DNA of 64,000 bases, from the IMG/VR virus record IMGVR_UViG_3300042483_000604; one strand, 5' to 3'. The position numbers were made by a program, and so were the translations under genes. The notes beneath the pieces are model-generated. The model ran no database searches, was not told the origin of the DNA, and saw nothing but the letters and a program-made list of their open reading frames with translations. Each line of letters begins with the position of its first letter. Positions within the stretch are counted from its first letter, which is position 1. This DNA comes from a virus (Duplodnaviria > Heunggongvirae > Uroviricota > Caudoviricetes). This document shows, in pieces, positions 1-64,000 of the stretch.

Positions 1-211
1 TTTCAGATAAGATTATTTCTGAGAATTGTAAGATGCTTTGGTCATAATTTAAAGCAAACTCTAAACTCCCTAATACATTTCCATTTGTTTGAATTGTTAC
101 AGGAAGGTCTATAGTATTAGATGGAGACACTGTAATCCCAGGTACTTGAAACTGTACCTGAGAATATAGTGAATTTATTGATAATAGTGCTATGATTATA
201 TAGCGTAACAT
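1..211 (-). CDS. Secreted cohesin-domain protein, N-terminal part (runs off the window; not in the ORF track)
   Basis: Manual translation from ATG at 211: MLRYIIIALLSINSLYSQ-VQFQVPGITVSPSNTIDLPVTIQTNGNVLGSLEFALNYDQSILQFSEIILSE. Signal peptide followed by a cohesin-like start (V-P-V-T-I...L-E-F-A-L-N-Y-D...L-Q-F). Confidence 0.7.
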   Translation of the reverse strand, partial: MLRYIIIALLSINSLYSQVQFQVPGITVSPSNTIDLPVTIQTNGNVLGSLEFALNYDQSILQFSEIILSE

Positions 212-212
212 A

Positions 213-1304
213 TTAGTTATGTCCTGTTCCGTTTGCGTCTCCTAATACTAGTAGGTAGTAATTGGCTGCTGTTGTATTGTTGATGTTAGCTGATAAGAAC
301 GTAGCTACCCCTGGAATTGTTGCTGATAAACTTGTTGTAGCTGCTGCAATTTGAGTGTATTGAGCTTCTGTAAAGAATAAGATATCAGGATTGTTTGGGT
401 AAGCTGTTAGACCTTGAGCCAATCTAGAGAATAATGTATATGAATCTGAAATTGTAATTCCATTTGCTTGGTTAGGGTTAGCAGTATAGAATTGAATTCC
501 AGTTGGTGTTTGTAATCCTGTAGCAATTTGAGCCATCATATCAGCATCTGCTGCAGATAAAGCTGCTGGAGCTGTAATACCTGGATTTACTTTTACTCTA
601 ATTTGCCAGTAGTTTTGATCTAAGTTAGTTGTGAATTCTGCTACTCCTGTTGAAGCCGCTGTATTAACAGTCATTACATCTACCCAAGTTGTTCCGTTTG
701 AAGATTTTTGTAATACAACCGGTATATCTGAAGCTGGGTTAGTTGGGCTGTTTAAGAATGTAGCAGCATATTCAAATACGGGTTCTGTGAACGCACCTCC
801 GTAGTTATGTAATCCTAATGTTGTATCAGTTCCATTTGCTAGGGTACCATAAGCAGGATAAGCTGTTGCTCCTGAGAATGACATAGTAGTTACAGCTCCA
901 TTAGTATAACCTGCTTTAAATGGTAAAGCTATATTGAACATTGCTCCGTCAGCAATATTGAAAGCAACATCTGCTCCGGTGTAAACCCATGTAACTGTTA
1001 CATTTCCTTCAGTAGCGTTTACTAATGTTTGGAAGTAACTGTTTGTTTCGGTCCCAGTGTATGTTACTGTCGGAGAAGCAAATACGTTTTTGTCGTACCA
1101 AAATCTGTACTGTAATGCTTTGATAGCTGTAGAACCAGCGTTATCATAGTAAATTGCAACGTTTGTAGGTGTTGCTCCAATTGGTGCTAGGTTGTAACTA
1201 GCGTCAAATATCAAGTAAGGCTTAGTAGCATCAGGTGCGGTAGTTTGTGCAAATCCTGTTAATGATACTAAAACTACACCTAATACTAAAAGTAATTTTT
1301 TCAT
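213..1304 (-). CDS. Secreted protein with cohesin-like, CnaB/Ig-like and dockerin-like domains
   Basis: Signal peptide MKKLLLVLGVVLVSLTGFAQ; cohesin-like beta sandwich (IKALQYRFWYDKNVF); C-terminal SAADADMMAQ...ANPNQANGITISDSY resembles a Bacteroidota dockerin-like Ca-binding repeat. Confidence 0.6.
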   Translation of the reverse strand: MKKLLLVLGVVLVSLTGFAQTTAPDATKPYLIFDASYNLAPIGATPTNVAIYYDNAGSTAIKALQYRFWYDKNVFASPTVTYTGTETNSYFQTLVNATEGNVTVTWVYTGADVAFNIADGAMFNIALPFKAGYTNGAVTTMSFSGATAYPAYGTLANGTDTTLGLHNYGGAFTEPVFEYAATFLNSPTNPASDIPVVLQKSSNGTTWVDVMTVNTAASTGVAEFTTNLDQNYWQIRVKVNPGITAPAALSAADADMMAQIATGLQTPTGIQFYTANPNQANGITISDSYTLFSRLAQGLTAYPNNPDILFFTEAQYTQIAAATTSLSATIPGVATFLSANINNTTAANYYLLVLGDANGTGHN

Positions 1305-1365
1305 TTCTTTTGTTTTTAAGTTATTTTTATTTCACAACCTGGTGCTTATGCACTCTCATACCTTT

Positions 1366-1373
1366 TATAAATA
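1366..1373 (-). promoter_or_regulatory. TATTTATA candidate phage promoter box
   Basis: Recurrent intergenic motif upstream of minus-strand starts; here upstream of the 213..1304 ORF. Confidence 0.45.
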
Positions 1374-1382
1374 GTCGCAACT

Positions 1383-2384
1383 TTAGTTGCTATATCCTAA
1401 TCTTGTTATATAGTAACTCGAAACTCCTCCTGATATAGGATTGTTTATTGTTACTGATTGTACCCCTGGGATTGTTGTTTTTAAGTTTAATGCACTTCCA
1501 CTAATTGAACTCCATTGGGATGATGTAAATATCCTACTATCAGGAGGTGATGCTGCAAACGAGTTTATTAATCCATTTCTTCTAGCAAATATTGTGTAAG
1601 TATCTGATATTGTTACTCTACCGTCATTATTAACATCAAATCTAAAAAAGTCTCTACTTCTTAAAGCTAGTGTTCCTAAAGTTACATTATTTGAAATCTG
1701 TGCATCACTTACTTGTAATGTAGGTAAAGTTGGAGGAGTAAATGTTATGTAGTATTCTATAGAAGGATTTGTTGGTGTTGAAAATACATATCTTCCTGTA
1801 GCATCTGTTGTCGCTGTTGTTACTAAAGCCCAAGGAGTAAAAGTTACTACATAATCAAATTCTATCACATATGGAAGTGCTTGATTATTAGGTAAATCAT
1901 TCCATCTACCTGCTCCTACAAATTGAACATAATCTTCATTACCTGCGTTATTAGGTTCACCTGGATTCCATGATTGATAAGAATAGGGTTCTCCTGTTAC
2001 CCATCTCCATTGACCCTCGACTGCTTCATCTGTTAATCCTATCCATCCTGAAGGCCATAGGTTGAATAAAAAGTTATTTTCAGCTGCTGATGTTACAGTT
2101 ACTAAATAACCTCCCATATTGGCACATGCCTGTCTTGCATCTGTCCAGAAAGCACTTCCAGTTGATCTGTAATAGGAATGTCCGTTATAGTTTTGTTGAG
2201 ATGTAAATCCTGTCAAAGTAGGTGTTGTTCTACTATACAACTGTACTTGTACACCCGGTATTCCTACAGCGTTTGATCCGTAGATATAACCGGAGTGCGT
2301 AAAGGTTTGACCGTACGTAGATAGAATACCCCCTAGTATTAGTAGAGGGTATAACATTTTTACTATTTTGGCTAGTATATTCAT
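1383..2384 (-). CDS. Secreted C-type lectin domain protein with C-terminal dockerin-like domain
   Basis: CTLD motifs (YNGHSYY...W..A...C...GGYLVTV...EN..L...WIGL.D...EG.W.W..GE...Y..W..GEPNN.G.EDYV...WND); FDVNNDGRVTISD EF-hand/dockerin loop; hydrophobic leader LYPLLILGGILSTYGQ. Start placed at ATG 2384, just after the TATTTATA box at 2389-2396, rather than 2429. Confidence 0.75.
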   Translation of the reverse strand: MNILAKIVKMLYPLLILGGILSTYGQTFTHSGYIYGSNAVGIPGVQVQLYSRTTPTLTGFTSQQNYNGHSYYRSTGSAFWTDARQACANMGGYLVTVTSAAENNFLFNLWPSGWIGLTDEAVEGQWRWVTGEPYSYQSWNPGEPNNAGNEDYVQFVGAGRWNDLPNNQALPYVIEFDYVVTFTPWALVTTATTDATGRYVFSTPTNPSIEYYITFTPPTLPTLQVSDAQISNNVTLGTLALRSRDFFRFDVNNDGRVTISDTYTIFARRNGLINSFAASPPDSRIFTSSQWSSISGSALNLKTTIPGVQSVTINNPISGGVSSYYITRLGYSN

Positions 2385-2397
2385 TTCATATAAATAG

Positions 2398-2853
2398 CTA
2401 TTCTTCTGTGATCTCTGCTCGGTTTCCATCTACTGCAATTTCATGCCAGTGAACTCTTCCTTCTTGAATTGCTTTTTTAATATTCTTTTGTTTTCCCATT
2501 AGAAATGCATTTCCTGATTTTACTTCAATGAAATGTACTTCGCATTTAGTTTTACTTTCTGTGTTGGTAAACCCTACATAGTCAATTGGCATTCCAAGGA
2601 ATACTACATCTTCTGCTGGTATAGGGAACTTTGTCATAAAAGGTACAAAGTGTTCAATTGTCTTACCCCAATTAACTGCTGAAGATCTAAATGTAGAATC
2701 TTTCTTTACTTTTGCTTTCTCAATTATATGAGCTGCTGCTGTTTCTTCAATTTGTTTTCTCAACTGTGCTACCTCTTGTACATACTCTCTCAGTTTTACA
2801 GTTAGTAGAAAAATTACAGTTGCTAGGAATAGTGAAATAAATAATTGTATCAT
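2398..2853 (-). CDS. Membrane-anchored Holliday-junction-resolvase-like PD-(D/E)XK endonuclease (Endonuc_Holl-like)
   Basis: N-terminal TM helix plus coiled coil, then FLGMPIDYVGF...VHFIEVKSG...KNIKKAIQEGRVHW. Confidence 0.65.
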   Translation of the reverse strand: MIQLFISLFLATVIFLLTVKLREYVQEVAQLRKQIEETAAAHIIEKAKVKKDSTFRSSAVNWGKTIEHFVPFMTKFPIPAEDVVFLGMPIDYVGFTNTESKTKCEVHFIEVKSGNAFLMGKQKNIKKAIQEGRVHWHEIAVDGNRAEITEE

Positions 2854-2865
2854 ATTTTTTTAATT

Positions 2866-4575
2866 TTATCCATCACAGCTTAAACAGTCTTCAGAAGTTC
2901 TACTTCCGATATCTCCGTTTATGACAGAATCAGTTCTTAGATAATATAACGTTTTTAATCCAAGTTTCCAAGCTGTCTGGTGAACAAGGTTTATGAACTT
3001 AGGACTATCACTTGGATCGAATGCTAAATTTAATGATTGAGCCTGGTCTACGTACTTCTGTCTTACTGAAGCTTGTTCTACTAAAGCTAGTTGGTTTATT
3101 TCTGCAAATGTTAAGAATACTTCTTTATCTTCAAACGGCATAATGTCTTCAGGTAGATTTGCAATTGATCCTCTATCCTTTAAAATCTGTTGCCATACCT
3201 CTTCTGTATTGTGTCCTTTGTCTTCTAAATACTTTTCTAATACTGGATTCTTTCTAATGAAAGTTCCTTTAGATGAATTGAAAGTATAAACGTTAGCTGG
3301 AATTGGTTCAATACCTGCCGATACTCCTCCTGAGATTGTTGAGTTGGAAACTGTTGGAGCAATTGCAATTAAATGCGTATTTCTCATTCCTGTTCCTTTA
3401 CACCAGATTGGTTCCCCATACTCTTCAGCTAACTTTCTAGAAGCAGCTTCTGCTTGTGTTTTAATTTGAGAGAATATTCTGTTTGTCCAAGAAGTAGATG
3501 CAATTGAATTAAATGGTAATCCTTTTGATTGTAAGAATGAATGCCATCCTAAAACTCCTAATCCTAATGCTCTTCCTTTTTTAGCAGAACGGTGTGCTCT
3601 AATCATAGAGTCCTTACCATTTGTCTTAACTAAGAATTCTTCTAGTACTCCATCTAAGAAGTAGATTGCTGTCTCAACTAAGTCAGTATCTTTCCACTCA
3701 TCGTATCTTGTTAAGTTCAAAGAAGATAAACAACAAACAAATGAATGCTCTTCATCGGTATGTAATGCAATCTCCGAACAGATATTAGTCATTGTAACAT
3801 CTAAGTTATTCTTTACGTATGCCTGAGGGTTAGCGTTGTTAACATTATCTTTAAACATAATATAAGGCTCTCCTGTCTCAACTCTTGATTTAAGAATCTC
3901 AACCCATAGTTCCATTGCTTCTGGATCTCTATGCTCTAATCTCTGCATAAATTTATCATCAATAGAAACACATTGGTGTAAATTTAAACACTGACGGTTT
4001 GGATCTCCTTGAGGTCTTCTAATACGTAAAAACTCTTTTATATCTTCGTGATTGATATCTAAGTTCACAGAAGCTGCTCCTCTACGAACTGATCCTTGAT
4101 TTGTAGCAATGATAGTTGAATCATAAATCTTAGCCCAAGGCACAATTCCTTCTGAGTTACCAGTATCGCCATTTGCGATCTTTTTTCCTCTTCCTCTAAC
4201 TCTTCCTAATCCAATTCCTACTCCTCCTCCTAAAGAGGTAAGTCTCATCAGTTCTGCATTGGTTAATCCTATACCTCTGATTGAATCAGGAGTATCTATA
4301 CCGAAACATGAGATTGGTAATCCTTTGTCAGTTCCAGTGTTTGATAGTACTGGTGAAGCTAGGTTTAACCAACCCTTCCACATATACTTGAAAAACTTAT
4401 TTGCTAGATCAGGACGATCTAATCTTTTAGCTACTGCATCAGCAACTCTTCTGTATGCTTTCTTTGGATTTTCATCAGGTAATAAGTACCCGTTTGAAAT
4501 TGTTGCCAAAGATACTTCATTCATCCATTCTGGATAATCTACACCTGGTTTCCAGGTACTGTAATCTACTCCCAT
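2866..4575 (-). CDS. nrdA: Class I ribonucleotide reductase alpha subunit (no ATP cone)
   Basis: PISCF, TNICSEI (N-x-C-x-E), VCCLSSLN, TLYYLR, C-terminal CLSCDG. Confidence 0.97.
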   Translation of the reverse strand: MGVDYSTWKPGVDYPEWMNEVSLATISNGYLLPDENPKKAYRRVADAVAKRLDRPDLANKFFKYMWKGWLNLASPVLSNTGTDKGLPISCFGIDTPDSIRGIGLTNAELMRLTSLGGGVGIGLGRVRGRGKKIANGDTGNSEGIVPWAKIYDSTIIATNQGSVRRGAASVNLDINHEDIKEFLRIRRPQGDPNRQCLNLHQCVSIDDKFMQRLEHRDPEAMELWVEILKSRVETGEPYIMFKDNVNNANPQAYVKNNLDVTMTNICSEIALHTDEEHSFVCCLSSLNLTRYDEWKDTDLVETAIYFLDGVLEEFLVKTNGKDSMIRAHRSAKKGRALGLGVLGWHSFLQSKGLPFNSIASTSWTNRIFSQIKTQAEAASRKLAEEYGEPIWCKGTGMRNTHLIAIAPTVSNSTISGGVSAGIEPIPANVYTFNSSKGTFIRKNPVLEKYLEDKGHNTEEVWQQILKDRGSIANLPEDIMPFEDKEVFLTFAEINQLALVEQASVRQKYVDQAQSLNLAFDPSDSPKFINLVHQTAWKLGLKTLYYLRTDSVINGDIGSRTSEDCLSCDG

Positions 4576-4584
4576 AAAATTAAA

Positions 4585-5562
4585 TTAAAATGCGTTGTCC
4601 CAATCCATATGCCCTTTGGCATAATTCGTTACTCTTGATGCAAAGAAATCTGTATGCTGTTTACCTGCTACTACAGCATCAAACCATAACATTTGTTTCA
4701 AAGCTCCTTTATCGATTTGATCTGAAGGTATTAATGGTTTTAATCCTAAATCTCCCATCTTAGTGTTTACTCTGTGTTTAATAAAGTTTTTAAGGTCGTT
4801 TTTAGATAAGTTCTCTAAATCTCCCATTTCAAATACTTTATCAATAAAATTGAATTCTAATTCTAAAGCAAGCGTTGCCGCTTCTCTAATATCGTTAATA
4901 AGTCTTTCTGTTTTTAATTCTGGATATTCTTCCATTAAGGTTCTGAATAACCAACAACCTGCTTCTGAGTGAAGTGATTCATCTCTTACAGACCATTCTA
5001 CTATTTGCCCTACTCCTTTTAATTTGTTTCTCATTTTAAATGATAACAATACTGCAAAAGAAGAGAATAGATTTACTCCTTCAGTAAATGCTGAGAATAT
5101 AGCAAGTGATCTAGCTGCTTCATGCCAATCTGTTTCTCCTGCATTTCCATCTCTAACATCCATTAAAGATTGAATTTTAGCTGCAGTTGATTCATCTTCT
5201 AAGAATTCTGCAAAATTATCTAATCCTAATTGCTCGTTTAGTAAAGCATATGCTTCGGCATGGATTGTTTCGAAAGCTCCAAACGTAACTGCCATCATAA
5301 TAACTTCCGGTTTTCTAAACCATTTTGTTACTAAAGATGTCCAGTAATCATTTACAACTGTCTCTGTTTGAGCAAACCCTTTTAGGATTCCTCCTATAAG
5401 GTTTTTTTCGTGCGGTTTAAGGTTTGAATTCCAATCTGTTACGTCCTGTGACATTGGAACTTCTGTATGTAACCAGTGCGCTTGGTGCGCTTTAAGCCAG
5501 TAATCGTGTGCTTGTGGGTATTCAAATGGTTTGTAAACTATGCGTTCGTCTTTTAGACTCAT
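4585..5562 (-). CDS. nrdB: Class I ribonucleotide reductase beta subunit
   Basis: Metal ligands ETIH, EGVNLFSSF, RDESLH; radical Tyr in HAEAY; TDFFASRVTNY C-terminus. Confidence 0.97.
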   Translation of the reverse strand: MSLKDERIVYKPFEYPQAHDYWLKAHQAHWLHTEVPMSQDVTDWNSNLKPHEKNLIGGILKGFAQTETVVNDYWTSLVTKWFRKPEVIMMAVTFGAFETIHAEAYALLNEQLGLDNFAEFLEDESTAAKIQSLMDVRDGNAGETDWHEAARSLAIFSAFTEGVNLFSSFAVLLSFKMRNKLKGVGQIVEWSVRDESLHSEAGCWLFRTLMEEYPELKTERLINDIREAATLALELEFNFIDKVFEMGDLENLSKNDLKNFIKHRVNTKMGDLGLKPLIPSDQIDKGALKQMLWFDAVVAGKQHTDFFASRVTNYAKGHMDWDNAF

Positions 5563-5615
5563 ATTCGCTTTTTTTAAAAGGGTTATAGATTATGACTGTA
5601 GAAATAAATAGGCTT

Positions 5616-6968
5616 CTAGCTTGGAACTTGAGACTCTAATTCGAAGAACTTATTAGCAATATCTTTGTAACTTCCTCTTGGTTTGTCTCCTGATTCGTCT
5701 ATTAACATGTGACCTAATATCTCAATATGTCCATTATTTGTATCAACTTTTGCATCCCAAGTCATACCGTCCATTCCGTATCTGTTCTTCATAACGTGAA
5801 TTCTTCCTGTGCCTAAAACCTTATCTTCTTTCATTCTTGATAAAGATAAACATACATCGGCAACCATCATCTTATCGTAAGAACCTGCTGCTTTATCTCC
5901 TTCAATAACTGAATCCTTAGCACCCATTCTATTAACTTGAGATGGTGTTAGAATAGGTATTTGTAGTTCCTTAGCTAGTCCTTTTGTTGCAATAAATACA
6001 TCATCAATTTCATCTTTTCTCTCTGTGAAACGAGATTTTGAAGGTGCTTTTAGGTAATCGACATAGTCAATAACAATCATATCCGGTTTATGATCCATAT
6101 CGATACATTTCTGGATATGAGATTTAATTGTGTTAATTGAAGCTCCTTTTGGTGGATACTCTTTTACAATAAGTTTTCCTTTCAATTTACCTACAATCTT
6201 CTCAACTTCTCCTCTATGTTTATTTACTTCTTCAATTCCATATCCTGTAAAGTAACAGTCAAAACGTTTACCTACATAATCCTCTCCAAGCTCTAAAGTA
6301 TAGTAATTTACATTGTAACCTAGTAGTACTGCATGTGCTGCAGCTGCAACCATCGTCCAAGATTTACCTCCTCCAGGATTTCCAAACATAATAACTAAAT
6401 CTCCAGGTCCGAATCCTCCTCCAATAGTCTCATTCATAATCGGCCAAGGTGTTGGAATAGTTGGTCTATAGTTTTCTCTATAACGACTCTCTACATCTTT
6501 ATTATACTCATGACCCATATTCTTATCCATACCAGCTCTCATAGCTCTTTCAATCAATCCTCTAATACCGTCAAAGTCTCCTTGGTTTAAAAGATCTGCT
6601 GAGTTTAATAATGCTGCTTTAAGTTCCTGGTTTTTGGCAAAGGTAGTAAATTCCTCTACAACGTATGCTAAATCTTCTTGAGTTGCTTCATAACAATTTC
6701 TCAATTCTGATTTAACTGCTACTTGTAAAATATCATTCTCTACTTTCTGTAATTCGATTTTTAATGCTTCTAATGAAATTGTAGTATGATATTTGTCGTA
6801 ATACTTAATTGTAGTTTCTAGAATCCATTTATGTGCATCTGAATCGAAGTAATCTGGCCTTAACAAATCTCTTGTGTTAAGTAGAAATTTCTTGTCTGTT
6901 AATAATGCTCCTAATACTTTTAACTGGAATCCTTTTCCGTAGGAAGATAATTTTGCTAATGATGTCAT
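5616..6968 (-). CDS. Replicative DnaB/T4 gp41-like helicase
   Basis: Walker A GNPGGGKS, YTLEL, IVIDYVDYL, SQVNR, KNRYG. Confidence 0.92.
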   Translation of the reverse strand: MTSLAKLSSYGKGFQLKVLGALLTDKKFLLNTRDLLRPDYFDSDAHKWILETTIKYYDKYHTTISLEALKIELQKVENDILQVAVKSELRNCYEATQEDLAYVVEEFTTFAKNQELKAALLNSADLLNQGDFDGIRGLIERAMRAGMDKNMGHEYNKDVESRYRENYRPTIPTPWPIMNETIGGGFGPGDLVIMFGNPGGGKSWTMVAAAAHAVLLGYNVNYYTLELGEDYVGKRFDCYFTGYGIEEVNKHRGEVEKIVGKLKGKLIVKEYPPKGASINTIKSHIQKCIDMDHKPDMIVIDYVDYLKAPSKSRFTERKDEIDDVFIATKGLAKELQIPILTPSQVNRMGAKDSVIEGDKAAGSYDKMMVADVCLSLSRMKEDKVLGTGRIHVMKNRYGMDGMTWDAKVDTNNGHIEILGHMLIDESGDKPRGSYKDIANKFFELESQVPS

Positions 6969-6988
6969 GTAACTTATTTTATTATAAC

Positions 6989-8011
6989 TTATTTTTTATA
7001 TGTTGAAAGCGGTCTGAATAATTCAAGCCATCCCTCAACGTTTTTGTTTAGAGCTTCGATTTGATCTGCCTCTAACATGTTTAAAAAAGTAACAGCCTGT
7101 AATGCCGGTGTTGGCTCTTTTATCTTATCTAATATATGAACTATTTCGTAATCTCCCAACCTTGGCTGTAAAAGATTCATCAATTCATAGTTAGTTTTTA
7201 CCTTTTCCCATTCATATATGATTTTTGCAAAAACTTTCTTATCCTGTAATCCTTTTTCACAAACTTCATAAATATCTTCTAAAGAAAAGCCCGGTTTGTT
7301 TACTAATCCCGGAAATTCTTTTATAAGTGTTTTAGGGCCTAATCCTTTTATTCCTGTAAGGTTATCTGAGTTATCACCTAAAAGTGCTTTCATTATTAGA
7401 TAATTCTCAGGAATCATACCTATTTCTTCCAGTACCTCTTTTTTTCCATAGGTTTTTTTCTTGATAGGGGAATAAACTTCTATATTTTCGTCCACTATTT
7501 GTAAAAAATCCTTATCAGAAGAAACGATTGTTACCTTTTTATTATTAGCTCCAAACTTCTGAGCTAGATAAGATATAGTATCATCTGCTTCTATTTTGTC
7601 TATAGAGATTAAGTTGATAGGAAGACATTGTAAGTACTCTACTAGTCTATGCATTTGCATAGTCATTGATGCGTACTCATCTTCTTTATCATCGAACAGT
7701 TCCCAATTGGTAATCCTTTTAATATTTCTATTTGCTTTATATTCAGGATCAATATTCTTTCTACTTGAGGAAGAAGCTTGTCCGTCAAACACACAAATGA
7801 TTCTAGTAGGGTCAATTGTTCTCATCAAAAACCCTAACGATCTCAAGAAACCAACAAGACCACCGGTGTGATGGCCTTGGGGATTCATTGATTGTAGCAT
7901 TGCAAAAGACCTTATAAAGGTGTTCATGCTGTCTACTATTAAAACATGGTCGTTTAGTTTTCTGTCTGGTTTTTGTTCGATTTTATTTAGTATATCTAAA
8001 TAATTACTCAT
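6989..8011 (-). CDS. 5'-3' exonuclease / flap endonuclease (T4 RNase H-like)
   Basis: LIVDSMN, VFDG, YKANR, EADD, SSDKDFLQ, LGDNSDNLTGIKGLGPKT (H3TH). Confidence 0.93.
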   Translation of the reverse strand: MSNYLDILNKIEQKPDRKLNDHVLIVDSMNTFIRSFAMLQSMNPQGHHTGGLVGFLRSLGFLMRTIDPTRIICVFDGQASSSSRKNIDPEYKANRNIKRITNWELFDDKEDEYASMTMQMHRLVEYLQCLPINLISIDKIEADDTISYLAQKFGANNKKVTIVSSDKDFLQIVDENIEVYSPIKKKTYGKKEVLEEIGMIPENYLIMKALLGDNSDNLTGIKGLGPKTLIKEFPGLVNKPGFSLEDIYEVCEKGLQDKKVFAKIIYEWEKVKTNYELMNLLQPRLGDYEIVHILDKIKEPTPALQAVTFLNMLEADQIEALNKNVEGWLELFRPLSTYKK

Positions 8012-9083
8012 CGATCATCTCTATATCAGTTCTAACATCTTCTCCTACTTCAGCTTCAATTGTTACTGTAAAGTCTGTTGACCCTAAAGTATTAGCCCAA
8101 GATCCTTTATGTGCATCTTTATATGCATCAATTGCTTTCTTATCGTCAGCAATAAATCCATGGCTTGTCATAATGATTGCTCCTCTAGACTGTATTCCAT
8201 CGATATGATTCTTTTCTATCTGAACTTTTGTTCTTTTAGCAAATTCATATTCCTTTCCTTTGTTTACAGCTTTGATTTTAGAAGTACCTGAGTTGGTAAT
8301 GTTTCCAAATGTAATGATAACTGTTGCGTCATACCACATTGTCTTTCCTCCTTTATTCTCCAATCGAGGTTGACCCATTGGATGTTCAGGTTTTGCAGTC
8401 CAGACTTTGTTAATAGCTACTAAAGTGTTTGTATACTTACTAGCTTCTTTTCTTGATAACATAATTTTTTGATTTACGTTATTTCCGAATTGAGTAGACA
8501 TTGCTCCAGCATTCCATTCATTATTATTCTTATTTGATCTTACTGATAAATCACTTGGAACTGATCCAACTGAATCCCATAAGAACAATAGGTCATAAGG
8601 TAGGTTTCCTTTCTTTTGTTCATCTACTAAGTCTAGAATGTATTCTGCTACATCTTCAATAGTGTTTAAGGTACCTCTATCAGCATATAAGAAAAATCCT
8701 TTGTAGTCAGTAATCTCTCCTGTATCCTCATCGAATATTTCCTCTACTTCTAATCCCATCATTTGAGCATGTGGCCATGACCATTTCATCTCTGTAATAA
8801 TGAATACTGGAAGTACTCGTCTTTTCTGAGCATTAACTGCTGCTTCTAAAAGTAAAGTAGTTTTTCCTGTATCAGAATGTCCTCTTAGTAACGTAATATG
8901 CCCCATAGGAATTCCTTTAAGGGATGTTACTTCTGTGAAAGCATCTGAGACTTTAATCCAGTCTTGAGATTTAAACTTTACTGAGGTATTTGAAAATCCT
9001 TTATTTTTTTTGAAGTTGTCAAGACTAAAACCGCCTTTGATTATTTCGCTAGCGGTTTTTGCTGTTTCTTTTTTAACTGCCAT
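8004..9083 (-). CDS. RecA/UvsX-like recombinase
   Basis: Walker A GHSDTGKT, Walker B LFLWDSVG, GGK..WY, KVQIEKNH. Confidence 0.88.
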   Translation of the reverse strand: MAVKKETAKTASEIIKGGFSLDNFKKNKGFSNTSVKFKSQDWIKVSDAFTEVTSLKGIPMGHITLLRGHSDTGKTTLLLEAAVNAQKRRVLPVFIITEMKWSWPHAQMMGLEVEEIFDEDTGEITDYKGFFLYADRGTLNTIEDVAEYILDLVDEQKKGNLPYDLLFLWDSVGSVPSDLSVRSNKNNNEWNAGAMSTQFGNNVNQKIMLSRKEASKYTNTLVAINKVWTAKPEHPMGQPRLENKGGKTMWYDATVIITFGNITNSGTSKIKAVNKGKEYEFAKRTKVQIEKNHIDGIQSRGAIIMTSHGFIADDKKAIDAYKDAHKGSWANTLGSTDFTVTIEAEVGEDVRTDIEMIDE

Positions 9084-9085
9084 TC

Positions 9086-9937
9086 TTAGTTGAATAATTC
9101 GTCAAATTTATTTACTGTACTTTTGTTACCCTCTACTGCTGTTTCTAAAGTAAAGTCAGTTTTGTTACTTCCTAAAGCTTTGTCTAAGTCAGTTGGTTCT
9201 GCAGCTGCTGGAGCTGGAGCTACTGGTGCAATTGATTCTGCTGGAATGTTTGCTGGTGAAGCTACTTCTTCTCCTGGGTTCAAGTACTCTTGTAATTTTT
9301 TCTTGATGAATTCATAGTCGTACTGAGTTTGTACTTCTAAGGCATTTGGTTGTTCTTTTAACCATAAATCAACTTGTGTATTATCATCTGATAATGGAGT
9401 TTGTTTAGGTTTAATACGAACTGTAGTTGTTGGGAATTGACCTGGTCCTGCTGCTGGTGTGTTTTCAACAACCATATCCCATCCATTGATTACATCTGTG
9501 AAGTCTCCAATGTCTTCATCTTCTGCTAAAGCAAGTAATGCTTTGTAGATGTTAACTCCGAATGACCAAAGACGTACTCCTTTATCTTCTTCACCTCTTA
9601 CAATAACAGGAGCAAAAAATCTTGACTTAGGAGATAACTTTCCAGATAATGACCAGTTGTCTTTATCAGAAGTCTTTCTTAATTCTTTTACAAATTCTTC
9701 GATTGGATCTTGTTTGCCGTAATTCGACAATGACATCATAGGGAACTTTCCTATGTTGTAGTGTAGTTTCAATTCTGTGAAAGGATCTGCAGCGTTAAAT
9801 GCTGAAGGAACTATTCTAATTGTTGATTTTCCGTTTGCAGGTCTCCAATAGATTTTGTCGAAGTCTACTTTCTCACGGTCTTGATTTCCGGTGCTGTTTA
9901 GAGCGGCCAGTTTTGCTTTGATAGCATTAATGTCCAT
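9086..9937 (-). CDS. Single-stranded DNA-binding protein (T4 gp32-like)
   Basis: KIYWRP..GKSTIRIVP, PFTELKLHY, GVRLWSFG, DFTDVINGWD, acidic tail ending FDELFN; position next to the recombinase. Confidence 0.82.
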   Translation of the reverse strand: MDINAIKAKLAALNSTGNQDREKVDFDKIYWRPANGKSTIRIVPSAFNAADPFTELKLHYNIGKFPMMSLSNYGKQDPIEEFVKELRKTSDKDNWSLSGKLSPKSRFFAPVIVRGEEDKGVRLWSFGVNIYKALLALAEDEDIGDFTDVINGWDMVVENTPAAGPGQFPTTTVRIKPKQTPLSDDNTQVDLWLKEQPNALEVQTQYDYEFIKKKLQEYLNPGEEVASPANIPAESIAPVAPAPAAAEPTDLDKALGSNKTDFTLETAVEGNKSTVNKFDELFN

Positions 9938-10002
9938 AATGTAACTGATTTTAATTAAAACTTTTATCTATATAATATAAGAAGAATATTTTAGTATTCC
10001 AA

Positions 10003-10458
10003 CTATAATTCTATTATTCTAAATAATTTTGTGTTGACTCTTTTCAATTCTGCTCCTTTTGTTAATAGTATACAGTTTTGATAGTCATTCCAATTCACCT
10101 TGTAGTTTGTATCTAAGATTCCTCCATTTAGAGATTCTATTAGACGGTTTAGTGAATTGATTGTGTATAGGGTATTTGATTCCTTTTTTCTATGTACTAA
10201 AATAGTATTTTCTAAGAAATTAGAAACGTTTCCAAATTCCACATTATATGTGCAAATATATTCGTCTTGGCTCTTTGAATAAAGAACGAAGATTTTATTA
10301 TAAATGATCTTGTATTTGGTCTGTATTGTACTTAATATCCCTTCTAATTGTTGTTCTGAAGAGAAAGTACAAAATAACTTATTGCTCATGTCGGCTGCAT
10401 TAAAATTGTATTCGATATCGTAATCGAACATTACTGGCGCTACATCATTTTGTATCAT
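10003..10458 (-). CDS. Conserved hypothetical phage protein
   Basis: ORF with NKLFCTF...HRKKESNTLYTINSLN; the true start may be an internal Met. Confidence 0.7.
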   Translation of the reverse strand: MIQNDVAPVMFDYDIEYNFNAADMSNKLFCTFSSEQQLEGILSTIQTKYKIIYNKIFVLYSKSQDEYICTYNVEFGNVSNFLENTILVHRKKESNTLYTINSLNRLIESLNGGILDTNYKVNWNDYQNCILLTKGAELKRVNTKLFRIIEL

Positions 10459-10477
10459 TTATAAATATGTTTTTATT

Positions 10478-11803
10478 TTATAAAACTAAGTTATTACTGT
10501 ATTTGAATTTTATAGGGTATTTTCCTCCCTGATTCATTATCTTTTCTAAGGATTCTAATGTTTCTTTTCCGTCTGATTTATCGAAGTCAAATACAAAGGC
10601 ATCATAAGTATATAGTGCTAGCTTGCTTTCTTTATTTTGAAGGAACATAAGCACATCTTTTAATATAAGAATATTTCTTGAGGTTTCCAAGCTTTGCATC
10701 ATATAGTTCATAAGCTTCTGAGGATGCATATCTGGAAGGTCTTGTGTGAATCTTTTTCCTGATATTGGATCTTCTACATATCCTTGTTCTTTAAATTGCT
10801 TCCAAAGACCGTTTATATAATTCTGAATCTTATCGAAGATTTCTAGGAAAGCATATTCAGGTGGAATCTTTCCATAAATGGCATGAAAGTTAATTTGTTT
10901 TGCTTTTGCATATTCATCTTCAGCTATTTCATCTTTACCGAAGTAAAGTCTAGCCAATTGAACGTGAGCTGATTCGTCTGTTAATTCATATCCTATTTGT
11001 TCGCATAATAGTCTTAAATGATATCCATCAAAGTCCATTTCTACAAATACATCGTTCTGAGGAATGATTGCTTTTCTAAATTCAGGTGCTTTTGGTATTG
11101 CTGCAAAATTTACTGAGTTAAAAGCATTTGTTGGACGAGAAGTCGTATTATATAGATTGTACGAAGTATAAATAATATTATTATCAATACTATAAACAGG
11201 ATTACTTGGTTTAAATAATTCTAGAAAGGATTGGTAGGTTACTCTTAAACCGGTTCTCTCAATCATAAAGAAAACAGACGTTGCAGTTTTATTGTAGAAA
11301 TCAAAGCCATTGGGTATTGCAATCTGCAATATCTTTTGTAATGATTTATAATTCTCTTCACATTTCTCAAATAACTTTGATATTGGAATTATAGCATTTA
11401 TTTCTTTAAAATCATGAAAGCGATTATAATACCAATTACAAGTTGAATTAGATCTTGGAAGTTCTAGTCTATTATAAGAAGTCATTGAATAAAGTAAAGA
11501 AAGATCTATAACATTCGGTAATACAAAGTGATACATCAATTCTTTCTTGTCAAATGTATAAAGTGTTGTGTATGCTTTTAGAATATCAGAGACACAATCT
11601 TTCGTTACGTTTAATCCTTCGTCATGACTTATTGGAATAATATAACCTTCGTAATGATCTAAAGGTCTTACATAGACTGCTACGGTAGTGGTAAGAAGTG
11701 GATGGTAGTTATCGTTTGAAGAAATAACTTCTACATAACCTCCTTTCTTTCCTAAGTCTTTTAGAAGCTCAATTTGCTCCTCTGTCTCTACTATATAAAA
11801 CAT
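10478..11803 (-). CDS. Short family A DNA polymerase-like protein
   Basis: IERTGL, motif A EMDFDGYHLRLL, motif B AKQINFHAIYG, motif C LYTYDAFVFD; degenerate N-terminal exonuclease-like region. Confidence 0.8.
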   Translation of the reverse strand: MFYIVETEEQIELLKDLGKKGGYVEVISSNDNYHPLLTTTVAVYVRPLDHYEGYIIPISHDEGLNVTKDCVSDILKAYTTLYTFDKKELMYHFVLPNVIDLSLLYSMTSYNRLELPRSNSTCNWYYNRFHDFKEINAIIPISKLFEKCEENYKSLQKILQIAIPNGFDFYNKTATSVFFMIERTGLRVTYQSFLELFKPSNPVYSIDNNIIYTSYNLYNTTSRPTNAFNSVNFAAIPKAPEFRKAIIPQNDVFVEMDFDGYHLRLLCEQIGYELTDESAHVQLARLYFGKDEIAEDEYAKAKQINFHAIYGKIPPEYAFLEIFDKIQNYINGLWKQFKEQGYVEDPISGKRFTQDLPDMHPQKLMNYMMQSLETSRNILILKDVLMFLQNKESKLALYTYDAFVFDFDKSDGKETLESLEKIMNQGGKYPIKFKYSNNLVL

Positions 11804-11834
11804 TTATTATAACCTTTTCTTTAATATAAGAAAA

Positions 11835-11856
11835 AAGGCCTGCAAAAGCAAGCCTT
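11835..11856 (-). terminator. Rho-independent terminator
   Basis: Minus strand AAGGCTTGC-TTTT-GCAGGCCTT followed by a T run, right after the 11861 stop; separates the structural and replication genes. Confidence 0.75.
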
Positions 11857-11860
11857 ATTT

Positions 11861-12832
11861 TTATTCTTTTGTATCGAAATTTGCCTTTCGAGAATTTTCT
11901 AAATCTACTAGCGGATCCTTTACTGTTGTTGTAAATGTGTCTGGAGTGATTATCTGTTTAGGACGTGTTGGTGGTACAAGGTACGCAAAGTCTCTTACAA
12001 CCCTACTAATACCTGGCATTTGTTTTTCCAATGCAACTACTGTATTAAGATTCTTAGTTGCTGCTCCTTCATACTTGTAGTTACCAAACATTATATCTTC
12101 TGCTGGCTCTTGTATATTCCAAGGTACTTCTACATACCTTCTATTAGGCAATTGTTTTTTAAGCTCTACATAATCCGGTTTTGTTACTTCTACGATTTTT
12201 TGTGTTACTGGATCTTGTACAAAATATCTTTTCATCTCTCCCATTACAATTTCACTTGTAGTCGGCCTTTTTCTAATTACTCCTCCCTTTAATGCTTTAA
12301 GCAGTAATGGACTTAAGGTTGCAAAAGCTTCTCCTAGTAAATCAAAATCTCCTCTCTGTCTTACTTTCTCTAACTCTTCACCCATTTGCTCTGGAGAGCT
12401 TCCTGCGTAGTATTTCTTTTTGAAAGTCTCTATATAACTTCCTGTGTAAGCTTCTCCTGTTGATTTAATAATAAATTCTCCACCGTTAGTTGACTTAGGT
12501 TTTCTGTATCTAGATTTCGGCAAGTACCAAGCTCCTTTTCTCTTTACTTCTGGTGAAGGAGGAGGAGGTGCTGGCGGTGGCGGTGGAATGATTTCCGGTG
12601 TAGGGATAGGCGGTGGCGGTGTTAATTCATATCGTCTTGCAAAGTCTTTTGTTAATACTCCAAATTTTTCAGCTCTAAATAAAGCATCTCTTTCTGCAGT
12701 CTCAACTCCCATTGAAAGAGTATATAAATCCTGTGTAATTTCCACACCGTCGCCATAAGTAGTTACTATAATAGTATCTCTATTAATTCTGGATAATACT
12801 GTGAATTTATTTACCTGTATTTTCTCTGCCAT
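11861..12832 (-). CDS. Hypothetical protein with polyproline linker (baseplate-associated?)
   Basis: ORF following the hub gene; PPPPIPTPEIIPPPPPAPPPPSP stretch. Confidence 0.6.
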   Translation of the reverse strand: MAEKIQVNKFTVLSRINRDTIIVTTYGDGVEITQDLYTLSMGVETAERDALFRAEKFGVLTKDFARRYELTPPPPIPTPEIIPPPPPAPPPPSPEVKRKGAWYLPKSRYRKPKSTNGGEFIIKSTGEAYTGSYIETFKKKYYAGSSPEQMGEELEKVRQRGDFDLLGEAFATLSPLLLKALKGGVIRKRPTTSEIVMGEMKRYFVQDPVTQKIVEVTKPDYVELKKQLPNRRYVEVPWNIQEPAEDIMFGNYKYEGAATKNLNTVVALEKQMPGISRVVRDFAYLVPPTRPKQIITPDTFTTTVKDPLVDLENSRKANFDTKE

Positions 12833-12844
12833 ACTGCTTTATTA

Positions 12845-15655
12845 TTAAGCTGGTCCCCAGTATTCAAAATGCCATAACTCATCTACTCCGTTTACATCTG
12901 ATAGTCTCCAGGGGTTGTACCATCCGTGTTTAGCTCCTAGTGTAGCCATTTGTTTATAGATAGGTGTTTTTCTTCCATCTTGATTTCTCTTTGGATCGCC
13001 GCTTCCTCCTACAATTTGGTAAAGATTACCAAAGTCTAATGCTCCTCCCCATCCATGTGGCGATGAACCTGGTTTTGCTACAGTCTTACCTGAACCTAAT
13101 CCGGCTTGATGTACCTGACTTCTGTAAGCACTTGTTAATCTGTAGGAAATACCTGCTGCTTTCATATCTGCTTTCCAAGCTTTCCACGCTCTGGCTGCTG
13201 CTGGGTGTAGCATATATTCTGGTTGTCCTGTTGCAGGGTTCTTGTAATAACTCTTTGCTCCTCCGTCTCCTGTAAATACAAGCAGTTTAGTATTAGACTG
13301 GTTTAGTAGTCCATTCTGTCCTCCATTTGCCTTAGAGTTAGCAACAAGTGGTGCTGCATTGTAACTTCCTGCTCCTACTTTTTTAGGATTAATAACTGGT
13401 GCTGGGTCAGCTCCTGGTGTTATAGGTCCTGGTGGTGTATAGTTTGCTTCTGTTGCTGCTTCTGTTTTTGGAGAAGGTGCTGTGTATGGTGGTATTTGCT
13501 GTGGGGTTCTAGCTGCTTGCTGTAACTGTGCTAGTAAATAAAACTGTGTTGTTACTGAGGTTTCCCAAGTATTATTAGTTCCTACAGAATGTTCTAACCC
13601 TGTTATAATGTATCCAAATTTATCGTTATACTTGTCTGGTAAGATTCCTTTCGATATTCTAAAAGTTGAGGCTATTTTAAGTCCTCCAATTCCATCAAGT
13701 TTCAATGTAAGCTCAACCGGTATAATACCCGGTGCTGCATCTGTACCTGAGCCTGGTTTTCTTATTACGTTTTCTACTGTGTACTGTTGATGTTCTGTTT
13801 TTGAAGCGTTTAGCTCGTCTTTTTTATACCCTCCACCTTCGAAATCTGTAAAGAACTTTTTTATACTATCTTTCCAGTCTAGTAGATTTTTCTCTTCTTC
13901 CTCTTTTACTTCTGTTTCGTCTTTCTTATTTTTAGGTGTAACATCTTTAGTGACAATAATCCTATCTATAATATTAGGATTCCACTTCAGTATATTTTCT
14001 ACATTTTCAGTATAGTTCTGAGTTGTTCCTTGTGCTGCAATTGCTATTTGGGAGGCTGTTTCGTTACTTATCTTACTACTTATTCCTACTTCTCTAAAAA
14101 TACTGTCTATACCTACAAGGGTTAATTCTACAGGCGGTGATTTAGGTGTTAGGTTTCTATCTACTACATAGAATGTTCCTCCATTCTCTTCTTCGTCATA
14201 AGCTACGTCAAAATCGTTTATACCCCCTAATGCGTCAGCTAGTCCATCTAGTATACTCTTTAGTACATCTAGAAAACTTTTATTAAATTTTCCATCTGAG
14301 TCTAATGCTTCGTCGAATTTAGTTTTCAGGTAAGGTGTAGCAATAAGTATATTCAGTACATCTCTGTCTGCACCCTCTCCTAAAGACGTAATTGATCCAT
14401 GTACAGGTGCTAATACCCCCAATCCTTCATCATTAGGCACGATAAGTACACATACTGTAGGATCTGGTGAAAAATGTTTAGGGCCAGTTACGAACTCAGC
14501 ACGATTAGCAGGATCTATATTAAACTTAGTCATAGTAGCATTCTTACTTCCTGGTGCTTTTGTAAGGTCTTTTACTGCTACCCAATTATTATAAATGTCC
14601 AGAATAGTTCGTAAAGAAACCCAATGCATAGGTGTTTCTGTATCTGAAAACCAGCTATCGTCTATTTCAACTGCTGAGAAGAATATTGCAAACTCCTGTA
14701 AAGGGGTTGTAAATGTTGGTGCAATTCCCTGTAAACTTGGCTTAAGTACTAGGGTTGTTCCTTTTAGTGCAGCTAATTTAGCTAGAAAATAGTGAAAAAC
14801 ACTTTTTCTTTGTTCTTTTCCCGCTTCACTTTCTTTAGGTTCCATCTCACTTGGTGGGAACATATAAGATGGAGATGTTTTCATTGATATTGATTCTAAT
14901 ACCTCTCCTGCCGATGTAATACTAACTGTACAGTCGTACCCTCCATTTGAATTATAATTCCAAGAAAAATTCTTACAATAACCTACCATTCCGTCGTAGT
15001 TGTAATTACTCTTTTCCCGTACCTCCTTAATTGCGTCTGTTATATTAGACATTTCTTGATTACTTCTAAAGAATAATCCTGGTGATACTGTCTCTATGGT
15101 TTTCTGTAATTCTCCTGAGTTGTTAATGTACAGTGAATGTCCCCATTCAAGTAACATTGTAAATCCTGGTCTTAGGTAAAGTCTTTCCATTACTTCAAAC
15201 TCTTCTAAAGACCACACAGAAAAACTAACCTCTGCCTCTCTTAAAGTTCCGTAGGTATTTTTGGACTTAACAGTCATAGAGGTAATACCCCCCATAGGTC
15301 TATAACCTGTACTGGGTCTCAGTAGGTATGCTTTGTCCGAATTTACATTTCCTGAGGTATCTATTCCTTCTCTTAATCCACCACCTGGTCTTAGTACTCC
15401 TCCAAGAAGTACGTTATCTTTTGCTAAACCGTGACCTCCTCTTATATCTTTTCTTCCTTCTTGTCTTCTAAATTGAGCTACTTCTGCATCACTCAATGTA
15501 TTAACACCAGACGATAGCTTTACCCATCCAGTCTTAGCATTCATATACATCAAGTCATCATCAGTTCTACCTGATGTTTTACCTATGATTTTTTTTCTTG
15601 CTTCAAGCTGTTGTGCGACTCCTGAGCTTATTCCTGCTCCTATCTCTATTGCCAT
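12845..15655 (-). CDS. Baseplate hub-like protein with C-terminal M15B (VanY-like) peptidoglycan peptidase
   Basis: C-terminal LTSAYRS...PGSSPHGWGGALDF...ELWHFEY zinc-peptidase signature; position after the LysM/gpX-like gene and the tape measure. Confidence 0.75.
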   Translation of the reverse strand: MAIEIGAGISSGVAQQLEARKKIIGKTSGRTDDDLMYMNAKTGWVKLSSGVNTLSDAEVAQFRRQEGRKDIRGGHGLAKDNVLLGGVLRPGGGLREGIDTSGNVNSDKAYLLRPSTGYRPMGGITSMTVKSKNTYGTLREAEVSFSVWSLEEFEVMERLYLRPGFTMLLEWGHSLYINNSGELQKTIETVSPGLFFRSNQEMSNITDAIKEVREKSNYNYDGMVGYCKNFSWNYNSNGGYDCTVSITSAGEVLESISMKTSPSYMFPPSEMEPKESEAGKEQRKSVFHYFLAKLAALKGTTLVLKPSLQGIAPTFTTPLQEFAIFFSAVEIDDSWFSDTETPMHWVSLRTILDIYNNWVAVKDLTKAPGSKNATMTKFNIDPANRAEFVTGPKHFSPDPTVCVLIVPNDEGLGVLAPVHGSITSLGEGADRDVLNILIATPYLKTKFDEALDSDGKFNKSFLDVLKSILDGLADALGGINDFDVAYDEEENGGTFYVVDRNLTPKSPPVELTLVGIDSIFREVGISSKISNETASQIAIAAQGTTQNYTENVENILKWNPNIIDRIIVTKDVTPKNKKDETEVKEEEEKNLLDWKDSIKKFFTDFEGGGYKKDELNASKTEHQQYTVENVIRKPGSGTDAAPGIIPVELTLKLDGIGGLKIASTFRISKGILPDKYNDKFGYIITGLEHSVGTNNTWETSVTTQFYLLAQLQQAARTPQQIPPYTAPSPKTEAATEANYTPPGPITPGADPAPVINPKKVGAGSYNAAPLVANSKANGGQNGLLNQSNTKLLVFTGDGGAKSYYKNPATGQPEYMLHPAAARAWKAWKADMKAAGISYRLTSAYRSQVHQAGLGSGKTVAKPGSSPHGWGGALDFGNLYQIVGGSGDPKRNQDGRKTPIYKQMATLGAKHGWYNPWRLSDVNGVDELWHFEYWGPA

Positions 15656-15960
15656 TATCTTGATCTATTTACCTCGCTATATAACTGTAATATTCTTTCT
15701 TTATTAGCAGGAATTCGTAACTGTACACCTGGCTCTACTATTAGAGAGGCTCTTTCTGAGTTATTTGCAGATGCAATTATCCACCATAGAGTATGGTCGT
15801 TATAAAATTGCTGAGCTAATGTATCGTACCTGTCTCCTCCTGTTGATATAACATAAAAATCTTCTTCAGATAAAGGAACTTCGGGGTAAATAGCATTTAC
15901 CTTATACCTCACATTGTCTGTAGTTACTGTTTCTCTTATGTTTCTATATCTATCTGCCAT
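15655..15960 (-). CDS. Baseplate LysM/gpX-like protein
   Basis: YVISTGGDRYDTLAQQFYNDHTLWWIIASAN...GVQLRIP. Confidence 0.75.
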   Translation of the reverse strand: MADRYRNIRETVTTDNVRYKVNAIYPEVPLSEEDFYVISTGGDRYDTLAQQFYNDHTLWWIIASANNSERASLIVEPGVQLRIPANKERILQLYSEVNRSR

Positions 15961-15970
15961 TTATTTCTTT

Positions 15971-17890
15971 TTAAAAAAACGGTTTTGATCCGTTTAGAGG
16001 TGCTGGGCTTGTAAAGTAATGTTTTAATCCTGTTTGTGGAGCAAAATCGTGAATTGGTTTAAATGAAATACTACAATCTAAAGTCATTGGTAACTCTTGT
16101 TGATCATCATCTATTCCACCTTCCGGGTTTTGCATTGCTATCTCCCACATATAATCTGTTTGCCAAGTATACTTCACTGATGTTATTATACCTGGTATTT
16201 GACTAAAATACGAACCAATTGTCAGACGAGCAAGCGTACCTCTCATAAAATTTGATCCACCTCCATATGTTGGTGCTGTAGCTGATGCTAAATAAACCAT
16301 TTTTCTATAAAGAGGTTTCATTTCTGCTCTAGATTGAGCTGATATTTTAAACCCTACTGAGATATCTCTTTTAAATCCTTTGTATGTAAAGAATTCTTCT
16401 GCTCTACCTACGTATTGATGTGAATCCCAATCTCCTGAGTAACTATCATCTATACTGTCAATGTGTGCTCTAAAATGTAAAAACTTAGTTTCGTCTGGAG
16501 TTATTATTTCGAAATAAAACTTAGCTAAATCTCTTGCTGCATTTGTTCCATCTATTCTAGAGTTACTAACATCTAGAGCATTTAGTTCATCTATCTTATC
16601 TCTGTCTATAGTTGAATAACTAACTGCACCTGTATTCTTACCTTGATTTCCTAAATTAATTCTAGTTTCTTTATTAATTGTAGGACTTGAATAATTAAAA
16701 GAAGTTGGACCTGTTCTAAAATCACTTACATTTCTATTAACACTATTTGCATCAACAACTTTATCGTTACCTGAACCTGTTATAGGTCTACTTTTTATTT
16801 CAGAATTTGGACTTGTAAAATTTCTAAGAGGGATAGATCCTGCTGAAGCTCCAAGGACTGTCTCTTGTGTGGTGTTACCTGCATAGGTACTTCCGCTAGA
16901 GTACTTATTTTCTAAATTATTATCTTTAAAAGAAAATCCACTGCCCACCACATTTGTGTTAGGGATACTTTTTATTGTACTTTGAGGATTTTTTAAATCT
17001 CTATTAGGTGATGCAGTTGTTTCTATTCCAGGGATTGTCAGTGGAGTTCCTGTATTAGGACTAAGTATCTCAATTCCTGATACACTTACTATTGATCCTG
17101 AAGGCTTTACTCTTGTCCTATCGGTTATCTCTGGAGAGGAAAATTTACTCTGGCTAATTACGGTGTTATCATCTCTACTTACAAGATTTTCTCTTACTCC
17201 AAGACTTGTGTAGGGTCTCCACCCTTCTATTCCTACATTATCTTCTATTATAGAAGTACCTTGTTGAGAATATATTCTATTCTCTCCTTGAGGAATTGGT
17301 GAATTTATTTTTTCATCATAACCTAAACTACTGGTATTAATTAACTGATCTGTCTTTTCATCGTACATATCAGAATTAATATACATAGGTATTTGTGCAC
17401 CATTAAGTGCATAAGGTGCTCCCTCTACTCCTCCTGCTCCAAAGAAAGCAGCAAAACCTGATGGCTGTACTCCTTCTGGATCTGGACGTAAGTATGTATC
17501 TGTTCTAAATCCTTTTAAGAAATGCGTACCTGTTCCATTTACTGGAACTTGAGCTAGAGTTGATCCTACAATTTTAGCTGTACTTACTAAAGTATTTCCT
17601 GCTTGCTGTAAAACAGCTCCTACTGTGGTTTTTCCTTTTGACTTTGCCTTTTTTATTCTATCTCCAACATTTATCTGTTGAAGTAAAGCTTCGTTTCCTA
17701 GGTACTTTAATCCAGGACGGTCAATAAGCATTTGGGCAATACGGGAAGTGTCATCTATACGCTTAGTTATTTGCATACCCGTTTGATTACTAGAAGGAGG
17801 GTCGTTTACATCCTTAGTAATATAGGGTTTATCGCTTCCATAACGAAGACTTTTAAGGTCTGTCTGGAGATTTAATAGTCCGTTTGCCAT
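15971..17890 (-). CDS. Baseplate / tail-tube initiator-like protein
   Basis: C-terminal FRAHIDSIDDSYSGDW...YVGRAEEFFTYKGFKRDISVGFKI...LTIGSYF domain typical of tube-initiator proteins; position after the tape measure. Confidence 0.55.
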   Translation of the reverse strand: MANGLLNLQTDLKSLRYGSDKPYITKDVNDPPSSNQTGMQITKRIDDTSRIAQMLIDRPGLKYLGNEALLQQINVGDRIKKAKSKGKTTVGAVLQQAGNTLVSTAKIVGSTLAQVPVNGTGTHFLKGFRTDTYLRPDPEGVQPSGFAAFFGAGGVEGAPYALNGAQIPMYINSDMYDEKTDQLINTSSLGYDEKINSPIPQGENRIYSQQGTSIIEDNVGIEGWRPYTSLGVRENLVSRDDNTVISQSKFSSPEITDRTRVKPSGSIVSVSGIEILSPNTGTPLTIPGIETTASPNRDLKNPQSTIKSIPNTNVVGSGFSFKDNNLENKYSSGSTYAGNTTQETVLGASAGSIPLRNFTSPNSEIKSRPITGSGNDKVVDANSVNRNVSDFRTGPTSFNYSSPTINKETRINLGNQGKNTGAVSYSTIDRDKIDELNALDVSNSRIDGTNAARDLAKFYFEIITPDETKFLHFRAHIDSIDDSYSGDWDSHQYVGRAEEFFTYKGFKRDISVGFKISAQSRAEMKPLYRKMVYLASATAPTYGGGSNFMRGTLARLTIGSYFSQIPGIITSVKYTWQTDYMWEIAMQNPEGGIDDDQQELPMTLDCSISFKPIHDFAPQTGLKHYFTSPAPLNGSKPFF

Positions 17891-17897
17891 TTATTTT

Positions 17898-18122
17898 TTA
17901 TCCTGGTAGGTTATTCATATAAGGAAGTCCTTGTCCTGATGGAGACACTATTGGTACTTGTCCGTCTAAGTCTAAACTAGAAGGTGATTGATCAATCGCT
18001 GGTGTGTTATTGATTGATGATTGATTGTGTAGTGTTGAATTTGGATTAGCACTTGGTATAGTTGCTGGGGTTGTTCCCTGTAATCCTAAGTTCGATGATG
18101 GTAATAAGTCTAATAGTCCCAT
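17898..18122 (-). CDS. Small hypothetical virion protein
   Basis: ORF preceded by a TATTTATA box at 18142-18149. Confidence 0.55.
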   Translation of the reverse strand: MGLLDLLPSSNLGLQGTTPATIPSANPNSTLHNQSSINNTPAIDQSPSSLDLDGQVPIVSPSGQGLPYMNNLPG

Positions 18123-18155
18123 ATTAATTGTTTTAATTTATTATAAATAGTTTAT

Positions 18156-20978
18156 TTATGAAGATTTATAACTTCCGAGTACTTGTGCTCTACCGACTTT
18201 GTTAGTGTCTAAGTATACGTTTCCTCCTGCTTTTACTACTGCTATAAGTTCTGTTAATTTAGCTTCTACTGCTGCCATGGATCCTTCTTCTGATTTTCCT
18301 TTAGCTTCTCCTACACTATCTCCTCCGCCAAATATTGCTGCTACTCCACCTGCTACTGCTGCTAGTCCTGTTACGGCTATTAATGCCGGTATTGCCATTG
18401 GTCCTGCAATTGCGATAGCTGCAAGTCCTGCTGCTATTCCAAATAACGCCGGCCCTAGTAACATCATTGGTAGTATATTTTCCATTGTAACTGCTCCCAT
18501 CATTGTTACAAACCCCTCTGCTACTGCTCCTACTAGTGTTGCTAGTCCTGCAAAAACTGCTGTAACTACTGTTCCGAATGCTTCAATTCCTGGTGCTGCT
18601 AAGTTAAGTGCTGCTCCTAATGCAAGTGCCCCTACTGCTACTGCTGCTAATCCTATTAACCCATAGCCTGTCATCATAGATTCCCCAAATGCCTCTAATC
18701 CTTTTCCTAGTACCTCCAATCCCATTGATATAGGCTTAGCAGTTGCTGCTAGTAAAAGTCCTGCTGCTATACCCGGTATCATTGCAATCAACCCTATTGA
18801 AGTTGTTATTAATCCCAACGCTCCTAGAAGTACAGTTCCTTTACCCATTTCCGATATACCTGTTCCTAAACCTATTAAAGATTCTTTAAGCTTCTCTCCA
18901 TCTATCTGCTCAATTAACTTTGCTCCTAATACTCCAGGTATCATCGCTATAAGACCTATAGAGGACGGTATTAAATTAACTGCTCCAAAAAGTACTTCCA
19001 TGTTTCCGAAAGCTTTTATACCTTCGGCTATATTTTGCATTTTCTCTTTGAACTTTTCCCCTGTTCCTGAGCTGGATGCTTTATCTGTTGCTCCGGATAC
19101 ATCTTGAGCTTTATCAGCGATAAGGTCTTTTGTCTTATCTCCTCCTGCTCCTTTAAATCCTCCTACTAATTTATCTTTCAGTCCTCCTAAACCATCTTTC
19201 AATCCTCCTCCTTTGAACAAACCTGTTAGACCTGATAGTGCTTTTGCCCCTAACTGGTACATTGATCCAAAAGCTTTCCCTACTCCTGATACTGCTACTC
19301 CTAAAAAGTTAGCTGCTACTACTGCTAGTAATATTGCTTTCCCTATAGGGTTTCCTACTACCATTGCAATAAGTTTTGCTACAGGTGTTATAACGAACAT
19401 TAAAGCATCTACTAAGTTAACAACTACGTCTAAGACTGGTGCGAAAGCTTCTGCTAACTTTTGCATACCTACTTGCATCTTTTCTTGAACGTCCATTGCT
19501 TTTGACTGTTCTAGGGTAACTCCTCTTGCTTTGGCAATTTGCTCGTCAGTCATGTTCTTCATTGCCTCTTGCGTTAGTACGCTTTTAGCAAGTTGATCTC
19601 TAGACATACCCATTGCTTTAGCTAAGCTTTCTTGTTCAAGACGGTTCATGTTAGCGTACTCTACTGCTGATGCTCCGTTTTTACTTAGTTCGTTAGCTAC
19701 TCCTTCTAAGTCGTTATTTAATGCAAGTTCTCTTGCTTTAGATAAATTTATATTTTTTCCAGTGAGTAACTGTGCTTCTAATTCTGCAGATATAGAATCT
19801 TCAAAATTAAGAAAGCTTCCTGCAATGTCGTCTAGTTCGTTTAAGCTTAACCCTAATCCCCTAGCTGCTACTGCAGCTGCTCCTATCTTTTTCTCACTAT
19901 TCCCTAAAGAAGCTGTTATACTATCCGAGGCACTTAGTACGTCCTGTAAGACTACTCCGTGTGCTATTCCTGCTCGATTTGCACCATTAAATGCATTTAC
20001 TGTATCGTAAATTCCCTGTCCTACCTGGTCTGCTGACTTACCTGTGGTTTGCATCAACATTCCCATTCTTCCTGCTTGTTCAGCTGAAAGTCCTAATAGG
20101 TTCTTAGCTTCTGCTATTTGTCCGATTTGGTCTGGAGTAAATACTAGTGTTGCAGAAACTCCCCACTGTTTTGTTAGTTCTGCTGCAGTTTCTAAAAACT
20201 GTGCTGATGTTGCTAATCTATCGTTAACTCCCGCAATAGATGTTTCGTATTGTCCGGTTAATCGTTGTACATCTACAGTTGCCTTATTTACCCTCATAAA
20301 GCCGCTCCAGATAGCACCTATCATTGCTAAAGGATCAAAAAGACCTTCAAGTAACTGCTTACCTACCATTTTACCTGCAATTCCCATAGTCTGGAATTTG
20401 CTAGCACCATTTGCAGCTGCTTTTCTCATCTCCTGATCAATCTCATCTGCTTTTAAGAATTGACCTATTCCTGGTATTTTACCTAAAGCCGATACAAGTT
20501 TACCTGTGAGCCCTACTTTCTTTTCTATGCTTATAAGAGATTGCCTATCTGCTTCAAGAATCCGTTCTTGTAAATCTAAAGCTGCTTGAGCATCACCAAA
20601 GGCTTTCTCCTGCTGCTTTGTCATCTTCTTACCTATATCCTCTGCTAACTGCTTTGTGTAAGCGTATTTTCTTTCTAATTCTAATTTCCTTTCTGCAATT
20701 GTTTGTAATTGCTTTTCTAAATTTTTAGAAGTAGTTAATCCTTGAGAAATTCTATAATGATTTTTTACTAAGTCTTCAGAAGTCTTAGCTGCTGCTGCCA
20801 TTGCTCGTGTGAAGTCTTTTGTTGCAACCGTCATAACAGTGGCATCTACTCCGTCAAATGCAGATTCAACAGCTTGTTTAAACACTTCTCCTAGATTAGC
20901 AGATACTGATTTAAGTGTATCTTCTATGTAGGTTGCTGTATCCTGTACGTCTTTTTGCGATTGTTTATTTAACGCCAT
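18156..20978 (-). CDS. Tail tape measure protein
   Basis: 940 aa, Ala/Gly-rich helical, hydrophobic segments, LEAQLLTGKNINLSKARELAL region; follows the tail chaperone. Confidence 0.88.
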   Translation of the reverse strand: MALNKQSQKDVQDTATYIEDTLKSVSANLGEVFKQAVESAFDGVDATVMTVATKDFTRAMAAAAKTSEDLVKNHYRISQGLTTSKNLEKQLQTIAERKLELERKYAYTKQLAEDIGKKMTKQQEKAFGDAQAALDLQERILEADRQSLISIEKKVGLTGKLVSALGKIPGIGQFLKADEIDQEMRKAAANGASKFQTMGIAGKMVGKQLLEGLFDPLAMIGAIWSGFMRVNKATVDVQRLTGQYETSIAGVNDRLATSAQFLETAAELTKQWGVSATLVFTPDQIGQIAEAKNLLGLSAEQAGRMGMLMQTTGKSADQVGQGIYDTVNAFNGANRAGIAHGVVLQDVLSASDSITASLGNSEKKIGAAAVAARGLGLSLNELDDIAGSFLNFEDSISAELEAQLLTGKNINLSKARELALNNDLEGVANELSKNGASAVEYANMNRLEQESLAKAMGMSRDQLAKSVLTQEAMKNMTDEQIAKARGVTLEQSKAMDVQEKMQVGMQKLAEAFAPVLDVVVNLVDALMFVITPVAKLIAMVVGNPIGKAILLAVVAANFLGVAVSGVGKAFGSMYQLGAKALSGLTGLFKGGGLKDGLGGLKDKLVGGFKGAGGDKTKDLIADKAQDVSGATDKASSSGTGEKFKEKMQNIAEGIKAFGNMEVLFGAVNLIPSSIGLIAMIPGVLGAKLIEQIDGEKLKESLIGLGTGISEMGKGTVLLGALGLITTSIGLIAMIPGIAAGLLLAATAKPISMGLEVLGKGLEAFGESMMTGYGLIGLAAVAVGALALGAALNLAAPGIEAFGTVVTAVFAGLATLVGAVAEGFVTMMGAVTMENILPMMLLGPALFGIAAGLAAIAIAGPMAIPALIAVTGLAAVAGGVAAIFGGGDSVGEAKGKSEEGSMAAVEAKLTELIAVVKAGGNVYLDTNKVGRAQVLGSYKSS

Positions 20979-20993
20979 TAATGGAGATTTTAT

Positions 20994-21001
20994 TATAAAT
21001 A
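20994..21001 (-). promoter_or_regulatory. TATTTATA candidate phage promoter box
   Basis: 15 nt upstream of the tape measure ATG. Confidence 0.5.
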
Positions 21002-21014
21002 GCTAAAGCTCCTA

Positions 21015-21293
21015 TTATCTAGGAGCCTTTGTACTATAGTCTGGTGCTTTTATATGCCCGTTTTGTAATACTGATGTCTTACCGGACTGTTGTTGCTGTT
21101 GTTGATTTTGTTTTTGATAATGCTCTACCATAGTTCTATGAATATACTTTCTTAACCAAATTGGAAATTCGTATACTGATTCAAAAGAATAACCTCCTTG
21201 TCCATTAAAAACTATGTCATGTAGTTGTGCAAAAAGTCCGGCTCTATAATCCGGAGTCAGGCCAAAGAAAGCTAACCCCAATTGGGATATCAA
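21015..21293 (-). CDS. Tail assembly chaperone extension (probable +1 frameshift product of the upstream gene)
   Basis: No ATG start (TTG only); overlaps the end of 21244..21984 in the +1 frame; LFAQLHDIVF..GGYSFESVYEFPIWLRK resembles gp51-like/GT-type chaperone tails. Confidence 0.65.
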   Translation of the reverse strand: MISQLGLAFFGLTPDYRAGLFAQLHDIVFNGQGGYSFESVYEFPIWLRKYIHRTMVEHYQKQNQQQQQQSGKTSVLQNGHIKAPDYSTKAPR

Positions 21294-21984
21294 CCCCTCC
21301 TTCAGGTCCGTCTTCTGGGAAGAATTTTAAATCAATATCTGGTTGTACTTGTCTAACATGTTCTCTAAATGCTCTAGAGTCTCTTGCTAATAAGTAGTTA
21401 TCTACAAAATCTCTAATTGCTTTAGGTGTTGAATCTCCCTCTACTGAAGTAATCATTCTTTTTAATCTTGTTGAAAGTTCAGGAGAAGCATCTTTTGTTA
21501 GTTTCTTTAATCCTTTTACTTCTTGATCAATAATTTGCTCATCTGCATGAGTAAGTAATTTAAAAGTAACAGATGTTCCTGATGCTGGCATTGTAAATGC
21601 AAACTCATTCTTACCTCCTTTTAAAGCGTCGTAGTTAATCTCTTTAGGTTTTAATTCTGCAAGATCGATTACTTCTTTTCGTCCTTTGTATTCAAATTCA
21701 TAATCTTTTCCGTACCCTAATACTCTAGAAGCAATTAAGATTGCATTCTTATCCCCTACTAAAAGATCTCCATAGTTAATTGGAGTTATAATAAGAGACT
21801 GTAGTAATTTATCAATAACTACTCCTTGTTGGATATAATTTTGATTTGTTAGAATATCTTCTTCACGAGCTGTCATGTATTTCATTTCGATCTTACCTGA
21901 TGCTAGTTCAGAATCTTTTGGATAAAGTAATCCTTTTGATGGCAATTCTACCATTTCGGTAGGAAATTTTTGCTTTTGTTCCAT
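21244..21984 (-). CDS. Tail/baseplate assembly chaperone (T4 gp26-like)
   Basis: VELPSKGLLY...IEMKYMTAREEDIL...LLVGDKNAILIASRVLGYG; lies between the tube and tape measure genes. Confidence 0.8.
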   Translation of the reverse strand: MEQKQKFPTEMVELPSKGLLYPKDSELASGKIEMKYMTAREEDILTNQNYIQQGVVIDKLLQSLIITPINYGDLLVGDKNAILIASRVLGYGKDYEFEYKGRKEVIDLAELKPKEINYDALKGGKNEFAFTMPASGTSVTFKLLTHADEQIIDQEVKGLKKLTKDASPELSTRLKRMITSVEGDSTPKAIRDFVDNYLLARDSRAFREHVRQVQPDIDLKFFPEDGPEGGVDIPIGVSFLWPDSGL

Positions 21985-22014
21985 AAATTTTATTTGTTAG
22001 TAACTTTTTCTATA

Positions 22015-22028
22015 TATAAATATACGAA
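22015..22028 (-). promoter_or_regulatory. TTCGTATATTTATA candidate promoter (extended box)
   Basis: The same 13-mer TTCGTATATTTAT also occurs at 44998-45010 and 45966-45978, each directly downstream of a terminator. Confidence 0.55.
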
Positions 22029-22045
22029 TAAAACTTTTTTAAAAC

Positions 22046-22074
22046 AACAAAGCCTGACTATTGCCAGGCTTGTT
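22046..22074 (-). terminator. Rho-independent terminator after the tail tube gene
   Basis: AACAAGCCTG-GCAATAGT-CAGGCTTTGTT hairpin followed by a T-rich tract. Confidence 0.65.
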
Positions 22075-22093
22075 AATTTTTATTTTAATGTTA

Positions 22094-22582
22094 TTAGTAA
22101 TTTAATACACAATAATCCATTGCTACTTCTATTGCTATTTCTACTACTCCGTCAGCAGAAGTCCAGTCAAATTGTCCAAAATCTCCTTTTATTAAGAAAG
22201 CTCCTTTAATAATCCACTCCCCTACGATATCTCCTACAGGACCTAGAATGTTTAAAGTTAAATCTTTCTTATAGAAATCTGAATATCCAGCTCTACCTGT
22301 TACTGATTCGTATCCTAAACGAGCCCACTCCATTACAGCTTGTGCTCCAGAAGGAGTAATTGGTGAATATAAGGTCATAGCCATATTTTCCCAGTTTCTT
22401 TTTCCTCTTATTTTTCTGTAAGAGTTTATGTGATCAAGTTTGATCTCATTGTCTGAGAAGGTAGGTGCTTTTACGTTTTTAATCATAAAAGCTGGGATAT
22501 TGTCTATATACATTACGAACCTGTGCTGAACCATTGGTTCGAAGGCTCTGAACATTATTTCGTTTGGATCTAATACTGCCAT
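22094..22582 (-). CDS. gp19: Tail tube protein (T4 gp19-like)
   Basis: HRFVMYIDNIPAF...W.IKGAF...DW motif pattern; directly after the sheath gene. Confidence 0.88.
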   Translation of the reverse strand: MAVLDPNEIMFRAFEPMVQHRFVMYIDNIPAFMIKNVKAPTFSDNEIKLDHINSYRKIRGKRNWENMAMTLYSPITPSGAQAVMEWARLGYESVTGRAGYSDFYKKDLTLNILGPVGDIVGEWIIKGAFLIKGDFGQFDWTSADGVVEIAIEVAMDYCVLNY

Positions 22583-22627
22583 TTTATTGTTTACTTATTT
22601 AATTATAAATATCTGTGTTTCTAAATA

Positions 22628-24763
22628 TTATACAAACGTTGCTCCTGTTGGTTCAATTGTGAAGTCTAATACTACGAATTCAATTGTTTTAGCTGGTTGA
22701 ATGTAGATTTGTCCTATTAATTGATTTCTATCAACTACATCTGCTGAGTTATTAGATTCGTCCATTACTACTCTGTATGCATAAAGACCTTGTCTTTGTA
22801 CTACTGATTCTAAGTAAGGATTTACTGTCGCTAAGAATCTATTTCTTGTTGCAATAGTATTTTGTTCGAATACTAAGTTTTTAGCTTGGTCACCAATGAA
22901 CTTCTTAAGTTCTATTAATAAACGTCTAACGTTTACTCTATCTAAAGCTGAAGCTTTTGTTTGTAATGTTTTTTGTCCGAATACTGATATACCTGTTCCT
23001 GGGAAAGAAGCAATTGGATTTACTTTTCCTGAGTAAAGAGTATCTCTTTCTCCTTTAGTTAATCTTCTTTGTGCTTGAATTACTCCTGGAATCCCTCCTC
23101 TTACAAGTCCTGCTGGTGCAAACCATGGTGCTGAAGCTGCATCTGTAAATGTGTAAACTCCTGGTATTACAACTGAAGCTGGAATCCATTCGTTTTTACC
23201 TGTAGCTGATCTGGTTTGTAACCAAGGCCAGTAAGATGCTGCGTAAGAACTATTCAATACTGCTGCTTTTTCTGTTACTTGTGAAATTGTAGCTTCATAC
23301 CCTACCAAGTCTACCACTGCAATACAGTCTCCTCTATTTTCTGCTAAAGAGATAAGTGCGTCTACTACTGTTGGGTGATCTTGTGCTGTTATACCTGGTG
23401 CTACTATTACGTTAAATTGATAGTCATCTCTATTTTCTAATAACGGAATTGCACGATCTGTATAATCTAGTGCTACTAATCCTTGTGTTTGAGTAGCAAT
23501 ATTACTAAAGAAGTTAGCTCCTCCTATTATAGTACCTCCTGCATTGTAAAATGCTCCAGAAACAGCTTGCGGTAAAGATGCTGAGTATGAAACTCCTGTT
23601 GTATCTAAATTTACAGATATTCCATCGTTACCTAAATAGTTAATTGTAGGTAAATTTACATCACTTACTCTAATATAGTTTGATCTGTTTGGATAATCTC
23701 CTATCAATTGTAAGAACTTAGAATTTCCATCTGAACCTACTTGTGTGTATTGGCTACCGATTCTTTTCTCGATATAATCATCCGAAGCTGGATCTAATGA
23801 AAGGTTGTTAAATGTTTCTAAGATTACTTTAGTATTCGTACTATCGTCTCCTCTTCTTACTGATAATGTAAATGTTCCTCTAGAGTTACTTACGTTTGTA
23901 ATTTCCCATCTTAAGTTATCTTCTGAACCTGATATTAAAGATCCGTCAGTATTTTGAACTCCTGCATCTGTTGCTGCTGTAGAGTTATTATAAATAACTC
24001 CTTTACCTAATGTACTAATTGAGAATGGGAAAGAAGAAGCTGCTGCGTCTGTACCTCCCTGTAATGTAATTACTGCTGGTGAGTTTGGTGTTCCTCCTAT
24101 TACTGATCCTGTAATAAATGTAATTCCGTTTCTAGAGGTACCTGCTACTGATCCTGATAGTGCTAAAGTTGTTGCACTTGCTTTAGAAGCACTTACCGGC
24201 AGGTATAGTGCCGCATCATTAATTTGCTGTACCAAGTTCTCAATTGTAGTTTCTACATTAGATCCTGTTGGGAAATACCATACATTTGCAGTTGGTTGAT
24301 CATTTGGCATTGGACTATCTGATGCTACGAAAGTGTATGTGTTTCCTCCAAACACTACTGCGTATTGTTGCCCGTCTGCTGATGTTGTTGCTATTACTCC
24401 AGATCCTGTTGCTCTATTTACTCCTGTTACTTTGTTAGAAGCAATATTTGTACTTGTTGCTTCTGAGTAAAGTGCACCTTCTCTATCTACAACTCTAGTG
24501 ATTAAGGCTGTGTTACCTCCTTGAGAGAAGTAATTCTTAACAGCTAATGAAGTTAAGTATTCGAATTTGTCTGAACCTGAGGTGAAAGTTACTCCGAACT
24601 TTCTTACATAATCATTATAAGAAGTTACTACTGTAGGCATTTCTACAGGCCCTTTAACTGTTGGTCCAATAAATGCTGCTCCTACCGCTACCGGTGCTGG
24701 TTGTATAAAAGAAAGGTCATTTTCTCTTGTAAATACTCCTGGAGAGATAATTGATTCTGCCAT
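22628..24763 (-). CDS. gp18: Tail sheath protein (T4 gp18-like)
   Basis: SPGVFTREND, YWPW, WFAPAG..RG, FGQKT, RVNVRRL, IYIQP. Confidence 0.95.
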   Translation of the reverse strand: MAESIISPGVFTRENDLSFIQPAPVAVGAAFIGPTVKGPVEMPTVVTSYNDYVRKFGVTFTSGSDKFEYLTSLAVKNYFSQGGNTALITRVVDREGALYSEATSTNIASNKVTGVNRATGSGVIATTSADGQQYAVVFGGNTYTFVASDSPMPNDQPTANVWYFPTGSNVETTIENLVQQINDAALYLPVSASKASATTLALSGSVAGTSRNGITFITGSVIGGTPNSPAVITLQGGTDAAASSFPFSISTLGKGVIYNNSTAATDAGVQNTDGSLISGSEDNLRWEITNVSNSRGTFTLSVRRGDDSTNTKVILETFNNLSLDPASDDYIEKRIGSQYTQVGSDGNSKFLQLIGDYPNRSNYIRVSDVNLPTINYLGNDGISVNLDTTGVSYSASLPQAVSGAFYNAGGTIIGGANFFSNIATQTQGLVALDYTDRAIPLLENRDDYQFNVIVAPGITAQDHPTVVDALISLAENRGDCIAVVDLVGYEATISQVTEKAAVLNSSYAASYWPWLQTRSATGKNEWIPASVVIPGVYTFTDAASAPWFAPAGLVRGGIPGVIQAQRRLTKGERDTLYSGKVNPIASFPGTGISVFGQKTLQTKASALDRVNVRRLLIELKKFIGDQAKNLVFEQNTIATRNRFLATVNPYLESVVQRQGLYAYRVVMDESNNSADVVDRNQLIGQIYIQPAKTIEFVVLDFTIEPTGATFV

Positions 24764-24788
24764 GTTTATTTAATTTGTTTTAATTTAT

Positions 24789-24796
24789 TATAAATA
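24789..24796 (-). promoter_or_regulatory. TATTTATA candidate phage promoter box
   Basis: 25 nt upstream of the sheath ATG; another copy at 22604-22611 precedes the tube gene. Confidence 0.5.
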
Positions 24797-24904
24797 TCTT
24801 GGGATTTCGATAACCTTCTTATATGATTAGAGGTTCTATATTCTCTAATAAATAGGAAAGGAGAGTCAAAACCCTCCTTATATTCCTCTTATTTTTTACA
24901 GTAA

Positions 24905-25177
24905 TTACTTTACCTCTTCTGCTTCTTCTACAAAAGGAGTAAATTCTCCTTTTTCAAGGTCAATTGTACCTTTTCCGTAAGCAGCTTCTAAGGATTCAGC
25001 TAATGCTTTTTCTTCTTGTGCTAACTCTTTTAAATAGTCTTCAGCATTTTGTCTTCTAGATTCTAGTTGAAGTTTTAGTAATTCAATTTGACCTAATTCT
25101 TGTACAACTGCTTGGCTTTTTTGTTTTACCGTTTCAATTTGTTGTAACTCTTCTTGTGTTAATTTTTTGTTTTCCAT
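24905..25177 (-). CDS. Small coiled-coil hypothetical protein
   Basis: Heptad-rich ORF ending YGKGTIDLEKGEF. Confidence 0.65.
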   Translation of the reverse strand: MENKKLTQEELQQIETVKQKSQAVVQELGQIELLKLQLESRRQNAEDYLKELAQEEKALAESLEAAYGKGTIDLEKGEFTPFVEEAEEVK

Positions 25178-25233
25178 GAAACTTGTTTTTGTGTTAATCG
25201 ATTAATACTTTAATATAGTAAATATTTTTTAAA

Positions 25234-25572
25234 TTACAAACTACCTGTTACTGGTGTATTCCAAGGAGCAGCTAAAGTTGCTGTTACTGGATTGTTTATT
25301 AAGTTGATTTGAGAATCAATGTTTGCTTTTATAGCATCCATATCCATTACTGCTTCTAACCACCCTTCTGCTTGTTCTTGAGAAATTTCTAAGAAAGGAG
25401 TAAAGTTTTCCGGGTCAGGAGCTCCTACAGATTGTGCTCCGTAAGTCTCTGCAGATGTTCCATTTTCATCAGTACCTCTATATCTCCAGTGTACTGTTGT
25501 TACTACTTTTTGCATGTCATCTTCGTTTAAGATGCAATCGAATGGACCTACAGTCCAAGTGTAATTTGTCAT
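25234..25572 (-). CDS. Conserved small phage protein (tail-fibre-region family)
   Basis: YTWTV...VVTTVHWRY...FTPFLEISQEQAEGWLE; starts 23 nt downstream of the ribozyme. Confidence 0.65.
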   Translation of the reverse strand: MTNYTWTVGPFDCILNEDDMQKVVTTVHWRYRGTDENGTSAETYGAQSVGAPDPENFTPFLEISQEQAEGWLEAVMDMDAIKANIDSQINLINNPVTATLAAPWNTPVTGSL

Positions 25573-25595
25573 AATCTATTTGTTTTTAATTTGGT

Positions 25596-25842
25596 CATCC
25601 AGAGCCGAAACTCCCAATTTGTTATCTTTATGTTTCCATAAAGTTCGGACTATATCATCACTCTTACAAGTGTCGGGCGCTCTAGCTGGTTATTAAGAGG
25701 ACTTTACCTCTCCAGTAGTCTCTGAACCTTCCTAGGATGTATCCTAAGCTTGGCTGCTGATTTTCCAATCCTCAAGATTGTTACGCTTTGGTACTTGAGG
25801 CTCTAAGGACTTTCCAGCAATTCACCCGATTTAATCTGGACG
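25596..25842 (-). ncRNA. Group I intron-type ribozyme (IA-like core), intergenic, apparently circularly permuted, no homing endonuclease
   Basis: P element GAATTGCTGGAAA; Q element AATCAGCAGCCAAG (25762-25749); R element GTTCAGAGACTA (25727-25716); S element GATATAGTCC (25656-25647). P3 TCGGGTG/CGCCCGA; P4 TTGCTG/CAGCAG; P5a CCTCAAG/CTTGAGG; P6a CTTAGGAT/ATCCTAGG; P7.1 CTGG..GAGG/CCTC..CCAG; P8 CACTT-GTAA-GAGTG; P9 CTTTATG-GAAA-CATAAAG; likely omega-G at 25615. Confidence 0.9.
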
Positions 25843-25850
25843 TTTTGTTA

Positions 25851-26513
25851 TTATAAATATGGTTGTATTAAATTAATATAAAATTCATCTCCTCTACTAT
25901 TAGAAGCTACTGTATATGTTTTTTCACCTGTGTTGCTTATAGTTACCTGTATATCTATAATACCTGCTCCATAATTACTTGATAAGTACTTATCTTCATA
26001 TCCAATAAGACGACCTTTGAAGTCGTAAATAGGGATTCTATCAACAGGTTCTCCTTGAGATTCACTTAAAAGAGTGTAGTTATTTAATCCTGTTTTTGCT
26101 GCTGATGATTTTTCGTACAGCCTATATGCACCTTTATCTACGGTTTGTCGACCTCCGTTACGTCCTCTTTGAGTCATTTTATTTCTAACTGCAAAATATT
26201 TATATGTATTTGTATCTTTTACTACATCTGTTCTCTCTCTAAATACTATATTTGATGCAAGGTTTGCATCTGATATTGCTGATGCACGGTCTTCTCCTGT
26301 TACTACTATTTTGTTACGTGACAAGATTGCATAAGGGAGTGTTACGAATTGATTTGTTCTTGAATCAAATGCCGGAGTTGTTCCGTTTGGATCTCTTAGG
26401 TCGTAGTAAATTACTGCTCTGTCTCTTGTAGTAAATCTACTCTGTACCTCTACTTTTACTTCTGTAGCAGTTCCCCTATTTACTACTGCAAATGCTTGTA
26501 TTTTCTGTATCAT
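25851..26513 (-). CDS. Hypothetical protein
   Basis: Open ORF in the fibre region; no recognisable motif. Confidence 0.55.
   Translation of the reverse strand: MIQKIQAFAVVNRGTATEVKVEVQSRFTTRDRAVIYYDLRDPNGTTPAFDSRTNQFVTLPYAILSRNKIVVTGEDRASAISDANLASNIVFRERTDVVKDTNTYKYFAVRNKMTQRGRNGGRQTVDKGAYRLYEKSSAAKTGLNNYTLLSESQGEPVDRIPIYDFKGRLIGYEDKYLSSNYGAGIIDIQVTISNTGEKTYTVASNSRGDEFYINLIQPYL
25852..25859 (-). promoter_or_regulatory. TATTTATA candidate promoter directly upstream of the ribozyme
   Basis: Overlaps the stop codon of 25851..26513 and lies 9 nt before the first paired nucleotide of the ribozyme. Confidence 0.5.
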
Positions 26514-26524
26514 AATTTATACTG

Positions 26525-26932
26525 TTAACATGAACTTAAAAATAACCCATTATCTGTTAGTACCGTAGAGGCTACATTAACCTCCCATTCTGTATATACA
26601 TTTGCATCCAAGAGTGGTTCATAGTACATATACTCGTACCAGAGATCTGCATAATTATACATTGGATCGTAGTATGTTCCATCAAACCTATAATATACTC
26701 CGTCACTACCGTAGTATATATCCCAGTAATCGTAGCTGCAAGGTCCGTAAGCAGTATAGTTTGCATGATACGTGTATGTTACTGCTCCACTATACCCGTA
26801 AAACTCACTAACAGCATCAGGAGTAGAAAATCCTGCTGAATTAGACATACTTCTTAAAGATAATGGCGGGTCTACTCCTAATTCTCCTGCTATATCTCCT
26901 AAACTTAATTGCCCGCTAGCTGGTAATGCCAT
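26525..26932 (-). CDS. Fibre-associated hypothetical protein
   Basis: N-terminus MALPASGQLSLGDIAGELG...SLRSMS...VSEFYGY typical of small proteins following S74-type fibres. Confidence 0.6.
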   Translation of the reverse strand: MALPASGQLSLGDIAGELGVDPPLSLRSMSNSAGFSTPDAVSEFYGYSGAVTYTYHANYTAYGPCSYDYWDIYYGSDGVYYRFDGTYYDPMYNYADLWYEYMYYEPLLDANVYTEWEVNVASTVLTDNGLFLSSC

Positions 26933-28466
26933 TTACAATTTGTTTTAATTCGTCAATTTGTTTTTGCTGGTCTTTAATACACTCAACTAGAAGCGGTATA
27001 ATTTTATCATACTGAACAGCTTTCATTCCGCTTTCTCTTGTCTGAACTATTTCCGGTAATACTTGTTCAACTTCTTGAGCAATAACTCCTATATCATGTC
27101 CTTTATTTCCATGAACTGGTTCGTCTTCGATCCAATCAAATTCAACTCCATTAATTTGAGATAATTTTTCTAAAGGAGAATTAATATTTTTAATATTCTT
27201 TTTCCATCTCTTATCTGAAGATGAATAAGCTACTATGTCATTTGAAGCTTCAAATCTACCAGCTGTGTTAGTTGGTACTATATTAAGTCCCAAAGCTCCT
27301 CCACTTGTTAAATTCAACCAACCAGCATTTGCTGTACCGAAAACCATCCTATCGTTTGTATGCTGGTATTGTACATATCCTCTCCAAGGATCATTACCAC
27401 TAGCTCCATCTCCGAAAGCTAAAGTACCATTTCCTGCAGTTCCTGATCCAATACATATTTCAGGAGATCCACTAAATGCTCCAACTTGGAAATCCCTAAC
27501 CATTGATGTAGTGCTTACCCCTACTCTACCGCTACTATCAATAACCATTCTAGCTGTTCCTGCAGTTGAGAATCCTAATGTATCAGCTGAGATGTTATAC
27601 ATACCTGTATTAGTATCTGATGTGAATGCAAAAGATGGAGCTCCTGCTGTTCCTGCACCTGCTCTAACAGTTCCTAGTCCTGTTAAATCAGAATATCCAT
27701 TTCCTAATGACATATTAGTTGAACCTATCTGTATTGCACTATTTACTAGTTGTGAATTTGCAATACTTCCTAATGTTCCTCCTAAAGTTAAATTTCCTGT
27801 TGTAGAAACTGTTCCTGTTAATGTAATTCCATTTACTGTACCTGTACCTCCTACAGAAGTTACTGTTCCAGTATTAGTAGTATATCCTGAGTTATTTGTA
27901 AACTGTGATATATTCATTGAAGTCAGAGCAGTCGCTGTTGAAGCATTACCTGTTAATGCTCCTGAGAAGGTACCTGCTGTTAACGTGTTTGAAGATGGGT
28001 TGTAGGTTAGGTTTCCAAGATTTGTATACAATGTTTGAGGGGTTCCGTTGCCATTTGATGCGAAAACTAAATACCTTGTTGCATTAGTACCTTCGTTATA
28101 GACAAGACTAGTGCGACTAAAGTCAGCTCCTCCAGCTAGTGAACCTGTTATAAAAGCGCTTGATCCTATTACTCTAATAGGAGGTGCACTGTATTGTCCA
28201 ATGTTTACACTATTATTTGCAAAAGCTTCTATTACTGGAAGTCCTGCTATGGTATTTACTGAAAATAATGAATCAGATAAATCGTCAGATACTGAGAATA
28301 ATCTTCCGTTATTTCCATCTATTGAAAATAAATCTGTTCTTCCAGTTGATCCTGAACCGTATAGGGTTAGGGATCCGGAAGGATCTTGTGTTATTCTTTC
28401 TATAAAGTTTAACGAACTTGTAAAGCTCATTATTGCATTTCCGGGTACTATTCTAATATCTGGCAT
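26916..28466 (-). CDS. Tail fibre protein with C-terminal intramolecular chaperone (peptidase S74)
   Basis: SSDKRWKKNIKNI...GVEFDW...IGVIAQEVEQVLPEIV...YDKIIPLLVECIKDQQKQIDEL. Confidence 0.88.
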   Translation of the reverse strand: MPDIRIVPGNAIMSFTSSLNFIERITQDPSGSLTLYGSGSTGRTDLFSIDGNNGRLFSVSDDLSDSLFSVNTIAGLPVIEAFANNSVNIGQYSAPPIRVIGSSAFITGSLAGGADFSRTSLVYNEGTNATRYLVFASNGNGTPQTLYTNLGNLTYNPSSNTLTAGTFSGALTGNASTATALTSMNISQFTNNSGYTTNTGTVTSVGGTGTVNGITLTGTVSTTGNLTLGGTLGSIANSQLVNSAIQIGSTNMSLGNGYSDLTGLGTVRAGAGTAGAPSFAFTSDTNTGMYNISADTLGFSTAGTARMVIDSSGRVGVSTTSMVRDFQVGAFSGSPEICIGSGTAGNGTLAFGDGASGNDPWRGYVQYQHTNDRMVFGTANAGWLNLTSGGALGLNIVPTNTAGRFEASNDIVAYSSSDKRWKKNIKNINSPLEKLSQINGVEFDWIEDEPVHGNKGHDIGVIAQEVEQVLPEIVQTRESGMKAVQYDKIIPLLVECIKDQQKQIDELKQIVNGITS

Positions 28467-28470
28467 ATTC

Positions 28471-28812
28471 TTATCTTAATTCTTCCATTGGTTTAGTCCA
28501 CTCTTCAGTTGATAATATATGAAGAATTTCTTCATGAGTATACTCTGTATCACCTTCTTGGTAAATATTTGGTCTTCCGTATACCCCTGCTTCTGTAGTA
28601 CATACTTCAGGTTCTCCTGTTTCTGCATTTATAAATTCAGTTTGACATGTAACCGGTACTTCTATAATTTCATACTTAATAAAAGTCTTAGTACCATCTA
28701 CCGATAGTCTTAAACTCTCTGGTGATGATTCTAATACTTGATTGAAATCAATCGATCCTGTTGCTGTGGTTGGTATTATTAACCATCTTCTATTTGGAAA
28801 TTGTGTACTCAT
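28471..28812 (-). CDS. Hypothetical protein
   Basis: ORF with IDFNQVLESSPESLRLSVDGTKTFIKY...YTHEEILHILSTEEW. Confidence 0.6.
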   Translation of the reverse strand: MSTQFPNRRWLIIPTTATGSIDFNQVLESSPESLRLSVDGTKTFIKYEIIEVPVTCQTEFINAETGEPEVCTTEAGVYGRPNIYQEGDTEYTHEEILHILSTEEWTKPMEELR

Positions 28813-28824
28813 ATATAATAAATA

Positions 28825-30093
28825 TTAACTTAAGTTGAATCTTGTTTTATAATGTAAATAATTCTGTCTTAACTCAGATGCTGAAAGTGTTCTGTTGTAG
28901 TGTTTAAATACAGGTATCTCTCCCTGCCATGGACTTCCTCCTAAATCTGCTCCTACCCAGTACCTATCTCCTCCTGTAGGGCTAATTGAATTACTGTGAA
29001 TCGATACATCGTTTCCTACCTTATTTCCATTTACATAAAATGAAATAATATTACTTACCCTATTTACTACAATTGCCATGTGGTAGTACTGTGTTGTTGT
29101 TGTTGCAACAAATCCTCCGTCTTGAAAATGCAAGTACTGGTTACCGCCGTAGTTTAAGAAAAGACATCCCTGTCCTGTACTGTAGTAGTTATGTACCCAT
29201 AGATACCCTGCTAAACTATCTCCCCTAGACTCTAGTAAGCAATGTCCAGAAGTTTTTGACTGCTTCATTACACATTCAAGGGTAAAATTACTAGTACCCA
29301 TTCTATAAGCTGTAGGATTACCTGCTGCAATATAATCATTCGTACCATCGAAAGTCATTTGTGCATTTGAATCAAAAGATACGTTTGTTAGATCTATTGT
29401 TGAATTTCCTACCAATGGTAAAAGTCCTTGTGTTACTGAACGGGTAGTCCCTGATGGTATTATTTGCTTAGGAGGTCTTATTGTACTTCCAGGAGTTATT
29501 GCTATAGCAGCTATTGATACTTTATCTGCTACATTATAGTTATAGTACCATAATCCTGTATATCCTTTAACAGCAGTTCCTCCTACTGTAAATGTATTCC
29601 AAGCATGAAACCATCCATCTCCTAGGGATTCCATTTTATTTGTATCCAATAATCCATACTCTGTTATATATGATTCCCCACTTGTATATTGATAGTGGTA
29701 CATAAAATTAGGATGTGTATATCCTGAACGTGTTTTGAATATAATTTGATAAGTATATGTTTGGCCGGGAGTCCATATGGGACTGTTGAAACCTCCTGTA
29801 TAGTTAAATAAATTAGGGCAGCATGCATTTCCTGAAGCTGAGTTATTAATTTCAATGCTCTGCACATTAACTGTTCCTAATGCTGGTATATTTACAGTTT
29901 CAGCATATCCGTTAGTTTCAAAAAATACACCAGGTGAGTATGTAGTAAGGCTGTATCCGTTATAGTTCCTATTAACTCCTGTTGTTATGTTAGTACCTGG
30001 CTGTCCAATATAACTATTTCTAAAATCTGCTACATCGTAAGCAAACACCGATCCTGATGTGACTGTTTTTCCGTATCCTTGTGCTACTGCCAT
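28825..30093 (-). CDS. LamG/concanavalin A-like domain virion protein
   Basis: FDGTNDY...YYHMAIV...FYVNG...WQGEIPVFKHYNRTLSASELRQNY. Confidence 0.8.
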   Translation of the reverse strand: MAVAQGYGKTVTSGSVFAYDVADFRNSYIGQPGTNITTGVNRNYNGYSLTTYSPGVFFETNGYAETVNIPALGTVNVQSIEINNSASGNACCPNLFNYTGGFNSPIWTPGQTYTYQIIFKTRSGYTHPNFMYHYQYTSGESYITEYGLLDTNKMESLGDGWFHAWNTFTVGGTAVKGYTGLWYYNYNVADKVSIAAIAITPGSTIRPPKQIIPSGTTRSVTQGLLPLVGNSTIDLTNVSFDSNAQMTFDGTNDYIAAGNPTAYRMGTSNFTLECVMKQSKTSGHCLLESRGDSLAGYLWVHNYYSTGQGCLFLNYGGNQYLHFQDGGFVATTTTQYYHMAIVVNRVSNIISFYVNGNKVGNDVSIHSNSISPTGGDRYWVGADLGGSPWQGEIPVFKHYNRTLSASELRQNYLHYKTRFNLS

Positions 30094-30094
30094 A

Positions 30095-31243
30095 TTAACT
30101 TAAATTAAAACGTGTTTTGTATTGTTGGTAGTTTTGTCTTACTTCTTGGGCTGTTAATGCTCTGTTGTATATTTTTGTTACAGGTATTTGTCCATTAAAA
30201 GCATAATTATCTACGTCTCTACCTAACTTTAAAGAAGTAGCTGTTATCAAGGTTGCAGGAGATACCCCATTTTGATAGTATATATCAGTTTTGATCCCAT
30301 CTAACCATATATCGTAAGTTGTACCATTCCAATTAAACAACACGTGGTGGTATCCTACCCCTGCATATACTCTATTTGATGTTGCTCCTCCGCCTGACCA
30401 TATATGAATAGCTTCATTAGTCATTCCTCCTGTCCAAGCTCCTAAATGTACCCCTGTCCTATCCCCGTTAAATTCTATGGGCGTTTGGTATGTTGTAGGA
30501 CCACCAATTGCAGTATCGTTGTTAGGGATAGCATTATTATTATACCATACCATTTCTAAGCAGTATACCCCTATGCTTGAAGGAAGTGTTACTGAAGCAT
30601 AATCATTCGTACCATCAAATACCATTTTAGCATTTGAATCAAAAGATACATTTGATAAATCTAAGGTACTGTTTCCTATTACTGGAAGAAGTCCTTGTGT
30701 TGCTGAACGAGTTCCATTTACAAATTGAGTTGGGTAGGATTTTTGCTCTATTTGAAGATTAGCTAAATAGTAAGTTGATACAGGTTGACCATTACTATAT
30801 TGCAGGGTTACGTAAAGGTAATCCTGAGAAGTAGCTGTAAAAGTTGTCGATACTCTATTCCATTGCCCTTTTACCCCTGTATATCCTGGTGCACCGTATC
30901 CAAAATAAGATATAGTAGTATTATCACTTGTAAAGTATATATAGAAAGAATAGGTATATGTTACACCGGGTGTTAGTATTGAGGATAGTCCTGTAAGGTA
31001 AACTCCATTCCAGTCTTGTGCTGGGTTCGAAGTATTCCTCAATGTAGCATTTCCAAATAAAGTAAATCCTGTATCAGTTACATGAGTACCTCCATGATCA
31101 TTATACGATGTTAATAGTACATTACTTGATGGAAGTACATTAACCGTAGGTTGTCCTCTATAGGAATTACTCACATCACCTGTATCGTAAGCGAATACTA
31201 AATTACTTTCTCCTAATGTATTTGGTCCTCCTGCTACTGGCAT
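30095..31243 (-). CDS. LamG/concanavalin A-like domain virion protein (paralogue)
   Basis: FDGTNDY...YHHVLFNWNG...IWLDG...FNGQIPVTKIYNRALTAQEVRQNY; a carbohydrate-binding-like segment upstream. Confidence 0.8.
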   Translation of the reverse strand: MPVAGGPNTLGESNLVFAYDTGDVSNSYRGQPTVNVLPSSNVLLTSYNDHGGTHVTDTGFTLFGNATLRNTSNPAQDWNGVYLTGLSSILTPGVTYTYSFYIYFTSDNTTISYFGYGAPGYTGVKGQWNRVSTTFTATSQDYLYVTLQYSNGQPVSTYYLANLQIEQKSYPTQFVNGTRSATQGLLPVIGNSTLDLSNVSFDSNAKMVFDGTNDYASVTLPSSIGVYCLEMVWYNNNAIPNNDTAIGGPTTYQTPIEFNGDRTGVHLGAWTGGMTNEAIHIWSGGGATSNRVYAGVGYHHVLFNWNGTTYDIWLDGIKTDIYYQNGVSPATLITATSLKLGRDVDNYAFNGQIPVTKIYNRALTAQEVRQNYQQYKTRFNLS

Positions 31244-31244
31244 A

Positions 31245-31466
31245 TTATATAAATCTTTCTACTTCTACTATGTTCCAGTATGGTAATCCTCTTAACTGAG
31301 TTTCCCATCCGTCGAAGTATTCTTTATTAGTATTTTCTTCAGATAAAACTAATCCTCTTTGTTCAAATATTATATTTCCTTCTAAATCTGTAATTACTTT
31401 ATCCCATGTACCCACTCCTTGAGTGAGTATTAATTTCATAGGTTTTAATTGTGTGTTTGCTGGCAT
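31245..31466 (-). CDS. Small hypothetical protein
   Basis: ORF tightly packed between its neighbours. Confidence 0.5.
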   Translation of the reverse strand: MPANTQLKPMKLILTQGVGTWDKVITDLEGNIIFEQRGLVLSEENTNKEYFDGWETQLRGLPYWNIVEVERFI

Positions 31467-31468
31467 AA

Positions 31469-32203
31469 TTATTTTATATAAACTGCTCCGTAGTTATGTA
31501 AATCAGATCCTGCTCCTGCCCAGTTAGGTTGGGCAGCATATCCCCCTCCTGCAGCGAAGTAATTACCATCCCAACAAGCTCCATACCACCATGGCTGGTT
31601 ACCGAAAGCAGTAGAGCAGTTGCTTCCGTAAGCATCTTGATCTTGATCGTAAGTTGAGAGTGAGAATCCATTTGCAGCATGATAACCGTACATACCTGGT
31701 GCTCCTGTTGATGTTTCATCGCTTATAGCTGCTACTCCTGTAAATGCGTAAGTACTCGAAAAGCTATTAAATCTCCACCTATATCTTTTTGCATGTAATC
31801 CTGTTGATCCTAATGCTGCTCCTACTGTCGAAGATACAAATTGTACTACTGTTACATAGCTTGAATTTACTCTTTTTCCTAATAATTCCCAATACTTAGT
31901 TCCTATCCAAATATTATAATTTGATAATCCTGATAGAGGTGAATACGGATCTACTACCGGTCCTGCTGTATTTACAGAACCTCCTGTCCTATAGTTACTT
32001 GTATTTACAGCATTTGAGTATGTTAAGTTTGTCATACCTCCTGTATTTTCCCTATTGGCTAATACACATATCCAACCACCACCATCATACTCCTGGTCTA
32101 CATATACAGTAACGTATTCCCCTCCAAGTTTTATTGAATAAAAACCTGAAGGACCTCTTACGTCTGAAACTTTGTTATGTCTTGGTCCATGAATCTCAGC
32201 CAT
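31469..32203 (-). CDS. Fibrinogen C-terminal (FReD) domain protein
   Basis: VYVDQEYDGGGWICV...FSLSTYDQDQDAYGSNCS...PWWYGACW matches the fibrinogen-related GGGW / FSTxDxDND..NC / WWY..C pattern. Confidence 0.75.
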   Translation of the reverse strand: MAEIHGPRHNKVSDVRGPSGFYSIKLGGEYVTVYVDQEYDGGGWICVLANRENTGGMTNLTYSNAVNTSNYRTGGSVNTAGPVVDPYSPLSGLSNYNIWIGTKYWELLGKRVNSSYVTVVQFVSSTVGAALGSTGLHAKRYRWRFNSFSSTYAFTGVAAISDETSTGAPGMYGYHAANGFSLSTYDQDQDAYGSNCSTAFGNQPWWYGACWDGNYFAAGGGYAAQPNWAGAGSDLHNYGAVYIK

Positions 32204-35200
32204 TACTTATCGAATTCTGTTATTAATTTCTCAATATCTTTTCTTTCAGCAAATACTGTATAGAAGCAGTTTATTTCATTTTCTGATCCTACCGTAATAG
32301 TAGTGTCTGTTACCGTTTCTACCCATAGGTCTTGTCTTTTACCTATTGGTGTTAGGTTCACTGTAATTGTATCTTCATGTACAAGTCCTGTCCAGTGGTC
32401 TGGAAGTGTAATTGTATTGTTGTTTGTTAATTTTCCTCTTACGTAAACTGAATGTTCTGGTCCCTCTAATACTCCGTATTGAAGTTTTTTACCTTCTTTG
32501 GTTGGGTGATCAATGATGAACGATTTTACAGTTGCTGTAAGTGTTCCTGTTATGTTTGTATTTCCGTTTACATCTAGTTTATATCCTGGTGATGTTGTTC
32601 CAATACCTACGTTACCGCCATTTGGATTTAAAGATAAGTTATAATTTATAGCGTGATTACCTTTATTTGTAGCCTGTAGCCATGCATACGTTGCAGGACC
32701 CGATACCCCAATATGCATACCCATGTCTAGAGCTTCACCCCATCCTTCTGTACTGGCTGGATCTACTCTAAAGATTCCGTTTTGAGTTGTACCTGAAGTT
32801 GCAGGTTGACCTTCATCTCCTCTAACATGAAGTTTTTGAGAAGGGGAAGATTCTCCTATACCTACGTTACCGTTGTTCTTGATAATCATTTTGGTAGTTC
32901 CTGCTGTATTAGCTCCTCCCGTACCAAAGTCTATGTCAGGAGAACTTACTGCAGAACCTAGATTCATGTAAGTTGTACCGTAACTGCTATTCAATATTGT
33001 CCAACCTGAACCATTCCATAGCTGGTTCATACATAACATAGTGTCAGGTGATACAGCTGTACCGTACGTACCCCATCTAAATGCTGCTCCTACGGATGCG
33101 TTTTGTTGAAAATGTGCTAATCCGCCAACTACATCTAACTTGTTTGTTGGGTTATTTGTTCCAATACCTACGTTACCTGCCGAAGTAATACGCATCTTCT
33201 CCGTAATAGAAGAGTTGGTATTAGTTGTTCCTAATATTAAAGCTCCATTCCAACTGCTAGCACTTCCTTCTTTTATACCTTGAATTTTTCCAAAAACATA
33301 TGGAGTAGTTCCTGTTGTTGTATTTGTTCCTCCTAATGCTATAGATCCCCCTATATCAGCCGCTGCTGTATTAGTTGTAAATACATTGATGTTTCCGTAA
33401 CTATCAAATATTTCGTTTGTGTCTGCAACGTGTAATTTAGCAGTTGGACTTGTAGTTCCAATACCTACATTACCGTCTTCTGCAATTGTTAACTTAGCAT
33501 CTGCAAGGGTAGCGTTATTTGCATCTCCTTGAGGTCCGTTTAGTATATGTATTTTTCCTTGAGCGTTATTTGCTGTGAGGTCTGTTCTTTCAAATACTAT
33601 TGCAGATTTTCTATATAAGTTGTTAGATTCTCTATATCCAAAATGAATACCTGCAAATTGACCAACACCTATTGAATTAACACCAACAGAAACAAAATTA
33701 TTACCGTCTGAGATTACTTCTAATGGTCTTTGAGGGCTGCTTGTTCCAATACCTAACCTTCCATTACTGTTATCCCAAAAGAAATTCGCATTTGAAGATT
33801 GAGAAGTTGTTCCTGTCCAAAAAGCTACTCGTCCATTTGCTCCTGTTCCTGTTACTGGATTTGTAAGTGCTAATTGGAAAGCACTTGCATGATTTCCATC
33901 TAATAAATCTGCATCTAATCCTGATGAAGCTCCGTCATTTCCTGCATGCCAATACTTATCTCCTGAATTGTCTGATGATCCTTTCCATAGATCTCCATCT
34001 GAACCCATCCAAGCAACAATTCCTGATGCTCCGTTACCGAACCCTGTTCCTGTTGTTCCTGCGTAGTAGTTTAAGTATATTCCATTATTGCTGTTTGCAG
34101 CGTCTAGGTGTATGTTACCATCTGTTGTAACAATACTTGCCATTTCAGTTCCTGTAGCAGTTCTGCCATTTCCTCCTATTCTTAGAGAAGATCCCCAACT
34201 TGAGTTTGGTCCAAATGTTATATGGTTATCTGCTCCGGTAGTTAGGTTTCCTGTAAATACGTCATCTGCATCACTTCTTATAAAAGAAGCAGCGTGTAAT
34301 GAGTCTACTGTATCTGCATTGGTAGCTGTTGCAGCATTTCCTGATAAAGCTCCTATAAAAGTCGTAGCTGAAATATCACCTATGATTTCTGTGTTACTTA
34401 TGGCAGGTAAGCTGTTTGAAGCCCATGAAGTAGATGATAAATTTAATGTCTGAGTGCAGTATCCGTCAAATAGAACTACTGGGGAGTTTGTATTCTCTGA
34501 CCATACATATACTCCTACCCATCCGTCTACTACTTCTATATCTCCTATTCTTAAACTATTTCTTGCTGCTCCTACTGCTGCTGATTGTCTTGTCTGTCCT
34601 GAATCTATTGTGGTACTGTTATTTGATGTATATACACCAAACTCTATTTCAAGAACTCCCATAATAGCTGCCCAGTTCCAGGCACCTCCTACTCGAATTC
34701 TACCTCCCATAAAACAAGCTCCTTGTGAGGTTTGGTATAATCTTACAAACCATCTACCGCCACCTGCATTTGCACTTGGTGATGGTAGGGCTATTTGCCT
34801 AATGTAGTGATTTCCGTTTAATAGAAGATTGTTTGCAATTGAAGCATTTGGTGTACCTAATGTTGTTCCGTCAAATGTTAAATTTGCTTCACCATCAACT
34901 GTTGAACCTCCTGTAGCTGTTAATACTCTATTATCTGTATTTCCATTTATAGATAAGGTTGGTCCTGTTGCACCTGTTACTCCTACTGGTCCAGTAGCAC
35001 CACTAACACCTATTACACCTGTTGCACCTGATACTCCGATTACCCCAGTAGCCCCAGATACACCTGTTGGCCCTACTACTCCTGTTGCCCCGCTTACTCC
35101 AGTCGGACCTGTTAAACCAGTTGCCCCAGATACTCCGATTACACCGGTAGCACCGCTTACTCCTGTTGGCCCTACTACTCCTGTTGCTCCGCTTACCCCT

Positions 35201-38200
35201 GTTGGTCCGGTAAGACCAGTAGCACCTGATACTCCGATTACTCCTGTTGCTCCTGATACACCTGTTGGACCTGTTAAACCAGTTGCACCACTTACTCCGA
35301 TTACCCCAGTTGCACCGCTTACTCCTATTACTCCTGTAGCTCCTTGAGGTCCTGTAGCACCTTGAATACCGGTAGCTCCAGCCACTGTTGGTGTTTGAGC
35401 AAACATAGCATAAGAAGCAGTTCCAAATAATGAACCTGTTATACTTCCTTGTACTTTTATTGATCCTGTAACATTCATTACATCATCTGATGAATCACCA
35501 AATTTTGTTGAACCTGATTGGTATATAATAGAAGATGATACAAATTCTGTATGGAATTCTTCTGCTGTTATTTTTCCTGTTACTGTAAGTGATCCTGTTA
35601 TGATTGCATTACCGTTTACATCTAGTTTTGCATTTGGAGTTGTTGTTCCAATACCTACGTTACCTGACGAGCTTATCATCATTCTTGTGGTAGTTCCTCC
35701 TGTTGCAAATTCTAAATTTCCACCACTATCAGTAACGTTTGTGTTAGAACCTATAAATGCGAAGACATTATTACCACTATTTGCCCACTGTACTGATCCG
35801 TTTGTTGTACTATCAGTTGTCTGTAATCTTACAATAGGTGCTGTGGCTGCTGCTTTAGCTATATGAAGTGCCGTGGAAGGGCCTGTTGTTCCAATACCTA
35901 CGTTACCTGCTGAGGTAATTATTGCTTTTTCTGATCCGTTTGTTTTGAAATTTATATTATTTGAAGAAACCCATATCTGATTGTCAGTTGTATTACCTAA
36001 GTCAATTGTTGGTGTCTGTATTCTTAATGATCCATTTATGTCTAAAGCCCTAAACGGTGTTGTTGTTCCAATACCTACGTTACCTGAAGAGTCAATACGC
36101 ATTCTTTCGGTTAAAACATTACTTGTATTGGCATTATAAAAACGTAATTCGCTTCCGTTTGCACTACTAGCAACATCCGTTGCTTCTATTCTTGCTCTAT
36201 TTTCTTGTGAAAATCCTAAAAAATTTAATTGTGTTAATTCTGGATTTGCTGTTGTTCCAGCATTTGAATTTGATATACTTATTGAAGTTGTTCCACTACC
36301 TAAAACATTAAGTTTTGAAATAGGACTTGTCGTTCCAATACCAACATTTGTACCGTTGTCAAATATTAAAGAGTTTCCAATGGCTGTACCACTTGTAAAT
36401 TTAGCAACATAATTTGTTGTACCACTTACTCCTGGTCCTGTGGCTCCAGTAACCCCTGTTGGACCTGTTAATCCTGTTGCTCCACTAACACCAATTACTC
36501 CGGTTGCACCTGTTACTCCTATTGGACCTGTTGCTCCTTGAATACCAGTCGGTCCTGTTAAACCTGTTGCTCCTGATACACCAACTACTCCTGTAGCTCC
36601 GCTAACACCTACTGCTCCTGTTGGTCCAGTCAATCCTGTAGCTCCGCTTACTCCAATTACCCCTGTTGCACCTGATACTCCGGTTGGACCTGTAAGTCCT
36701 GTTGCTCCTGATACTCCAATTGGACCGGTTGCTCCTTGAATACCGGTTGGTCCTGTTAGTCCTGTAGCTCCTTGTGGACCTGTAGGTCCGGTTGCACCGG
36801 TTACCCCTGCTATTCCAGAAACTGTAATTACATTACCACTTGAATCTGTTGCTAGATATGCTGCTGCTGTTCCTGGAAATGCTGCTGTGCTGTTGTAAGC
36901 CGGCATTGCCATTTGCTTACTATGCATACTCCACCAAGCTACTTCTGCATCACTTCCAGCGTTTGTACCTCTTAGTATTCTAAGTCTGTTTTGATAAAGA
37001 TCAAACATTGACGCAGATGTATAAGTACCTCCTGAAGCATTAAATCCTAATTGACCTCCTTCTCCTGCTGTATCTCTAGCTCCTAAAGTTAAAGTATTTT
37101 CACTTGGTCCTAAAGAACTTGATCCTATTACTGCAGAACCTGTTATAATTGTATTTCCGTTTACATTTAAAGAACTTCCATTAAATGTTAAATTTGCTTC
37201 ACCATTTACTGTTGAACCGCCTGTTGCTGTAAGTATGTAATTATCTGTATTGTTTACTACTGCTAGAGTAGCTCCTGTTGCACCTGTAAGACCTGTTGCT
37301 CCACTTACTCCGACTACTCCCGTAGCTCCACTTACTCCTGTTGGACCTGTTAATCCTGTTGCCCCAGATACTCCGATGACTCCAGTTGGACCTGTAAGTC
37401 CTGTTGGTCCAGTCAATCCTGTAGCTCCTGATACACCTACTACTCCTGTAGCACCTTGAGGTCCAGTTGCTCCTGTTGCCCCTGCTACTGTTGGTGTTTG
37501 TGCAAATAAAGCGTATGAAGCTGTTCCTTGTAAAGAACCTGTTATTCCTGCTGTTACTATTAAAGATCCTGTTACTTGTGTAGTACTGTTTATTGATACA
37601 ACTGATCCATTATCTGATATATTACTATCATTTAGATGTTCTATACCTGTTCCTTTTGGTATTCTGTTTGCTGTTAGGTATGTTTCATTACCTAAATTAT
37701 TATATGTTTCTGGTCCTAATAGGAAAACAGATGATGTTATTGCACCGGCTGATGTTCCTTTATGTACAAATATAAATTCATCTTGAAGTGAATCATATAG
37801 GAATGAACCAGATACTGTTGGTGATGATCCTGAATCAATTACTGCTAATCCTCCAAATCTTGTAGAAGGATTGAAGGTGTTTACTGTAATTAAATTTGTA
37901 CCAATATTAAGTGTTGATTCTGAAATATATTGAATAGATGCAGATCCTAATACTGTTATATTATTTGTTATAGTAAGTGATCCGGTTATTGTTCCTCCTG
38001 TTAGAGGAAGATAGTTTGGAGCCAGTGAAGCTGTTAAAGCATGTGATGCTGTTGTAGCTGTTGTTGCGTTTCCTGTTAATGGTCCTACAAAAGAAGTTGC
38101 ATTTAAAGATCCTGTTAACCCGTAAGATCCGGTTAATTGTCTAGAATTAATCCAAACACTTCCACTTTTTACTAATAAATCTCCATATGATGAAGTTGTT

Positions 38201-38793
38201 GTAGTGTCTACTACATCATGTAATTCTCCTAATTCATATCCATTATCAATACGGACATACATTGAACCATTATTAGTCTGTACTCTTAGTACTTGCCCTA
38301 ATCTTACAGCATGTAATGGTGCTACGGGTGCTGTTCCTATTATAGATCCAGCTGCTCCTAAATAAAGTAATTGTCCTGCTGAGAATGCATTTGTGTTTAT
38401 TCCTATTAAGGTACCTTCAGTTATTACATATCCAAAGCTATCATTAGGGATATCTTGATTGGTAATACCTAAAGTGTTAGCTGAAACTGGATCACTTTCA
38501 TATGAGGCTGTTGATATTAAAGCATTATCACCTGTTGCTCCTGATATTCTTACTACTTTTCCTTTGTTGATTTGAGCTCCAGTTACATTTTTAACATATA
38601 TTAAAATGTCTTGAGCATTTTGAGAATTAGATGCTGTTAATGCAAAATTTGCATATGAAGCTGTTACAGCATTTGAAGCAGAAACTGCCCATGAAGCAGT
38701 TCCGAATAAAGAACTTGTTATTCCGTTTGAAACGGTAAGAGAGTTTAAAGCAGCATCTGAGCCGCTAATTATGACTTTTTTCCAACTTGGCAT
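32203..38793 (-). CDS. Long tail fibre (2196 aa) with collagen-like G-X-Y tracts and GNVGIGT repeats
   Basis: Three G-X-Y tracts, repeated GNVGIGTT hinges, C-terminal [31 protein letters not shown] domain. Confidence 0.85.
34960..35385 (-). repeat. Collagen-like 9-bp-periodic repeat tract 3
   Basis: (GATG/GVSG/GPTG/GVIG)n. Confidence 0.85.
36430..36810 (-). repeat. Collagen-like repeat tract 2
   Basis: G-X-Y repeats. Confidence 0.85.
37260..37490 (-). repeat. Collagen-like repeat tract 1
   Basis: G-X-Y repeats. Confidence 0.85.
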
Positions 38794-38862
38794 ATTAAGT
38801 AGTATTATGATTGGTTACAGATTCGTGTCTGCCCACTTCCTTCTCAGGTCTATAATATATAA

Positions 38863-38870
38863 TATAAATA
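38863..38870 (-). promoter_or_regulatory. TATTTATA candidate promoter for the long fibre gene
   Basis: Upstream of a structured leader and the ATG at 38793. Confidence 0.45.
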
Positions 38871-38872
38871 TC

Positions 38873-39097
38873 TTAAGATTCTGCTTTAGCAGTTTTTTCT
38901 ATTTTACGAATACCTGCTTGTTTTTTCTTTTCTTCTTCTTGAATCATGGTACGGATTTGAGAAATCTCTTGATCAAGTTTTACTTGAAGGGTAGCTACAA
39001 AGATAGCCGAACTGCCTTTTATTTCAATTACGTTAAGTGATTGTCTTAAGAGGTTTATTTCTTCTAGTGATAAATTTTCTATTGTAAATACGTTCAT
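38873..39097 (-). CDS. Small hypothetical protein
   Basis: Helical ORF LSLEEINLLRQSLNVIEIKG. Confidence 0.6.
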   Translation of the reverse strand: MNVFTIENLSLEEINLLRQSLNVIEIKGSSAIFVATLQVKLDQEISQIRTMIQEEEKKKQAGIRKIEKTAKAES

Positions 39098-39149
39098 ATG
39101 CTTTTCTTTTTAAGTTATGAGATTTTTTTTAAAGAATCAACTAACAAAA

Positions 39150-39167
39150 AAGAGCCCTAAGGCTCTT
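39150..39167 (-). terminator. Rho-independent terminator
   Basis: Minus strand AAGAGCC-TTAG-GGCTCTT followed by TTTT. Confidence 0.75.
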
Positions 39168-39169
39168 GT

Positions 39170-39352
39170 TTATTTCTCTAATTTTTCTAATTCTTTTGTT
39201 ACTTTAACCCATATGTTGTAGAACGTTTCAAATTCATGTCCTGTATAGGTTGCCGATCTTAATTTTGAGAGTAAAAATTTATACTCTTCTGCTGTAAAAC
39301 TGTTAACCTCTTCTTGTTTTGATGAAGGGTTAATCTTGTCCAATAATCCCAT
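39170..39352 (-). CDS. Small hypothetical protein
   Basis: ORF directly before the terminator. Confidence 0.55.
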   Translation of the reverse strand: MGLLDKINPSSKQEEVNSFTAEEYKFLLSKLRSATYTGHEFETFYNIWVKVTKELEKLEK

Positions 39353-39375
39353 TATAACTTTTTTTAAAATTTATT

Positions 39376-40152
39376 TTATGAATAGATAAAAATATCTCCT
39401 GATGTTGCTGTGTAAATTGCTCCTGCTGCTACAAACTCTCCTGATGTTGGAGCTGATACGTGTGCTGCTTCTGTGAATACGTATCCTGCAAATGCACTAT
39501 TTCCGTTTGTACCGATTGTGATTGCGTTATCTGTATCTACTAATCCGTTCTGGTATCCCCATCTGTCTGTTGCTGAATCATATCCAAAGGCAATATTACC
39601 TAATGCATCTGAACCTCTATCAATTATGATACCACCGTCTCCTGCTGATGCTGATCCTGATGCTAATATAATGAACTGGTCTTCTACTAATAACTGTGTT
39701 GTATTTATTTGAGTAGTTGAACCATTTACAAATAAATCACCTGATACTGTTAAGTTGTTTCCAATTGTAACATCACTTGGTAACCCTATTGTAAGAGTTT
39801 GACCTGACATTGCTGTCTCAACCTCTAAAGAAGTACCTTGTATAGTAAATGTTTGAGTTTTTATATCAATTGCTCCATTACCTGTTGAACCAGATACGTT
39901 TAGAGTAGAAACTAATCCTGTTAAGTTTGCTCCATCTCCTGAGAATGATCCTGAAAAAGATCCTGAGAATCCTGCTGCTTGTACTTGCGAAGATCCTAAG
40001 TTTAATAAGGTTCCATTATAGGTAAGTCCACTGCTTTCTAAGGCACCGCCTGCACCTGCTATTACTAAATTGTCGTCAGTTAAGTTAGAGGCTGTTACAT
40101 TTAGTAAATGTGCTGCCGAGCCACTAACTATGACCTTTTTCCAAGTTGCCAT
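39376..40152 (-). CDS. Short fibre-like virion protein
   Basis: N-terminus MATWKKVIVSGS nearly identical to the long fibre's [12 protein letters not shown]; shares the LLVEDQFIILASGS...DGGIII segment type. Confidence 0.7.
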   Translation of the reverse strand: MATWKKVIVSGSAAHLLNVTASNLTDDNLVIAGAGGALESSGLTYNGTLLNLGSSQVQAAGFSGSFSGSFSGDGANLTGLVSTLNVSGSTGNGAIDIKTQTFTIQGTSLEVETAMSGQTLTIGLPSDVTIGNNLTVSGDLFVNGSTTQINTTQLLVEDQFIILASGSASAGDGGIIIDRGSDALGNIAFGYDSATDRWGYQNGLVDTDNAITIGTNGNSAFAGYVFTEAAHVSAPTSGEFVAAGAIYTATSGDIFIYS

Positions 40153-40187
40153 ATTCTATTGTGTATTTGTTTTATTAATAAATATAC

Positions 40188-40550
40188 TTAATTATTGAAT
40201 CCCAAATAGAAAGCATCACTGGAGCTGTAAAAGATTCCTCCTGATACTGCTGTCGGTGTTACTGTTTGTGGTGTCAATTGTAAAGTACCTTCTGTGTTTA
40301 CTTTTATTTTTTCCTGCCCTCCAACTGATACTGCAAAATATTGATCTACTCCATTAAGAGCAAGTTGAAAAGACCCTGTTATTCCTATATTTTCTGTCGT
40401 ATTCCAGTAAGATCCTGTTTCTCTAAAAATACTTTGATTTATAGATAAGTCAATACCATTTAGTACAATAGCCCCTGTTACGTTAAACGAACCTGTGTAT
40501 AACGAACTTGTTAAATCTGTATCTAATTGTTTCCACTGTATTAATGCCAT
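40188..40550 (-). CDS. Hypothetical virion protein
   Basis: MALIQWKQL...; C-terminal PTAVSGGIFYS resembles the end of the neighbouring ORF. Confidence 0.55.
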   Translation of the reverse strand: MALIQWKQLDTDLTSSLYTGSFNVTGAIVLNGIDLSINQSIFRETGSYWNTTENIGITGSFQLALNGVDQYFAVSVGGQEKIKVNTEGTLQLTPQTVTPTAVSGGIFYSSSDAFYLGFNN

Positions 40551-40554
40551 GTGC

Positions 40555-41772
40555 TTATATGAATTTTCCTACCAATACTACCTGATCTTGACTATCGATT
40601 GGGTAACCTAACCCTACAAACGTAACTGTTATACTACCTCCTGACTCTCCTACTGTTCTTAAATCTGTAGAAATAAACTGTCCGTTTATAAATACTTTAA
40701 AATCATCCTGAGTTATAGCGGCAAACCCTGTTGGCGGGGTTGCAAATACCTTACCTACAAATGTTGCTACTGTTGCAGTTTTTGTATCAGCTAATGCTGT
40801 TGTATTTAACCCTACGTACAGTATTTCTGCTGCTGTCATTCCTACTGATTTTGGAGAGGCCCCTGTTAAAGCTGTGTCGAAGAATCTAGAAGGTGCTTTT
40901 ACTGTCGGTGTACTTGCTCTAGCATTTAATACCTCAGTTGATCCTGCAGTTTCTATTCCAAATTTTAATGCTGCTTTTGAGAAAAATTTATTTGGATTCC
41001 CTACATTTGTATTTATTGCATCCGATACAATATACCCTGCTATCTTAATTTGAAAAGAAGTCTTTACTGTTCTATCTCCTCCTTCAACTAACTCAGTTGT
41101 TGTTGTATAATTATCAATTGCTGCTCTAAATTTAAACCTTTCTGGATCTCCCCAGTATGAATCTGATGCAAAGTTTACTGATTCTATAATTTTATTCATT
41201 TGGTCTATATACTCTGTGAAAATCACACATGAATAAACCAGGTTTACATAATCCGGCATAATAACACCGTAATATTCCCTAACAGGTTCTCTATTATTTA
41301 AAGTAGAAAATCTATCATATACATTTTTTTGTGAATATTTTTTTTGGAATACTCCAAAATGTATAGGATTATTTGCATCCATCTTATTTCCAAGTGATCT
41401 ATTTTTTTCAATAGAATCTCTTTTAACCATTATAAGAGGTGTTTGAATCTTACCGTTTTTATCTCTGTAAAATCCATCTTTTTGCATTGCTGCCCATCTT
41501 TCTGGTGAACTGTAAATAACTGGAACGTTTATTTTTGTACTGTTTTGAATTACTGATGGTCTAATTACATTATCGAAGTAATAAAATATAGATGCATCTA
41601 CATCTTTTAATCCTACTTGAAATTGTTTTACATCGTCATTCTTAACTGTTCTTTGATTCTCTCTTTTTTTATTTACAGGCACAGGAGCTTTCCCTTGACT
41701 TAAGTAAGGTGTGATTGTTTCTTGAGACAATTCTACTTGTGATTTAGGTACCGGTTTTCTTGTTAATGCCAT
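40555..41772 (-). CDS. Tail terminator / sheath stabiliser (T4 gp15-like) with C-terminal extension
   Basis: LKDVDASIFYYF...VPVIYSSPERW...PDYVNLVYSCVIFT; position after the neck genes. Confidence 0.6.
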   Translation of the reverse strand: MALTRKPVPKSQVELSQETITPYLSQGKAPVPVNKKRENQRTVKNDDVKQFQVGLKDVDASIFYYFDNVIRPSVIQNSTKINVPVIYSSPERWAAMQKDGFYRDKNGKIQTPLIMVKRDSIEKNRSLGNKMDANNPIHFGVFQKKYSQKNVYDRFSTLNNREPVREYYGVIMPDYVNLVYSCVIFTEYIDQMNKIIESVNFASDSYWGDPERFKFRAAIDNYTTTTELVEGGDRTVKTSFQIKIAGYIVSDAINTNVGNPNKFFSKAALKFGIETAGSTEVLNARASTPTVKAPSRFFDTALTGASPKSVGMTAAEILYVGLNTTALADTKTATVATFVGKVFATPPTGFAAITQDDFKVFINGQFISTDLRTVGESGGSITVTFVGLGYPIDSQDQVVLVGKFI

Positions 41773-42320
41773 TATAGTATTGTATTTGCTTCAGTAGTTG
41801 CTGTTGCGATTGAGTTTGGATCTACCGGTGTTGCTTCATATCTTGAAACAATTCCTACTTTATCTGCTCTTGTTAAATGGCATACACATATAATAGAAAG
41901 TGTTCCTGCATAGTTTGGTCCGTAGTTGGTTAAGTTGTAATTCTCATCTCTACCTACAAATAGCTGGTTCTCTATGGTGTTATCTACTTCGTAGTAATCC
42001 TCTTGCCATTGTATAATATCGCCTACTTCAGGTACAGTATTTACATCTTTTAAATCTTCCCTTAAAAATCTAAAACTTGTAGTCCTTCCTCTATCAGGTC
42101 CGAAATCATCTACAGACATTCCTGGCTCTCCTCGATCTATAAGGCAGTTAACTTTAACTGGTGACCAAAAAACTTTTTCTTGTGCTTCTCCGTATATGTT
42201 TGCTTGAGTTTCTTCCAAAGATATTTTATAATAGAGAATTTCTTGCTCTATTACATCTGATAACAACTCTCTGTTTATCTTTATAAGTAAATTAAAATCT
42301 CTTTGGCTTCCGAATATCAT
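41772..42320 (-). CDS. Neck/head-closure protein (T4 gp14-like)
   Basis: NIYGE...VPEVGDIIQWQEDYYEV; follows the gp13-like gene. Confidence 0.65.
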   Translation of the reverse strand: MIFGSQRDFNLLIKINRELLSDVIEQEILYYKISLEETQANIYGEAQEKVFWSPVKVNCLIDRGEPGMSVDDFGPDRGRTTSFRFLREDLKDVNTVPEVGDIIQWQEDYYEVDNTIENQLFVGRDENYNLTNYGPNYAGTLSIICVCHLTRADKVGIVSRYEATPVDPNSIATATTEANTIL

Positions 42321-42619
42321 TATTCTATTTTTTCAATTGATTTTAAAGATAAGTCTACCTTTTTAATATTTGGTACTAACTTAAATGTATCTTTTTTTAA
42401 TTTTTCAAATACAACTGGACCTGGTTTACCGGTTAGTATTTTTACCTTTAGTACAACTATATTTCTATCTTCATCTGAATCAATAGCTGTTACTCTTGTA
42501 ACCCCTGGCATAGCTCTTACAAAATCTGCAACTTCTGAAGCTGTGATTTCATCTTTGTGTCCAACCCTGATAAGGCCTTGGTACATTCCAAAAGTCATTT
42601 CGTTTAATAGTTTACTCAT
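42320..42619 (-). CDS. Small hypothetical protein
   Basis: ORF translationally coupled to its neighbours; VADFVRAMPGVTRV. Confidence 0.55.
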   Translation of the reverse strand: MSKLLNEMTFGMYQGLIRVGHKDEITASEVADFVRAMPGVTRVTAIDSDEDRNIVVLKVKILTGKPGPVVFEKLKKDTFKLVPNIKKVDLSLKSIEKIE

Positions 42620-43821
42620 TATCCTACGTATATTAACATCGGTACTTTATCTAAAGCATCGTTGATATATTGTGTTTGTGTTGCTTGTAAGGAAAGCTGA
42701 TTTGTTAAAGATGCTGTTTGCATTGTTGCTTTTAGAGATTCCACTAAAGTAGCTTTCTCCGTTCTTGCATCTGCTAATAAATCTGCTGCATTTAATCTAA
42801 CTTCTGATCCCGGTACTGGTACTGTTTCGTATTTACCTCTAACATATGCTAAGATCTCTTTACAAGTAGCTGCAGCATATTTGAATATCCACTGACGTCC
42901 TATTGCATTTATTTCAGAATATACTAAGTTTTGTGCATTAGCATTTGACATGTTAGTTGTTACTCCTGTCGTTGAACTACTTCCTCCTGTACCTGTTATT
43001 GCTCCAGAAGAATTTGCAGATGCTGCAAAAGAAATAGTATCACTTATGTATTGATTTGTCTTTTCACTTAGAATATAGTACTGAACTTTTAATTTTCCAG
43101 CTCTCATTGGTACTGGAAATAGAGTTAGTATATTGTTGTGAATTTCAAAGGAATATGCTGATTTTCTTATCTGATCATTAAATTCGATTGCTTGTGTTTT
43201 TAATACATCGTAAGATGCTGGCATCAATAAGAAGTTTACCCCTGGTGAAAATGATCCAAAGTCAAATGCATCCATAAGAGATTGAATACCTGTTCCTGTT
43301 CCAGCATATGGGTCAAAATATCTCATAATTGCAGGAGGTGCTTCGTAAAATACTTTTCGTATCTCAATTGCTCCTTGTCCTATTAAAGATGTAAGGTTGT
43401 AGTCTTGTTGGCCTGCTACAAGATCTATCATTGCTGTTCTTAGAGTAACTGGACCTCCGACTCCTGCTTCTGTACCATATTGTGCACTTGTTGCAATTAC
43501 GTTTTGTAGACTAGGTCTAAAGATGGTCTGATTTACAGCTGAACCTCCAGCACTTCCTCCTAATTGAGAAGATAATGTCTCTGCAGTTATAGCTTCTATT
43601 ACTTCTTTTCCGTAAGCAGTAACTGCTTCTTCAAAAGCTGCATAAAACTGTCTTTCGTGTAATTCTATATCTAGAACCGGCCATCCTAATTTTTCAGCAC
43701 AGTAGCGTGCTACTTTAGGTGCATCTTCTTGGAAAGATAAGTCATCATCATAAAAGCCAAAGGGAGTTGATTCCCCTGCTATGAAGTTTGTACTGCCATC
43801 CCAGATTTGAATATTTGCCAT
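42619..43821 (-). CDS. Neck protein (T4 gp13-like adaptor)
   Basis: KLGWPVLDIEL...AFEEAV; WIFKYAAATCKEILAYVRGKY..VP.PG..V.LNA..LL. Confidence 0.75.
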   Translation of the reverse strand: MANIQIWDGSTNFIAGESTPFGFYDDDLSFQEDAPKVARYCAEKLGWPVLDIELHERQFYAAFEEAVTAYGKEVIEAITAETLSSQLGGSAGGSAVNQTIFRPSLQNVIATSAQYGTEAGVGGPVTLRTAMIDLVAGQQDYNLTSLIGQGAIEIRKVFYEAPPAIMRYFDPYAGTGTGIQSLMDAFDFGSFSPGVNFLLMPASYDVLKTQAIEFNDQIRKSAYSFEIHNNILTLFPVPMRAGKLKVQYYILSEKTNQYISDTISFAASANSSGAITGTGGSSSTTGVTTNMSNANAQNLVYSEINAIGRQWIFKYAAATCKEILAYVRGKYETVPVPGSEVRLNAADLLADARTEKATLVESLKATMQTASLTNQLSLQATQTQYINDALDKVPMLIYVG

Positions 43822-43833
43822 GTTTTAAAAAGT

Positions 43834-44253
43834 TTAAGTAGTTACTACTAAGTATCCAATAGTAGCTTCTGAGTCAACTGGAGAGGCTTTTACTGATCTT
43901 AAATCTCCATATGTAAAGTTATTAAACTGACCGCTTACGTATTCTGAATTAAATATAAAGCTACCGCTTCCTCGAAGTAAAAAGTTAAATTGATCTGTTG
44001 AACCAGACAGCTGTAGATTAACAGATCCTGTTGAAAGATTTGAAATTCTAGCATACCTTACACTACTTGATACAAAGGTACCTGCTCCTGGAAGTGCTGC
44101 TAAGTTAATAATCTCAGTCATTGATCCAGTAGGTATTGACATTACTCTACTATCTGCATAGTTCACACCTGTTATAGATGTTTCAAAGTTTGTACCTCTT
44201 TCAACTCCGTTTAATTTAAGTCTTTCTCTTATAAAGTATGTAAATTTTGCCAT
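43834..44253 (-). CDS. Hypothetical virion protein
   Basis: Start placed at ATG 44253 (MAKFTYFIRE); TATTTATA box at 44270-44277. Confidence 0.6.
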   Translation of the reverse strand: MAKFTYFIRERLKLNGVERGTNFETSITGVNYADSRVMSIPTGSMTEIINLAALPGAGTFVSSSVRYARISNLSTGSVNLQLSGSTDQFNFLLRGSGSFIFNSEYVSGQFNNFTYGDLRSVKASPVDSEATIGYLVVTT

Positions 44254-44287
44254 TACCAAATAGTTTATTTATAAATAGCAACTTACT

Positions 44288-44974
44288 TTAATCCCTAAAG
44301 TCTTGGTATACTTTTAAAATAGGAGATACAATATCGTGTCTATGGTTTTGTTTTAATGCAAATATTCTGAATCCTTTTACCTGTTCTTCGACTCTTGTAA
44401 GGAAAGAAAATCCTGTTTCCTTTTTTACTTTTAAATCAATTTGAGCTAAGTCTCCACAGATTACCATTTTAGATCCTTTACCAAGTCTCCCCAGTACTGT
44501 CTCCATTTGGTCCTGGGTTACGTTTTGTGCCTCATCTACAATTACAAAAGAGTTAACAAATGTCCTACCTCTCATAAATGCAAAAGGAACTATCTCAATA
44601 TTCCCGTATTCCAATTCTTTATCTACTTTATCCTTGCCATATAGCATGTATAAGTTATGATATATTGGTGCTAACCAAGGGTCCATTTTTTCCTTTAAAT
44701 CGCCTGGTAAAAATCCTAAGTCTTCCTTAGCCACTGTAGGTCTAGTTATAATAATCTTATCTACCTCTCTACTAAATAGCATATCTAGGGCTGCTTGTAC
44801 TGCTACTAAAGTCTTTCCTGAACCTGCCATTCCTTTTAGAACGACTACTGGATTTTCTACAATAAGTGCTTTTGCTAATTTTTGTTCTTCATTAAGTTGG
44901 AGTTGGAACTTAATTGGGTTTTTCGGTTTTCTCTTTGGAGTGAAAACTTCATCAGTATGATGGTTTGAAGCCAT
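44288..44974 (-). CDS. phoH: PhoH-family ATPase
   Basis: GMAGSGKT, RGRT, VDEAQN, GDLAQID. Confidence 0.95.
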   Translation of the reverse strand: MASNHHTDEVFTPKRKPKNPIKFQLQLNEEQKLAKALIVENPVVVLKGMAGSGKTLVAVQAALDMLFSREVDKIIITRPTVAKEDLGFLPGDLKEKMDPWLAPIYHNLYMLYGKDKVDKELEYGNIEIVPFAFMRGRTFVNSFVIVDEAQNVTQDQMETVLGRLGKGSKMVICGDLAQIDLKVKKETGFSFLTRVEEQVKGFRIFALKQNHRHDIVSPILKVYQDFRD

Positions 44975-45013
44975 ATTGAAACGTTTATTTGTTTCTAATA
45001 AATATACGAAAAA

Positions 45014-45033
45014 AGCCTAGTAAAAACTAGGCT
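45014..45033 (-). terminator. Rho-independent terminator
   Basis: Minus strand AGCCTAG-TTTTTA-CTAGGCT followed by TTTTT. Confidence 0.75.
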
Positions 45034-45064
45034 CTTTCTTATTTATTTTTATTTATTTTAAAAA

Positions 45065-45952
45065 TTATAAGCAAATATTCTGTATACTTTCTATGATTGT
45101 TTCTGGGTCATATGAATCTGTTACTAATCCTGATGTTCCTAGTGCTAATGTTTCTAGAGGAGCATACGAAGTTGCTGATGCTTTCATAAGTAATACCTTA
45201 ATTCCTTCTGTATTACAATCTTCTACTAATGTTTGTACAAATGCTGTATCTGTTGCATTATTAATATCATCGTCACCTGATGAAGGTTGATCTGTAATAA
45301 GGACTATTAATCTAGATACATTTTCTCTGAAGGTTCCTACTATATCATGGTTTACTATTCTATCGATACCCATATCAGCAGGTTCAGGACCACTTACTCC
45401 ATATCCTATAGGAAAATCTACAGTATTTAGTACACTAAGCTGTGTAGTAAAACTACTTTCATTATTTTGCGATAACATCTCCATCGCAGTTATGTATTGA
45501 ATTCTATCAGAGGCTGTGCCAGCAATGTCATATAGGTTTGTGTATCTTTGAGCGGCAGGTAAACTGGTGTAGGCTGCTTTAGGTAGGTATTTGTTTATCA
45601 GTGCAGGGTGTGTGTCATTTGGATTATATTCATCAAATAGTACTAGTCCTAGTCTATAGTTATTTCCCGACTCTGTTACAATTGCCTGGACAATAGAAGC
45701 TATTGCTGCTTTAATAGCATTAATTGCATCCCCCATACTACCTGTATAGTCTACTAGAAATACTACATCTATTCCATCTGCACAAGTTATTACTCCATCA
45801 TCTGCGGTTAGGGGTCCTTTATTCTGATGACTTATCCAATCATTTAACTCTACTAAATACTTGTAATAATGTTCCATTTGCTGGTTTTCGTTTAGGCTTC
45901 TTATTGAATCTAAAGTCTTGAACTGCTGCCAGGTTAATTCTCCTATAATCAT
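45065..45952 (-). CDS. von Willebrand factor A (vWA) domain protein
   Basis: DVVFLVDYTGSMG (MIDAS-like), RLGLVLFDE, GPEPA, RLIVLITDQP. Confidence 0.75.
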   Translation of the reverse strand: MIIGELTWQQFKTLDSIRSLNENQQMEHYYKYLVELNDWISHQNKGPLTADDGVITCADGIDVVFLVDYTGSMGDAINAIKAAIASIVQAIVTESGNNYRLGLVLFDEYNPNDTHPALINKYLPKAAYTSLPAAQRYTNLYDIAGTASDRIQYITAMEMLSQNNESSFTTQLSVLNTVDFPIGYGVSGPEPADMGIDRIVNHDIVGTFRENVSRLIVLITDQPSSGDDDINNATDTAFVQTLVEDCNTEGIKVLLMKASATSYAPLETLALGTSGLVTDSYDPETIIESIQNICL

Positions 45953-45994
45953 ATTACCGTTTTATATAAATATACGAACTTTTTTTTTACAAAA

Positions 45995-46017
45995 AAAGAG
46001 AGCTAAAAGCTCTCTTT
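45995..46017 (-). terminator. Rho-independent terminator after the major capsid gene
   Basis: Minus strand AAAGAGAGC-TTTTA-GCTCTCTTT followed by a T run. Confidence 0.8.
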
Positions 46018-46038
46018 AATTTATTATTCTGTAGTAAA

Positions 46039-47697
46039 TTATACAGTAGCGATATCGCTAACGAAGATTTTACCGTAGAATTCTGGTCTGATCATTTTCT
46101 TAGCGTAACGAGTCATGATACCTTTTCTTGGAGTGAAGGTAGTTGGATCGTATACTAATGGAGTCATGATTAATGGAATATATGGAGCATAAACTGCACC
46201 TGTTTCCAAGAATTGAGATCCTCTGTAACCTAATAAGATTACGTTTTCAGTCATGTAAGGGTTTTTGTAAACTCTGAAACGAGAATTCAAGTTACCTACT
46301 TTCTGAACTCCCATTGCAAAGTCCATTTTATCACCGTTTGTATCTGCTGCATATCCTGGAATTGATTCTAAGATTGTAGCTACAGTTGGAGATACTACTA
46401 AGAAGTTAGCTCCACCTCTTAAAGTTTTTTGGTGAATTTTGTTAGATACTTTTTGTACTTTAGTACCTAAAGTTCCAAACCATTGACCTTGAGTGTTGTA
46501 GAAGCTAGTTCCTGCACTAAAAGTACCTGTTTCCCAGTTACTTGTTGCTGGATTCCAGTTTTTGTTGTTAACTGCTGACCATCTTTCAGTTGTAGCTGCA
46601 TCTTGGATTAACATATCCATTAACTCTAAGTCAATCTCCATAGAGATGTACTCTGATAATAATGAAGTTAATTCTGCTTCAGCATCAATTGAATGGTAAG
46701 CGTTTAAGTCTTGTGCGAACTCTGGAGTCCATTGTGCTTTTAATTTTCTTGTTTTAGCAACGATAGCTTCAGAAGCTAATGATACGTTGATTTCAGGAAT
46801 TTTAATAGTTCCGTTGTTGTTACCTTGTGGGTTAGTTCCGTTATCTTCAAAATCACCTCTTGAAGTATCAGTTGGTTGCATTTGGTATTTTACAGTTGCA
46901 TTAAATGTACCTGCAGCGTTTGCAGTATAAGCACCACCTGCTGCAGTTGTTTTAACTACGAACAATACGTGTGTTCCGTTTGTACCAGTAGAACCTGATA
47001 AGAAAGTTAATTCTGGGTTAGATGTAAGATCTACTGATGCAGAATATAATCTAAATGCTCTAACACCTTTAGCGTCAAATCCTACCATACTTGAAGTAGG
47101 GAATGCTACTGTGCGGTAGTCAGAAAGAACTAATCCGTCTTGGTATCCTAAAGATGCTGATGTAGCAGATCCTGTAGTCTGTCCTGTTACTACTGTAGAA
47201 GATGCAGAGTTGATTGAGTAACCAAACTGTCCTGCTCCGTATAAACCTCCGTTTACATCTTCGTCAATTGACATTTTGCTGTTAGCGTCAGATACGTTAC
47301 CGTATAAACTTTCGTCTGCTGCTCTACCTACTGTGTTTGTACCGTATTTAAAGTCTAAGTAAAATACAAGTCCTGAAGGTAAATTCATTGGTTGTACAGA
47401 AACGAAGTCTTTAGCTGCGATTTGAGCGAATACTTTACGTACTAATGGTAAAGCTACTCCAGCCCATTGCTCAGCACCACCTGTAGAAGTACCCATTGCA
47501 CCTGTACCTGTAGTATTTCCTTCTGATACGATTTGTTTTGCTTGATTCTCAAGAATCATAGCCATGTTGTTTTTCTCGATTTCATTAGAAATTCCTTCTA
47601 ATAAACCTGATTTAGCCCATTTACCTGACAAACGAGCAGCATCTGCTTGTAATGTCTTGTAGTTGTTAGCCCCTTCGAATAATTGATTTAATTCCAT
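46039..47697 (-). CDS. gp23: Major capsid protein (T4 gp23-like)
   Basis: VQPMNLPSGLVFYL, TRKLKAQWTPEFAQDL, YAPYIPL, TPRKGIMTRY. Confidence 0.96.
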   Translation of the reverse strand: MELNQLFEGANNYKTLQADAARLSGKWAKSGLLEGISNEIEKNNMAMILENQAKQIVSEGNTTGTGAMGTSTGGAEQWAGVALPLVRKVFAQIAAKDFVSVQPMNLPSGLVFYLDFKYGTNTVGRAADESLYGNVSDANSKMSIDEDVNGGLYGAGQFGYSINSASSTVVTGQTTGSATSASLGYQDGLVLSDYRTVAFPTSSMVGFDAKGVRAFRLYSASVDLTSNPELTFLSGSTGTNGTHVLFVVKTTAAGGAYTANAAGTFNATVKYQMQPTDTSRGDFEDNGTNPQGNNNGTIKIPEINVSLASEAIVAKTRKLKAQWTPEFAQDLNAYHSIDAEAELTSLLSEYISMEIDLELMDMLIQDAATTERWSAVNNKNWNPATSNWETGTFSAGTSFYNTQGQWFGTLGTKVQKVSNKIHQKTLRGGANFLVVSPTVATILESIPGYAADTNGDKMDFAMGVQKVGNLNSRFRVYKNPYMTENVILLGYRGSQFLETGAVYAPYIPLIMTPLVYDPTTFTPRKGIMTRYAKKMIRPEFYGKIFVSDIATV

Positions 47698-47724
47698 TGC
47701 GGTTTTTTGTGTTTTTTATTTTTT

Positions 47725-48933
47725 TTATTTAATAATTCCTGCTAACTTCTGCCATCTTGATACTTGCTCAGATACTTCTGATAAGATTTCTTTTGGTGCA
47801 GTTGTTTGTGCATTACCTGTTGCTTTAGAAGCAAAAGATCTGTGCTCTTTAATTGTAGCTGGTTTAGCAACTACGTTTTTAGAAACTGTTTCGAAAACTA
47901 ATTTTACTTCTTTAACTGTCTCTGCTTTGTCAAAAGCTGCGATAACGTTTACTTTTTGACCTTCAGATAAGTTGTTTGATTTGAATACTTTATTTACATA
48001 AAGTAATTTTGCATTTAAAAGGTTAACTTCTTGAAGTTGTCCTCTTAGAGCTTCTACAGTTGCTAATGCTTCTGCTAAGTCTTCAGATTCTTCACTTATT
48101 TTATGACCTTTTGTCATACCGTGTCCTGTTAATCCTGCTTTTTTAGCTTTCTCCTGTGCTGCTGCTATTGCTCTTTCAATTGCTTGAATAGCTGGATTTT
48201 CTTTACCGAATTTGTCCATTTGAGCAGAAACTCTATCTAACCACTCTTCAAAGCCTTCTTCTAAGTTTTCAGATTCTCCTTCAAATACTTTATGACCTTT
48301 TGTCATACCTGTACCTGTTAATCCTGCTTTCTTAGCTTTTTCTTGAGCTGCTGCTACTGCTTTTTCGATAGCTTGAATAGCTGGATTTTCTTTACCAAAT
48401 TTCTCCATTTGAGCAGAAACTCTATCTAACCACTCTTCAAAGCCTTCCGATAATGTATCCTCTTGAGCTAATTCTGCTAACAATTCGTTAATATCGATCT
48501 CTTCTGAATCACCGTCCATGCTTACCATATCTTCTTCTCCTTCTGGAGTTTCCATACCTGTTAATTCTTCTTCTGATTCGTCGTGACCTACTTCTTGTGA
48601 AACGATATCACGGATAAGATCTTTTAAGTCCTCGATAGACATATCTTCGATTTCCACTTCTTCTTCTCCTTCTTCGCTTTCCTCTTCAGCTCCCTCTTCT
48701 TCAGCCTCTTCTCCTTCTTCTGCTTCTACCTCTTCTTCTTCAGCTTCGTAGATGTTTTCATCCATTACTTCCTCATCTTCTTTTTCTTCCATTTCTTGCA
48801 ATTTTGCAGCAAGCATGTCTTTTAAGTGTGGAGTTAATGTTTCTTCTAAAGCTTCTTTAGCGTTGGCGATTGCAGCTTCACGAATAGTTTTAGCTTCAGC
48901 AATAGCTTGCTTTAATAAATCTTTGTTTGACAT
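47725..48933 (-). CDS. Prohead scaffolding protein (T4 gp22-like)
   Basis: Very acidic coiled-coil ORF directly upstream of the MCP; LQEVNLLNAKLLY...FDKAETVKEVKLVFET. Confidence 0.8.
   Translation of the reverse strand: MSNKDLLKQAIAEAKTIREAAIANAKEALEETLTPHLKDMLAAKLQEMEEKEDEEVMDENIYEAEEEEVEAEEGEEAEEEGAEEESEEGEEEVEIEDMSIEDLKDLIRDIVSQEVGHDESEEELTGMETPEGEEDMVSMDGDSEEIDINELLAELAQEDTLSEGFEEWLDRVSAQMEKFGKENPAIQAIEKAVAAAQEKAKKAGLTGTGMTKGHKVFEGESENLEEGFEEWLDRVSAQMDKFGKENPAIQAIERAIAAAQEKAKKAGLTGHGMTKGHKISEESEDLAEALATVEALRGQLQEVNLLNAKLLYVNKVFKSNNLSEGQKVNVIAAFDKAETVKEVKLVFETVSKNVVAKPATIKEHRSFASKATGNAQTTAPKEILSEVSEQVSRWQKLAGIIK
48085..48447 (-). repeat. Tandem 189-nt (63-aa) duplication inside the scaffold gene
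   Basis: CACTCTTCAAAGCCTTC at 48242 and 48431; EGFEEWLDRVSAQM(E/D)KFGKENPAIQAIE...GMTKGHK occurs twice. Confidence 0.92.
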
Positions 48934-49064
48934 AATTTGTGTTTGTTTGTCGTACGTCTATTGTAGTATGTGAGACGTAATAATGTTTTACTTTGTAGTA
49001 GATATCATATAAGTGTCATGATATATTCTTAAATAAATATACATATATTTTCAAAACATAAAAA

Positions 49065-49085
49065 ACCCGTCTTTATAGGACGGGT
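49065..49085 (-). terminator. Rho-independent terminator
   Basis: Minus strand ACCCGTC-CTATAAA-GACGGGT followed by TTTTT. Confidence 0.8.
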
Positions 49086-49096
49086 ATGTTGTGTTA

Positions 49097-49570
49097 TCAA
49101 TAGTCTGCTGCTTGAGTGACTAGTTCATTCCATTCAGGAATTTTTCCTAGCATGTCTAATACGTCTTGGTGATCGTTATCAATTAAGTAGTTTATAACTG
49201 CTTGAATTTGGCTTAATGATTCGAAGTCCATCTCTTCATTTACCTTCTTTGTATTGTCGATTGATTTATTTTCATCTAGGTCTTCTGGGTCGTATATATC
49301 TTCTAATTTGTTTCCTTCAAAATCAACTGCATATCCATACCCTTCTTTTACATCTCCGTCATCATCTTGAACTTCACCTGTTATAAAGTACCCGTTCTTA
49401 TGTTTAGTTATTGAAATAATTATTCCATCATCTAAAGGATCTTGTTCTTCGACTGCAAAGCGTGTACCTCCTAAAGTAACTTCTTCTACTTCTACATTCT
49501 CTTTTATAAGTTTTGAATTAGCAGTTAATTTATTTTCTACTAAGAATTTTTTTAAATTAAAATTTTCCAT
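49097..49570 (-). CDS. Acidic hypothetical head-region protein
   Basis: Begins MENFNLKKFLVENKLTANSKLIKEN. Confidence 0.6.
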   Translation of the reverse strand: MENFNLKKFLVENKLTANSKLIKENVEVEEVTLGGTRFAVEEQDPLDDGIIISITKHKNGYFITGEVQDDDGDVKEGYGYAVDFEGNKLEDIYDPEDLDENKSIDNTKKVNEEMDFESLSQIQAVINYLIDNDHQDVLDMLGKIPEWNELVTQAADY

Positions 49571-49582
49571 CTTAAAGTTATT

Positions 49583-49819
49583 TTATCCTAAATGACCTAA
49601 GTTATATAAAGCTTCTTCTATATCTACTTCTACATCGTTAAATGGATTTTCGTTAGAAGCTATTTGATTTGCTTCCTTATACTCTTCCATTATATCTAGT
49701 GCAATCTTTAAATGTCTCTTTACTTCAAGTGCTACCGTATCTTGAGTTATCTGTTCATTCAAAGATACTTTCTTTAAATGTTTAGCTTGCCAGTTATGTA
49801 TATCGAAATTGTTTTCCAT
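49583..49819 (-). CDS. Small hypothetical head-region protein
   Basis: Begins MENNFDIHNW...SLNEQ. Confidence 0.55.
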   Translation of the reverse strand: MENNFDIHNWQAKHLKKVSLNEQITQDTVALEVKRHLKIALDIMEEYKEANQIASNENPFNDVEVDIEEALYNLGHLG

Positions 49820-50400
49820 TATGCTCTTAGTATATTGTTAATAATAGAATCTAATCTATCGTATTTTCCTACTGCTTGTTTCCCTTCATTCAATGAAATT
49901 GGATTCATAAATGCTCCTTGTGTAGAAGGATTAGAAACGAAATCCCAGCATACTAATTCAAAGTCTGGTTGAACCATTAAAGTTCCTTCGTTTGTCTGTG
50001 TTACTGATCCTGTTCCTCTTGAAGAGATTCCAATTGTATGCCCTCCTCTTAATATCTCTTTCACGATATTTCCTGAAGGTGTGTTTAGTAATTCTACTTT
50101 ACCCATCAAATCATCTCCATCCCACCATAAGTCTTTTACAACATGTGATGCATTCTTTAAAGATACGATTGCTGATTCTGGATGATCTAATTCTCCGTAA
50201 GCATTTCCAACTTTAACAAAATTCTCTATGTAGTTTTGAACTTCTTGTTCAAGAATTTCTCTTTTATAGATTCTTCCGTTTTGATTCTTAGCTCCTGCTC
50301 TTTGCATGATACCTGTTACCTCAAAAACTCCTGGTTTAGTTTTTGATTCGGTAAGAAGTCCTTTGAAAGGAGTTACATTTATTAATAGTGGATTGTTCAT
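49819..50400 (-). CDS. gp21: Prohead protease (T4 gp21-like)
   Basis: NQNGRIY, YGELDHP, GISSRG, WDFVSNPS. Confidence 0.93.
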   Translation of the reverse strand: MNNPLLINVTPFKGLLTESKTKPGVFEVTGIMQRAGAKNQNGRIYKREILEQEVQNYIENFVKVGNAYGELDHPESAIVSLKNASHVVKDLWWDGDDLMGKVELLNTPSGNIVKEILRGGHTIGISSRGTGSVTQTNEGTLMVQPDFELVCWDFVSNPSTQGAFMNPISLNEGKQAVGKYDRLDSIINNILRA

Positions 50401-51485
50401 TATAGTAAATCTTTTAATGATATTGATTCATCCATAGTAAAACCGCCAATAAAATCATCTACTTCTTTTGGTGTTTCTAAAGATGTAAATAAATCCCATG
50501 TATTAGCTCCTTCATCTTCAATATTAGCTTCAATTTCTTTAGCTTTTGCAGCACCGTATTTCTGTACTATGTAAGTTGGAGCATAAAATTTATCCGCATT
50601 TTCATCCATTCCTTCTCTGTCAGCTTCGAATCTATCTTGATTTGCTAAGCTCTGCAAAGCTCCTGCTTTTGCTCTATCAATTAGAGATAGTAAATGTTTG
50701 AATTTAATATCCTTAGTAGTTGATGCTTGAGTTTGTGCTTGCTTGTGTAATTTTTCAAACTTAGAAGGTTCAGTTTCGTACATAGTCATTAATTTACGAA
50801 CCATGTTTTTATCTGCTTCTGCATCTGTAGCTTCGTCTAATTCTCCATCAATCATTGGATCTGAGAAGTTCTCATCATCGTAATCGATATCATCTTCTCC
50901 ATACATTTCGTATACCTCTTCCTCTTCTTTGTAGCTTTCAACATCCATTACCTCTTCAGATAATACTCTTTTGATAAGTTTTTTAAAGCCTTCTTTTAAC
51001 TCTGCTTTTTTCATACCGTTAAAAGTATCTACAGTATTTTTTGCTGTAGCATCTACCATCTTATCGTGAAGGTCCACTTTTGGATTAACTCCTGCTAATT
51101 GATTTGTATAGAAGATAGAATCTTTTGCTAAGTTTTTAGATACTTTTGCTAATGCTTTTGCATATTCTTCTGCTGTTGGTGTCCCAAAAACTCCTGCTAC
51201 TTCTAACTCAACTCTAATTCCTCTAAGAATTTGTTCGTATGGATACTTATCCATTTCGTTAGTTGGTTTATATCTGTAGTCAGTTAGGTTATTCTTAGTA
51301 AGTCTAGCTTCTTCTACTCTAGCTTCTTGAATCATTCCTCTGTTCTTTAAAATCTGAACAGCATCATCGTATCCGTTAAAACGAGTAATTAGCTGTGGTT
51401 GTTGCATTCTAGCTTCTGCTAAGAAATGTTCTTTAGAGAATTTTCCCTCTTGAATTGCGTTATATTTTTCTTGTAAAGTTCTCAT
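50400..51485 (-). CDS. Acidic hypothetical head-region protein
   Basis: ORF between the portal-linked genes and the protease; many LxE motifs. Confidence 0.6.
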   Translation of the reverse strand: MRTLQEKYNAIQEGKFSKEHFLAEARMQQPQLITRFNGYDDAVQILKNRGMIQEARVEEARLTKNNLTDYRYKPTNEMDKYPYEQILRGIRVELEVAGVFGTPTAEEYAKALAKVSKNLAKDSIFYTNQLAGVNPKVDLHDKMVDATAKNTVDTFNGMKKAELKEGFKKLIKRVLSEEVMDVESYKEEEEVYEMYGEDDIDYDDENFSDPMIDGELDEATDAEADKNMVRKLMTMYETEPSKFEKLHKQAQTQASTTKDIKFKHLLSLIDRAKAGALQSLANQDRFEADREGMDENADKFYAPTYIVQKYGAAKAKEIEANIEDEGANTWDLFTSLETPKEVDDFIGGFTMDESISLKDLL

Positions 51486-51486
51486 A

Positions 51487-51708
51487 TTATTTATTTTCGT
51501 CTAAGTAATCAAACATTTTAGTATGTGAAGGACGTTTAGGTCTTTCAACTGTTTTATAACCTAATTTTTCAGCCGTTTTAGTAGCTACATTCTTACCTTG
51601 TCCTTTTTTAGAGAAAGCATTTTTAGTTAAGTATCCTCCTACTGCTCCAGTTGTGTTCATCTCCTCTAAGACTTCCTGTATTGCTTTTACTACCTGTGAT
51701 CTTTTCAT
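51487..51708 (-). CDS. Small hypothetical protein
   Basis: VLEEMNTTGAVGGYLTKNAF. Confidence 0.6.
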   Translation of the reverse strand: MKRSQVVKAIQEVLEEMNTTGAVGGYLTKNAFSKKGQGKNVATKTAEKLGYKTVERPKRPSHTKMFDYLDENK

Positions 51709-52559
51709 AAATTTCTTAATTCATTTACTAATTCATAGTACTGCATTAATGAAACTAAGTGATTATCTTCTACTTTTTGAGTATTTTTAACAGGTGTAAT
51801 TGCTTTTTGGATCTCTTCTAATTTAATTTTAACTACTTTATCTGCAACGTTTTCTTTCAACTTAGAAATTTCTTTTTGTAGTTTTTCCATTTCTTCGTTT
51901 ACTACGTTTCTCAGTCTTGCTGATGAATTAACTGAAACGATAAACTCTTTTAATATGTTTTTTTGTTCTGGGAGAAGATCTTTATACTGATCGTTAAATT
52001 TCTCTAATAGTATCTTGTATGTAAGTAGTCTTAGATCTTTATCGTATTTTGAATACTCTTCAATTAAAGCATCTTTTACTTTTCCGTCTGTTAATTTACT
52101 TTGAGTTAAGTGTTCCAGTAGGGTTGTTTTATTATCTACAAATATATCTAAGTCAACAAGACCTGATGTTGCTTGTGCTTCCATTAAGCAATATAAAGCT
52201 GCTAAAGGTTTATAAGTTTCTACTTTAATAGAAAAGAATTCTTCTAAGTCATAGTGACTTTTAAGTTCTTTTATTAACTCGTACTTTTGTTTTTTAAGTG
52301 AGTTAGCATCAAGTTTTCTAGAGATCTCTACAATAGTACTTAGTACTGATTCTGCTTTTTTCGAACCTACCCCTTTATTCTTTAATATAAAATCATAAAG
52401 TTTAAATTCCTTTACTAGTGTTGTATTTCCTGTATAGAATTTTCTTAGTACCGATAATGCCGGAGATTCTCTTTTTGATAGAGTATCTGCAGCGATTTGC
52501 TTTACTAATAGTTCGTAGATTAAGCCTGTGTTTTTATACTTACTGTGTTTAATACGCAT
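51705..52559 (-). CDS. Conserved head-module protein
   Basis: MRIKHSKYKNTGLIYELLVKQI...; directly downstream of the portal gene. Confidence 0.65.
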   Translation of the reverse strand: MRIKHSKYKNTGLIYELLVKQIAADTLSKRESPALSVLRKFYTGNTTLVKEFKLYDFILKNKGVGSKKAESVLSTIVEISRKLDANSLKKQKYELIKELKSHYDLEEFFSIKVETYKPLAALYCLMEAQATSGLVDLDIFVDNKTTLLEHLTQSKLTDGKVKDALIEEYSKYDKDLRLLTYKILLEKFNDQYKDLLPEQKNILKEFIVSVNSSARLRNVVNEEMEKLQKEISKLKENVADKVVKIKLEEIQKAITPVKNTQKVEDNHLVSLMQYYELVNELRNL

Positions 52560-52588
52560 CTTAGGTATGTCTTTGTTATAAATAGTGT

Positions 52589-54442
52589 CTAGTTATCTAA
52601 ATCCTTAATATTCTCTTCATTTAAAAGATCTAGCTCTTTCTCCGCCTCTTGTTCAAAGAGGTTTTGCTTTTTACCAGTGAATATATTCTTGTTTCTAAGA
52701 AAAACTGACATTGTATTATTTATGCCTTCTTTAACGTTTTCATTATCGCTTGGAAAGCCGCCCTTCATTCCTTGAACTCCTAATCTATCTCTCCCACCCA
52801 TAGGATCTGCATTTGTTCCAATTACAGACATTTTTTCTCTAGGTCTTCCAGGTAGATTTTCATCATACCCTGCCGGTAATTCACCTTGCTCTCTTCCGTA
52901 AATTGAAGCTAAATCGTGAGGTGTTCCAAAAGACATTCCTGTTGCTACTGGGTCATTACCTTCGTTTTCAATTTGAGATAATCTAAACTCTCTTTTAGCA
53001 TCCTCTCTGATAAGTTCTCTCATTTCGTTATAGTTATCTTCTGAGATATCAAATAACATATCGTAAATATAATCTGAAGAGAATAATTTAGTTGCTTGCA
53101 TTTGAGTTGCTAAATCAACTTTCTCTTTCCAAAGAGCTACTTTTTCTTGTTCGTAAATAATAGAAGGAGTAGTCAACTTAATTTCAAAGTTTACTAACGA
53201 CTCTTTGTCAAATCCTTGTGAATATAAATGTACTAATCCTATTTTAGTTAATTCACTCTCTACAATTCTTTGAAGTCTTTCTACTGTTCTAGCAAAACGG
53301 ATATCTTCTGCTGCAAGAGTTGCTTTACCTGTAAGATCTTTCTCAAATCCAAAGTATGCTTTAGGCACTTTTAATGCTGCAAACATCTTATCTCTTAAGT
53401 ACTCAATATCATTTGTTCCATCGTAATCAAGTCCTTTAGTAGTCTCAATTCTTGTAGATGTATCTCCACCTCTAACTGGTAAGTAGAAATCCTCCATCAT
53501 GTTTTGCATGTTGAATTTCAAATTATATTGACCTGTTTGTGGATCTACATAAGGAGTTTTCTTAATATTGTTAATTGTTTTTTGCATGAACTGCTCAACT
53601 TCATTTGGTGGAATAGATCCTACGTTAATGTAGAACATTCTCTTCTCAGGAGCTCTCATGATTCTATGAATCAACATTGCATCCTCCATTAAAGTTAATT
53701 GTTTATATATTTTACGAGCTGGTTCAATATAAGATCTACCGTATGGTAGGTAATTTGTATCTGATATTAATCTAAAGTGTGCTACTTCGTAGTTGTCTAA
53801 TTTAATTACATTCTTATCGTTATTTGGAATATAATTTGGATCTGATGAAGAAGCTAATCCGTCTGGATCGATTGAGAATGTTACTTTGGTTGGATCATCT
53901 TTATCCATCCCCTCATGTCTTACCATATGGTAAACTGTATATGGAATAACATTATATACTCCAAACTTTTCTGATACTTCTAATTTTAAAAAGAAGTCCC
54001 CGTACTTGCACATATTTCTAACCCATGACCATAGGTTAAATTCGATGTTTAATACATCGTAGTATAAATTATAAAGGACTCTTTGTATGTTTTCGTCTGT
54101 AGATTTAATTGAAAGAACCTCCCCCATTGCACTCTTCAATGTAGATTCATCTGCTAAGATATCTAAAGTAGAAGCAATAAGTGGATCTGTGTCCATTGCT
54201 TCATAGTCTGAGTATAGTTGTATCCTTAATGTCTGGTAATTAAGGTTTGGGTTAAAGATGTTCTTATTATTGTAGATATATAAACGAGAGAATCTATCCA
54301 ATAGTGAATTGGTTTGATATTTCCCTGTCGACTGTATGTGATTAATATCAGCAATCTTTAACTCATCTCCTCCTACATTTCTAACTAATATATCAGTTGA
54401 GAATAATCTCTGGAGTGAGGTGAATAAATTTCTTTCTGCCAT
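52589..54442 (-). CDS. gp20: Portal protein (T4 gp20-like)
   Basis: YEAMDTDPLIASTLDILADE, RIMRAPEKRMFYINVG, MMEDFYLPVRG. Confidence 0.95.
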   Translation of the reverse strand: MAERNLFTSLQRLFSTDILVRNVGGDELKIADINHIQSTGKYQTNSLLDRFSRLYIYNNKNIFNPNLNYQTLRIQLYSDYEAMDTDPLIASTLDILADESTLKSAMGEVLSIKSTDENIQRVLYNLYYDVLNIEFNLWSWVRNMCKYGDFFLKLEVSEKFGVYNVIPYTVYHMVRHEGMDKDDPTKVTFSIDPDGLASSSDPNYIPNNDKNVIKLDNYEVAHFRLISDTNYLPYGRSYIEPARKIYKQLTLMEDAMLIHRIMRAPEKRMFYINVGSIPPNEVEQFMQKTINNIKKTPYVDPQTGQYNLKFNMQNMMEDFYLPVRGGDTSTRIETTKGLDYDGTNDIEYLRDKMFAALKVPKAYFGFEKDLTGKATLAAEDIRFARTVERLQRIVESELTKIGLVHLYSQGFDKESLVNFEIKLTTPSIIYEQEKVALWKEKVDLATQMQATKLFSSDYIYDMLFDISEDNYNEMRELIREDAKREFRLSQIENEGNDPVATGMSFGTPHDLASIYGREQGELPAGYDENLPGRPREKMSVIGTNADPMGGRDRLGVQGMKGGFPSDNENVKEGINNTMSVFLRNKNIFTGKKQNLFEQEAEKELDLLNEENIKDLDN

Positions 54443-54471
54443 TTTAAAATGTTTTATTTATAAATAGTAAC

Positions 54472-56046
54472 TTATCCTAATAGCCAGGTTAAGTCCTCTT
54501 GGCCATTTGGTGTCTCCATAAGATACGGATTATTATGCATAGGAGCAACATTATATACACCAGGAGTTCTTTGGTTAAGATTAACAAAAGAGTTCATTGT
54601 AGCTCTTGAAAGATCCATTCCTTGTTGTCTCATTCTAATGGCTGTATCTCTAACATATAATGCTGTAGCAAAAGCCATAATTAAATCATCATTATACCCT
54701 GACTGTGCCTGTGCTTTACCATTTCTCCATATGAATACCCTCATTTCAGCTAATAACCTCTTAGACTGCACTATAACCGATCTTTCCCGTATGTATTCAG
54801 TCATCTTAGCTATTACTAGAGGTCTAGTCTTTAAGGACATTGTAAATCCTGGTACTAATTTATCTCTTTCGTACTTGGCCATATACGATTCAACTGTTTC
54901 ATTATCTGATCTTGAGGAATAATACAGGTTTTTATACTCTCTGGATATTACTTGTTCAATAGTTGACCATCCGATATTAGCATTTTCTATTACTAGTAAT
55001 GCATCACAATATTCTGTTGCTATTCCTACCAATACGTTTCCGTATTCTTTAGGTGATATCTTACCTTTATACTCTGCAACCTGCACACAGTTCTCAATAT
55101 CAAAGACATGAAAGCCGGAGTAGTCGGTAGAGTCCCCTCTAGCGACGTCGGCAACAACCATATACGACTTTTGATAGTCAGGTGATTCCCATATCCAAAG
55201 ATTTCCGTCTACACCTCTCTTTTCAGTTGGTTCTTTTACATATGTCTCTTCGTAGAAAGCCATATTCTCAACCTCAATTACTGAGTCTCCAGATGATAAG
55301 AAGTCACAATCACACTCTTGAGCTGCTTGTTTCTCTCCTAATTGTCTTGTTTGTTCATCTCTCCAGTCTTGTTTTCTTTCCGGATGCACATCCCATTTTA
55401 ATTTAACAGGTACAAATCCATTCTCTCCTGCTTCAGCTTTTTCCCATGTCTTATGGAACCAGTTTCCTACACCATTTGGAGTAGAAAGAGCCATACATTG
55501 TCCTCCGGTAGCAAGTGTTTGTTGAGCTGCAGTAAATGTTTCTTCAATATTATCAATGAAGGCTGCCTCATCTATTAATAGTAGCGATACCGCTTCTGAA
55601 CGAGCTGCATCTGCGTTAGATGATTTAGCTGTAATTTTAGAACCGTTTTTAAGTCTAAGAGATAATTTATTCTTTTCTGTAAAAGGTAACTGTAACCATT
55701 TTGGTAGATTCTCATACATGAAAATCGTTTTGGTTACAAGGTTTCTAGCTGTTGCTTGAGTAATCGCAAGTGCTAGTACGTTTTTATCTTTATGGAAGAT
55801 CATTAACCATAAAGCATATGCTGAGGCTAGTGTAGAGATTCCTAACTGTCTTGATTTAAGAGTTACTATAAACTTTTCATCTCTAAATAAATGCAGTACT
55901 CCTTCTTGAAACGGGTAGAGGTTAAATAAGATTCTACCTCTGGTCGGATGTTGAATATAGCAATACTTCTTCATGAAGTAAGCCGGGTCTTTTGCACATT
56001 TTATGTACTCTTGTGCAACTATTTGTTTTATATCTTGTTGTGACAT
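54472..56046 (-). CDS. gp17: Terminase large subunit (T4 gp17-like)
   Basis: KSRQLGIST, LLLIDEAAF, STPNG, ADVARGDSTDYS, DDLIMA. Confidence 0.96.
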   Translation of the reverse strand: MSQQDIKQIVAQEYIKCAKDPAYFMKKYCYIQHPTRGRILFNLYPFQEGVLHLFRDEKFIVTLKSRQLGISTLASAYALWLMIFHKDKNVLALAITQATARNLVTKTIFMYENLPKWLQLPFTEKNKLSLRLKNGSKITAKSSNADAARSEAVSLLLIDEAAFIDNIEETFTAAQQTLATGGQCMALSTPNGVGNWFHKTWEKAEAGENGFVPVKLKWDVHPERKQDWRDEQTRQLGEKQAAQECDCDFLSSGDSVIEVENMAFYEETYVKEPTEKRGVDGNLWIWESPDYQKSYMVVADVARGDSTDYSGFHVFDIENCVQVAEYKGKISPKEYGNVLVGIATEYCDALLVIENANIGWSTIEQVISREYKNLYYSSRSDNETVESYMAKYERDKLVPGFTMSLKTRPLVIAKMTEYIRERSVIVQSKRLLAEMRVFIWRNGKAQAQSGYNDDLIMAFATALYVRDTAIRMRQQGMDLSRATMNSFVNLNQRTPGVYNVAPMHNNPYLMETPNGQEDLTWLLG

Positions 56047-56087
56047 ATTATATATGTATATAATATAAATATAGGGATATAAAAAAA

Positions 56088-56106
56088 CCCACCTTTATAG
56101 GGTGGG
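56088..56106 (-). terminator. Rho-independent terminator
   Basis: Minus strand CCCACC...GGTGGG stem followed by TTTTTTT. Confidence 0.75.
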
Positions 56107-56128
56107 CTTGTTTAATTACTCTGTAATA

Positions 56129-57145
56129 TTATTTTCTATTTTCTGCTAAGAATTTTCTTAAGTCAAATCCTTCCTGTAAAGCTTCAGTAGCTTTTTCTTT
56201 AACTGGAGTTTCTTTCTTTTCTTTACCTGAGAATTTTTTATCGAATTCTTTTCTTAATTTCTCTTCTGCTTTTCTTAATGCTGCAATATCTTTACGCATT
56301 TGTTTAACAGCTTTTTGATCGATATGCTCAGCATGCTCTCCTTCTTCTAAAGACCCTACTTTAGCTTCTAAAGCTTCGTAAACTCTTTTCATCTCATCCA
56401 TTTTATATTTGTGAGCTGCTTCGTTTGTTCCGTGTTCAATCTCTTTCATCAATTCTTCAATTGAATTGTATTTTGGAAGAGGTTTTTCTTGTACCATTTC
56501 TTCTTCTGCCATTGGTACTTCTTCTGCCATTGGTACTTCTTCTGCTACAGCCTGTGGTGCTATACCTAAAGCATCTTGAACCATTTCAACAAGTCTTCTC
56601 TCTTTAGCAGTTAATTTTGTTTCTTTCATCATTGGTTTTTTATTATTTTCATAAAGCGATTGAGCAGCCATATCTCCTAACTCTCCTGATTGGTATAATT
56701 CGTCTGTTAATTGCTCCAACTCTTCCTCACTTAAAGGAGTTCCATCTTCAAATTCTGCAGATATAATATATGCATCTACAAAGTCAGGGTAATCGTCTGG
56801 GTCGATTCCATCGATTTGAATAGAGCTGTAATTTACCCCTTCTAATCCTGGTTGTGGTTCTGCTTGTGGTTTAGCAGCTGGTACTTGGTAAGGCTGTACT
56901 GATTTTATTGACTGTACGAAGTCTGGGTTGTCTATAAAGATATCTGCAAAAACCTCTTCTGCTTGTTCTGGTGTTTCTGCATTTAGTATTCTAGAGTCTC
57001 CTCCTCCGTATTTGTTTACGAAACTTACTTGGAAAGCTTTTTGATTCTCATCAAATCCGTCTACTCTTGCTTCTTTAAGAAGTTGTGCATTTTTTGTAAG
57101 GTTATTCTCTGTTAAGAATGATCTTAAATTAAAATTATCTGCCAT
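56129..57145 (-). CDS. Acidic hypothetical head-region protein
   Basis: Starts FNLRSFLTENN and ends FDLRKFLAENRK; internal 18-nt tandem repeat (AEEVPM) at 56501-56545. Confidence 0.65.
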   Translation of the reverse strand: MADNFNLRSFLTENNLTKNAQLLKEARVDGFDENQKAFQVSFVNKYGGGDSRILNAETPEQAEEVFADIFIDNPDFVQSIKSVQPYQVPAAKPQAEPQPGLEGVNYSSIQIDGIDPDDYPDFVDAYIISAEFEDGTPLSEEELEQLTDELYQSGELGDMAAQSLYENNKKPMMKETKLTAKERRLVEMVQDALGIAPQAVAEEVPMAEEVPMAEEEMVQEKPLPKYNSIEELMKEIEHGTNEAAHKYKMDEMKRVYEALEAKVGSLEEGEHAEHIDQKAVKQMRKDIAALRKAEEKLRKEFDKKFSGKEKKETPVKEKATEALQEGFDLRKFLAENRK

Positions 57146-57179
57146 TGTAGTTTATTTTTGTTTATAAATAGTCTATCAT

Positions 57180-58184
57180 TTAGTTATCAGTTCCGTAAAC
57201 CTGTGTATATATTCTGTCTAGTGCACTAAACATTCCTGTAGATACAAGCTGGCTCATTGTTATTTTACTTTTCTCTACTGCAGGGAAGTTAACTGAGGTT
57301 GTAGTTTCCCCAGAGCTTCTTCTAATAAAAGTTGGGGATACGTTTAGGTATTTAGATTTTATATCGGCAACTACTATTACATCTCCCTTACTATCTACTA
57401 AGTTCCATCCTGATTTACTTGCTTTAGCTCTTGTCGGGCTTGTTGGAATTACTCTACTTTGCTTAAAAGTATCCATTACTTCTGTATAGTCGTACTTTAA
57501 TGTATGTATTGTAATTTTTGTAAGTAACTTGGTGTTTTTATCTGTAGTTTTTTCTACCCATACAAAAAACTCACTATTGCTAGGTCCTGTAAGTTTTTTT
57601 GCAATAGCATCTATTCTTGCAATAATATCTGGGTAATATTCCTTAGCAGCTTCAACTGTTTCTAATTGACCTACAGTGTATTTCGTTAATTCTGGATTTG
57701 CTTTAAAGTAGTTTGCTAATTCAATTGCTCTACTATCCATTACTTCTTTCTCACTACCTAGTCCAATTTTAGTATCTCCTGATGTAGTTTTTAAACTTAT
57801 ATTATGTCCATTGACTACTAGGTCGGTTAATCCTTGTGCTCCTCCTGTATGTTGAGTCTCTATTCCTTTGCTTGCTAGAAGCTTTGCAAGTAATACTTCT
57901 GAGATAGTCCCTAATGAGTTTGGATCGAATAGCATAAATACTTTAAGGTATTTAGCATAATCTTCTTTTATTGAATTAAATGCTTCTCTTAGGTACTTAA
58001 CATCTGCATCCGTTGCATTACTTTCATTTTCCTTTTCATCTTCTTTTGACTTTTCCTCTAAAACTATCCCAAATTCAGAATAAATCTCTTTCAATACTTT
58101 CATATCGCCAGGATTATTCATATCTGGATAGCCTTTCTTACATCGAAAAGCCCATTCTGCAACTATTTTATCTACTACGCTCAT
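57180..58184 (-). CDS. Putative PD-(D/E)XK (restriction-fold) nuclease with an N-terminal leader domain
   Basis: SLGTISEVLL...GLTDLVVNGHNISLKTT fits an E...PD-xn-(S/E)xK pattern. Confidence 0.45.
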   Translation of the reverse strand: MSVVDKIVAEWAFRCKKGYPDMNNPGDMKVLKEIYSEFGIVLEEKSKEDEKENESNATDADVKYLREAFNSIKEDYAKYLKVFMLFDPNSLGTISEVLLAKLLASKGIETQHTGGAQGLTDLVVNGHNISLKTTSGDTKIGLGSEKEVMDSRAIELANYFKANPELTKYTVGQLETVEAAKEYYPDIIARIDAIAKKLTGPSNSEFFVWVEKTTDKNTKLLTKITIHTLKYDYTEVMDTFKQSRVIPTSPTRAKASKSGWNLVDSKGDVIVVADIKSKYLNVSPTFIRRSSGETTTSVNFPAVEKSKITMSQLVSTGMFSALDRIYTQVYGTDN

Positions 58185-60055
58185 TAAAGTGCTTCTGGTG
58201 TTTCTGGTTCTGTTCCTGCTTCTTCTTCACCTGCTGGTGTTTCTTCTGCTCCAAATTCAGCTGCTGGTTCTCCTCCGGCTTCTCCACCTGGAAAGTCTCC
58301 ACCACCTCCACCTGCTGGTGCTGCTGGATCTGCTCCGAATTCTTCTCCACCTGGTTCTTCACCTTGAGAGATTGGTCCGTTTTTAAGAATATCGTTTATT
58401 TTGTCTAAAGCTTGTTGATAGTCTTGTAGAGTATCTAAATAGTATTTTTTACCTTCTATTTGTGCTTCAAACCCTTTACCCATCCATTTTAAATTAAAGG
58501 ATTGACCGTTTTTAAGATCAACTGCAAATGTGGAAGGTTTTGGTGCTACCCATCTTATGTCTGTTACAAATTCTGGGTATTCTTTTGTGAATAGAGATGT
58601 TATTGCTTTCTTTACTGTAGGAAATTTTCCCAGTATTTCATCTGTAGATGTTTCTAATACTGCTCCTTCTTCTTCTCTAAGAACTTCAATGTATGCCTCT
58701 AACATTAACTCCCTTATTTCCTCTTTAGTTATTTTTTTAGAAATAGTATTTCTTCTATTTTTTAAATATTTATCTGTCTTATCGACTTTTCCATCATTAT
58801 TGATATCGTCATCTTCTTTTCCAACGGCATCTAAAGCTTCATTTTTAAAAGGCCTTGGACAAGGTGTACCTTTAACATGGGTATGTCCACATCTTCCGCA
58901 GTATGTTGCTTTCTTTTCATTTAATGCTAATGCAACTATTCTAGTTTCTTGATCTTGATGCTTTTCTGACTCTGTATATCCTGCTGCTGAATCCAGATAA
59001 TCTTCTGCTTTTGTCAGTTTAGCTTGAACCCATGCATCTAATTGATCATCATCTCCTAATAGATCCATCATCTTACTTGCGTTTGATTGAATAGACCTTA
59101 ACTGTGCTTTTGCCATTGAAGATTCGTCATCTGGCTGTAAGTGGTCATCTTCTTGTAAAGCAGGTGCATTCATTTTAATAAAATCATCCGATACTGCAAA
59201 TACTATTACCTTTCCAGCTCCATTATCCGATACATCGATATCTTCTATGTTATATTTTGCTTGTAACTTATCTGCTACTGCTTGTCCGATTTCCATTGCT
59301 TTTTTAATTCCAAACTCTCTCTCTTGTCCAGACAATGTTTTTTGTCCGTAAGCTTTTAAGTGCCCTACTCCTTCTGGGTATTTAATGAATACTTTTAAAA
59401 AGTTAGGATTGTTAGGATCTTTGGTAGCATATGGCTTAAAGTCTTTTGAGTCGAAATTACCTTCTGCTATGTTTTTATTCATCTGTGAAGGATCTGTTGG
59501 TGTTTGCATTGCTGCCATATCATCGTACTCAGTGTCTGTAGGTTCTCCTACATACTTTTTCATTGCATCACTTAGTTTATCTTCTAGTTCAGGAGTCGGC
59601 ATAGAGACAGTATTTCCTTGTGTTATCACAAAGTCTACTAGCTCTATTGGCTCAGTTCCTAAATCTAATAAAATTGCTGTTCCTTCTGGGTTAAGGTCAA
59701 ATTTAAAAGTGTCTACTCCCTTATCATTTCCGTATTCAACATGAATATTGAATTTATCAACTCCTATTCCTGTAAGTTTTAGTTTTGAGATTTCATCTCC
59801 TTGAGCTCTAAGAACTTTTACAAGAGATTTAGCTACTGCTTTTCCTACGGCTGCTGATTCTTGAGTAGTATATTTACGTACTTCTTCTTTTATCCTTTTA
59901 CCATCTGCAGTATCTATTTTTGCAATATCCTGATTATCTTTCAAACCTGTGAGTTCATCGTCTTTCTTATACTCGATTGTCTTCTTCTCACCTTTTGAAG
60001 TCTGGATAAATGCTGTCTTTTCTCCTGCTTCTACTATTCTTATTAATTTCTTCAT
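58184..60055 (-). CDS. Large multi-module hypothetical head-region protein
   Basis: Contains [14 protein letters not shown] (Ca-binding loop), a CGRCGHTH..C knuckle and an acidic Gly/Pro tail. Confidence 0.65.
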
Positions 60056-60114
60056 ATTATAATATCTAAAGATAGTTATTTTGAACTATATATACAAATA
60101 AATAGTTAATTTTT

Positions 60115-60543
60115 TTACTGACAGTGGTAATTTAAGTATCTCTGCAATGCTTTTGCATAGTGAGTACCTTTATCTTCTAACTTACTTCTTTCTGCTCTTA
60201 CTTTTGAACATGTAAGTTTACCTAACCTTTTTTTTAAAATACCTGGTTCTACTGGGTCGTGTTTACCTTCCTCTATATTGGATAATTTATCGTAATATTT
60301 AGGATCTTCGTATACATGGTCAAAAGCTATTTCCATAGCAATATCTAAATCTGTTGTATGTTCTGATTCTGTCTTTACTCCTTTTACTATCTGCTTTATG
60401 ATTTGATCTAAAGGAAGATTATGCATTGTAGCTAAATCTCCAATAGTAGCAAACTGTGCTAGTCCTCCTGGTATTTCATTAGGAGCAGGTGTTGAAGCAT
60501 CTAATACCTCTTTAATTATCTTTTTTAGTTGACTTTTTTTCAT
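60115..60543 (-). CDS. Hypothetical protein with DUF5661-like motif
   Basis: GVKTESEHTTDLDIAMEIAFDHVYEDPKYYDKL. Confidence 0.55.
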   Translation of the reverse strand: MKKSQLKKIIKEVLDASTPAPNEIPGGLAQFATIGDLATMHNLPLDQIIKQIVKGVKTESEHTTDLDIAMEIAFDHVYEDPKYYDKLSNIEEGKHDPVEPGILKKRLGKLTCSKVRAERSKLEDKGTHYAKALQRYLNYHCQ

Positions 60544-61156
60544 TTTCTAAAGTGTAGTAGTAAGTATTTTCATTACCTTTTTCCATTGTCCATTTATCGG
60601 AAACCGATTCACAGAACCAGTCTTTATTATCAATCATCCAATCCGGTTTATCAGGGAATGGTTGAGTTACAAAAGACATATCTCTCCACATTAACCTATT
60701 GTTTGGCTGGAGAGTAAAGTTCCCATTATCTAATTTAATTAGATGTGCTGCTTTATATTGTGTTGGTTCGTTAGAATATGGATTATCGTACCAGTCAAAT
60801 GTCATGATATAATTACCCCACTCTTTACTTCCGTCTTTAAATATTGCTTTTACTCTTGATTGAAGTAAGTAATCGTATGCTGTACATGATACTTCATGTC
60901 CAAAACAATCCCATAATTGTAAGTGGTCTAAAGCCATTCTAGGAGCATCATCTTTCCAAGCAAGCATGTGAATTGGAACTCTTGATCTAACAGCTCCTTC
61001 ATCAGTCATTACATGGAAGGTAAGAGCTCTTCCTCCTACAGATTGTACTCCAAATACAATTACATCTTGCATACCTTCTCTTCCGTCATGCTGATAGAGA
61101 TGTTCGATTCGCATCTTAGCATAGAAGTGAGGTATAGATGTATTTAGTGTTGACAT
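60512..61156 (-). CDS. Conserved hypothetical phage protein
   Basis: LNTSIP...FGVQSVGGRALTFH...LQLWDCF...QPNNR. Confidence 0.65.
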   Translation of the reverse strand: MSTLNTSIPHFYAKMRIEHLYQHDGREGMQDVIVFGVQSVGGRALTFHVMTDEGAVRSRVPIHMLAWKDDAPRMALDHLQLWDCFGHEVSCTAYDYLLQSRVKAIFKDGSKEWGNYIMTFDWYDNPYSNEPTQYKAAHLIKLDNGNFTLQPNNRLMWRDMSFVTQPFPDKPDWMIDNKDWFCESVSDKWTMEKGNENTYYYTLENEKKSTKKDN

Positions 61157-61470
61157 TATTTATTCTTTATTAGCAATTCTCCTAGTACTTCTAGTCTTCC
61201 TACCTCTCTTTGAAATTCAATTTGAGTCATATCTAGAGAGATCTTTTTATAAGTCTCTTCGTACTCTTTCTTTGCTTGTTCCATATCAAGCTTTCCTTCA
61301 GAAGCTTTTTTATAATACGGAGCTTTTACTTTGAAATGATGCCAGGTTAGTAAAGCAAGTCCTCCTTTTTCTTGAGCATTTGATGCTATTTTAGCTGCAC
61401 CTTCTCCTCTGGTTTTAGCGAAGTCTTCTAATACCTCTTTTGCTTCTTTTAGTAGTTGTAGTAGCTTCAT
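61156..61470 (-). CDS. Small hypothetical protein
   Basis: Begins MKLLQLLKEA. Confidence 0.6.
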   Translation of the reverse strand: MKLLQLLKEAKEVLEDFAKTRGEGAAKIASNAQEKGGLALLTWHHFKVKAPYYKKASEGKLDMEQAKKEYEETYKKISLDMTQIEFQREVGRLEVLGELLIKNK

Positions 61471-61471
61471 A

Positions 61472-61693
61472 TTATTTTGTGATTTTTACACAGATGTCTT
61501 TTCCGTCTTTAGTGCCTGCATATCTGTACCCTTTCCAACAAGCTTTACCGTCAACACCTTTTACTTTTTCTGCAAGAACCTCTTTTACAAGTTCTTGGAT
61601 TGCTTGTTTTACTTTAGCATATCCTGAACCATAAGGTGCTGCTTTACCTGCTTGAGGGTTATCTGCTTCTTTTAACAGTTGTAGTAGCTTCAT
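61472..61693 (-). CDS. Small hypothetical protein (CWKGY motif)
   Basis: Begins MKLLQLLKEA; ends GKACWKGYRYAGTKDGKDICVK. Confidence 0.6.
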   Translation of the reverse strand: MKLLQLLKEADNPQAGKAAPYGSGYAKVKQAIQELVKEVLAEKVKGVDGKACWKGYRYAGTKDGKDICVKITK

Positions 61694-61694
61694 A

Positions 61695-61832
61695 TTATTT
61701 TCCTTGCCCTCTATAAAGCTTTTTATAGTTCTTAGAACTCTTCAATTTTGAAGTTTTAGATTTAGCGTGAACTCCAGGTCTAGATACTTTAGTAGTTTCT
61801 ACTTTAACGGAAGATTGTGCTGCTTTTGCCAT
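61695..61832 (-). CDS. 45-aa basic protein ending YRGQGK (not in the ORF track)
   Basis: Manual translation MAKAAQSSVKVETTKVSRPGVHAKSKTSKLKSSKNYKKLYRGQGK; TATTTATT box at 61850-61857; fills the gap exactly. Confidence 0.7.
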   Translation of the reverse strand: MAKAAQSSVKVETTKVSRPGVHAKSKTSKLKSSKNYKKLYRGQGK

Positions 61833-61871
61833 AGATATTAAATGTTTTTAATAAATATACAAAAGTATATA

Positions 61872-62456
61872 TTACTCCTCTATATGGCTCTTTATGTGTT
61901 TTAAGTACTCTTGAAGGTTTTTGCTTAACTGTTCTTTGAATTTTGAATCATTATTATTCCAATCTTCTATATCTCCTTGCTCTGTTACAAAACTGTTAGT
62001 TACTTCTAATGAGGCTAGTACCCATTGTTCAACATCTCTTGCAAAAGCTTTAAGGCTTCCTTGCATCATATTCTTTTCATATGATTCATATAGACCTGCT
62101 TTTCTTAGTTCTGCTTCATAATCAATTACACAATCAAAACACATTTTATGTATCTTATACATCTTATGACTGAGGTAGTAGTTCATAGATCCTCCGCATT
62201 TCGGACATGCTAACGGTATCTGGAGAGCTTTCTTTGCTGAGTCTAGTTTTGTAATATTCTGTCTTAATCCGTTTTTAATAGTCCAAGTTCTTCCACTCTC
62301 TTCCCATATATCTCCTTCTTTGTAGGCAACCTGTGCCTTAGAGTATCCAATACCGTCTACAGTCTTTGCACTAAAGTCTTTGTTAACTAAATTTCTAGCT
62401 CTATTTACGTCTTTTGATTTGAATTCTTTTTTAAGTAAGCTCTCGCCCATAACCAA
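61872..62456 (-). CDS. Zinc-binding hypothetical protein
   Basis: CPKCGG...HKMCFDC. Confidence 0.6.
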   Translation of the reverse strand: MVMGESLLKKEFKSKDVNRARNLVNKDFSAKTVDGIGYSKAQVAYKEGDIWEESGRTWTIKNGLRQNITKLDSAKKALQIPLACPKCGGSMNYYLSHKMYKIHKMCFDCVIDYEAELRKAGLYESYEKNMMQGSLKAFARDVEQWVLASLEVTNSFVTEQGDIEDWNNNDSKFKEQLSKNLQEYLKHIKSHIEE

Positions 62457-63018
62457 GTTCTTTTAATTTATTAATAACCGATTGTATTTCTCCGTCTTTT
62501 ACCTCTAATGCTATCCCTCCTTTTGCAGCAAATGCAGCTAGGTTAGAAGGTCTATCATCTATTAATATAGCTTTTTCATTTGCAAAATCCGACTTACTTG
62601 CTCCGAACCTGAATTCTACAGGAGGGGCAGGTATTAGATGTTCTTTTACCCACAGTCTTTTCCCCAGTCTTGAAGTGTTCTGTCTAGATGGAGATGTAAG
62701 TATAGTTGGACTGTATGGCTGTATAAAAGACCATATTTCTCTTCCATTTGGCATCCAATTCATTCCTGACCAGAATTCTAATCCTATATGGTTATCAATG
62801 AAGTTCCAAAACTCTGTTTCTCCTTCAAGTTTCTCAAAGTGTTTAGGTCTTGTTACTTGGTTTATAACCTCTTTTGAATAGTACTTTGGTCCTTCTTGTC
62901 TTAACATCTCAACAAATCTGTTTTCAAAATCTGTTAATACTCCGTCCATATCACAGTATATCTGATAAGGAGGGTTAAAATCTTCTTCTGTAAGCAATAA
63001 GTCTACTAAATTTCCCAT
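62431..63018 (-). CDS. HAD-superfamily 5'(3')-deoxyribonucleotidase-like phosphatase
   Basis: IYCDMDGVLTDF, ILTSP, ILIDD. Confidence 0.85.
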   Translation of the reverse strand: MGNLVDLLLTEEDFNPPYQIYCDMDGVLTDFENRFVEMLRQEGPKYYSKEVINQVTRPKHFEKLEGETEFWNFIDNHIGLEFWSGMNWMPNGREIWSFIQPYSPTILTSPSRQNTSRLGKRLWVKEHLIPAPPVEFRFGASKSDFANEKAILIDDRPSNLAAFAAKGGIALEVKDGEIQSVINKLKELGYGRELT

Positions 63019-63031
63019 AACCTTTTTATTT

Positions 63032-64000
63032 TTATAATGTTTGTTTTAACCCTAATGCAGGTAATCTCTTACGCCATAATGTTAGTATCTCTTCTTTTTC
63101 CTTAGATGTAATTTTTTGAGCATCTAAGTATGTGTTTACAACATCTGCAAATGGTCTTTTTTCTTTTTTAGCTCTAAGGTACATTCCTTGTAGGTTTGCA
63201 TCTACTTCTTTTGGTAAAAGAAAGTACTCTTTGTTTTTTAACAATTTTAGTTTGACTAAATCTCGTATGTACTGATCATCTTCCATGTACTTACCTGATT
63301 TTAGGTTATCAGAATCACTATGAGTTAAATGCTCTATTTCATGTCTAATAACATCTTTTAGATTCATGGAAATTTCTTCCCAAAATTCAGGTAGCATTGC
63401 AGGATCAATTTGGAAAGTTACCATAATAGCATCATCATATTCTCCTTCTGGTGAGTAGTCTGCTCCTCCGTCTACTTTAAGTTTCTTAGTACCTGGTTTT
63501 AGTACTAGTGTAGCCTGTACATCGAAAGCTAAGTCATCTGATTCAATAAATTCACTAAAACTGGTGAGTTTACTACCTTCTTCTACTTCTCTTTTCCAGT
63601 GATTGAAAATAACACTACTAACTCGGTTTGTTATTGTATCATACCTTCCTTCTGCCATAACCTCTTTATTATTATTTTTTAATCCGTCTTCCCAATTTCT
63701 GAATGTGATATTACCTTTTAGGTAAGCTTCTTTTTCTATCTCTTGTAAGTAATCGTCCTCGTTTGTATTAGTAGTTCCAGCTAATCCTTCAAGTCTTCCT
63801 TCCATGTTTTGCATATGGTGAATCATTTCATGAGAGAATGATCTACAAACATCTTTAGGATGTCTATTCATTACATAGAGTACTACTTCTTGCTTGGTTG
63901 GATCATAGTAAGCTGTTTTACCAAAGAAGTCGTTTGCTTGTTTTTCGTCATACCTTATTTTTACTTCCGGTAATGGTGTAATATTCATCTTCTGATCTAT
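63032..64000 (-). CDS. Protein with two HEXXH zinc-metallopeptidase-like modules (probably 5'-truncated by the window edge)
   Basis: SHEMIHH and RHEIEH motifs, each followed by a downstream E-x-(E/D)-A; the frame stays open to position 64000. Confidence 0.6.
   Translation of the reverse strand: MDQKMNITPLPEVKIRYDEKQANDFFGKTAYYDPTKQEVVLYVMNRHPKDVCRSFSHEMIHHMQNMEGRLEGLAGTTNTNEDDYLQEIEKEAYLKGNITFRNWEDGLKNNNKEVMAEGRYDTITNRVSSVIFNHWKREVEEGSKLTSFSEFIESDDLAFDVQATLVLKPGTKKLKVDGGADYSPEGEYDDAIMVTFQIDPAMLPEFWEEISMNLKDVIRHEIEHLTHSDSDNLKSGKYMEDDQYIRDLVKLKLLKNKEYFLLPKEVDANLQGMYLRAKKEKRPFADVVNTYLDAQKITSKEKEEILTLWRKRLPALGLKQTL

Follow-up and report, generated by a model that had tools for sequence, protein, structure and literature searches.

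A predicted guide-first group I ribozyme cassette between two late genes of an uncultured phage

Results

Gene context and catalytic core

The window, by which we mean the whole 64,000-nt stretch of viral DNA analysed here (IMG/VR record IMGVR_UViG_3300042483_000604), belongs to an uncultured phage of lake-water metagenomes, of which it represents the late (tail) region. Its genes lie on the minus strand, among them the tail genes for a fibre with an S74 chaperone domain, the sheath and the tube, and all features of the locus described below are on this strand. A 272-nt cassette (25860-25589) containing a ribozyme is located between a 220-aa ORF, which ends at its own stop codon (25853-25851), and a DUF7936 gene (25234..25572), which is complete with its own ATG at 25572 and encodes a 112-aa protein matching positions 1-99 of 103 in Pfam PF25590 and positions 2-101 of 102 in phrog_7802. 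The A-rich native leader of the DUF7936 gene (25573..25588) is common to ribozyme-free relatives. The ribozyme thus interrupts no gene, since both flanking genes are complete; no pair of exons to be joined by splicing was found, and the neighbours are intact in element-free relatives. No homing endonuclease domain was detected in the neighbouring genes, and the cassette contains no ORF.

The Rfam group I model RF00028 matched 25890-25626 at 96.9 bits (cut-off 50; model positions 1-253), and it was the only one of the Rfam models, which include a separate model for GIR1, to match the window. For comparison, relatives were retrieved from viral and metagenome collections using two sequence patterns, and Flavobacterium phage immuto was retrieved using BLAST; 23 distinct variants entered the layout comparison and 16 sequences the MAFFT/RNAalifold alignment. 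The relatives scored 76.9-93.9 bits with RF00028. The core, comprising P3-P9 (25626..25829), carries a P7.1/P7.2 insert between P7 and P3′, a position at which an insert is typical of the phage IA2 subgroup. Judged from its sequence, the element is a predicted group I ribozyme of an IA2-like subgroup. Compensatory changes were found by RNAalifold in each of P3, P4, P6, P7.1, P7.2, P8 and P9 across the 16 sequences, and the core is 97-100% identical to those of the window's three closest relatives. The nearest core sequences are the S-PM2 psbA intron and introns of uncultured phages, with 78-81% identity over ~115 nt.

The core ends with P9 (25643-25626), followed by the linker AUAACAAAUU (25625-16) between P9 and G25615. 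The latter, the 3′ splice-site guanosine (omega-G), forms with the two preceding uridines the element at 25615..25617, in which U25617/U25616 pair with A25644/A25645 as P9.0. Across the 16 aligned sequences (MAFFT), J7/9 has A, C or U as its third base, and in every sequence this base is complementary to the U, G or A found two positions ahead of omega-G; the covariation implies that docking of omega-G continues to be selected for.

A guide upstream of the core pairs with a substrate downstream of omega-G

The guide CGUCCAGA (25835..25842) pairs with UCUGGAUG at 25603-25596, a stretch that includes the predicted first-step cleavage site U25597/G25596 (25596..25597). At this site U25597 forms a G.U wobble with G25841, and C25842 pairs with G25596. 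Re-reading of the sequence upheld the positions given in the initial annotation for omega-G (G25615), the exon (25614-25597), the wobble (U25597.G25841) and the guide (25842-25835). Omega-G consequently precedes the 5′ splice site, G25615 being 18 nt upstream of U25597, and the same order was found in all 23 variants. Their common layout is N-GUCC-N immediately before J/P3, then P9.0 and omega-G, a short segment and finally N-GGAU|N. No P1 or P2 hairpin was found 5′ of the core in any of the 23 variants, and an own 5-mer substrate within 78 nt upstream was likewise absent from each of them.

The pairs flanking GUCC/GGAU vary in a way that retains the helix. The base before GGAU is paired with the guide in 23/23 variants (A:U in 8, U:A in 8, C:G in 6 and G:C in 1), and the base after the cut is paired in 19/23; either count was reached by 0/20,000 shuffles, a test that overstates significance and independence because the relatives share ancestry. 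Within the alignment, the position before GGAU shows four pair types and none is broken in the 16 sequences, which is hard to explain from the sequences without real guide:substrate pairing. When no structure was supplied, RNAalifold placed the guide:substrate helix outermost (columns 3-8 with 252-257; 16 sequences). The cleavage-site wobble is G.U in 15 of the 16 aligned relatives and A-U in one. These observations bore out the rewired topology originally proposed, through both covariation and a helix predicted de novo. The 8-bp P1 that had been drawn from the window stands in its inner, covarying part; its two outer pairs are not retained across relatives, being present in 13/23 and 9/23 variants, counts close to those averaged by shuffles (8.8 and 10.6).

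GUCC/GGAU itself (alignment columns 4-7 and 253-256) is invariant in 22 of the 23 variants, the exception being L134, in which AUCC yields A-U at the wobble. P5, P6, P7.2 and P8 change freely while GUCC/GGAU stays fixed. Ancestry alone explains this invariance poorly.

If the 220-aa gene ended in an ordinary group I intron, or in the relic of one, the downstream complementarity would have to be read as P10 or as chance. A weak upstream P1-like hairpin in the Rfam alignment and the overlap of the element with the stop codon of the upstream ORF speak for this. The Rfam P1 columns are, however, marked as non-canonical, the upstream substrate is missing from 23/23 variants and both flanking genes are complete; moreover, P10 would not be expected to end in a conserved G.U or to lie 12-13 nt beyond omega-G, as this pairing does, and a core conserved at 97-100% is not what a relic would lead one to expect. 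We regard this explanation as largely refuted and give it a very small residual probability.

Predicted two-step reaction

We tentatively favour a self-contained, accessory guide-first ribozyme that would react in two steps and release a small RNA ring as a by-product, and we give this reading close to an even chance of being correct. From 5′ to 3′, the predicted element starts with a promoter-like box and the guide, continues with the core and omega-G, and ends with an 18-nt segment (hairpin and GGAU), the cut site and a short tail. The guide would pair with UGGAU|G downstream of omega-G, and in step 1 a free guanosine nucleotide (GTP in the cell) would attack after U25597. The downstream message would thereby acquire a non-templated G followed by a 24-nt A-rich leader that is near-native; the distance of 24 nt between the cut and the ATG at 25572 (25596-25573) holds as originally proposed. 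In step 2, omega-G would dock via P9.0 and the 3′-OH of U25597 would attack the G25615-G25614 bond, giving an 18-nt closed dumbbell (5-bp stem with UUCG and GGAU loops) and a ribozyme ending in omega-G. The main effect would be removal of the ribozyme from its own message, an equivalent of splicing for an intergenic element that carries its own substrate.

We infer both steps from the layout: with omega-G placed before the cut site, the two transesterifications of established group I chemistry lead to a ring and to a downstream RNA tagged with a non-templated G. On this model a cut at U25597|G25596 is likely and ring formation is plausible, while a function for the ring is unsupported. To our knowledge, an 18-nt ring is far below the size of any circle made by a group I ribozyme and, if made, would be the smallest natural circular RNA. 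Among the roles first suggested for the reaction was GTP sensing, which is unlikely on general grounds because guanosine cofactor sites saturate well below cellular GTP.

The segment between omega-G and the cut site

The segment predicted to form the ring, GGAGUUUCGGCUCUGGAU (25597..25614), consists of a 5-bp hairpin and GGAU. The hairpin comprises G25614.U25601, G25613-C25602, A25612-U25603, G25611-C25604 and U25610.G25605 with a UUCG loop, and the 18-mer folds at -3.9 kcal/mol (ViennaRNA) with GGAU left single-stranded. Taken alone, the hairpin of the 18-mer is no better than chance (z -1.4; 15/200 shuffles fold equally well), and the segments of most relatives also fold no better than their shuffles. 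The stem nevertheless shows compensatory changes, with GAGU/GCUC in the window, GUGU/GCAC in L134 and UUGU/GCAA in L141, and the loop changes from UUCG to UACG in the segment of L002. It is because of the compensatory changes in relatives, rather than its own fold stability, that we judge the hairpin to be real, and the GAGU-UUCG-GCUC hairpin of the initial annotation is retained on the ViennaRNA fold together with L134 and L141. Its supposed competition with P1 survives in reduced form: the overlap exists and amounts to the single shared base U25601.

The segment is 18 nt long in 11 variants, 17 nt in 2 and 19 nt in 3, that is, 17-19 nt in 16/23, and in 9 of 16 folds the hairpin starts immediately after omega-G and reaches the base that precedes GGAU. 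The remaining 7/23 variants have segments of 44-69 nt with extra hairpins, so that, as far as these sequences go, the segment length is not strictly fixed. One of the long segments, in a TARA contig (L123:9880-10192), reaches 69 nt; a second GGAU and a duplicate of a P9-like hairpin lie within it, which gives the appearance of an internal duplication of part of the 3′ domain. In sequence, no part of the element is less conserved than the segment (61-94% identity to the three closest relatives, versus 97-100% for the core). The question of whether the circle is conserved in homologues therefore has a divided answer, with length largely maintained and sequence unconserved beyond GGAU. If closed, the ring is modelled as a dumbbell and would have a 5-bp stem, a loop of 3-5 nt and a GGAU loop.

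A helix spanning omega-G and alternative reaction routes

The 3′ tail of the cassette (25589..25596) provides a further pairing, in which C25594 C25593 A25592 A25591 can pair with U25617 U25616 G25615 G25614. This helix, which the initial annotation did not list and which reads UUGG/CCAA in the window, joins the bases around omega-G to bases 2-6 after the cut, and in relatives it averages 5.7 bp compared with 4.9 in shuffles (0/2000), a difference whose significance is overstated by the shared ancestry of the relatives. It could hold omega-G off the guanosine site until step 1 is complete. It also competes with P9.0 and could trap the RNA in an inactive state.

Hydrolysis at the 3′ splice site followed by attack of omega-G is a known route to full-length intron circles. 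Applied to the cassette, the bond after omega-G would be hydrolysed and the omega-G 3′-OH would attack U25597|G25596, removing a linear 18-mer and leaving the ribozyme attached to the downstream message. Besides this precedent, the helix spanning omega-G would bring the two sites together; yet a structured ribozyme would be left on the leader with no evident gain and nothing specifically supports the route, which we hold to be very improbable.

Another alternative stops at the first step: guanosine-dependent cleavage after U25597 would be the reaction, step 2 would be rare or absent and no meaningful ring would form, with omega-G, P9.0 and the hairpin persisting as folding aids or as a tether of the substrate to the guide. 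P1 is indeed the best-supported feature, the seven variants tolerate 44-69 nt between omega-G and the site, and most members have the helix that sequesters omega-G. A P10-like pairing for step 2, in which the bases just upstream of the guide would meet those that directly follow omega-G, was also sought, and nothing consistent was found. Against cleavage alone stand the P9.0 covariation, which extends to 16/16 sequences of the rewired family, and the tight segment length of 17-19 nt in 16 variants, and an engineered analogue works without P10. We consider a first step without a second unlikely, but give it appreciable weight.

Cassette boundaries, promoter-like box and dispensability

The 5′ edge of the cassette is marked by the box ATATTTAT (25853..25860), likely a promoter element, which overlaps the final codons and the stop codon (25853-25851) of the 220-aa ORF. 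Of the 16 copies of this box in the window, 14 are on the coding strand; most copies lie 13-31 nt before an ATG and several directly after a terminator-like hairpin. In most relatives the box is found 4-12 nt before the guide. We infer from this placement that ATATTTAT is likely a phage promoter box. A role as RNA structure, pairing with the linker before omega-G, was considered and set aside, as it was inconsistent across clades and a promoter fits better. The motif (G)TATATTTAT occurs before late genes on the minus strand at 61858, 56072, 49040, 45973, 45005, 40185, 28825, 24797, 22612 and 22023, among others, in many cases directly behind terminator hairpins and 13-31 nt ahead of the ATG. 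It is likewise a likely promoter box of the phage, similar to the Bacteroidota -7 element TAnnTTTG.

Between phages with flanking genes of 74-81% identity, the cassette (25860-25589) retains 94-99% identity, a difference that could reflect recent transfer instead of selection for activity. Two close relatives, L163 and L164, have empty sites next to the same DUF7936 gene (92% and 89% protein identity), and the homology of the window to these ribozyme-free sequences resumes at 25588/25587. No group I match was obtained in a relative genome that is 96% complete. These sequence comparisons show that the cassette is dispensable, and we read it as accessory.

A second guide-first copy was observed on the minus strand of L002 (L002:7138-7404), with ~86% core identity, a 19-nt segment and AGGAU|A as its site. 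It precedes a homologue of the window ORF 28812..28471, and at the same position (28812-28825) the window has a 12-nt gap with the ATATTTAT box only, so that the two loci appear as a filled and an empty site. In the genome of Flavobacterium phage immuto, the annotated 44-aa CDS immuto26A_226 (MW353175; L001:2965-3099) lies wholly inside the ribozyme core and is probably not a gene.

The downstream context of the cassette differs among relatives. In about ten variants an ATG follows after 11-27 nt, in five lineages a terminator comes directly after the cut, and others have a second promoter box. The initial annotation had proposed that the first step re-heads the tail-gene mRNA, which may apply at this locus; with a terminator straight after the cut in five lineages, it is not a universal role. 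The presence of the same DUF7936 gene in close relatives without the ribozyme also argues against re-heading as a general role.

RNA contigs and possible products acting in trans

The RNA data examined were assembled contigs of four metatranscriptomes, built from 31-mers, in which an 18-nt ring cannot show up. These contigs, which are blind to rare or small products, showed no back-junction joints and no pile-up of ends. At least two contigs bridge both sites uncut, and one ends at 25597 with 3 additional unaligned bases. A contig of run X20, a freshwater metatranscriptome, is identical to the window from 25780 to G25615 and diverges exactly after omega-G. It continues with 41 nt of foreign sequence including the T-arm-like GGUUCGAUCC. 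This flank had no exact match in viral or genome contig collections, and only scattered 11-mers were found in the collected loci; possible sources are a related tRNA-gene intron, another cassette and ligation at the RNA level. As RNA evidence, the contig hints at 25615 and 25597 are weak.

The products themselves might be what the cassette is for. On a host or phage partner, the nuclease-resistant dumbbell ring would then act as a signal, an anti-defence molecule or a decoy, for instance for a defence protein that binds RNA; alternatively, the ribozyme, once freed, would act in trans on NGGAU RNA, cutting and tagging it with its exposed guide and the omega-G 3′-OH. Five lineages are stand-alone, consisting of box, ribozyme, cut site and terminator with no downstream message, and compensatory changes preserve their P1, for example between immuto and L004. 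The near-invariance of GGAU/GUCC (22/23, with AUCC in L134) while other helices vary would also fit, as would the X20 contig joining omega-G to a foreign T-arm-like sequence. That contig, however, would be explained equally well by a related element that has a different flank, close relatives do without the cassette, and no target or partner was identified. The ring sequence outside GGAU is unconserved (61-94%), which argues in particular against a decoy or signal recognised by its sequence. We consider a cassette maintained for such products improbable. The 16S rRNA 3′ tail, if it contained GGAU, was considered as a trans target and dropped, since this end may read GGAAC, not GGAU, in Bacteroidota.

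Discussion

The self-contained two-step cassette that we favour has partial counterparts among known ribozymes. GIR1, from the twin-ribozyme introns of Didymium and Naegleria, is derived from a group I ribozyme, is located upstream of an ORF and caps the 5′ end of the downstream mRNA with a lariat; it has neither P1 nor a G.U site, its branching occurs 3 nt after omega-G and it works without a guanosine cofactor. Like GIR1, the phage ribozyme lies upstream of an ORF and would cut on its own 3′ side, creating a new mRNA 5′ end. Unlike GIR1, it has a conserved P1 with G.U and matches the standard group I model only, which sets it apart from that class. The ORF-less phage IA2 introns (T4 td/nrdB type; S-PM2 psbA) share the P7.1/P7.2 insert with the cassette, and conventional relatives fetched with the same pattern obey the same P9.0-omega-G rule. 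These introns have upstream P1 (usually also P2) hairpins and restore a reading frame, whereas the cassette has neither feature.

The closest match in design is artificial. Engineered Tetrahymena ‘self-targeting and splicing’ (STS) constructs have the same order of parts, namely guide, core, omega-G, insert and a target ending in U with a G.U wobble, and they circularise in vitro with P1 alone (PMC10457212). They are man-made, belong to subgroup IC1 and carry inserts of hundreds to thousands of bases, whereas the phage cassette is natural and IA2-like with a 17-19-nt insert. In nature, the corallimorpharian mitochondrial intron ND5-717 has a permuted precursor and yields a circular exon-containing RNA, described by its authors as the first natural case; its permutation arises from transcription of a circular genome round a giant intron, and its exons encode ND5 (PMC6545197). 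The phage cassette, by contrast, is 272 nt long, has a non-coding substrate of its own and leaves genes uninterrupted.

RNA circles are also made by natural circularly permuted group II introns, bacterial self-splicing elements with a rearranged domain order (PMC8637638). They belong to another ribozyme class with lariat/branch-point chemistry. In the Clostridioides difficile c-di-GMP-II riboswitch/group I ribozyme, located in a 5′ leader, the site chosen for guanosine attack determines the 5′ end and thereby the translation signals of the downstream ORF (PMC9481103; PMC3649979). That ribozyme has the conventional order, joins two exons into a ribosome-binding site and is controlled by a ligand; no aptamer was seen in the phage cassette. 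The literature searched contained no guide-first group I ribozyme occurring naturally in phages or bacteria; this layout was represented there only by engineered constructs (STS/PIE designs) and the one coral mitochondrial intron.

If the proposed chemistry is correct, a natural counterpart of the design that engineers use for RNA circles exists in phages of aquatic, Bacteroidota-type hosts, as a portable module of 270 nt that contains its own substrate and fits any intergenic spot. A guanosine-dependent cut of an operon message would then be a third natural fate of group I ribozymes beside splicing and lariat capping, and, unlike any nuclease cut, it would leave the downstream RNA with a triphosphate-bearing 5′ end. 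The 17-19-nt hairpin-GGAU segment could also yield a minimal natural scaffold for very small RNA circles. With Flavobacterium phage immuto as a cultured relative, the question is testable in vivo.

Guide-first layouts were also observed in two further lineages. A second IA2-like lineage, in the viral contigs L009, L020, L026 and L076, has the guide UGCCUG, a site reading xGGU|A and a 19-20-nt segment with a covarying hairpin and a CUGU loop. In a third lineage, in the viral contigs L060, L087, L089, L092, L098, L059 and L071, the guide is GCCC(U/G) and the site, (A/U)GGGU|C or |A, follows ~60-110 nt after omega-G; the predicted cut falls 2-3 nt before the ATG, and a Shine-Dalgarno-like AGGAGG is located upstream of the whole ribozyme. 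Conventional relatives with the same core were found in 23S rRNA genes on the metagenome contigs L140 and L118, where the 3′ exon begins with CCUAAGGUAGCGAAAUUCC, and in tRNA-Leu-like genes (L011, L016, L018 and L085). These 23S rRNA and tRNA-Leu-like introns likely show the ancestry of the cassette core.

What the first reader, a model, noticed from the sequence alone, without database searches (positions are those of the whole stretch)
25596..25842. Naturally circularly permuted group I ribozyme in an intergenic region of the late operon
Seen: a complete IA-like group I core (P3-P9 with canonical P, Q, R and S elements) sits between two intact ORFs, interrupts no gene and has no homing endonuclease. 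No local P1 hairpin exists upstream of P3. Instead the 8 nt at the 5' end (CGUCCAGA, 25842-25835) pair perfectly with UCUGGAUG (25603-25596), which lies downstream of P9 and the likely omega-G (25615, preceded by UU that can form P9.0 with the AA after P7). The helix contains one U.G wobble (U25597 with G25841) at the position expected for a 5' splice site, followed by a short UUAAA linker into P3. C25842 can pair with G25596 (P1 extension) and later with exon G25614 (P10). The order is therefore IGS - core - omega-G - exon - 5' splice site, i.e. a permuted intron-exon (PIE) layout opened in loop L1. A candidate promoter box 9 nt upstream leaves no room for a conventional 5' exon. Established: PIE group I constructs are an engineered way to make circular RNA. 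Inference: this is a natural version kept by the phage.
Basis: partly seen in the sequence, partly recalled or inferred. Interest (0 to 1): 0.95.

Follow-up and report, generated by a model that had tools for sequence, protein, structure and literature searches.

The report
Back-to-front phage group I ribozyme
A lake phage carries a complete self-splicing-type RNA enzyme that lies in no gene and has its cutting site behind its catalytic core, a layout so far known from engineered circular-RNA constructs and one coral mitochondrial intron.

Summary
Window 25842-25596 (minus strand) holds a full group I core (Rfam RF00028, 96.9 bits). The 8-bp helix between its 5' end (25842-25835) and a strand 3' of P9 (25603-25596) is real (0.6% of shuffles).

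I found 27 distinct homologues in uncultured phages and in Flavobacterium phage immuto. All lie between genes, lack P2 and keep this helix. The pair next to the GUCC core shows all four Watson-Crick types. The U.G pair is kept in 26 of 27.

Also conserved are a G at the homologue of the intron's last base, a complementary P9.0, and a second covarying helix that brings the two predicted reaction sites together.

A promoter-like box lies 9 nt upstream. A 112-aa and a 90-aa gene and a terminator follow.

Best reading (0.6): a stand-alone, circularly permuted ribozyme that cuts itself at 25597/25596 with guanosine, freeing the downstream message. It may then release an 18-nt ring. No chemistry was tested.

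The downstream strand resembles the anticodon stem of the phage's own tRNA-Thr. One RNA contig joins the ribozyme's G25615 to that tRNA's 3' part.

This scan has noted the same family before on other DNA. I found no publication.

The parts
25852..25860 (-). Promoter-like box ATATTTATA, 9 nt upstream of the guide strand; overlaps the stop codon of the upstream ORF
   Evidence: 8 exact copies on the coding strand, 7 fully intergenic (4% of the window is intergenic), 1-69 nt before ATGs. Similar boxes precede the homologues.
25835..25842 (-). Guide strand (IGS), 5' strand of the P1-like helix H1; G25841 is the wobble G
   Evidence: Covariation: positions -7 to -3 are paired in 27/27, and G.U is kept in 26/27.
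25830..25834 (-). Linker UUAAA joining the guide strand directly to P3 (no P2)
   Evidence: Alignment A1. Conventional relatives have a P2 hairpin here.
25626..25829 (-). Catalytic core P3-P9 with a P7.1/P7.2 insert (subgroup IA type): P3 25829-25823 with 25679-25673; P7 25720-25716 with 25652-25648; P8 25672-25659; P9 25643-25626
   Evidence: RF00028 at 96.9 and 85.4 bits. P3, P4, P6a, P7.2, P8 and P9 covary and P7 is invariant.
25615..25625 (-). Tail AUAACAAAUUG ending in the candidate terminal G (omega-G, 25615); U25617 and U25616 can pair with A25644 and A25645 (P9.0)
   Evidence: A G is present in 27/27. P9.0 combinations are AA:UU x5, AC:GU x6, AU:AU x13. Conventional relatives end '...UAACAUG|exon'. 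An RNA contig diverges exactly after 25615.
25597..25614 (-). 18-nt 'mini-exon' between omega-G and the wobble U; contains a small hairpin
   Evidence: Length is 17-19 nt in 16 homologues and 41-77 nt in 9; the sequence is not conserved. Local hairpin.
25596..25603 (-). Substrate strand UCUGGAU|G, 3' strand of H1; predicted cut between U25597 and G25596
   Evidence: CUGGAU equals positions 27-32 of the phage's tRNA-Thr(UGU).
25588..25594 (-). 3' strand of helix H2 (CCAAAUU), pairing with 25619-25614 around omega-G
   Evidence: Watson-Crick-only helices: own mean 5.26 bp against 3.60 for swapped partners. H2 includes omega-G in 20/27, and the exon +1 pair shows four types.
25234..25572 (-). 112-aa gene (phrog_7802 family) whose 24-nt leader would begin at the cut site
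24858..25177 (-). 90-aa gene (25177-24905) and the intrinsic terminator (24879-24858) that ends the unit; the next promoter box is at 24797-24789
25851..26513 (-). Upstream 220-aa gene, complete, ending ...FYINLIQPYL*; not an exon of the element
   Evidence: The same C-terminal motif precedes many homologues.

Best explanation
This is a stand-alone, circularly permuted group I ribozyme. It belongs to a family spread among aquatic, probably Bacteroidota-infecting, phages, and it is not an intron.

Inferred transcription: it is transcribed from its own late-type promoter box as the 5' leader of a two-gene message.

Shown by covariation:
- The RNA begins with the guide strand, which runs without P2 into an intact IA-type core.
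- The strand that a normal intron finds in its 5' exon lies 18 nt behind the core's terminal G.
- That strand pairs with the guide to form P1, with the usual U.G pair.
- A second helix (H2) pairs the terminal-G region with the bases just after the cut site. H2 could stack on P1 and places both reaction sites side by side.

Inferred chemistry:
1. Free guanosine or GTP in the P7 pocket attacks after U25597. This cuts the ribozyme off the message, which then starts with an added G and a 24-nt A-rich leader.
2. H2 opens and G25615 docks through P9.0.
3. The 3'-OH of U25597 attacks after G25615. This releases an 18-nt ring and a 228-nt ribozyme with a free guide strand and a terminal G-OH.

My estimates: the family and layout are real, about 0.9. 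Self-cleavage occurs at the P1 site, about 0.6. The second step and the ring occur, about 0.4.

The tail probably descends from the 5' exon of a tRNA-Thr(UGU) intron.
For: Core: RF00028 at 96.9 bits, or 85.4 bits without the upstream flank. P7 is invariant, and P3, P4, P6a, P7.2, P8 and P9 covary in 19 sequences.

H1:
- 8 bp in the window, seen in 0.6% of shuffles, and part of the minimum-free-energy fold.
- In 27 distinct homologues, positions -7 to -3 are paired in 27/27.
- Position -3 shows AU 11, UA 10, GC 5, CG 1.
- Position -6 switches UA to GC in two jumbo-phage copies.
- G.U is kept in 26/27.
- The pair spanning the cut site was not used to anchor the strand. It pairs in 24/27 with five pair types. 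The tool count on alignment A1 agrees.

Terminal G: a G is always present, and P9.0 is complementary in 25/27 with three combinations. Conventional relatives end '...UAACAUG|exon'. An RNA contig identical to the window over 166 nt changes to tRNA sequence exactly after G25615.

H2: own partners give 5.26 bp against 3.60 bp for swapped partners, with four pair types at exon +1.

No conventional P1: the best upstream run is 4 bp. Relatives with the same guide inside genes have the P1 hairpin 10 nt upstream (L187 and L129).

Mobility and independence from genes: the element follows different genes in different phages. L002 has a second copy at a site that is empty in the window.

Transcription unit: promoter box, terminator, and terminators directly after the element in immuto, L004, L047 and L048.

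Feasibility: engineered RNAs of the same order (ribozyme - insert - target site) circularise with P1 alone (PMC10457212).
Against: - No cleavage, G addition or ring was observed.
- RNA contigs in runs X15 and X19 run uncut across both predicted sites. They could be precursor RNA or carried-over DNA.
- One close relative (L030/L032) has U-A instead of U.G.
- The 'exon' is variable in length and sequence, so the ring has no conserved content.
- H2 and P9.0 compete for the same bases. P9.0 rests on only three state combinations and fails by one pair in L047 and L005.
- There is no convincing P10.
- From my own knowledge, an 18-nt ring is far smaller than any reported for permuted group I constructs.
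- The 3' strand of H1 was located by its pairing. Only the flanking positions and the MAFFT columns are unbiased.
Confidence: 0.6

Rival explanations
1. Folded but catalytically idle RNA. The core is a relic of a tRNA intron, kept as a stable structured leader or 3' end. It might protect neighbouring messages, pause ribosomes or bind a protein. H1 and H2 merely close the fold.
For: Uncut RNA contigs cross both sites. The U.G pair is replaced by U-A in L030/L032. The mini-exon is not conserved. Immuto's copy has a reduced P5 and falls below the Rfam threshold.
Against: - P7 and the joining segments are invariant.
- The wobble pair is kept in 26/27 at a fixed register.
- A G with complementary P9.0 is kept.
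- A mere closing helix would not need U.G at one fixed position, nor a conserved GUCC/GGAU core.
Confidence: 0.15
2. Trans-acting ribozyme aimed at tRNA-Thr(UGU). After freeing itself, or with the cis strand acting as a decoy, the guide pairs with CUGGAU (tRNA positions 27-32). The terminal G attacks between U32 and U33. This cuts the anticodon loop and ligates the ribozyme to the 3' fragment.
For: RNA contig X16 record 9 is 207 nt at depth 5. It matches window 25780-25615 at 166/166. It then continues for 41 nt with the tRNA-Thr sequence from U33, a length that would reach about the tRNA's 3' end (only 30 of the 41 nt were shown). The phage's own tRNA-Thr gene is intron-less in DNA and reads CUGGAU|UUGUAA (L372; also L357, L365, L366). 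No group I hit lies in that tRNA array.
Against: - This rests on one contig in one run.
- Its tRNA part lacks three bases (CCC) of the gene.
- An intron-bearing tRNA-Thr allele in another strain would give the same contig.
- In 11 of 27 family members the guide (GUCCU, GUCCC) mismatches tRNA position 28, while the cis strand always compensates. The conserved partner is therefore the cis strand.
- A phage cutting its own tRNA has no obvious benefit.
Confidence: 0.12
3. Same elements, other order of chemistry. Hydrolysis occurs first at the 3' site after G25615, as in full-length intron circle pathways. The freed G-OH then attacks the P1 site. The result is a ribozyme joined to the downstream message and a linear 18-mer, and no ring.
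For: This needs only the elements shown: terminal G, P9.0 and P1. The ribozyme-tRNA contig would also need a free terminal G-OH.
Against: Nothing specific supports it. H2 sequesters the terminal G in the precursor, which argues for the G-cofactor step coming first.
Confidence: 0.08
4. Conventional cis-splicing intron whose 5' splice site lies upstream, for example after UUGGAU at 26005-26000 inside ORF 25851..26513.
For: cmscan lays model positions 1-33 on 25890-25846, adding about 11 bits. One 6-nt partner for the guide exists at 26005.
Against: - The Rfam P1 alignment has mismatches and no U.G pair.
- About 0.7 such hexamers are expected by chance in the 760 nt searched.
- Splicing from 26000 would delete the last 49 residues, including the C-terminal motif shared with other phages.
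- The helix with the downstream strand covaries.
- The element sits after unrelated genes elsewhere.
- Stop codons in all three frames follow within 14 codons of G25615.
Confidence: 0.03

Closest known systems
Conventional phage group I introns of subgroup IA with P7.1/P7.2 (T4 td/nrdB/nrdD type; psbA intron of cyanophage S-PM2; tRNA and protein-gene introns in loci L007, L010, L034, L043, L187)
   Same: Same catalytic core. Blastn matches reach about 84% identity over short core stretches (80.7% to Synechococcus phage S-SRM01, 77.6% to the S-PM2 psbA intron), and the element hits the same Rfam model. It shares the guide-strand chemistry, the '...UAACA..UG' tail and, in L187 and L129, even the same GUCCA guide.
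   Different: Those introns sit inside genes, with the P1 5' strand and a P2 hairpin in front of P3. They restore the gene by splicing. This element interrupts nothing, lacks P2 and has its P1 5' strand behind the terminal G.
[quoted passage not shown]
   Same: Identical order: guide - ribozyme - terminal G - insert - target site ending in U. STS works with P1 alone. [quoted passage not shown]
   Different: Those RNAs are man-made, are derived from Tetrahymena, Anabaena or T4 introns, and carry kilobase inserts. This element is natural, its insert is 17-77 nt, and more RNA (a gene or a terminator) follows the target site.
ND5-717 giant group I intron of mushroom-coral mitochondria (Chi et al. 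2019, PMC6545197)
   Same: It is a natural group I ribozyme acting on a permuted intron-exon precursor by back-splicing through a circular exon-containing RNA. The authors call it the first natural case.
   Different: It is a true intron of a protein gene. The permutation arises from how a circular genome is transcribed, and the result is a functional ND5 message. The phage element is free-standing, compact (about 250 nt) and has no coding exon to mend.
Lariat-capping ribozyme (GIR1) of twin-ribozyme introns
   Same: It is a group I-derived ribozyme that no longer splices. It has its reaction site 3' of the core and 5'-to-3'-end pairings, and it re-heads a downstream message. This is from my own knowledge and from the discussion in PMC8637638.
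   Different: GIR1 lacks P1 and the U.G site, and it branches to form a 3-nt lariat next to the terminal G. This element keeps a standard P1 with U.G 17-19 nt or more after the G. Rfam returned only RF00028 for the window.
Natural circularly permuted group II introns (Roth et al. 2021, PMC8637638)
   Same: They are stand-alone bacterial ribozymes with domains in permuted order. They abut no ORF and make RNA circles.
   Different: They are a different ribozyme class with different chemistry.

Membership tests
Group I catalytic RNA (Rfam RF00028) | Conserved core P3-P9 with P7 guanosine pocket and P/Q/R/S elements | tested here: met
   96.9 bits against a threshold of 50, or 85.4 bits without the flank. 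P7 is invariant and the core helices covary.
Group I catalytic RNA (Rfam RF00028) | P1 helix between a guide strand next to the core and a substrate strand, with a U.G pair at the reaction site | tested here: met
   Present and covarying, with U.G in 26/27. The substrate strand lies 3' of the core rather than 5'.
Group I catalytic RNA (Rfam RF00028) | Terminal G (omega-G) selected by P9.0 | tested here: inconclusive
   A G is present in 27/27 and P9.0 is complementary in 25/27, but with only three state combinations. Supporting points are positional homology to conventional relatives and an RNA contig junction at G25615.
Group I intron (as a genetic element) | Interrupts a gene and restores it by joining flanking exons | tested here: not met
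   Both neighbours are complete genes. Stops follow G25615 in all frames. The element sits after unrelated genes in other phages.
Subgroup IA | Extra P7.1/P7.2 hairpins between P7 and P3' | tested here: met
   The insert at 25715-25686 forms a nested helix pair. The inner helix covaries, GC/AU 10:9 at three pairs.
Permuted intron-exon / self-targeting layout | Order guide - core - terminal G - exon - 5' splice site on one transcript | tested here: met
   Coordinates are in 'parts'. The order is conserved in 27 homologues. The promoter box is directly upstream.
Permuted intron-exon / self-targeting layout | Production of a circular exon by two transesterifications | not testable with these tools
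   Only assembled contigs of RNA runs could be laid. No joint was reported (table 5).
Lariat-capping ribozyme (GIR1) | No P1; branch nucleotides directly after the terminal G; own Rfam model | tested here: not met
   A P1 with U.G is present. No family other than RF00028 reached threshold in the window.

The most novel reading that the evidence does not exclude
After self-processing, the freed ribozyme has an open guide strand and a terminal G-OH. It then acts in trans on tRNA-Thr(UGU). It cuts the anticodon loop between U32 and U33 and becomes covalently joined to the 3' fragment. That would make it an RNA-only anticodon nuclease encoded by a phage. Its cis strand would be a tRNA-derived decoy that keeps it silent until it is cut out. 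The ribozyme-tRNA chimera in one freshwater metatranscriptome would be its footprint. Even as a mere side reaction, the chimera would show that the ribozyme is active in nature and ends at G25615.
Probability: 0.12. Interest if true: 0.95.

Novelty: new variant of a known kind. Interest (0 to 1): 0.82.

Why it matters
Group I ribozymes are textbook introns. A conserved, free-standing, permuted form with its own promoter would show that phages have re-used this enzyme for something other than mending a gene. Candidate uses are cutting a message at a defined point (with a GTP-derived 5' end), releasing a small RNA ring, or liberating a trans-active ribozyme.

It would be the natural counterpart of designs that the circular-RNA field built by hand (PIE, STS). 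The family offers compact (about 230 nt), P2-less scaffolds with natural 'arms' (H2) that could be tested directly.

The link to tRNA-Thr suggests how such permutations may arise from tRNA introns. One family member sits in a cultured phage (immuto, on Flavobacterium sp. LMO8), so every prediction can be tested at the bench.

Tried and rejected
- A whole-genome search of the window's own assembly was not possible, because none is held. I reached the phage's tRNA array through exact-protein look-ups instead.
- One viral-contig scan was wasted on a pattern with a spacing error. It gave 74 loci, almost all irrelevant.
- RNAalifold on alignment A1 did not predict the long-range helix H1. It recovered only the core helices, so I counted H1 with a named structure.
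- With G-U pairs allowed, H2 statistics barely beat the background in this A+U-rich RNA (5.8 against 4.5 bp). The Watson-Crick-only count is the one I rely on.
- Laying RNA runs gave no joints and no pile-ups of ends. Only contigs were available, so they say nothing about cleavage or rings. The lack of cover over 25858-26200 in four runs is no evidence about transcription. Contig X17 record 11 stops 3 nt past U25597, but it matches the L030-type variant, so the stop is uninformative.
- I looked for an intron-bearing tRNA-Thr allele in the viral contigs: no hit with the window-type 3' tail other than L002, and ten tRNA-Thr loci without a group I hit.
- The similarity of the tail to tRNA-Thr is significant for L018, L004, L021, L030 and L013, but not for the window itself beyond CUGGAU.
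- The 220-aa and 135-aa proteins have no PHROG family and no similarity to immuto's neighbours.
- The sigma-70 consensus scan gave nothing above shuffles.
- Literature searches found no natural phage or bacterial permuted group I ribozyme.

Full report
**1. What is in the sequence**

On the minus strand, cmscan finds one RNA family in the whole window. It is group I (RF00028), at 96.9 bits and E 9e-24, spanning 25890..25626.

The model's P1-P2 part is laid on the last codons of ORF 25851..26513. That alignment has mismatches and no U.G pair. Scanning only 25590-25845 still gives 85.4 bits for model positions 34-253, so the real match is P3-P9.

The core has the P7.1/P7.2 insert typical of subgroup IA. 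Its closest DNA matches are conventional phage introns, including the psbA intron of S-PM2, crAss-like phages, Acinetobacter and Pseudomonas phages, and Flavobacterium phage immuto.

The 8 nt CGUCCAGA (25842-25835) lie 5 nt before P3. They are fully complementary to UCUGGAUG (25603-25596), with one wobble pair, G25841.U25597. This helix closes both the minimum-free-energy and the centroid folds. It occurs in 0.6% of shuffles of the downstream 126 nt. The best run in the 148 nt upstream is 4 bp.

Both neighbouring ORFs are intact. The 112-aa ORF aligns from its first residue with a complete protein of phage immuto.

**2. It is a family**

Pattern scans of viral, metagenome and genome contigs returned two kinds of relatives.

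- Conventional introns lie in tRNA or protein genes. They have a P1 hairpin and a P2 hairpin in front of P3. Examples are L007, L010, L034 and L043. L187 and L129 even have the same GUCCA guide, with their UUGGAU exon strand 10 nt upstream.
- A second class has 27 distinct members. All lie between genes, and the guide strand runs through a (U)UAAA linker straight into P3. All have a complementary ...GGAU strand behind P9. Members include the window, the near-identical L002, immuto (L001), L004, two jumbo-phage copies (L005, L021), and a subgroup placed just ahead of tail-fibre-like genes (L131, L147, L150, L161, L198, L201, L209, L229).

The element follows different genes in different phages. 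L002 carries a second copy at a site that is empty in the window. There the homologous 113-aa gene (77% identity) directly follows its neighbour.

**3. Covariation**

Across the 27 members, guide positions -7 to -3 pair in every case.
- Position -3 shows AU 11, UA 10, GC 5 and CG 1.
- Position -6 changes from U-A to G-C in the jumbo-phage copies.
- The wobble G.U is kept in 26, and is A-U in L030/L032.
- The pair that spans the cut site was not used to locate the strand. It is formed in 24 of 27, with five pair types.

On the MAFFT alignment of 19 members, the tool count gives the same picture. The core helices serve as positive controls: 94.9% of cells are paired, against 27-41% when partners are slid.

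A G is always present at the position that corresponds to the last base of conventional relatives ('...UAACAUG|exon'). The two bases before it complement the two bases after P7 in 25 of 27 members. The combinations are AA:UU, AC:GU and AU:AU. This is consistent with P9.0, but it rests on only three states.

A second helix, H2, pairs the bases around this G with the bases 1-6 nt after the wobble U. Examples are AAGUGA/UCACUU, UAAAUGC/GCAUUUA, UUGAC/GUCAA and, in the window, UUGG/CCAA. Counting Watson-Crick pairs only, own partners give 5.26 bp against 3.60 bp for swapped partners. The pair at the first 'exon' base shows all four types.

H1 and H2 cross, so they form a pseudoknot in which they could stack end to end. 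The nick between G25614 and C25842 would then fall where a normal P1 hairpin is continuous, and the two predicted reaction sites would sit about three base pairs apart. This geometry is my inference.

The stretch between the G and the U is 17-19 nt in 16 members and 41-77 nt in 9. It is not conserved in sequence.

**4. Transcription context**

The box ATATTTATA lies 9 nt before the guide strand. It has eight exact copies on the coding strand. Seven lie entirely in the 4% of the window that is intergenic, 1-69 nt ahead of start codons, including the sheath gene. I read it as a phage promoter, probably late. That is an inference.

After the element come the 112-aa gene, a 90-aa gene, an intrinsic terminator (24879-24858) and the next box (24797-24789). 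The ribozyme is therefore the leader of a two-gene unit. A cut at 25597/25596 would leave a 24-nt A-rich leader, similar in length to those of the other box-driven genes.

In immuto, L004, L047 and L048 a terminator follows the element directly, and the next gene has its own box. Re-heading a downstream message therefore cannot be the only role of the family.

**5. Link to tRNA-Thr**

Laying four metatranscriptome runs gave only contigs, with no joints or ends. Two contigs cross both predicted sites uncut.

One contig (X16, 207 nt, depth 5) is identical to the window from 25780 to G25615. It then continues for 41 nt with the 3' part of a tRNA. Using the tRNA-like letters, I found the gene in ten related phage contigs.

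Through exact-protein look-ups I also found it in the tRNA array of the window's own phage (L367/L372). It is tRNA-Thr(UGU), intron-less in DNA, with the anticodon arm CUGGAU|UUGUAA. The contig's tRNA part starts at U33.

CUGGAU (positions 27-32) is exactly the window's substrate strand. In L018, L004, L021, L030 and L013 the similarity extends back to about position 10 of the tRNA: 13 of 14 bases in L018 and an 11-nt exact run in L004, each reached by 6 or fewer of 300 shuffles.

The simplest reading is that the family descends from an intron inserted after U32 of tRNA-Thr, with a piece of the 5' exon now placed behind the intron.

The contig itself is either an intron-bearing allele in another strain or a product of the ribozyme's terminal G attacking the tRNA. 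The second has three points in its favour: the 166/166 identity, the intron-less gene in this phage, and a loose-end length that would reach the tRNA's 3' end. Either way, the contig marks G25615 as a junction. It is one contig, and its tRNA part lacks three bases of the gene.

Because 11 of 27 guides mismatch the tRNA while the cis strand always compensates, the conserved partner is the cis strand.

**6. Mechanism, with what is shown and what is inferred**

Shown:
- an intact group I core;
- a covarying P1 with U.G in permuted position;
- a conserved G with P9.0 complementarity;
- a covarying H2;
- no P2 and no upstream P1;
- a promoter-like box.

Inferred:
- guanosine attack after U25597;
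- release of the downstream RNA with an added G;
- opening of H2 and docking of G25615;
- attack by the U25597 3'-OH, giving an 18-nt ring and a free 228-nt ribozyme.

H2 would keep the terminal G out of the pocket until the first cut, which would order the steps.

Engineered RNAs of the same order circularise with P1 alone (PMC10457212). A related design relies on arms that form P9.0 next to the terminal G (PMC11417360).

Several points count against the second step and the ring as the purpose. The 'exon' is variable, there is no P10, the ring would be very small, and one relative has U-A at the cut site.

**7. Comparison and novelty**

The paper library holds:
- natural circularly permuted group II introns (PMC8637638);
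- one natural permuted group I precursor, the coral ND5-717 intron, which its authors call the first (PMC6545197);
- many engineered constructs.

It holds no free-standing permuted group I ribozyme of phages or bacteria.

Earlier notes of this scan describe the same layout in other phage windows. They are unchecked AI notes and I do not count them as evidence. They do show the family is recurrent. Their report of tRNA introns after U32 with GGGAU/GUCCC fits the origin proposed here.

I file the element as a member of the group I catalytic family, but not as an intron. I rate it a new variant of a known kind.

Noticed in passing
window 10460-10468, 22015-22023, 22604-22612, 24789-24797, 38863-38871, 45965-45973, 56064-56072 (minus strand): ATATTTATA recurs almost only in intergenic gaps ahead of structural genes. 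It is probably the phage's late promoter.
   Followed up: partly
window 38793-38863: The 2196-aa gene has an unusually long gap of 69 nt between the promoter-like box and its start codon. That is room for another leader element.
   Followed up: no
L002 7118-7422 (minus) versus window 28812-28825: A close relative carries a second permuted ribozyme ahead of the 113-aa gene. The same junction in the window is only 12 nt and holds just a promoter-like box. This is a presence/absence polymorphism.
   Followed up: partly
window 25851-25890; L002, L008, L012, L025, L001, L004 upstream ORF ends: The genes that precede the element are otherwise unrelated, yet they end in a shared motif (F/Y-Y/F-x-x-I/L-I/V-x-P/S-Y/F/W-L/V, often followed by P). 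A C-terminal module and the ribozyme may therefore travel as one cassette in tail-fibre regions.
   Followed up: partly
L372 1165-5126 and 6800-9489: The window's phage has 23 tRNA genes in L372 (22 of them in the 1165-5126 array) with an HNH endonuclease gene inside the array. Beside it lies a phosphoesterase - kinase - RNA ligase repair cassette. The tRNA-Thr has an A31/C39 mismatch in its anticodon stem.
   Followed up: partly
L358 1-321: A GOLLD RNA (RF02032, 199.7 bits, cut at the contig end) lies directly before a 19-tRNA array in an uncultured phage contig.
   Followed up: no
L025 9854-10210 (minus): One family member has a second copy of the P9-like hairpin (…UUUAUGGAAACAUAAA…) inserted within its 'mini-exon'. 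This enlarges the mini-exon to about 69 nt.
   Followed up: no
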